Program-made: the position numbers and the translations under genes | DNA from: a virus | Lineage: Duplodnaviria; Heunggongvirae; Uroviricota; Caudoviricetes | Direction: 5' to 3' (one strand) | Length of the DNA stretch: 19,878 nucleotides | IMG/VR virus record: IMGVR_UViG_2711768014_000002 | Notes under the pieces: generated by a model | Told to the model about the DNA's origin: nothing | Database searches by the model: none | What the model saw: only the letters and a program-made list of their open reading frames with translations | In this document: positions 1-19,878 of the stretch, piece after piece | How positions within the stretch are numbered: position 1 is the stretch's first letter | Layout: each line of letters begins with the position of its first letter

Positions 1-3000
1 TCATACGCTATACCGTTAAAAATAATGGGCGGAATAATAATCTGGCGGTCAAAGTTATGATCATCGCTTATGGTGACTGTAACCGTCCCGTTTGGTGTTT
101 CCGTGTTACCCCACGTACCAGCCTGTTTCGGAAATGATTTGGATACAGCTTTAACGAAGTCACCTCTGACCTGAGTCGCCTCCAGCATGCCCTTAATCGT
201 ACAGTTTTCATTTACCGTGACATTGTTGAGCGTCCCGGCGTTCGCATTCACACTGCCACTGATATCCGCATTTTTAGCGGTCAGCTTTCCGTCCGGAGTC
301 AGGGAAAATGCCGATGGATTTCCACCGCTGGTAATGGTGGGGGCCGTCAGGCGTTTCAGGAACACGTCGTTCATGAATATCTGATCGCCCTGACCAACAA
401 ACATCGGTTTTGTGTTGCCATTCGCAGGATTAACCATCGCAATCCTGTCCGCCGCCAGCAGCACCTGACTCTGCATGCCGTCAGGGGTGTTCTCAATACC
501 GGCACCAATACCCGCGATATAAAGGCGTCCGTCCTGCATCTGCTGCAGCTTCACAGCCCACATGCTGTTCAGGTTATTATTTGTATCAACCTGAACCTTC
601 TGTATCTGCTGAATTGCCGCACTCTGGTCTTCCAGTTTCTTATTGACGGTCTGCGTGATTTCATTGCTGACATCCGTAATGGACGTCCTGATTTCAGCCA
701 GGTCAGGCGCAAGCTGACCGTTATCAATCTGCGTCCACAGCTCCTGAGCCAGATGGGTTTTCCCTATCTCGCCTTTGAAAAAATCCAGATAACCGGATGC
801 ATCATCACTCGGCTGACCAACAGCCTCCACGAATGCCGATTTGCCAACGGTGTTCACACTGCGGATATAAAAGTAATAATCATGGCCCGGTTTGATATTG
901 ATACTGGCGGCTATCCAGTACAGCGCCGTGCCAAGATAGCGTGCTGTGGTTTCAACCTGCCTGATATCCGCAATCCGCTTTTCCGAGAACCAGAACTCAA
1001 ACTGTACCGTCGGATCATAAACCGCAAGATGCGGCGTGGCGGTTATCTGAAAATAGCCCGGCGTCAGCTCAATCCGCGACAGCGCTGCCGGTGCGGCAAT
1101 CCGGAACGATACCGACGCCGGATCGCCCTGCTGCCCCCACGCATTTACTGCCCGGACTGTCAGCCTGTAGTTCCCCAGCGCCAGTTGTGTGAAGCGGTAA
1201 GTGGTTTCCGTCGTCCGGGCCGTGCTGACCAGNNNNNNNNNNNNNNNNNNNNNNNNNNNNNNNNNNNNNNNNNNNNNNNNNNNNNNNNNNNNNNNNNNNN
1301 NNNNNNNNNNNNNNNNNNNNNNNNNNNNNNNNNNNNNNNNNNNNNNNNNNNNNNNNNNNNNNNNNNNNNNNNNNNNNNNNNNNNNNNNNNNNNNNNNNNN
1401 NNNNNNNNNNNNNNNNNNNNNNNNNNNNNNNNNNNNNNNNNNNNNNNNNNNNNNNNNNNNNNNNNNNNNNNNNNNNNNNNNNNNNNNNNNNNNNNNNNNN
1501 NNNNNNNNNNNNNNNNNNNNNNNNNNNNNNNNNNNNNNNNNNNNNNNNNNNNNNNNNNNNNNNNNNNNNNNNNNNNNNNNNNNNNNNNNNNNNNNNNNNN
1601 NNNNNNNACCGTCAGGAACACGGCTCACTTTTACCTTCACGCCGTCGGTGACGGACTGGACCTCCACGCTGACCGGATTCCCCTGCCCGTCAACCAGGCT
1701 TATCAGCGTGGTGCCGGAGGATGGCAGCGTGATTTCACGGTCGAGCGTCAGCGTCCGGGTCTGGCTGTTCACCGCCAGCACGCGCCCGCCGGTGCGGATA
1801 CCGGCATAGTCATCATCGCAGATTTCAATGACATCGCCCGGTACATGACGAAGCCCTTCAGCACCCACGCTGAAATCCACGGTCTGCGTCTCCAGCAGTT
1901 CCGTTTTAATCAGCCACAGCCCGGCGCGGTGTGCCTGCCCCCGGCTGGTACAGCCAAAGGCATCCATCTTCGTGACGTTACGACCGTAACGGACAATGGC
2001 CTGCGTATCCTCCACAAGCTCTGTCGCCGTCTCCCAGCCGTTATCCGGGTCAATCCAGTTCACCTCAACGGCATTATGGCGGTCTTTCAGGGCGCTGAAA
2101 CTGTAGCGGAACGGCGCGCCATCATCCGGCATCACCACATTACTGCGGTTATAGGCCCACACCTTATCCGACTGTCGGTCCTGCACGAACGTCAGCGTCT
2201 GCCCGTTCCATACCGGCATACAGCGCATCGCCGAGCAGAAATCACTGAGCACATCCCACGCCTTGCGCTGTGTGGTCAGCCAGGCATTACAGGTGATGCG
2301 CGGCTCCGTGCTGCCAAAGCCGTCCGGCACCGACTGGTCACAGTACTGGCCGATGACATACAGCGCCCATTTATCCACATCTGCCGCACCAAGACGTTTC
2401 CCCATGCCATAGCGCGGATGGGTCAGCATATCCCACAGACACCAGGCCATGTTGTTGCTGTATGCCGGTTTTAACGTTCCGTCCCAGATACCGCTGTATT
2501 GCCGCGTCTGCGGATTATAGTTCGACGGCACCTGCAGAATGCGCCCGCGAAGATGATAATTACGGCTCACCTGCTGGCTGCCGAACTGCTCCGAATCCAC
2601 CTGTACGCCGACCAGTGCCGTGTTCGGGTAGCACTGTTTCACATCGATGATTTCGGTGTATGACGACCAGAGCGTTTTGTTCTGCAGCTGGTCTGTGGTG
2701 CTGTCCGGCGTCATTCTGCGCATCCGGATATTAAACGGGCGCGGCGGCAGGTTATCCACCACCACCGAGGCCAGATACTGCGAGGTGGTTTTGCCCTTAA
2801 TGGTGATGTCTTTTTCCGTCACCCAGCCACCGTTACGCTGTATCTGAACCAGCAGGCGAACTTCAGACGGATTCCTGTCTCCCTTTGAGGTGGTTTCCAC
2901 CAGTGCCTGTACACCGAAGGTAAAACGCAGTCGGTCAATGTTTGCCGACGTGATGGTCCGGGTGATCGGCGTGTCATATTTCACTTCCGTACCCAGCACC

Positions 3001-3263
3001 GTCTCGGAGCCGGAGGATTCAAACCCCTCCGGCGGTGACTGCTCCTGCTCACCTGCCCGGAACACCACCGTGACGCCGGAGATGTTGGTATTCCCCTCAT
3101 TGTCCAGCACCGGCGTACTGTTCAGCAGCACGCTTTTTAATCCATCCACCGGACCTTCAACCGGCCCTTCACTGATGGCATCGATCACACTCAGCAGCTG
3201 CGTGGACTTCAGGTTGTCCTTCGCTTCGCGCGGGGTATGCCCCTTACTGCTGCCTTTACCCAT
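1..3263 (-). CDS. J: Tail tip / host-specificity protein J (central tail fibre), 3'-partial
   Basis: Minus-strand ATG at 3263..3261. My translation begins [34 protein letters not shown], which I recognise as the lambda gpJ N-terminus. The frame is still open at the window edge (last residues ...[28 protein letters not shown]). It is interrupted only by the 375-nt N run (a multiple of 3). About 1087 codons are in the window; the rest, about 45 codons if the length equals the 1132 aa I recall for lambda J, lies outside. Absent from the supplied ORF track because it has no in-window stop. Confidence 0.93.
1233..1607. other. Run of 375 N (masked or unsequenced gap) inside J
   Basis: Directly visible. 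The length is a multiple of 3 and the J frame is continuous across it. It hides roughly J residues 553-677. Confidence 0.99.
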
Positions 3264-3323
3264 TCGTCATGCTCCATAAACGATAAAACCGCCCGGAGGC
3301 GATTTCACATAAAACATTTTGCA

Positions 3324-3995
3324 TCAGCGACCAATCACCACAACCTGACCACCGTCCCCTTCGTCTGCCGTGCTGATCTCCTGAGATACCACACGTGACC
3401 CCACGCGCATTTCACCATACAGAACAGGCATAACATTGCCCTGGGCAACCATGTTATCCAGTGAGGAGAAATAGGTGTTCTGCTTACCGTTATCCGTTGT
3501 CTGTGTGCGGGGAGTTCTGGCTTTCGGTGCCAGCATCTGAGCCACACCGCCGAGCACCATACTGGCACCGAGAGAAAACAGAATGCCGGTCATACCACCG
3601 GCACCAATGGCAGCCCCCCATGCTGCAAGGGTGGCTCCGGCGGTAAAGAATGATCCGGCAATGGCGGCTGCTCCCAGGACAATCTGGAATACACCACCTG
3701 ACTTGGCCCCGGCGACTCTGGGAACAATATGAATCACAGCGCCGTCAGGCAGAGCCTCATGTAACTGTGCCGTTAATCCGGACGTGCTAACATCCTGCCC
3801 GGCAATACGCACCTGATACCAGCCGTCGCTCAGCTTCTGACGAAACGCAGGGAGCTGTGTGGCCATCGCCCGGATGGCTTCGGCACCCGTTTTCACACGA
3901 AGGTCGATGCGGCGGCCAAATCGTTGTAAATCCCCGTAAAGGCAGATGCGTGCCATGCCCGGTGACGCCAGAGGGAGTGTGTGCGTCGCTGCCAT
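3324..3995 (-). CDS. I: Tail assembly protein I
   Basis: 223-aa minus ORF (MAATHTLPLASPGMARICLYGDLQRFGRRIDL...), the length I recall for lambda gpI. Sits between K and J; the 5' end overlaps the K 3' end. Hydrophobic Gly/Ala-rich C-terminal half. Confidence 0.92.
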   Translation of the reverse strand: MAATHTLPLASPGMARICLYGDLQRFGRRIDLRVKTGAEAIRAMATQLPAFRQKLSDGWYQVRIAGQDVSTSGLTAQLHEALPDGAVIHIVPRVAGAKSGGVFQIVLGAAAIAGSFFTAGATLAAWGAAIGAGGMTGILFSLGASMVLGGVAQMLAPKARTPRTQTTDNGKQNTYFSSLDNMVAQGNVMPVLYGEMRVGSRVVSQEISTADEGDGGQVVVIGR

Positions 3996-4636
3996 TTGTC
4001 GGTATACCTCTCTCGTTTGCTCAGTTGTTCAGGAATATGGTGCAGCAGCTCGCCGTCACCACAGTAAATGGCGGCATGATTCGGCACCGATGAACCAAAA
4101 CAGCACAGCAGCACATCGCCCGGCTGCGCCGCTGACAACGGCACCTGATACAGCCCTGTGGCCTCCAGATTATCCAGATAGAGATTCTGACCGTGACGCC
4201 ACCAGTCATCCTCACGATGAAAATCCGGCATCTCAATCCCCGCCAGATGGTAAGCATCCCGGAACAGCGTGTAACAGTCCGTCACCCCGTGCTCAAAGCG
4301 CCGCCCGGTAAGATGTGGCACACAGCGGAACTTGTGAATCGCCCCCCGGCAGACCAGCCACCACGGCAAATCACTCTGCACCTGCAGCCGCCGGTCGGCC
4401 TCACTCAGCCAGGGCAGACCACCGGGGTGGCTGTGGACCAGTGCCACAATCTCACCCTGCATCTCTGCCTGCAGCCAGTCTTCCGGCGACATACGGAAAT
4501 ACGCCTCCGGCTCACCGGAGATATTCACGCAGGGGAAATATCTTTCCCCCTCCGGCGTTCTTACCACGAAGCCGCACGACTCCGCTGGAGCACATCGCCG
4601 GGCGTGCGCCAGAATCGCTGATTCTGTCTCTGTCAT
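3893..4636 (-). CDS. K: Tail tip assembly protein K (MPN/JAMM + NlpC/P60 two-domain protein)
   Basis: 247-aa minus ORF starting MTETESAILAHARRCAPAESCGFVV. Contains the JAMM motif HSHPGGLPWLSEAD (H-x-H-x7-S-x2-D) and a downstream Cys/His region typical of NlpC/P60 (GVTDCYTLF...NHAAIY). An alternative internal ATG at 4492 gives 199 aa and has a GGAGG upstream, but would truncate the MPN domain. The 3' end overlaps I by 103 nt in another frame. Confidence 0.85.
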   Translation of the reverse strand: MTETESAILAHARRCAPAESCGFVVRTPEGERYFPCVNISGEPEAYFRMSPEDWLQAEMQGEIVALVHSHPGGLPWLSEADRRLQVQSDLPWWLVCRGAIHKFRCVPHLTGRRFEHGVTDCYTLFRDAYHLAGIEMPDFHREDDWWRHGQNLYLDNLEATGLYQVPLSAAQPGDVLLCCFGSSVPNHAAIYCGDGELLHHIPEQLSKRERYTDKWQRRTHSLWRHRAWHASAFTGIYNDLAAASTFV

Positions 4637-4641
4637 GGGAT

Positions 4642-5293
4642 TTACTGCGAAAGTTTGTTAATGGAAAGGAAGCCGCCAAAGTTGCCGACGTTATTGCGAA
4701 ACTTACAGCCACTCAGGCATTTGCTGCATTTATCCTTCGTGATGTCGGACGTTGGCTGGTCATATTCATCCGCGACCGCCGGACCGTGATAACCGCACTC
4801 ATCGCCGCGATAGGTCCAGGTGCAGGTGTTGGCCAGCATGATACGTCCCGGAAAAACAGCGCCATCTGTTTCCGTCGGNNNNNNNNNNNNNNNNNNNNNN
4901 NNNNNNNNNNNNNNNNNNNNNNNNNNNNNNNNNNNNNNNNNNNNNNNNNNNNNNNNNNNNNNNNNNNNNNNNNNNNNNNNNNNNNNNNNNNNNNNNNNNN
5001 NNNNNNNNNNNNNNNNNNNNNNNNNNNNNNNNNNNNNNNNNNNNNNNNNNNNNNNNNNNNNNNNNNNNNNNNNNNNNNNNNNNNNNNNNNNNNNNNNNNN
5101 NNNNNNNNNNNNNNNNNNNNNNNNNNNNCTGTCGCCCCTGCCAGGTGACCGGCTCACCTTTTTCGTTCTGCTCATTACAGAAAAAATAACGTTCTCCACC
5201 GACCTCTGTCAGATCGATTTCCCAGAGCACCACGCTGGCCGACTGCTCCGCACGGGTGCATTCATTCAGTGTTTCCTGCCGGATATCCTGCAT
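4642..5293 (-). CDS. L: Minor tail protein L (interrupted by N run)
   Basis: N-terminal 55 codons (5293..5129, MQDIRQETLNECTRAEQSASVVLWEIDLTEVGGERYFFCNEQNEKGEPVTWQGRQ) and C-terminal 78 codons plus stop (4878..4642, PTETDGAVFPGRIMLANTCTWTYRGDECGY...FLSINKLSQ) flank the 250-nt N run. Both pieces match what I recall of lambda gpL (232 aa). L start overlaps M stop (ATGA). Confidence 0.9.
4879..5128. other. Run of 250 N (gap) inside L
   Basis: Directly visible. 250 is not a multiple of 3, so the two L segments are out of frame as written. It is also about 47 nt shorter than the 297 nt needed for a 232-aa L. Consistent with an estimated-length scaffold gap or mask. Confidence 0.99.
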
Positions 5294-5622
5294 CAGTTCA
5301 CCACCTGTTCAAACTCTGCGCTGAACTCAACACGCAGCATACTGACCCGCGACGACCATTTTGCGCAGGTCACCTTTATCTGCCGCCACTCATAAGGCGG
5401 CGTCCACAGAAAGGCTTTCCAGCCCCCGTGCTCTTCCAGAAACGACTCCAGTACCATGGCCTCCTCACGGGGGACAGAAAGCGTCACGCTGTACGTTTTC
5501 AGGTTGGCATTCAGCCCGGCAGGCGCTCGCTGGGAATAGCCATCACCAAAGCGCACCTTTCTTACAGAAGGGGCCGAAGCCACATCCATACCGGGTTTCA
5601 CTTTCCAGCGGAAGGTTTTCAT
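5293..5622 (-). CDS. M: Minor tail protein M
   Basis: 109-aa minus ORF (MKTFRWKVKPGMDVASAPSVRKVRFGDGYSQRAPAGLNANLKTY...), the length and position of lambda gpM. 4-nt overlap with H stop, 1-nt overlap with L start. Confidence 0.93.
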   Translation of the reverse strand: MKTFRWKVKPGMDVASAPSVRKVRFGDGYSQRAPAGLNANLKTYSVTLSVPREEAMVLESFLEEHGGWKAFLWTPPYEWRQIKVTCAKWSSRVSMLRVEFSAEFEQVVN

Positions 5623-8180
5623 CGTCCACCTCCGGAGAACAGGCCACCATCACGCATCTGTGTCTGAATTTCATCACGGGCACCCTTGCGGGCCATGTCA
5701 TACACGGCCTTCATCATCTGTGGACCTGGCAGACCATTCGTACCGTCGTTCTGAATCACCACGTGATTGTTCTGATTAAAATTAATGCCTTCAGCCCGCC
5801 GCATCTGCGCCGGACTTCCGGCACCGCCCACATAACCACCTTCCGCATAGCCGCGCATCAGCCGGTAGAGATTCCCCACGCCAATCCGGCTGGTTGCCTC
5901 CTTCGTGAAGACAAATTCACCACGGTGAACAATCCCCGCTGGCTCATATTTGCCGCCGGTTCCCGTAAATCCCCCGGTTGCAAAATGGAATTTCACCGCA
6001 GCGGCCTGAATGGCTGTACCACCTGACGCGGATGCGCCGCCACCAACAGCCCCGCCAATGGCGCTGCCGATACTCCCGACAATCCCCACCATTGCCTGCT
6101 TAAGCAGAATTTCTGTCATCATGGACAGCACGGAGCGGGTGAAGCTGCGCCAGTTCTGTTCACTGCCGGTCAGCATCGCCGCCATATTCTGTGCAATACC
6201 ATCAAAGGTCTGCGTGGCTGCACTTTTAACCTGTGACATACTGTCCGTGGCGCTCTCTTCCCACTCACTCCAGCCGGACTTCAGGCCTGCCATCCAGCTC
6301 CCGCGAAGCTGGTCTTCAGCCGCCCAGGTCTTTTTCTGCTCTGACATGACGTTATTCAGCGCCAGAGGATTATCGCCATACTGTTCCTTCAGGCGCTGTT
6401 CCGTGGCTTCCCGCGCTGCCTGCCGGTCAGTCAGCCCCCGGTTTTTCGCATCAATGGCTGCCCGTTTTGCCCGTTGCTGCTGTGCGAATTTATCCGCCTG
6501 CTGCGCCAGCGCATTCAGGTGCTCCTGATACGTAACCTTGTCACCAAGTGCAGCCAGCTGGCGTTTGTACTCCAGCGTCTCGTCTTTATGCGCCAGCAGG
6601 GATTTCTCCTGTGCGGACAGCTGGCGACGTTGTGCCGCCTCCTCCAGTACCGCGAACTGACTTTCTGCCTTCCACAAATCCCGGCGCTGCTGGCTGATTT
6701 TCTCATTCGCTCCGGCATGCTTCTCCAGCGTCCGGAGTTCTGCCTGAAGCGTCAGCAGGGCCGCATGAGCACTGTCTTCCTGACGATCGCCCGCATACAC
6801 CTTCACGCCGGACTGTTTCGGCTTTTTCAGCGTCGCTTCATAATCCTTTTTCGCCGCCGCCATCAGCGTGTTGTAATCTGCCTGCAGGATTTTTCCGTCT
6901 TTCAGTGCCTTGTTCAGTTCTTCCTGACGGGCGGTATATTTCTCCAGCGGCGTCTGCAGCCGTTCGTAAGCCTTCTGCGCCTCTTCGGTATATTTCAGCC
7001 GTGACGCTTCGGTATCGCTCTGCTGCTGCGCATTTTTGTCCTGTTGACGCTGTTGATCTACCCTCTTTTGGGCTGCATCCCGCTCCAGGCGTTTTTTTTC
7101 ACGATCATCCCAGTAACGCGCCCGTGCTTCATCGTTAACGAAATAATCATCCTTGCGCAGATTCCAGATGTCGTCTGCTTTCTTAAACGCAGCCTCTGCC
7201 TTAATCAGCATCTCCTGCGCGGTATCAGGACGACCAATATCCAGCACCGCATCCCACATGGATTTGAATGCACGTGCAGTCCTGTCTGCCCAGGTCTCCA
7301 GCGTGCCCATGTTCTCTTTCAGGCGGCGGGTCTGGTCATCAAACCCTTTCGTTGCGGCCTCGTTCGCCGCCTGCAATGCCCCGGCTTCATCGCCGGAACG
7401 CTGCAACTGAGCAACATACGCAATCTGCTCCGCCGTCACGTTATGGAACTGGCGTGCCATCGCCGTCAGCCCCGACGTCGGGTCTGTGGTCAGCTTCCCG
7501 AAGGCTTCAGCGACCTTGTCCACCTCCACGCCGGATGCATAGGAGAAACGCGCCACACTCTGGCTGATGGACGCAATCTGAGCCTCACCGCTTACCCCCG
7601 CCTTAACCAGTGCGCTGAGTGACTCGCTGGTCTGGTTAAACGTCAGCCCTGCCGCCTGCCCGGCTCTGGACAGGACCAGCATACGATCTGCCGTCAGTCC
7701 CGCCTGATTACCGGAAAGGACCAGCGTTTTGTTGAAATCGGACAGGGTTGAGTTGCCCTGATACCAGGCATACGCCAGCGCACCGGTCGCCACCGCCAGC
7801 GAGGTGGCCCCCACCATCGGCAGGGTGATCGCGCCGGCAAGCCCCCTGAACATGGGGATCATCCCGCCGAAGGAGTCCTTAACCTGACCACCCTGTTGCA
7901 GCAGGATCAGCCAGGGATTCTGCCCCCCTGCAAGCTGCGTGGCCACGTCGGTGAACTGTGCAGGCAGCATACGCATGGCGGCTTTATACTGCCCGACGGA
8001 AATCCCCGCTTTCTGTGCAGCCAGCGCCTGTCGGCTCAGCGACTGTTCAACGACTGCCGCTGTTTTTTTCGCATCACTTTCCGTACCGGAAAAATGACGC
8101 CTGACTCTGGCCATCTGCTCGTCAAATCTGGCCGCATCCAGACTCAAATCAACGACCAGATCGCCTACCGGTTCAGCCAT
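5619..8180 (-). CDS. H: Tail tape measure protein H
   Basis: 853-aa minus ORF, the length I recall for lambda gpH. Long Ala/Gln/Glu/Lys-rich predicted coiled-coil centre, hydrophobic Gly-rich segment near the C-terminus. Immediately follows G/G-T as in all lambda-type tail modules. Confidence 0.95.
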   Translation of the reverse strand: MAEPVGDLVVDLSLDAARFDEQMARVRRHFSGTESDAKKTAAVVEQSLSRQALAAQKAGISVGQYKAAMRMLPAQFTDVATQLAGGQNPWLILLQQGGQVKDSFGGMIPMFRGLAGAITLPMVGATSLAVATGALAYAWYQGNSTLSDFNKTLVLSGNQAGLTADRMLVLSRAGQAAGLTFNQTSESLSALVKAGVSGEAQIASISQSVARFSYASGVEVDKVAEAFGKLTTDPTSGLTAMARQFHNVTAEQIAYVAQLQRSGDEAGALQAANEAATKGFDDQTRRLKENMGTLETWADRTARAFKSMWDAVLDIGRPDTAQEMLIKAEAAFKKADDIWNLRKDDYFVNDEARARYWDDREKKRLERDAAQKRVDQQRQQDKNAQQQSDTEASRLKYTEEAQKAYERLQTPLEKYTARQEELNKALKDGKILQADYNTLMAAAKKDYEATLKKPKQSGVKVYAGDRQEDSAHAALLTLQAELRTLEKHAGANEKISQQRRDLWKAESQFAVLEEAAQRRQLSAQEKSLLAHKDETLEYKRQLAALGDKVTYQEHLNALAQQADKFAQQQRAKRAAIDAKNRGLTDRQAAREATEQRLKEQYGDNPLALNNVMSEQKKTWAAEDQLRGSWMAGLKSGWSEWEESATDSMSQVKSAATQTFDGIAQNMAAMLTGSEQNWRSFTRSVLSMMTEILLKQAMVGIVGSIGSAIGGAVGGGASASGGTAIQAAAVKFHFATGGFTGTGGKYEPAGIVHRGEFVFTKEATSRIGVGNLYRLMRGYAEGGYVGGAGSPAQMRRAEGINFNQNNHVVIQNDGTNGLPGPQMMKAVYDMARKGARDEIQTQMRDGGLFSGGGR

Positions 8181-9011
8181 ACCGGACTCCTCCTGCGATC
8201 CCTTCTGATACTGTCATCAGCATTACGTCATCCTCCGTCATGTCCGCCACATCCGGGGAAGCGGGGATAACTTCATTCCCGTCCGGGCCAAAGCGGACAC
8301 CTCCGGCAAGCCCTGCCGCTTTCTGCATCAGCACATCATCTTCAGGCTCTTCGTCAGCCTCGCGCCGGTTCAGCAGACTGAAATCCAGCGGATGCATCTC
8401 CGGATCGCTGAAAAACAGGCTGAGCACGGTGTACGTCAGCCCGGAAAAGTGCATATCCAGCAGAACATCATGAAAATAATGGGTACTGTAAAAGCGGTGC
8501 CAGTCGGCATACTCCGTGGATGACATCCCGGCAAGCATGGCGCGCCAGTCGGGTCGCCCCATCTCACGCGCCAGTTTCAGGGCAAAACTCAGCTCACCGT
8601 CGAACACTTTCCCGCAGAAACAGGCTCTGCAGGCCCGGCGTCCTCTGCCTGTTCAGGAGCATCATTCACCACAAACTCATACATACCGGACAGCCGGTAC
8701 ACCACGTTTTCAGCATGAGAAATTGCCTCTGTGGGCCAGGTGGTAAGCACTTCCTGCTCAATCTGTTTAACGGCTTCATTCATGGACGGCATCTGCGTCT
8801 TCTTCGGATGGTTATGCCACAGGGACATCGCAACCACAAAAGCGCCGGTTCTGATGGCGTCTTCCACAGTAAACTTCCGGTTGCTGTCTGACTCCGCCTG
8901 TTCTGCCTGCCGTTTCATCAGGTCGAGATGCTCAATACGCTGCAGGGCTGACAGTTCAGAAAGCGTGACGGTCACACCGTTATGTTCAAATGATTCGGTT
9001 TTCAGGAACAT
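8173..9011 (-). CDS. T: Tail assembly chaperone G-T fusion, made by programmed -1 ribosomal frameshift
   Basis: The T frame (8173..8607, 144 codons) has no credible start of its own; the ORF track begins it at a GTG that is the last G of the slippery site. It lies in the -1 frame relative to G, beginning exactly at the GGGAAAG heptamer (minus strand, 8613..8607). T stop overlaps H start. Confidence 0.88.
8589..9011 (-). CDS. G: Tail assembly chaperone G
   Basis: 140-aa minus ORF (MFLKTESFEHNGVTVTLSELSALQRIEHL...), the length of lambda gpG. Slippery heptamer G GGA AAG sits at codons 134-135. Confidence 0.94.
   Translation of the reverse strand: MFLKTESFEHNGVTVTLSELSALQRIEHLDLMKRQAEQAESDSNRKFTVEDAIRTGAFVVAMSLWHNHPKKTQMPSMNEAVKQIEQEVLTTWPTEAISHAENVVYRLSGMYEFVVNDAPEQAEDAGPAEPVSAGKCSTVS
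8607..8613 (-). other. -1 frameshift slippery heptamer G GGA AAG (G to G-T recoding site)
   Basis: Plus-strand ctttccc at 8607..8613 is GGGAAAG on the minus strand. GGA is codon 134 of G ((9011-8612)/3 = 133 full codons before it). Confidence 0.85.
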
Positions 9012-9026
9012 CGCTGACTCTCCGGA

Positions 9027-9767
9027 TTAACTGGCGGTGACGTTGATTTCTGCAACCGCAGCAAACTCACCATTACCAGATACGACCGGAATGTTGACCT
9101 TGCCTGCAGCAACACCTTTCACGGTGATGGTCATACCACTGACCGACACGGTGGCTTTTGTTTTATCCGCAGACACCGCACGGAAGCTCTTGTCGGTTGC
9201 GCCATCCGGCTGGAATGCCACGGTCAGCGTGGTGCTCTGCCCTTTCACTACGGAAGCACTGGCGGGTGTCACCGTCATGCCGGTCGTCGCCGTCACCGTG
9301 CTGCGATCTTCTGCCATCGACGGACGTCCCACATTGGTGACCTTCACCGTGCGGGTAATCACCTCCTTCGCCGTCACCGCCTTACCGATACTGCTGACCC
9401 AGCCACGGAACACATCGACCGTGCCGTTCGGGAAGCGGATTTTATAGGCACGGGTATCACCTTCATTAAACCACGCCAGCAGCGCCTGCTGCCCCTGCTC
9501 TCCGGGCATCCACGCCAGCGTGAAGCTGGTATCTCCGGCAGATTTCTGCCCCTGCCCGGTCGCAGTCCAGTCTGCATCTTCATCATCGAGATAGCTGTCG
9601 TCATAGGACTCAGCGGTCAGTTCGCCGGGCGTCAGGTCTTTAACTTTTGCCAGACGCGACCAGTCAACGTCTGAAAGCGGGTTCGCATAAGGGTCACCGC
9701 TCCCCTTATAAACCCACAGGGTGGTCCCGGCACCTTTCACCGGCATTGTAGGATTTGGTACAGGCAT
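9027..9767 (-). CDS. V: Major tail tube protein V (with C-terminal Ig-like domain)
   Basis: Minus ORF. The supplied 256-aa ORF has a 10-codon upstream extension; the real start is the internal ATG at 9767 giving [31 protein letters not shown]... (246 aa, as in lambda gpV). The C-terminal ~90 aa ([25 protein letters not shown]...) have a Big_2-like Ig pattern. Confidence 0.94.
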
Positions 9768-9774
9768 AGCGTCC

Positions 9775-10170
9775 TCACATTTCATAGATAATGACATAAG
9801 TCAGATCGGCTGAACTCCACAGGCCCGCATCATCGTCGCGCCGGTAGTCATAGCCGCTGGCCACCATACTGGTGATCAAATCTGACAGTGCCGGGATATC
9901 GCTCATCACAGGATAAATCCGGGACTCCATCCACGAATCCAGCTCTGAATCCGGCACCTGAGCAGGCAGGAAAACTTCAATATGCAGCTCCGCCTGCCAG
10001 GTATCGCTGTCCAGCTCTTCGCCCGTGTATTCAGCGCCGGTGAGATAAACGGCAATTGCCGGAAAATCTTCCTCATCAAAAACAGCGGGGCGACCATCAA
10101 AAAGCGTCGCCCCGGTGTCATGCTTCTCCAGTGCATCCAGTACGGCTGCACGGAGTTCAGTATGTTTCAT
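9775..10170 (-). CDS. U: Tail terminator protein U
   Basis: 131-aa minus ORF ([54 protein letters not shown]...), the length and position of lambda gpU. 4-nt overlap with Z. Confidence 0.93.
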
Positions 10171-10745
10171 CGCTTTATTACCATTCTCAGTTGATGCTGC
10201 AGCGCATAGCCCAGCTCTTTCGGAAGACGTTCACGCCGTATCCGTTCAATATTCTGTTTAAACGCCGTGGTCAGCGGCACCGCCATCGGGATTTTCACCA
10301 CATCAATGGGGTAACGGTTTTTCCCGGCCACACGCTGCATAACATGCCACCGGCCGTTTTTCAGTTGCTGAATAAACGCGCCGGGAATACGACGGTTACC
10401 CACCACAAGCACGCTGCCGCCACCTTTCAGGGATGAACGCTGCCCCTTTTTATGACGCCTGCGGCGGGACAGGACAACCCGCGCATTACCCAGCTTGATT
10501 ACGGGCAAATCCCCCCGGTTAACTTTGATTCTGGCCTGCGGATTTTTGACCGTGGCCCTTTTCAGCCTGGCCCTTTCCTTTACCAGTTTCCGGCGTACCT
10601 TTGTCTCACGGGCAACCTGTGACGCAGACTGCGATATCGCGGATGAAGCAACGCGGTTAATGGCCATTGCGGCGGCACCGGGCACCGCCGTTTTGCTGAT
10701 ACGGCTGAGGTTTTCAACGGCCTGCTCAAGACCTTTTATGGCCAT
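10167..10745 (-). CDS. Z: Tail completion protein Z
   Basis: 192-aa minus ORF (MAIKGLEQAVENLSRISKTAVPGAAAMAINRVASS...), the length and position of lambda gpZ. Confidence 0.92.
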   Translation of the reverse strand: MAIKGLEQAVENLSRISKTAVPGAAAMAINRVASSAISQSASQVARETKVRRKLVKERARLKRATVKNPQARIKVNRGDLPVIKLGNARVVLSRRRRHKKGQRSSLKGGGSVLVVGNRRIPGAFIQQLKNGRWHVMQRVAGKNRYPIDVVKIPMAVPLTTAFKQNIERIRRERLPKELGYALQHQLRMVIKR

Positions 10746-10756
10746 ACATCCCCCTT

Positions 10757-11110
10757 TCAGCGGCGACGGTTAACGGCAGGCGGTACGCCCCGTCCAAGCC
10801 AGAGATGACAACTTCCGCCATCATCCGGCGAAACCCGATCTACCCAGAAATTTTCCTCACCGATGGTCAGCGTGTCTCCACGCCGCAGCTGCCGCACCTC
10901 ATCAGTCCGGACAAACAGGGACGGGCTGGAGCCTTCAACGCGCACGCCCTGTCCGGCATAGCTGATATTTTCAGGGTCATCAAAAACACCACGTATCACC
11001 GCACCTGACTGCTCACCGGATGTCATGGTGGCTGACGTTCCCATGTACCCGCGTATCGTTTCATCGGCGCGGGCAATGGCAGCATCGAACAGGTTATCGA
11101 AATCAGCCAC
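10757..11110 (-). CDS. FII: Head-tail joining protein FII
   Basis: 117-aa minus ORF (MADFDNLFDAAIARADETIRGYMGTSATMTSGEQSG...), the length and position of lambda gpFII. Confidence 0.92.
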   Translation of the reverse strand: MADFDNLFDAAIARADETIRGYMGTSATMTSGEQSGAVIRGVFDDPENISYAGQGVRVEGSSPSLFVRTDEVRQLRRGDTLTIGEENFWVDRVSPDDGGSCHLWLGRGVPPAVNRRR

Positions 11111-11121
11111 AGCGCCTCCCG

Positions 11122-11520
11122 TTATTGCATTCTGGCCAGGCCGCGCTCTGTCATTTCGGCTGCCACACCGGCAGAGACACGAAACGCCGTTCCCGGCAGC
11201 ACAAATGCCACAGGTTTATCCCGCGTGGCGTGAAGTGCATCAGTATGCAGCGTCACCAGTGCCACGACCGTGACCAGTTCAGCCGTATCCTGAATCACGG
11301 TATCCGGCTGCGCTGATACCACCTCATTTTCATGCCCGGTCAGCACATTTTCCCGGCTGAGAGGGGTGTCCTGACCGGCAGTTTCATCCGTGTCATCAAG
11401 CTCTTCTTCCAGCTCTGCCACACGAAGCGCCAGTTCTTCTTTCGTTCCCGTCAAACTGACATCGCGGTTCAATTGCTCACCCAGCTCCTGAAGACGGGCA
11501 ATCAGTTCATCTTTCGTCAT
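11122..11520 (-). CDS. FI: DNA-packaging / head assembly protein FI
   Basis: Minus ORF. The true start is the internal ATG at 11520 (MTKDELIARLQELGEQLNRDVSLTGTKEELALRVAELEEELDD..., 132 aa), preceded by GGAGG (revcomp of 11526..11530). The 145-aa ORF in the track is an upstream extension. Confidence 0.9.
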   Translation of the reverse strand: MTKDELIARLQELGEQLNRDVSLTGTKEELALRVAELEEELDDTDETAGQDTPLSRENVLTGHENEVVSAQPDTVIQDTAELVTVVALVTLHTDALHATRDKPVAFVLPGTAFRVSAGVAAEMTERGLARMQ

Positions 11521-11541
11521 GAACTCCTCCACAGAGAGAAA

Positions 11542-11559
11542 ATGGCCCCGAAGGGCCAT
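11542..11559 (-). other. Stable RNA stem-loop (7-bp stem, UUCG tetraloop) immediately 3' of E
   Basis: Minus-strand sequence AUGGCCC-UUCG-GGGCCAU, followed by UUUCUCUCU and the FI ribosome-binding site. Lies between the E stop (11562..11564) and the FI start. Confidence 0.5.
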
Positions 11560-11561
11560 GA

Positions 11562-12587
11562 TTACGCCAGTTGAACGGACACGAACTCATCAGGATCAGC
11601 CAGCAGCATCAGCGGTGCTGACTGAATCATGGTGAACTCACGCGCCGGATCGCCGGTGGTCACCCAGTTTTTCGGGTAACGGGCAGAAGCGTTAATGCCT
11701 TCGCGCTGTGCGTCCGCATCCTGAATGCAGCCATAGGTGCGCAGACCGCGAGCCTGAGTGTTCCCCAGCACCATCGTGTTGTCCGGCAGGAAGTTCTTTT
11801 TGACGCCGTTTTCCACGTACTGTCCGGAATACACGACGATGGCCACATCGCCATACATTCCCTTATAGGACACCGCTTTGCCCAGGTCTTTTACCGCTGT
11901 CTCCAGCTCGGAATGAGAGCCGCGACGGGTATCCAGCTTCTCCTTGACGGCTTTGAAGGAACGGAACAGCGCCCAGCCTTTCGGGTCAAACACGATGATA
12001 TTCACCACACCGCTGGCGTTCAGCGCGTAGGCTTCGATATCGTCGGTCGGGTCATACGTGGACTTGTCACGCTTGCTCCACTCCGTGACGCCGGACTGTG
12101 TGATGTTGTTCGCCGCACTGCGGCCCATATCCACCTCAACCGGATCGAAGGCTTCACCGGTCATGGTGTATTTGCCCTTGAGCACGGCAGAAACTGCCTG
12201 CATCTCTTCGACCTGAGCAATGGCCAGCTCTTCGTCACGCATGTTCTGCATGATGATGCGACGGCGGCGGTAAGCCGGGTCCGCCAGATTCTGCGGATCT
12301 TCATCCGGCAGGCGACGCAGGGTCATCTGCGGATTCACCTCATGCTTGGGTTTGACATATCCCGGCGTAAATTCAGAGGTGGAGCCGCCACGGGAACGGA
12401 TAACCTCACCGGAAACAATCGGCGAAACGTACAGCGCCATGTTTACCAGTCCCGGAATTTGTGAGAGATAGACTTTCTCCGTAGTGAAGGGATAGCTCTC
12501 ACGGAAAAAGAGACGCAGAAACAGCGGATCAAACTTAAATTTCTGCTCATTTGCCGCCAGCAGCTGGGCGGTTGTGTACATCGACAT
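11562..12587 (-). CDS. E: Major capsid protein E
   Basis: Minus ORF. True start at 12587 (MSMYTTAQLLAANEQKFKFDPLFLRLFFRESYPFTTEKVYLSQIPGLVNMALYVSPIVSGEV..., 341 aa, as in lambda gpE). The 350-aa track ORF adds 9 upstream codons. Confidence 0.96.
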   Translation of the reverse strand: MSMYTTAQLLAANEQKFKFDPLFLRLFFRESYPFTTEKVYLSQIPGLVNMALYVSPIVSGEVIRSRGGSTSEFTPGYVKPKHEVNPQMTLRRLPDEDPQNLADPAYRRRRIIMQNMRDEELAIAQVEEMQAVSAVLKGKYTMTGEAFDPVEVDMGRSAANNITQSGVTEWSKRDKSTYDPTDDIEAYALNASGVVNIIVFDPKGWALFRSFKAVKEKLDTRRGSHSELETAVKDLGKAVSYKGMYGDVAIVVYSGQYVENGVKKNFLPDNTMVLGNTQARGLRTYGCIQDADAQREGINASARYPKNWVTTGDPAREFTMIQSAPLMLLADPDEFVSVQLA

Positions 12588-12642
12588 AAAAAAATCCCGT
12601 AAAAAAAGCCACACAGGCGGCCTTTAGTGATGAAGGGTAAAG

Positions 12643-12975
12643 TTAAACGATGCTGATTGCCGTTCCGGCAAACACGGTCCGTTTTTTCGTCTCGTCGCTG
12701 GCAGCCTCCGGCCAGAGCACATCCTCATAACGGAACGTGCCGGACTTGTAGAACGTCAGTGTGGTGCTGGTCTGGTCAGCAGCAACCGCAAGAATGCCAA
12801 CGGCAGCACCGTCGGTGGTGCCATCCCACGCAACCAGCTTACGGGTGGAGGTGTCCAGCATCAGCGGGGTCATTGCAGGCGCTTTCGCACTCAATCCGCC
12901 GGGCGCGGTTGCGGTATGAGCCGGGTCACTATTGCCCAGCGGCTGGTAATGGGTAAAGGTTTCTTTGCTCGTCAT
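12643..12975 (-). CDS. D: Capsid decoration protein D
   Basis: Minus ORF. Start at the second ATG ([43 protein letters not shown]..., 110 aa, as in lambda gpD). Confidence 0.95.
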
Positions 12976-12984
12976 AAACATCCC

Positions 12985-13590
12985 TTACACTGGTGTGTTC
13001 AGCAAATCGTTAACGGCATCAGATGCCGGGTTACCTGCAGCCAGCGGTGCCGGTGCCCCCTGCATCAGACGATCCAGCGCAGTGTCACTGCGCGTCTGTG
13101 CACTCTGTGGTGCTGCGGCCAGAATACGGCGGGCCGTTTCCACGGTCATACCGGGGGTTTCGGCCAGCACGCGTGCCTGTTCTTCGCGTCCGTGAGCCTC
13201 CTCACAGTTGAGGATCCCCATAATGCGACTGTTTTCTGCCGCAACCGCTGCGGTGATCTGCGCGTTCACGTCCGGCTGCGCCGCGCTGGCGTTCTCGCCC
13301 TCCGTCGCTTGCACCACGCCAGTAACGTCAGCCTGCGAAGCAGTGGCTGAAACAGTTGTTGATTGAGTCTCTTTGGTCATTCGCCCTCCTGAGAGACGGG
13401 ATTTACGTGCATCCAGTGCATCACGCATGACGGTGATCGCATCGGTACTGTTAACAAGTTCATCAGCCAGTCCGGCATCAATGGCCTCCTGACCGCTGTA
13501 CACTGCAGCCTCGGTATCCAGCACAGCCTGCACGGACAGGCCGGTATATGCCGACACCTTCTGTGCAAACATCCGGCGGGTTGCATCCAT
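12985..13590 (-). CDS. Nu3: Scaffolding protein Nu3 (nested in-frame within the 3' third of C)
   Basis: Internal in-frame ATG at 13590 (C residue 239, ...SRMDATRRMFAQKV...) shares the C stop and gives 201 aa, matching the nested Nu3 arrangement of lambda. No independent sequence evidence beyond position and length. Confidence 0.7.
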   Translation of the reverse strand: MDATRRMFAQKVSAYTGLSVQAVLDTEAAVYSGQEAIDAGLADELVNSTDAITVMRDALDARKSRLSGGRMTKETQSTTVSATASQADVTGVVQATEGENASAAQPDVNAQITAAVAAENSRIMGILNCEEAHGREEQARVLAETPGMTVETARRILAAAPQSAQTRSDTALDRLMQGAPAPLAAGNPASDAVNDLLNTPV

Positions 13591-14284
13591 CCGGGACTGC
13601 AATGTTTCCCGGACATCATCCGGTAGATGGCTGTAGGGGTTGCCATCCACCTTATGGCTGCCGCTGTAAATCAGCGTGATTTCCACGCCCTGTTTCTCCA
13701 GTGCAGCGCCGTAATTACTGTGAGCCATCATGACGCCGATGGAGCCTGTCCGGGCGGTCTGCGTGACCAGACGCCGGGAGGCGGCACTGGCAAGCAGCTG
13801 ACCTGCGCTGCAGTTCATGTCATTGGCCAGCGCCCATACCGGCTTTATGTCACGCACACGGGCGATGATGTCAGCGCAGTCAAATGCTCCCGCCACCATT
13901 CCGCCCGGTGTGTCCATATCGAGCAGAATGCCGTCCACCATCGGGTCGCTGGCAGCCTGTTGCAGACGGGCGATAATGCCGTTGTAACCGGTCATCCCCG
14001 AGTACGGCTGCAGCGCCCGCGTCCGGCTGACCAGCGTGCCGGACACCGGCAGCACGGCGATGCCGTTCATTACCTGATAACTGCGGGCCTGTCGTGGTCC
14101 GTCATCATCACCGGATAACGCCAGCGCCGCGGGTGCCTCTCCGGCAGTCAGGCTGTCGCCGGATACTGCATCCGTCAGGCAGCTGATCCCAAGCTGGCCT
14201 GCAAGCGCACAAAAGAAAACCCGCGCATAGGCGGGTTCAAGCATCAGCGGCTCATTAAAAGCCATGCTGGCAATATGCGGGAGA

Positions 14285-14304
<20 letters not shown>
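12985..14304 (-). CDS. C: Head maturation protease / minor capsid protein C (S49/ClpP-like fold)
   Basis: Minus ORF. The supplied 484-aa ORF is an upstream extension; the product matching lambda gpC starts at a GTG (VTAELRNLPHIASMAFNEPLMLEPAYARVFF..., 439 aa). That start overlaps the B 3' end by 20 nt, the arrangement I recall for lambda. Confidence 0.9.
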
Positions 14305-17985
<3,681 letters not shown>

Positions 17986-18011
<26 letters not shown>

Positions 18012-18531
18012 TCAGCAACCCCGGTATCAGTTCATCCAGCGCGGCTGCTTTGTTCATGGCTTTGATGATATCCCGTTTCAGGAAATCAACATGTCGGTTT
18101 TCCAGTTCCGGAAAACGCCGCTGCACCGACAGGGGGATCCCGTCGAGAATACTGGCAATTTCACCTGCGATCCGCGACAGCACGAAAGTACAGAATGCGG
18201 TTTCCACCACTTCAGCGGAGTCTCTGGCATTTTTCAGCTCCTGTGCGTCGGCCTGCGCACGCGTAAGTCGATGGCGTTCGTACTCAATAGTCCCTGGCTG
18301 GAGATCTGTCTCGCTGGCCTGCCGCAGTTCTTCAACTTCCCGGCGCAGCTTTTCGTTCTCAATTTCAGCATCCCTTTCGGCATACCATCTTATAACGGCG
18401 GCAGAGTCATAAAGCACCTCATTACCCTTGCCACCGCCTCGCAGAACGGGCATTCCCTGTTCCTGCCAGTTCTGAATGGTACGGATACTCGCACCGAAAA
18501 TGTCAGCCAGCTGCTTTTTGTTGACTTCCAT
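17986..18531 (-). CDS. Nu1: Terminase small subunit Nu1
   Basis: 181-aa minus ORF (MEVNKKQLADIFGASIRTIQNWQEQGMPVLRGGGKGNEVLYDSAAV...), which I recognise as lambda gpNu1 with a few substitutions. Start is 189 nt from the predicted cosN end. Confidence 0.97.
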
Positions 18532-18555
18532 TGTTCATTCCACGGACAAAAACAG

Positions 18556-18668
18556 AGAAAGGAAACGACAGAGGCCAAAAAGCCCGTTTTCAGCACCTGT
18601 CGTTTCCTTTCTTTTCAGGGGGTGTTTTAAATAAAAACATTAGGTTACGGCGAAGAAGAACGGAAACG
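18556..18668 (-). promoter_or_regulatory. cosB: Nu1-binding sites R1, R2, R3 with intervening IHF-site (I1) region
   Basis: Read on the minus strand from cosN toward Nu1: R3 CGTTTCCGTTCTTCTT (18653..18668), an AT-rich I1-like segment (about 18620..18650), R2 AAAGGAAACGACAG (18597..18610) and R1 CTGTCGTTTCCTTTCTC (about 18556..18572). R1 and R2 form a 14-bp perfect inverted repeat with a 24-bp spacer. These match the cosB elements as I recall them from lambda. Confidence 0.75.
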
Positions 18669-18708
18669 CCTTAAACCGGAAAATTGTCATAAATAGCGAA
18701 AACCCGCG

Positions 18709-18720
18709 CGCCTTCCGCCC
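18709..18720 (-). other. cosN (predicted 12-nt cohesive-end segment), variant sequence
   Basis: Revcomp of 18697..18731 is GACAGGTTACG-GGGCGGAAGGCG-CGCGGGTTTTCG. The flanks are identical to lambda cos (right end ...GATCCGACAGGTTACG, left end ...CGCGGGTTTTCGCTATTTATGA...), but the 12-mer reads GGGCGGAAGGCG rather than the canonical GGGCGGCGACCT (from memory). Confidence 0.7.
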
Positions 18721-18756
18721 CGTAACCTGTCGGATCGCCGGAAAGGACCCGCAAAA

Positions 18757-18771
18757 TGATAATAATTATCA
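18757..18771. promoter_or_regulatory. Perfect Fur-type 7-1-7 palindrome TGATAAT-A-ATTATCA
   Basis: Directly visible at 18757..18771 (full 17-bp palindrome ATGATAATAATTATCAT at 18756..18772). It matches the minimal Fur recognition unit TGATAATnATTATCA. It lies about 40 bp from cosN on the side away from Nu1 (roughly where cosQ is expected) and about 150 bp upstream of the YbcW-like ORF. Function unproven. Confidence 0.35.
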
Positions 18772-18919
18772 TCTACATGTCACAACGTGCATCTACGCCA
18801 TCAAACCACGTCAAATAATCAATTATGACGCAGGTATCGTATTAATTGATCTGCATCAACTTAACGTAAAAACAACTTCAGACAATACAAATCAGCGACA
18901 CTGAATACAGGGCAACCTC

Positions 18920-19153
18920 ATGTCAACGAAGAACAGAACCCGCAGAACAACAACCCGCAACATCCGCTTTCCTAACCAAATGATTGAACAAATTAACATC
19001 GCTCTTGTTCAAAAAGGGTCCGGGAATTTCTCAGCCTGGGTCATTGAAGCCTGCCGCCGGAGACTGTGCTCAGAAAAAAGAGTTTCGCCTGAAGCAAACA
19101 AAGAAAAGAGTGACATTACTGAATTGCTCAGAAAACAGGTTAGACCAGATTGA
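18920..19153 (+). CDS. ybcW: Small ribbon-helix-helix-like protein (YbcW-like, function unknown)
   Basis: 77-aa plus ORF, AT-rich. TRNIRFPNQMIEQINIALVQKGSGNFSAWVIEACRRRL fits a beta-strand / helix / G-x-S turn / helix RHH (Arc/CopG-like) pattern. The N-terminal ~45 aa match what I recall of E. coli YbcW (DLP12 prophage) and the equivalent lambda right-end ORF; the C-terminal tail differs. Recognition is from memory, not a search. Confidence 0.6.
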   Translation: MSTKNRTRRTTTRNIRFPNQMIEQINIALVQKGSGNFSAWVIEACRRRLCSEKRVSPEANKEKSDITELLRKQVRPD

Positions 19154-19210
19154 AGCAATTTAGATAATCGTGCAGACTACGCCCCCTCATATCACATGGA
19201 AGGTACTACA

Positions 19211-19621
19211 ATGGCTCAGGTTGCCATTTTTAAACAAATATTCGATAAAGTGCGAAATAATTTAAACTATCACTGGTTTTATTCTGAACTAAAACGTCAC
19301 AATGTCTCACATTACATTTACTATTTAGCCACAGAGAATATTCATCTTGTTCTTGAAAACGATAATACGGTTTTAATAAAAGGACAGGGTAAGGTTGTAA
19401 ATGTAAGATTTTCAAAAAATAAATGCCTTATAGAAGCCACCTTAAAAGGATTCAAATCAGGAGAGTTATCATTTTACGAATACAGGAAAAATCTTGCTAC
19501 AGCAGGGGTTTTCAGATGGATTACAAATATCCACGAAAACAAAAGGTATTACTATACCTTTGATAATTCATTACTCTTTACTGAGAACATACAGAACACT
19601 ACACAAATATTTCCGCACTAA
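19211..19621 (+). CDS. ybcV: DUF1398-family protein (YbcV-like, function unknown)
   Basis: Plus ORF, very AT-rich. I prefer the second ATG at 19211 ([65 protein letters not shown]..., 136 aa) because GGAAGG precedes it by ~7 nt; the track ORF starts 5 codons earlier at 19196. Resembles E. coli YbcV and the lambda right-end ORF as I recall them (roughly three-quarters identical by eye). Confidence 0.6.
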
Positions 19622-19878
19622 ATCATAACGTCCGGTTTCTTCCGTGCCAGAACCGGACTCGCTGGCATGATGAAATATGTGTACCCGGTAACCCCGGTGT
19701 GCATCGTTTTTGATTATTCCCGCACACTCGCGCAGAAGGAGTTCCCCGTCGGGCTACGGTCTCTGTTAATACGGGAATACGGCGACGATTGGATTTGCCC
19801 CTATATTTCCAGACATCTGTTATCACTTAACCCATTACAAGCCCGCTGCCGCAGATATTCCCGTGGCGAGCGATAACC

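Follow-up and report, generated by a model that had tools for sequence, protein, structure and literature searches.

Phages lambda, 21, 434 and phi80 make up the lambda cohesive-end compatibility group, in which the overhang is GGGCGGCGACCT. Among lambda-like phages, differences at bp 7–12 of the overhang have been described as 'common', with cosQ, the overhang's left half and the nick-flanking CG pairs conserved (Feiss et al. 2015, PMC4669245). N15 and phiD326 differ from lambda at bp 9 and 12, and Gifsy-1 differs at bp 8, 9 and 11 (PMC4669245). The N15 overhang is GGGCGGCGTCCG (bp 7–12 CGTCCG), followed by a different right flank, and the N15 record is annotated with 12-nt ends despite the changed bp 12.

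The two halves of the overhang respond differently to mutation. Right-half mutations gave minimal phenotypes, whereas the symmetric left-half mutation G2C was deleterious, with a cost in yield of about 10-fold (PMC4669245). This asymmetry was put down to the nearness of the right half to cosB, where R3-bound TerS positions TerL and makes bottom-strand nicking insensitive to sequence (PMC4669245). The large subunit of lambda (TerL) gave equal yields with cosN-lambda and with cosN-N15, and thus displayed no cosN specificity (PMC4669245); these trials covered the two-substitution right half of N15 and point mutants only, and no right half with five substitutions. Chromosomes with a 2-nt mismatch between their ends were viable at a cost of about 4-fold, and segregation of lambda/N15 end-mismatch heteroduplexes at replication was seen (PMC4669245).

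Cohesive ends of 7 to 12 nt are known in phages with lambda-like cos (PMC9303873). Natural cosN variation has been the subject of a dedicated survey (Vahanian et al. 2017, Virology 509:140), as described in the papers that cite it; by their account, the initial 4 bp are conserved, as are the 2 bp that flank. PMC12315714 gives GGGCGGCGCGCT as the cosN variant of mEp213/LLS. The literature that we searched contained no phage paper with the exact 12-mer described below, GGGCGGAAGGCG, or its complement; the survey of Vahanian et al. may list this allele.

The window, that is, the whole 19,878-nt stretch of viral DNA analysed here, corresponds to the left arm of a lambda-like prophage, which lies on the minus strand, and contains only the morphogenetic genes, cos and, past it, two small genes. 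In a tblastn search with the lambda proteins, Nu1 to J were all found in the lambda order, and every readable gene was full length. Amino-acid identity to lambda was 94–100% from Nu1 to I. J continues past the left end of the window.

The J product was 97% identical to that of lambda over residues 1–552 and 69% identical over residues 667–1043 (window 12–1232, minus strand). This mosaic joint in the receptor-binding region, as judged from the sequence, suggests a receptor specificity other than that of lambda.

Two runs of N interrupt the window, one of 375 nt within J (1233–1607) and one of 250 nt within L (4879–5128). In lists of open reading frames they imitate a truncated J and a frameshifted L. 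The lambda segment replaced by the run in L is 298 nt long, and its length is therefore not preserved by the 250-nt run. That the prophage is truncated after gene I and L is frameshifted was ruled out, as J leaves the window at its edge and the disruption of L is the 250-nt N run. A 573-aa open reading frame on the plus strand (753–2474) is antisense within J, and its sole match was a zinc ribbon below threshold (20.3 bits, with the cutoff at 27). This frame is almost certainly no gene.

Beyond cosQ, and pointing away from cos, lie genes for a DUF3950 protein (77 aa, 18920–19153, plus strand) and a DUF1398 protein (141 aa, 19196–19621, plus strand), in the place where lambda has bor, lambdap78 and lambdap79. 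The two resemble ylcI and ybcV, which lie beside the cos of the cryptic prophage DLP12.

Direct reading of the minus strand gave the cosN 12-mer as GGGCGGAAGGCG, in the context ...GGGTCCTTTCCGGCGATCCGACAGGTTACG GGGCGGAAGGCG CGCGGGTTTTCGCTATTTATGACAATTTTCCGG..., where lambda has GGGCGGCGACCT (Table 1). A pattern search matched it once in the window, against 0.01 matches expected. The immediate flanks are ...GATCCGACAGGTTACG on one side and CGCGGGTTTTCGCTATTTATGA on the other. The same immediate flanks are present in phage DE3, a lambda derivative, in which GGGCGGCGACCT is annotated as 'cos site', and GGGCGGCGACCT also forms the first 12 nt of the lambda record (NC_001416). The sequence-only reading had claimed that an overhang block differs from lambda between conserved flanks; these two records agreed both with its reading of the window and with the lambda sequence that it gave.

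The block, which had been described as a 6-nt change from CGACCT to AAGGCG, contains five substitutions, C7A, G8A, A9G, C10G and T12G, as bp 11 is C in both. All five lie in bp 7–12. On the other hand, bp 1–6 (GGGCGG) and both flanking CG dinucleotides, which characterise the lambda-type cosN core (PMC4669245, PMC9026076), are the same as in lambda. The change is thus confined to the overhang of a lambda-type cosN in a lambda-like prophage, as had been proposed.

To place the block against the background divergence, the cos region was aligned with that of lambda and DE3 over 266 bp without gaps. Outside the 12-mer, 13 of 254 positions differed (5.1%). At this rate, the probability of five or more differences among the six positions of one hexamer is 2e-6, or about 5e-4 after correction for all 6-nt windows. 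The cluster of substitutions in bp 7–12 exceeds chance.

Table 1. Features of cos and the terminase genes in the window, with comparison to lambda.
Feature	Position	Strand	Remarks
Cohesive-end 12 bp of cosN	18709..18720	-	GGGCGGAAGGCG; bp 1 = 18720, bp 12 = 18709; aligned to the annotated lambda/DE3 cos site
Variable right half, bp 7–12	18709..18714	-	AAGGCG; lambda CGACCT; 5/6 differ
cosN sensu Murialdo and Feiss, 12 bp + 2 bp each side (PMC9026076)	18707..18722	-	CG, GGGCGGAAGGCG, CG
cosQ-like heptamer	18744..18750	-	GGGTCCT; 23 bp upstream of the top-strand nick; matches lambda in sequence and in spacing
cosB R3, Nu1/TerS binding site by analogy with lambda	18654..18668	-	CGTTTCCGTTCTTCT; bp 53–67 from the left end
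R3–R2 interval, corresponding to lambda IHF site I1 by position only	18616..18653		5/8 of the cosB differences from lambda
cosB R2, inverted relative to R3 and R1	18601..18615	+	CGTTTCCTTTCTTTT
cosB R1	18553..18567	-	CGTTTCCTTTCTCTG
Nu1, terminase small subunit, 181 aa	17986..18531	-	178/181 identical to lambda Nu1; PF07471, E = 2e-101
A (gpA), terminase large subunit, cosN-nicking enzyme, 641 aa	16086..18011	-	637/641 identical to lambda gpA

The remainder of cos was also of the lambda type. The GGGTCCT heptamer, which we take to be the 7-bp cosQ at lambda 48473–48479, was present upstream of cosN, and it adjoins nearly all of the 267 cos sites collected in this work. The 7-bp cosQ is highly conserved (PMC4669245). 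In about 30 of 113 AAGGCG cos sites, those with the left flank GGGTCCTTCCGGTGGGGTGGCCTGCCACG, the heptamer and the top-strand nick are 22 nt apart instead of 23 nt (L238, L261, L342, L343, L349 and about 25 others), which amounts to a natural 1-nt variation in spacing.

On the other side of cosN, bp 13–34 are the same as in lambda, and cosB contains no insertion or deletion relative to lambda and DE3. It has the complex arrangement of R3, inverted R2 and R1, followed by the TerS gene, which starts at 18531. R3 is the same as in lambda in sequence and in distance from cosN; its position has been given as bp 50–65 (PMC9026076). Eight further substitutions distinguish this cosB from that of lambda. 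The specificity of packaging has been assigned to R3 with T:A at bp 56 and to the recognition helix (residues 17–24) and wing (residues 31–39) of Nu1 (PMC9026076, PMC4669245). The first 47 residues of Nu1, which take in both elements, are the same as in lambda, as is R3, and the prophage therefore has the lambda packaging specificity by these marks.

Adjacent to cosB is a Nu1-type TerS followed by a gpA-type TerL with its nuclease domain (PF07471, PF05876 and PF20454; GpA_ATPase, GpA_nuclease). The earlier description of a near-identical A, Nu1 and cosB was thus accurate, with 637 of 641 residues of gpA and 178 of 181 residues of Nu1 conserved and all three R sites in place.

Like the window, N15, phiD326, Gifsy-1 and mEp213/LLS vary in the right half only, and keep the left half, the CG pairs and cosQ (PMC4669245, PMC12315714). 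N15, phiD326 and Gifsy-1 have two or three differences from lambda, in contrast to the five found here. The window also differs in that the variant adjoins what is essentially the terminase and cosB of lambda itself, while the TerL of N15 is only about 65% identical to that of lambda.

We interpreted this locus as the functional cos, cut as in lambda, of a lambda-like prophage whose cosN is a common natural allele, with a probability of roughly 0.88. The anatomy of the site, the recurrence of the allele and the lack of terminase co-variation were observed directly; the anchoring of the enzyme and the tolerance of the right half are carried over from published work on lambda.

By analogy with lambda, Nu1 would bind R3, R2 and R1, probably with IHF bending the DNA at I1, and thereby anchor gpA on cosN. 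The conserved left half-site would direct the enzyme to nick the top strand between ACG and GGGCGG. The bottom-strand nick, 12 bp away, would be placed mainly by the fixed distance to R3-bound Nu1 and less by the local sequence. If so, bp 7–12 would be free to change without harm to cleavage. At the next cos, cosQ would help to end packaging.

From the positions in lambda we infer nicks between 18721 and 18720 on the minus strand and between 18709 and 18708 on the plus strand. The ends produced would most likely be 12-nt 5' overhangs, GGGCGGAAGGCG at the left end and CGCCTTCCGCCC at the right end.

A displacement of the bottom-strand nick by the altered right half, giving an overhang of a length or register other than 12 nt, was also considered. 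The 22-bp cosN core of the window has four symmetric base pairs compared with five in lambda: pairs 3–10 and 6–7 are lost and pair 4–9 is gained. This change in symmetry could favor shifted cutting, as could the range of 7 to 12 nt among related phages mentioned above. On the other hand, the spacing of cosN and R3, by which the bottom-strand nick is placed in lambda, has not changed, the nick keeps its flanking CG pair, and the annotated ends of N15 are still 12 nt long with its changed bp 12. Shifted cutting was therefore judged improbable.

The sequence-only reading had raised the worry that the single-stranded ends 'must anneal'. Both ends of the chromosome are cut from copies of one duplex site, so that any change in cosN is self-complementary and annealing places no constraint on it. 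This concern accordingly falls away.

The stability of the ends was calculated using DNA parameters. The duplex energy was -18.6 kcal/mol for window ends paired with each other and -19.0 kcal/mol for lambda ends paired with each other, such that the matched window duplex is as stable as that of lambda by calculation. Lambda paired with N15, the viable case with two mismatches, gave -15.3 kcal/mol, and lambda paired with the window gave -9.5 kcal/mol. In the last duplex, pairing was predicted at bp 1–6 only, with the base beside the bottom-strand nick unpaired.

The cohesive ends of this phage would thus cyclise normally with each other, whereas with lambda-type ends just 6 of the 12 bases would pair. 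This pairing suggested that the two are likely incompatible, as judged by the calculation and as the sequence-only reading had proposed. With 5 of 12 positions different, and about -9.5 against -19 kcal/mol calculated, the phage is predicted to fall outside the lambda cohesive-end compatibility group.

To find the allele elsewhere, a 49-nt query centred on the block was used in megablast, in which each possible 28-nt seed holds all six variant bases. GGGCGGAAGGCG was found in 158 of 5,426 complete E. coli genomes, at 169 places, 16 of which were on plasmids of about 46 kb. Four E. coli genomes matched the full 49-nt query. A 111-nt cos query recovered 6,001 lambda-type cos places in 3,510 E. 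coli genomes. The allele thus accounts for about 3% of the lambda-type cos sites in complete E. coli genomes. Its description as 'unusual' was not borne out by this frequency, nor by the published variation of bp 7–12 beside a conserved terminase (PMC4669245).

The exact 25-mer GGGCGGAAGGCGCGCGGGTTTTCGC was present in 78 IMG/VR contigs and in 31 metagenome contigs sampled from gut, food and elsewhere. Two deposited genomes also contain GGGCGGAAGGCG at an internal position: PhiR46_1 (PV340565, recorded host ECOR13) and the phage-plasmid YDC107_1 (CP025712, Ravinvirus). Both resemble the window in having a lambda-type cosB and Nu1/A genes with the same 12-mer, and differ from it by two substitutions in the cosQ–cosN spacer (GGCAGGCTACG against GACAGGTTACG) and by other upstream genes. 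The cos is unannotated in both records, and a literature search found no publication on the PhiR phage series.

YDC107_1 is classed as Ravinvirus, yet it has a lambda-type cosB and Nu1, while N15 has a simple cosB and the overhang noted above. Many other E. coli plasmids of N15 size, about 46 kb, also have the variant cosN (H88–H90, H94, H101, H110, H111 and H116).

A scan of genome contigs with TACG-N11-V-CGCGGGTTTTCGC was under-specified, as about 50 chance matches are expected in 1.2e12 bases. It returned 75 matches, nearly all in unrelated MAGs, and only that of Escherichia sp. E1V33, which carries GGGCGGAAGGCG, was a real cos. Among about 110 contigs carrying the allele and the two phage records, none starts or stops at the 12-mer. 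An IMG/VR contig of 56,122 bp (3300045988_113976) contains two separate copies of the variant cos (L280 and L286). It could represent more than one genome unit, either a concatemer or a tandem prophage, or two adjacent elements.

The possibility of an assembly or consensus error in a GC-rich stretch, with GGGCGGCGACCT as the true sequence, had been put forward on a par with that of a natural variant. The local GC richness and the masked N runs elsewhere in the window are in keeping with such an error. The identical 12-mer, however, recurs with different flanks in hundreds of independent assemblies, which include complete genomes, metagenomes and phage isolates produced by different technologies. 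It was also found behind at least 17 haplotypes of the cosQ–cosN spacer on the left, and before three non-homologous types of cosB: the lambda type, the N15/Monarch-like GGGGACTGGTGG type and the GGGGAAAATCATGTCGG type. The chance of an error is negligible in our estimation. GGGCGGAAGGCG is a real and widespread natural allele, and of the two possibilities only the natural variant stands.

The range of natural alleles was determined by scanning IMG/VR for 12-mers in the frame ACG-GGGCG.......-CGCGGGTTTTCGC; the scan covered every class of allele but the one with bp 11 as its sole difference from lambda. The lambda hexamer CGACCT, with GGGCGG at bp 1–6, was present in more than 120 contigs, and AAGGCG, that of the window, in 78. 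The rest were rare: CAGGCG with T at bp 6 (three contigs); AGACCT, TGACCT and GAGCGT (two contigs each); and CAACCT, AAGCGT, AAGGCT, CGACCG, CAGACG, CTGACG and CGACCT with A at bp 6 (one contig each).

Within the scanned alleles, bp 1–5 were invariant, bp 6 rarely varied, and each of bp 7–12 varied, a pattern in agreement with the published rule for cosN. AAGGCT is one step from AAGGCG, and AGACCT is one step from the lambda hexamer. AAGGCG is thus the extreme member of a series of alleles and no one-off event.

These data also bear on whether the block is mutational damage in the disused cos of a defective prophage. Many lambdoid prophages of E. coli are cryptic, and L and J of the window are not fully readable because of the N runs. 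Decay, however, would scatter changes over the site. Instead, the same five substitutions recur, with cosQ, the left half-site, the CG pairs and the R sites intact, and AAGGCG has a single one-step neighbour in IMG/VR compared with its 78 exact copies. Furthermore, the allele is present in deposited phage genomes, and all the readable genes from Nu1 to J are of full length. A decayed cos was considered very improbable.

Whether the terminase changes together with cosN was examined next. The gpA of the window differs from that of lambda by T151S, D185E, L404R and T466I. Two of these four, L404R and T466I, are in the nuclease domain, beside the acidic residues 401 and 465, which we take to be active-site residues. 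In a first sample of 62 full-length gpA sequences, T466I was found in 10 of 16 carriers of the variant allele and in 8 of the 46 others (uncorrected p = 0.001). These observations would be expected if such changes in gpA retuned the nuclease to the new right half-site, making enzyme and site a matched specificity pair.

The association was gone in a larger sample of 104 lambda-like full-length gpA, de-replicated into 43 variant-linked and 41 canonical-linked proteins, and no residue was diagnostic of the allele. Six distinct gpA proteins among the 104 adjoin both alleles, and five identical Nu1 proteins are common to both. At one locus (L290), a gpA identical to that of lambda at 641 of 641 residues is paired with GGGCGGAAGGCG. 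L404R and T466I were also seen with the canonical cosN, and the published lambda TerL has no cosN specificity. Co-variation of gpA with the allele was therefore rejected, and a co-adapted terminase is hardly to be expected. The terminase does not co-vary with the cosN allele, and the occurrence of the same gpA proteins beside both alleles indicated that the enzyme need not change to live with AAGGCG.

The two alleles were also compared in their backgrounds. The spacer haplotype GATCCGACAGGTTACG was found with the canonical allele 99 times and with the variant 16 times, and GATCCGGCAGGCTACG was found 9 and 24 times, respectively. These are raw counts from a redundant database sample (clonal E. 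coli prophages), without phylogenetic correction. Both alleles were also found on non-homologous cosB types. The sharing of haplotypes violates the four-gamete condition within about 25 bp on either side, which suggested that the hexamer has been exchanged between backgrounds. The exchange could proceed by recombination in the short conserved flanks, or by mismatched cohesive-end heteroduplexes that segregate at replication.

One locus with a GGGGAAAATCATGTCGG-type cosB (L261, 6500–11503) has, after the variant cosN, a TerS-sized open reading frame of 181 aa, one of 349 aa, and two (223 and 1,131 aa) that match lambda I and J in size. The GGGGAAAATCATGTCGG type of cosB had been considered as that of a PICI satellite; this candidate was dropped, as L261 instead shows TerS followed by tail-gene-sized frames. 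Judged from the sizes of the frames only, L261 resembles a prophage that has lost a large segment reaching from the terminase large subunit to the tail genes.

The allele spectrum is dominated by two alleles that lie five steps from each other, and one-step neighbours of either are few. Simple neutrality of bp 7–12 would predict a diffuse scatter of alleles. The main explanation thus misses some constraint or process of exchange.

It is conceivable, although we think it unlikely, that GGGCGGAAGGCG and GGGCGGCGACCT are two selectively maintained cohesive-end compatibility types in one otherwise freely recombining pool of lambda-like phages and phage-plasmids; this reading is drawn from redundant database samples. 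The two types would then stay tight because a chromosome cut from a mixed concatemer would have one end of each type and cyclise poorly. The 12-bp allele could shift between backgrounds at the cohesive-end joint, through a mismatched-end heteroduplex that segregates at replication, as in the lambda/N15 case (PMC4669245). Two such types would explain the scarcity of intermediates, the presence of the block on identical flanks and before non-homologous cosB, and the identical terminases with both alleles.

The main reading remains that a well-understood site bears a frequent natural allele, AAGGCG, and varies where change is tolerated. It is an ordinary variant and calls for no new mechanism. 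With it, documented natural divergence reaches 5 of 12 differences instead of two or three, in an otherwise lambda background. The picture of the mechanism is little affected, since the allele fits the published view that anchoring by the small subunit, not the local sequence, places the bottom-strand nick.

There are also practical consequences. Annotation tools that seek the literal lambda 12-mer miss about 3% of the lambda-type cos sites of E. coli. Oligonucleotides designed for lambda ends, as in cosmid-style work, in vitro packaging or end ligation, would probably not anneal to the ends of AAGGCG phages.

A natural right half with five substitutions, beside a terminase with the lambda sequence, provides a ready test of the limits of right-half tolerance. 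The bimodal and reassorted alleles raise the question of whether the cohesive-end sequence may act as a compatibility barrier among lambdoid phages.

Follow-up and report, generated by a model that had tools for sequence, protein, structure and literature searches.

The stretch of DNA analysed here (the window; 19,878 nucleotides of IMG/VR record IMGVR_UViG_2711768014_000002, a virus of the Caudoviricetes) carries a perfect Fur-box palindrome immediately beside its cohesive-end site, and the question raised by this locus is whether the palindrome acts as an operator, and of which genes, or takes part in DNA packaging. The initial annotation had considered it either as an iron-responsive operator of two adjacent small ORFs or as a part of the packaging-termination region, recognised by terminase or a host factor other than Fur. 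The region represents a lambda-type cos in reverse orientation with the order A, Nu1, cohesive end, cosQ, 6-bp spacer and palindrome, and its sequence context, with the palindrome between cosN and two plus-strand ORFs, is as originally described. The features are as follows.

16086-18011, minus strand: A gene, in the lambda cos-region layout
17986-18531, minus strand: Nu1, small terminase subunit (Pfam Phage_Nu1, E = 2.4e-101)
18532-18708, minus strand: cosB region, between cosN and the Nu1 start, with about 93% identity to lambda cos
18709-18720, minus strand: cosN cohesive-end 12-mer, GGGCGGAAGGCG in lambda orientation, variant at bp 7-12
18744-18750, minus strand: cosQ, reverse complement of GGGTCCT, read from the sequence, 6 bp from the palindrome
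18752-18776, no strand: extended Fur array, 19-mers at 18752-18770 (16/19) and 18758-18776 (14-15/19), 6 bp apart
18756-18783, minus strand: predicted sigma-70 promoter-like site GTGACA-16-TATCAT (consensus scan 10/12), -10 inside the palindrome, directed towards cos/Nu1
18757-18771, no strand: 7-1-7 Fur-box palindrome, exact and unique, equal to the DLP12 'nohB' site and to the CFT073 copy under a ChIP-seq summit
18846-18859, no strand: perfect FNR box TTGATCTGCATCAA in the ynfO leader, read from the sequence
18920-19153, plus strand: YlcI/YnfO family gene, DUF3950 (Pfam PF13132, E = 2e-20)
19196-19621, plus strand: YbcV/YdfO-like gene, DUF1398 (Pfam PF07166, E = 3.3e-43)

The plus-strand cassette had been named YbcW/YbcV-like, which holds for its second ORF (YbcV/YdfO-like, DUF1398), whereas the first ORF belongs to the YlcI/YnfO family. 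The centre of the palindrome at 18764 lies 233 bp from the Nu1 ATG (18531) on one side and 156 bp from the ynfO ATG on the other, with the FNR box located 89 bp beyond the palindrome in the leader of the cassette. In lambda, cosQ occupies positions 48473-48479. The element has been characterised as conserved and 7 bp long (PMC4669245). The cohesive end GGGCGGAAGGCG differs from that of lambda (GGGCGGCGACCT) at five of the six positions 7-12, which are free to vary according to published work; it was found in none of the 192 cos sites sampled as described below, yet 32 IMG/VR contigs carry it.

As to the palindrome itself, its exact 7-1-7 core TGATAATAATTATCA (TGATAAT-A-ATTATCA) occupies 18757-18771, and the span of 18756-18772 originally assigned to it was one flanking base longer on each side. 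This core meets the minimal 7-1-7 Fur unit TGATAATnATTATCA exactly and is the sole match to TGATAATNATTATCA within the window, even at up to two mismatches (0.01 expected by chance), with a 7-1-7 match occurring in only one of 200 dinucleotide shuffles. Scanning with the 19-bp classical Fur box GATAATGATAATCATTATC gave 16/19 at 18752-18770, a maximum score of at least 16 being reached by one of 200 dinucleotide shuffles, and second 19-mers matching at 14-15 of 19 positions overlap the palindrome at a 6-bp shift on both strands. Such overlapping 19-mers 6 bp apart fit the expectation for a Fur array, and the palindrome constitutes the window's only strong match to the Fur consensus.

Although the initial annotation was not aware of any description of this element as a Fur site, the literature contains several such descriptions, in which the element is called nohA or nohB. 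The DLP12 prophage of E. coli K-12 contains the same 15-mer with identity across +/-9 bp, which is the span of the 19-bp Fur model, while the Qin copy, likewise the lambda sequence, is the centre-G variant TGATAATGATTATCA. In DLP12 and Qin the palindrome centres are 233 bp from the ATG of nohD and nohA, respectively, the same distance as in the window, and their U00096.2 coordinates (579824 and 1634624) coincide exactly with the 'nohB' and 'nohA' Fur clusters listed by Chen et al. 2007 (PMC2189734). In that study, the nohB cluster scored 25.3 bits and ranked third in strength genome-wide, compared with 22.3 bits for nohA, and three to four overlapping walkers were reported at these K-12 sites. 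The nohA site, picked on account of an overlap between its Fur site and a sigma-70 prediction, was gel-shifted by 150 nM Fur and was added to the 24-site Fur model spanning -9 to +9. For nohB the authors cite the 1994 Fur titration work in which this site was first detected, and for nohA its recovery through selection in vivo by Vassinova and Kozyrev (2000). The '-133' given there for nohB appears to be a misprint of -233. For the uropathogenic E. coli (UPEC) strain CFT073, Fur ChIP-seq (Banerjee et al. 2020, PMC7157518, Table S5) gave a summit at 3046729, assigned to 'nohB' (c3174), only 3 bp off the midpoint of an exact copy of the window 15-mer. The ATG of a small terminase gene is located 233 bp from this copy, and ylcI follows downstream. 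A second summit in that table, at 1424721 and with a height of 283, was assigned to 'nohA' (c1568) and is some 20 bp away from a variant of the 21-type, CGAGAATAATTATCA. In an FNR ChIP-seq study, the peak at 1634625 carries the label 'nohA, repressed by Fur'. Among the prophage-associated Fur peaks of CFT073, the strongest one (alpA) was also considered and has no relation to cos.

By homology and conserved position, the window palindrome is to be equated with the Fur sites published as nohB (nohD) and nohA and is hence already known, and Fur binding to it is established through its homology to bound sites. The original reading as a Fur site is thereby borne out by titration, in vivo selection, EMSA and ChIP-seq on homologous copies. 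Besides the 15-mer (DLP12), the 233 bp to the ATG of a Nu1 homologue and the position 6 bp past cosQ, the K-12 sites share with the window the same neighbours (ylcI/ynfO and DUF1398); the assignment to nohA/nohB in the literature predates the annotation of ylcI and ynfO. Unlike the cryptic prophages of K-12, the window genome is apparently an intact lambda-like one with full-length A and Nu1 and the variant cohesive end.

The palindrome is probably a high-affinity operator for host Fur that silences a weak cos-proximal promoter. Under iron-replete conditions, Fe-Fur dimers would fill the 7-1-7 core and the overlapping site 6 bp away, and this occupancy would cover -10-like hexamers within the palindrome, so that starts there are kept off. 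The regulated start would most probably be a weak promoter reading through cos into Nu1 and A, i.e., the 'nohA/nohB promoter' of the literature, with control of the plus-strand YnfO/DUF1398 genes as a possible, secondary effect. We infer both the repression of a promoter by binding and the strand that is affected. This model is favoured by the exact and unique 7-1-7 match, the 16/19 match with its partners, the identity to bound sites, the occupancy in CFT073, the conservation across lineages, the predicted minus-strand -10 within the palindrome, the sigma-70 prediction overlapping the nohA Fur site and the position of a nohA start relative to the FNR box. Concerning the latter, the FNR box TTGATCTGCATCAA has the same sequence as the FNR target found by ChIP-chip and EMSA at nohA/ydfO and nohB of K-12, and Grainger et al. 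2007 gave -85.5 as its position relative to a nohA start; with this spacing, we read the start as falling inside the palindrome.

Against the operator model stand several observations on transcription. A nohA/B::lacZ fusion was weakly active and responded marginally to fnr (Grainger et al. 2007), and the CFT073 delta-fur expression tables lack c1568, c3174 and their neighbours. The supplement of a Cappable-seq study likewise contains nothing at the homologous coordinates. On the side of binding, the CFT073 ChIP-seq analysis discarded multi-mapping reads, which would weaken the signal at repeated prophage copies (Banerjee et al. 2020, PMC7157518). The DNA containing the predicted minus-strand -35 differs from lineage to lineage, and one common promoter therefore does not explain the conservation of the palindrome. 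A promoter directed into terminase genes in an iron-limited lysogen would moreover bring no obvious benefit and could be harmful.

How far the palindrome is conserved was examined in cos sites sampled from IMG/VR with anchors on the cosN side only, which yielded 192 true cos sites. With 0-3 mismatches it is present in 185 of these: in 104 of 111 lambda-type sites with 0-2 mismatches (0-1 in all but two), in all 60 of the 21-type as a copy with 2-3 mismatches and in all 21 of the phi80-type with 0-1 mismatch, at a variable spacing of 4-8 bp from cosQ. Among sequenced phages it is found in phi80 and mEp237 (both perfect), N15 (CGATAATAGTTATCG), 21 and Stx1a phages, and in mEp043 it is perfect although the cosN-cosQ interval has strongly diverged. 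Identity to the window amounts to 12-15 of 15 positions in the palindrome and falls to 6-12 of 30 immediately beyond it, where at least eight unrelated sequences begin. A comparison of 40 distinct contexts showed no variation at the core positions, a freely varying centre (A in 25, G in 15) and the greatest variability at the outer T, a pattern expected for Fur recognition; an AAA run on the cosQ side of the palindrome is also kept across lineages. At one locus (L127), the cosN-cosQ-palindrome block is intact even though the Nu1 homologue has 37% identity and cosB is unrelated. Of 5,426 complete E. coli genomes, 3,511 (about 65%) contain the segment with cosN, cosQ and palindrome. Since the palindrome is kept across lineages that differ in the DNA beyond it, on this comparison it is the outermost edge of the conserved cos module and not a private element of the cassette. 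The Nu1-family protein of L127 (1567-2178 in that locus), joined to cosN-cosQ-palindrome-ynfO, may mark a distinct packaging specificity or a satellite-type cos.

This distribution bears directly on the proposal that the plus-strand YnfO/DUF1398 cassette is an iron-regulated accessory block with the palindrome as its iron-responsive operator, which is a possible but unlikely reading. Palindrome and YnfO are almost always found side by side in loci of the lambda type, seven of which have lost both at the same time, with a breakpoint right after cosQ. The distal, better-conserved half-site contains a plus-strand TATCAT, with AGGACC of cosQ located 17 bp upstream (8/12 by our reading), and plus-strand ORFs also lie beyond the palindrome in Stx1a-type and 21-type loci. 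However, phi80, N15 and the mEp phages mEp237 and mEp043 retain the palindrome without the YnfO cassette and with the end of a late-strand gene adjoining it, and two further loci (L010, L124) retain it with different genes downstream. The joint loss in seven loci had at one stage suggested a property of the YnfO cassette, a view reversed by retention of the palindrome in phi80, mEp237, 21, Stx1a, N15 and mEp043. Inheritance exclusively with the cassette is hence contradicted by all of these lineages together with L010/L124. Furthermore, the ynfO ATG is 156 bp away from the centre, its leader bears its own perfect FNR box, and Fur-dependent expression of the flanking genes is absent from the CFT073 delta-fur tables. 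The idea of an operator dedicated to the adjacent cassette is thus not supported, given the persistence of the palindrome in cassette-lacking lineages, this separate FNR box and these tables.

The palindrome could instead be thought of as an essential termination signal read by terminase, or as an RNA hairpin or terminator, in keeping with its palindromic nature and its proximity to cosQ. Such a role is extremely unlikely. An intrinsic terminator or structured RNA was rejected on account of a weak hairpin (-3.3 kcal/mol, z = -1.6), and at the site of the palindrome neither a terminator was called nor a match to Rfam found. Recognition by terminase within the termination signal, which had been suggested at first, is at odds with the variable 4-8 bp spacing from cosQ and with plaque-forming phages that lack the palindrome. 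Seven of the 192 sampled cos sites have no palindrome, all of lambda type with Nu1 of 93-99% identity; it is absent from the isolated and viable phages 4A7 and IdasGreatGrand, and, judged by the extent of the match, from 3W, 2B8 and Lambda_4C10. A packaging signal of lambda cos would be expected at a fixed spacing and in all functional members, neither of which holds for the palindrome. Because seven of 192 cos sites and the viable phages 4A7 and IdasGreatGrand lack it, the palindrome is not an essential packaging element and is dispensable for phage viability.

A further reading is an accessory role in packaging. From the viewpoint of the approaching motor, Fur would sit on the DNA shortly before cosQ and act as a roadblock that slows translocation and aids recognition of cosQ and cosN at termination. 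Slower packaging motors reportedly suppress cosQ defects. In every lineage cosQ/cosN is the sole conserved partner of the palindrome, and this link holds at 37-53% identity of the small terminase, with unrelated cosB and with different neighbours. The variable spacing of 4-8 bp would fit an independently bound protein, and the lack of detectable transcriptional output fits as well. Nevertheless, this proposal is speculative, drawn by analogy with IHF at cosB, and is quite improbable given the viable phages and the seven of 192 cos sites without a palindrome and the degenerate copies of the 21-type. In addition, cos consists of cosQ (7 bp), cosN and cosB in the packaging papers examined, and the palindrome does not appear in them; those of the Feiss laboratory on cos are silent on Fur as well as on any palindrome beside cosQ. 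Taken in the wider sense of a functional accessory of the cos module, either as a roadblock aiding termination or as a means of tying terminase-gene expression to host iron, the Fur box is still a distinctly unlikely candidate; if this were true, the iron physiology of the host would feed directly into the production of lambdoid virions.

The palindrome may also be bound and yet functionless, as an AT-rich sequence that hitch-hikes with cosQ at the edge of a recombination module and titrates Fur without consequence. An excess of binding over regulation is known in CFT073, where Fur ChIP-seq revealed 349 peaks as compared to 57 regulated operons (Banerjee et al. 2020, PMC7157518), and the low activity of the fusion, the absence from the delta-fur tables and the dispensability of the element point in the same direction. 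This is very improbable when confronted with the retention of 12-15 of 15 positions where the cosN-cosQ interval and the flanks have diverged (mEp043, N15), with homology collapsing beyond the palindrome, and with a substitution pattern that matches the tolerance of Fur.

Returning to the operator over a weak promoter, its architecture is that of classical Fur operators such as fhuF, cirA and entC (7-1-7 and 9-1-9 models), including the 6-bp overlaps and the overlap with a -10-like element, and differs from them by its location in the DNA-packaging region with no iron-related gene nearby. A prophage-borne Fur box linking a phage locus to host iron is known from Stx1-converting lambdoid phages, whose stx1 promoter is repressed by Fur. 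That box is situated in the promoter of the toxin operon far from cos, whereas the one in the window is tied to cosQ, and Stx1a phages carry an additional cos-adjacent copy besides the stx1 box. In the packaging reading alone, a parallel can be drawn with the IHF site I1 in lambda cosB, both being sites for host DNA-binding proteins within the cos module; the role of IHF in packaging has been demonstrated, whereas that of Fur is speculative. As a Fur site, the window palindrome adds nothing new, because homologous K-12 sites helped to train the published Fur model. The only fresh point is that it accompanies cos in many lambda-like phages whatever genes adjoin, and what it still offers lies in the comparison of phages: a Fur site that ranks among the strongest of E. 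coli is a conserved companion of cosQ in lambda, phi80, N15, 21-like and Stx1a phages. Sites of such strength, present in multiple prophage copies, could matter as Fur sinks.

Some further observations concern the neighbouring DNA. Four loci, L058, L081, L311 (4A7) and L312 (IdasGreatGrand), have an alternative segment past cosQ, e.g., GCAGGCGTTCTGGTTTATTCGC, in place of palindrome, YnfO and DUF1398, and this segment links cosQ to a conserved region upstream of bor that corresponds to about 19640-19760 of the window. The window also contains a partial ORF at 19667-19876 (MMKYVYPVTPVCIVFDYSRTLAQKEFPVGLRS...), which several lineages, the ones lacking the cassette among them, have conserved upstream of bor. 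The YlcI/YnfO protein (18920-19153) has, by our reading, a ribbon-helix-helix-like N-terminus. In K-12, published genomic-SELEX sites of PdhR lie in the ybcV/ybcW and ynfO/ydfO regions of DLP12 and Qin (L003, L002), and a pdhR mutant is reported to have about 10-fold less ybcV and ybcW mRNA; PdhR may be relevant to the real regulation of the cassette. The YnfO family is apparently restricted to Escherichia and Shigella, with cos adjoining every member, so that it offers no homologues in other contexts for a reciprocal comparison. Most matches to YnfO homologues from other taxa represent lambda control DNA as a contaminant. Loci L131-L166 (GTDB genome_contigs), contigs of about 3.5 kb identical to the right end of lambda and nominally derived from unrelated taxa such as Streptomyces, Cohnella, Pedobacter and Polaromonas, look like such contamination with sequencing control DNA.

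Follow-up and report, generated by a model that had tools for sequence, protein, structure and literature searches.

A DUF3950 (YlcI/YnfO) gene and a DUF1398 (YdfO/YbcV) gene next to cos in a lambda-like phage or prophage

Layout of the locus and its two coding genes

The window analyzed here, a stretch of 19,878 nucleotides from a virus of the Caudoviricetes (IMG/VR record IMGVR_UViG_2711768014_000002), belongs to a lambda-like prophage or phage. The minus strand carries the genes for Nu1 and the large terminase subunit, and two ORFs of 77 and 136 amino acids (aa), ORF1 and ORF2, are found on the plus strand beyond cos (Table 1), confirming the divergence from the packaging genes that the preliminary description had noted. 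The gap between the two ORFs is exactly 57 or 42 nt, as claimed there, when ORF2 is started at 19211 or 19196, respectively. The GC content was 0.548 over positions 1-18531, the structural and terminase part, 0.407 in the spacer between cos and ORF1, 0.472 in the core and 0.380 in the tail of ORF1, and 0.314 in ORF2, and it returned to 0.521 past ORF2. The reported AT-richness of the gene pair was thus borne out, as was a sharp drop in composition across cos (from 0.55 to 0.31) where the two plus-strand ORFs appear.

Table 1. Features at the cos-proximal locus (window positions unless another record is named)
Feature	Position	Strand	Remark
Large terminase subunit (terminase A)	16086-18011	minus	
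Nu1	17986-18531	minus	
cosN, 12-nt cohesive-end segment	18709-18720		lambda right end aligns from 18721
cosQ-side spacer, cos to ORF1	18721-18919		95-97% identity with lambda, 434 and DLP12
AT-rich palindrome GATAATAATTATC	18758-18773		overlapped by the minus-strand sigma-70-like site
Sigma-70-like site GTGACA-16-TATCAT (10/12)	18783-18756	minus	directed toward cos and Nu1
13-nt inverted repeat	18818-18830/18838-18850		between the minus-strand promoter-like site and ORF1
ORF1, ynfO-type gene (DUF3950 / YlcI-YnfO)	18920-19153	plus	77 aa
ORF1 conserved core, codons 1-54	18920-19082	plus	
ORF1 variable tail	19083-19153	plus	23 aa
PdhR-box core GGTTAGACC, inside AAcaGGTtagACCAgaT	19138-19146	plus	kept upstream of all 5 DUF1398 alleles compared
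Promoter-like TAGACC-16-GATAAT before ORF2	19141-19168	plus	-35 overlaps the PdhR box
Shine-Dalgarno GGAAGG	19198-19203	plus	7 nt upstream of ATG 19211; invariant in 5 alleles
ORF2, ydfO/ybcV-type gene (DUF1398)	19211-19621	plus	136 aa; alternative start 19196 gives 141 aa
Conserved joint segment	19680-19790		110 nt, ~90% identity with lambda, 434 and BP-4795; closes the cargo slot on its far side
Tandem DUF3950 genes of a satellite	L099 4590-5363 (E. coli CP027459.1 3714563-3724925)		also in L100, L101 and L102

ORF1 matched the Pfam model DUF3950 (PF13132) at 2e-20 with 72.8 bits (cut-off 25) and the NCBIfam model YlcI/YnfO (NF041551) with 35.2 bits (cut-off 30), and it also matched phrog_949. 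Near-identical copies in many E. coli genomes carry the RefSeq label 'YlcI/YnfO family protein'. The family is small and restricted to Enterobacterales and their mobile elements; a collection of 1.84 billion representatives held 108 clusters at 50% identity, many of which were error-ridden reads of lambda control DNA. The same start methionine and a basic N-terminal arm were found in 27/27 aligned DUF3950 proteins, and the invariant core reads K-x-I-R-F-P-h-x-L-I-E-x-I ... S-x-N-F-S-A-W-V-[IL]-[ED]-A-C-x-x-K-L. Since all 27 proteins share this Met, the annotation of the DUF3950 ORF of phage Kati (4381-4554) as a 57-aa protein from Met21 is probably too short. The lambda ORF (NC_001416/J02459 48139-48303) is left unannotated in the reference records. 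The ORF1 tail is unconserved across the family and unlike the tails in lambda, 434, and BP-4795.

ORF2 matched Pfam DUF1398 (PF07166) at 3e-43 with 147 bits (cut-off 22), which confirms its earlier placement in a family with no assigned function, and the NMR structure of E. coli YdfO (PDB 2hh8) from end to end at 1.4e-69. RefSeq labels near-identical copies in many E. coli genomes 'DUF1398 domain-containing protein'. The 136-aa start is preferred because its GGAAGG is invariant in the five alleles and RefSeq uses the same start; the N-terminal extension of lambdap78 is out of frame in the window. The protein is predicted to be soluble and lacks any hydrophobic segment (maximum KD19 0.39). Two labels given to DUF1398 were rejected, 'head protein' (phrog_413) and 'putative envelope protein'. 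The protein is soluble, as seen from the NMR structure, nonessential, and encoded antisense to the late operon, and it has no hydrophobic segment. lambdap78 was nonessential by CRISPRi and in earlier deletions (PMC10695390). ydfO was scored 'essential' in TraDIS only (PMC5821084), a result with which the Keio collection disagrees, and we do not regard it as an essential gene. Among defence models, PADLOC returned only Csx23 for ORF2 at an E value of 0.023 and no match for ORF1, and Pfam gave HEPN_AbiA_CTD for ORF2 at 15.8 bits (cut-off 27).

A contig scan found distant relatives of DUF1398 in Escherichia, Shigella, and Citrobacter only, plus lambda control-DNA contamination in unrelated assemblies. 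Contigs of 3.5-48 kb identical to the lambda right end were present in many assemblies of unrelated organisms, for example Pseudomonas, Kitasatospora, Cohnella, Flavobacterium, and Arcanobacterium 'plasmids'. They are most likely leftover sequencing-control lambda DNA, and error-ridden variants from this source also swell the protein clusters of DUF3950 and DUF1398.

Substitution rates were calculated by the Nei-Gojobori method. The dN/dS ratio of the DUF3950 core was 0.10 at a dS of 0.81 (against phage BP-4795). For DUF1398, comparison with the alleles of lambda, Qin, and DLP12 gave 0.22-0.35, and comparison with ycgX, a distant paralogue, gave 0.25. The suggestion that the pair is under selection is upheld by these values of 0.1-0.35 over both ORFs, indicating that both are genuine coding genes under purifying selection.

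On the Nu1 strand, the cosN segment of the window reads GGGCGGAAGGCG, while that of lambda reads GGGCGGCGACCT. The change falls in the right half, and the flanks on both sides are lambda-like. A regex comparison of the flanks found this variant in 7 fetched loci, E. coli strain 582 being among them, and the canonical form in 67. The variant may alter cos compatibility. In the spacer before ORF1, the minus-strand sigma-70-like site, the palindrome, and the inverted repeat are candidate divergent control elements. The consensus scan gave no plus-strand sigma-70 promoter for ORF1 at its threshold, and no operator for the ORF1 product was identified. In the interval 18500-19878, Rfam gave no known RNA element; its hairpin matches at 18550-18617, in the stretch from Nu1 to cosN, all stayed below threshold.

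Mosaic structure and the putative DUF1398 promoter

The locus is a mosaic. The spacer together with DUF3950 codons 1-54 (18721-19082) shares 95-97% identity with lambda, 434, and DLP12, positions 19083-19136 are of the Qin type only, and positions 19137-19790 correspond to the lambda DUF1398 module at 83% identity. The ORF1 tail belongs to this variable joint. Phages 434 and BP-4795 have only the DUF3950 core and the segment 19680-19790 in common with the window. DUF1398 is therefore cargo in a slot that these two conserved segments bracket. The far joint lies upstream of bor in lambda-type phages, and the HK629 record annotates a consensus-like promoter there.

Gene order differs accordingly among relatives. 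It is ylcI-ybcW-ybcV-borD in DLP12, YlcI-like ORF, lambdap79, lambdap78, and bor in lambda, cosQ-DUF3950-bor with no DUF1398 in 434, and Rz, DUF3950, HNH-TerS-TerL in BP-4795 and 705R7. When deposited phage genomes were searched by tblastn, DUF3950 was found in 155 records and DUF1398 in 43. Among complete E. coli genomes searched by blastn, DUF1398 was present in 5376/5426 (99%) and the DUF3950 core in 4184/5426 (77%).

Each gene also occurs by itself. Divergent DUF3950 genes were found in Proteus PICI-like satellites, in an ICE-like island of Klebsiella, and in an island of Salmonella, where fimbrial genes flank one side and type I R-M genes the other, with no DUF1398 nearby in any of the three; a published list of accessory genes in Enterobacter cf-PICIs also includes YlcI/YnfO (PMC13612085). 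In turn, the DUF1398 gene ycgX of K-12 and its relatives in Escherichia, Shigella, and Citrobacter have no DUF3950 within ~3 kb. A lambdoid E. coli-like fragment (L137, JAGZPX010000007.1) carries ybcW and DUF1398 behind a DUF1441-type small terminase and lacks DUF3950. This contig is binned as a Veillonella parvula MAG and is probably mis-binned.

The pair had been described as conserved next to cos in lambda-type genomes and E. coli cryptic prophages. Its recurrence in lambda, DLP12, and Qin was verified. Conservation next to cos holds for DUF3950, which is constant there, but not for the pair, as DUF1398 is optional and the two genes are split in lambda and DLP12. On this comparative evidence, the two genes behave as separate evolutionary units, and ORF2 has the marks of a moron: insertion between modules, variable presence (absent from 434 and BP-4795), and atypical composition.

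The upstream region of DUF1398 is itself conserved. A GGT-N3-ACC box precedes DUF1398 in 5/5 alleles, both where the ORF1 tail lies upstream and where ybcW does, and GATAAT is also found in lambda-type DUF1398 alleles. In K-12, PdhR sites were mapped by genomic SELEX between ynfO and ydfO of Qin and in the ybcV/ybcW spacer of DLP12, and ybcV mRNA was down 10-fold in a pdhR mutant (PMC7660256). In our alignment, the PdhR box of the window coincides with both SELEX-mapped sites. As the putative ORF2 promoter carries this box, the host pyruvate-sensing regulator would control ORF2. Strong induction of ydfO by ionic-liquid stress has also been reported in K-12 (PMC4077768). For the K-12 homologues, the literature reports measured mRNAs of ybcV and ydfO and an overlapping ybcW-ylcI transcript. 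No intrinsic terminator was found after ORF2 (past 19621). By analogy with K-12, DUF1398 is best seen as a cargo gene regulated separately, apparently via PdhR.

A regulator-effector unit of a nontoxic kind, in which the ORF1 protein would act specifically on the DUF1398 promoter, alone or together with PdhR, was also considered. DUF3950 lies upstream on the same strand in every DUF1398-carrying phage record examined, so that a regulatory link is possible, and the conserved DUF1398 promoter region likewise favours such a unit. However, DUF3950 is far commoner than DUF1398 in the phage records and stays in place without it, DUF1398 exists without DUF3950, and no repeat was found that the ORF2 promoter has in common with the region upstream of ORF1. 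We consider this arrangement improbable.

Predicted fold of the DUF3950 protein and its neighbours

A clear ribbon-helix-helix (RHH) signature had been claimed for ORF1. AF2 with an MSA predicted for the ORF1 monomer an extended segment at residues 1-18, helices at 19-32 and 37-55 joined by a G33-S-G-N36 turn, and a third, C-terminal helix at residues 60-73 (pLDDT 68.7), while the prediction from the single sequence was uninformative (pLDDT 54.7). The predicted order of a strand, helix A, a G-x-S/T/N turn, and helix B within about 45 residues is that of the RHH topology, and the RHH-type motif is invariant or near-invariant among 27 DUF3950 members. By hhalign, the strand and helix A of DUF3950 were placed in register with P22 Arc (NIRFP versus NLRWP) at a probability of 6%, and the probability against CopG was 0.5%. 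The fold-search lists for ORF1 consisted mostly of RHH proteins, the nearest structural neighbours being mostly RHH antitoxins (ParD, MazE, RelB, KacA, and TacA), and no single match reached significance. None of 18 DUF3950 members matched an RHH Pfam model at E <= 10, and a profile search with DUF3950 found no RHH protein in the PDB. The claimed signature thus stands as regards motif and predicted topology but is accompanied by no RHH Pfam or significant fold match. We judge it likely that ORF1 and its family have an RHH fold of the Arc/Mnt-like type.

Such a fold raises the question of a type II toxin-antitoxin-like pair, a layout that the preliminary description had called typical while noting no positive evidence for it. 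The C-terminal helix of the RHH antitoxin would neutralize a DUF1398 toxin, and the antitoxin would repress the operon. The predicted RHH N-terminal domain followed by the helix at residues 60-73, the dominance of RHH antitoxins among the nearest structural neighbours, the order of a smaller and then a larger gene on one strand, and the TraDIS-only 'essential' score of ydfO are in line with such a pair. The arrangement of the genes is not: with a 57-nt gap between them they do not form a tight operon, ORF2 has its own promoter-like site and conserved PdhR box, and in lambda and DLP12 ybcW on the other strand splits the pair. The 23-aa ORF1 tail differs in lambda, 434, and BP-4795. Nor is the would-be toxin always accompanied, as DUF1398 paralogues occur with no DUF3950 within 3 kb and ~1190 more E. 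coli genomes contain DUF1398 than contain the DUF3950 core. In published work, overexpression of YdfO or YbcV did not kill cells: YdfO could be produced for NMR (2hh8) and its overexpression is cited as raising oxidative-stress resistance, and overexpression of the ASKA ybcV clone changes glycogen content. Neither PADLOC nor Pfam placed ORF2 in a known toxin or defence family. The toxin-antitoxin idea is highly unlikely; it is not supported and can be set aside.

Apparent natural DUF3950-DUF1398 fusions (P0130 and P0134) were also rejected. ORF1 and ORF2 are in one frame, separated by a single TGA and then 13 sense codons before ATG 19196, and the contig DNA of the supposed fusions has this TGA, making them an artefact of gene calling with TGA read as Trp. 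P0134 comprises 761 member sequences, from short metagenome contigs.

The placement of DUF3950 raises a different question, that of a link to packaging. In such a case the RHH protein would bind DNA close to cos or to where the packaging operon begins, and it would either silence stray terminase transcription in the lysogen or modulate cos use, with DUF1398 as unrelated cargo. DUF3950 always stands as the final gene ahead of the packaging module, in divergent orientation, and does so with unrelated small terminases, those of the Nu1 type (lambda, 434, and the window) and of the HNH-TerS-TerL (Terminase_2) type (BP-4795 and 705R7). The minus-strand promoter-like site is directed at cos and Nu1. 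In PICI-like satellites of E. coli that are embedded in the late genes of a prophage, two DUF3950 genes stand in tandem next to int, and one of the products (P0332, 120 aa, 43 index blocks) is a chimera that joins DUF3950 to the N-terminal DNA-binding domain of a TerS (Terminase_2). This domain shares 64% identity with the TerS of the helper prophage and 53% with that of the satellite itself. The chimera is possibly a packaging-interference or redirection factor, and no description of its type was found in the literature searched. Rpp, the packaging redirector of E. coli PICIs, was considered as a DUF3950 relative and rejected, being an unrelated winged-HTH protein that resembles Nu1.

Several points weigh against a packaging role. 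The DUF3950 gene is antisense to the late transcript, members of the family also occur in islands without packaging genes, small cos fragments suffice for lambda packaging, and the position of DUF3950 could merely mark a recombination joint. The chimera and the placement hint that DUF3950 is connected with packaging-site DNA, and a recombination joint with domain shuffling would account for them equally well. A packaging-linked RHH protein is accordingly an unlikely reading of the locus. There is a similarly small chance that DUF3950 is an Arc-like DNA-binding module that guards or tunes the cos/terminase end of the prophage and that helper-embedded PICI satellites recruited, fused to a copy of the TerS DNA-binding domain of the helper, to compete for or redirect recognition of the helper's packaging site.

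Interpretation and comparison with known systems

The explanation that we find most probable is that of two independent accessory genes, an Arc-like ynfO/ylcI anchor and a PdhR-controlled DUF1398 moron, whose spacing results from a mosaic joint. Both would be accessory genes of a lambdoid prophage, located on the strand opposite to the late operon in the variable slot that separates the lysis cassette from cos. DUF3950 would be the conserved anchor at the cos-proximal end of this slot, and its product most likely a small dimeric Arc/Mnt-like RHH repressor or autoregulator in the lysogen. DUF1398 would be optional AT-rich cargo with its own PdhR-box promoter, switched by PdhR and stress signals and dispensable for lytic growth, and its product may be a soluble cytoplasmic modulator of host physiology. 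The close spacing of ynfO and ydfO in the Qin type would be due to a mosaic joint without the ybcW segment of lambda rather than to functional coupling. The expression evidence for this explanation is drawn from the cryptic prophages of K-12.

Both genes and both families are already known and annotated, one structure has been solved, and lambda carries both. DUF3950 and DUF1398 are among the commonest E. coli prophage genes, and they have no assigned function. The present analysis refines this picture modestly through the probable RHH assignment of DUF3950 and by rejecting the toxin-antitoxin model, and it adds the view of DUF3950 as the constant element of the cos-proximal joint and of DUF1398 as separately regulated cargo. 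This result narrows the range of worthwhile experiments and overturns nothing.

The closest known counterpart is the ynfO (b4533)/ydfO (b1549) pair of the K-12 Qin prophage, which has the same order, strand, and 57-nt gap and is likewise divergent from a Nu1 homologue, nohA. YnfO (77 aa) is 96-97% identical to ORF1 and YdfO (136 aa) ~75% identical to ORF2, with 89% DNA identity over 18600-19659. The two differ in the DUF1398 allele (dS 0.67), in the cosN variant of the window, and in the truncation of the Qin prophage. Lambda and DLP12 also carry both families on the same strand beside cos (DUF3950 core 94.5% and DUF1398 76% identical), with the same PdhR box before DUF1398. In these, however, the two genes are about 660 nt apart, separated by a 613-nt segment with the opposite-strand ybcW/lambdap79, the DUF3950 protein is 64 aa long with another tail, and bor follows downstream.

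P22 Arc and Mnt resemble ORF1 in small size, a basic N-terminal arm, the strand motif N-x-R-aromatic-P (NIRFP in ORF1, NLRWP in Arc), and a gene that lies within the late region and is read against it. The corresponding motif of Mnt is NFRMP. ORF1 differs from them in having no significant sequence or profile match, no filing under an RHH Pfam model, and no known operator. With RHH antitoxins, ORF1 shares a predicted RHH domain and C-terminal helix, but no cognate toxin family follows it, it is not part of a tight operon, and its tail is not conserved. Compared with the lambdoid morons bor and lom, ORF2 has no detected terminator and no established host phenotype. It resembles them in being AT-rich, placed between modules opposite to the late genes, variably present in close relatives, and equipped with its own promoter-like site, and lytic growth is possible without a gene of the ORF2 type (lambdap78).
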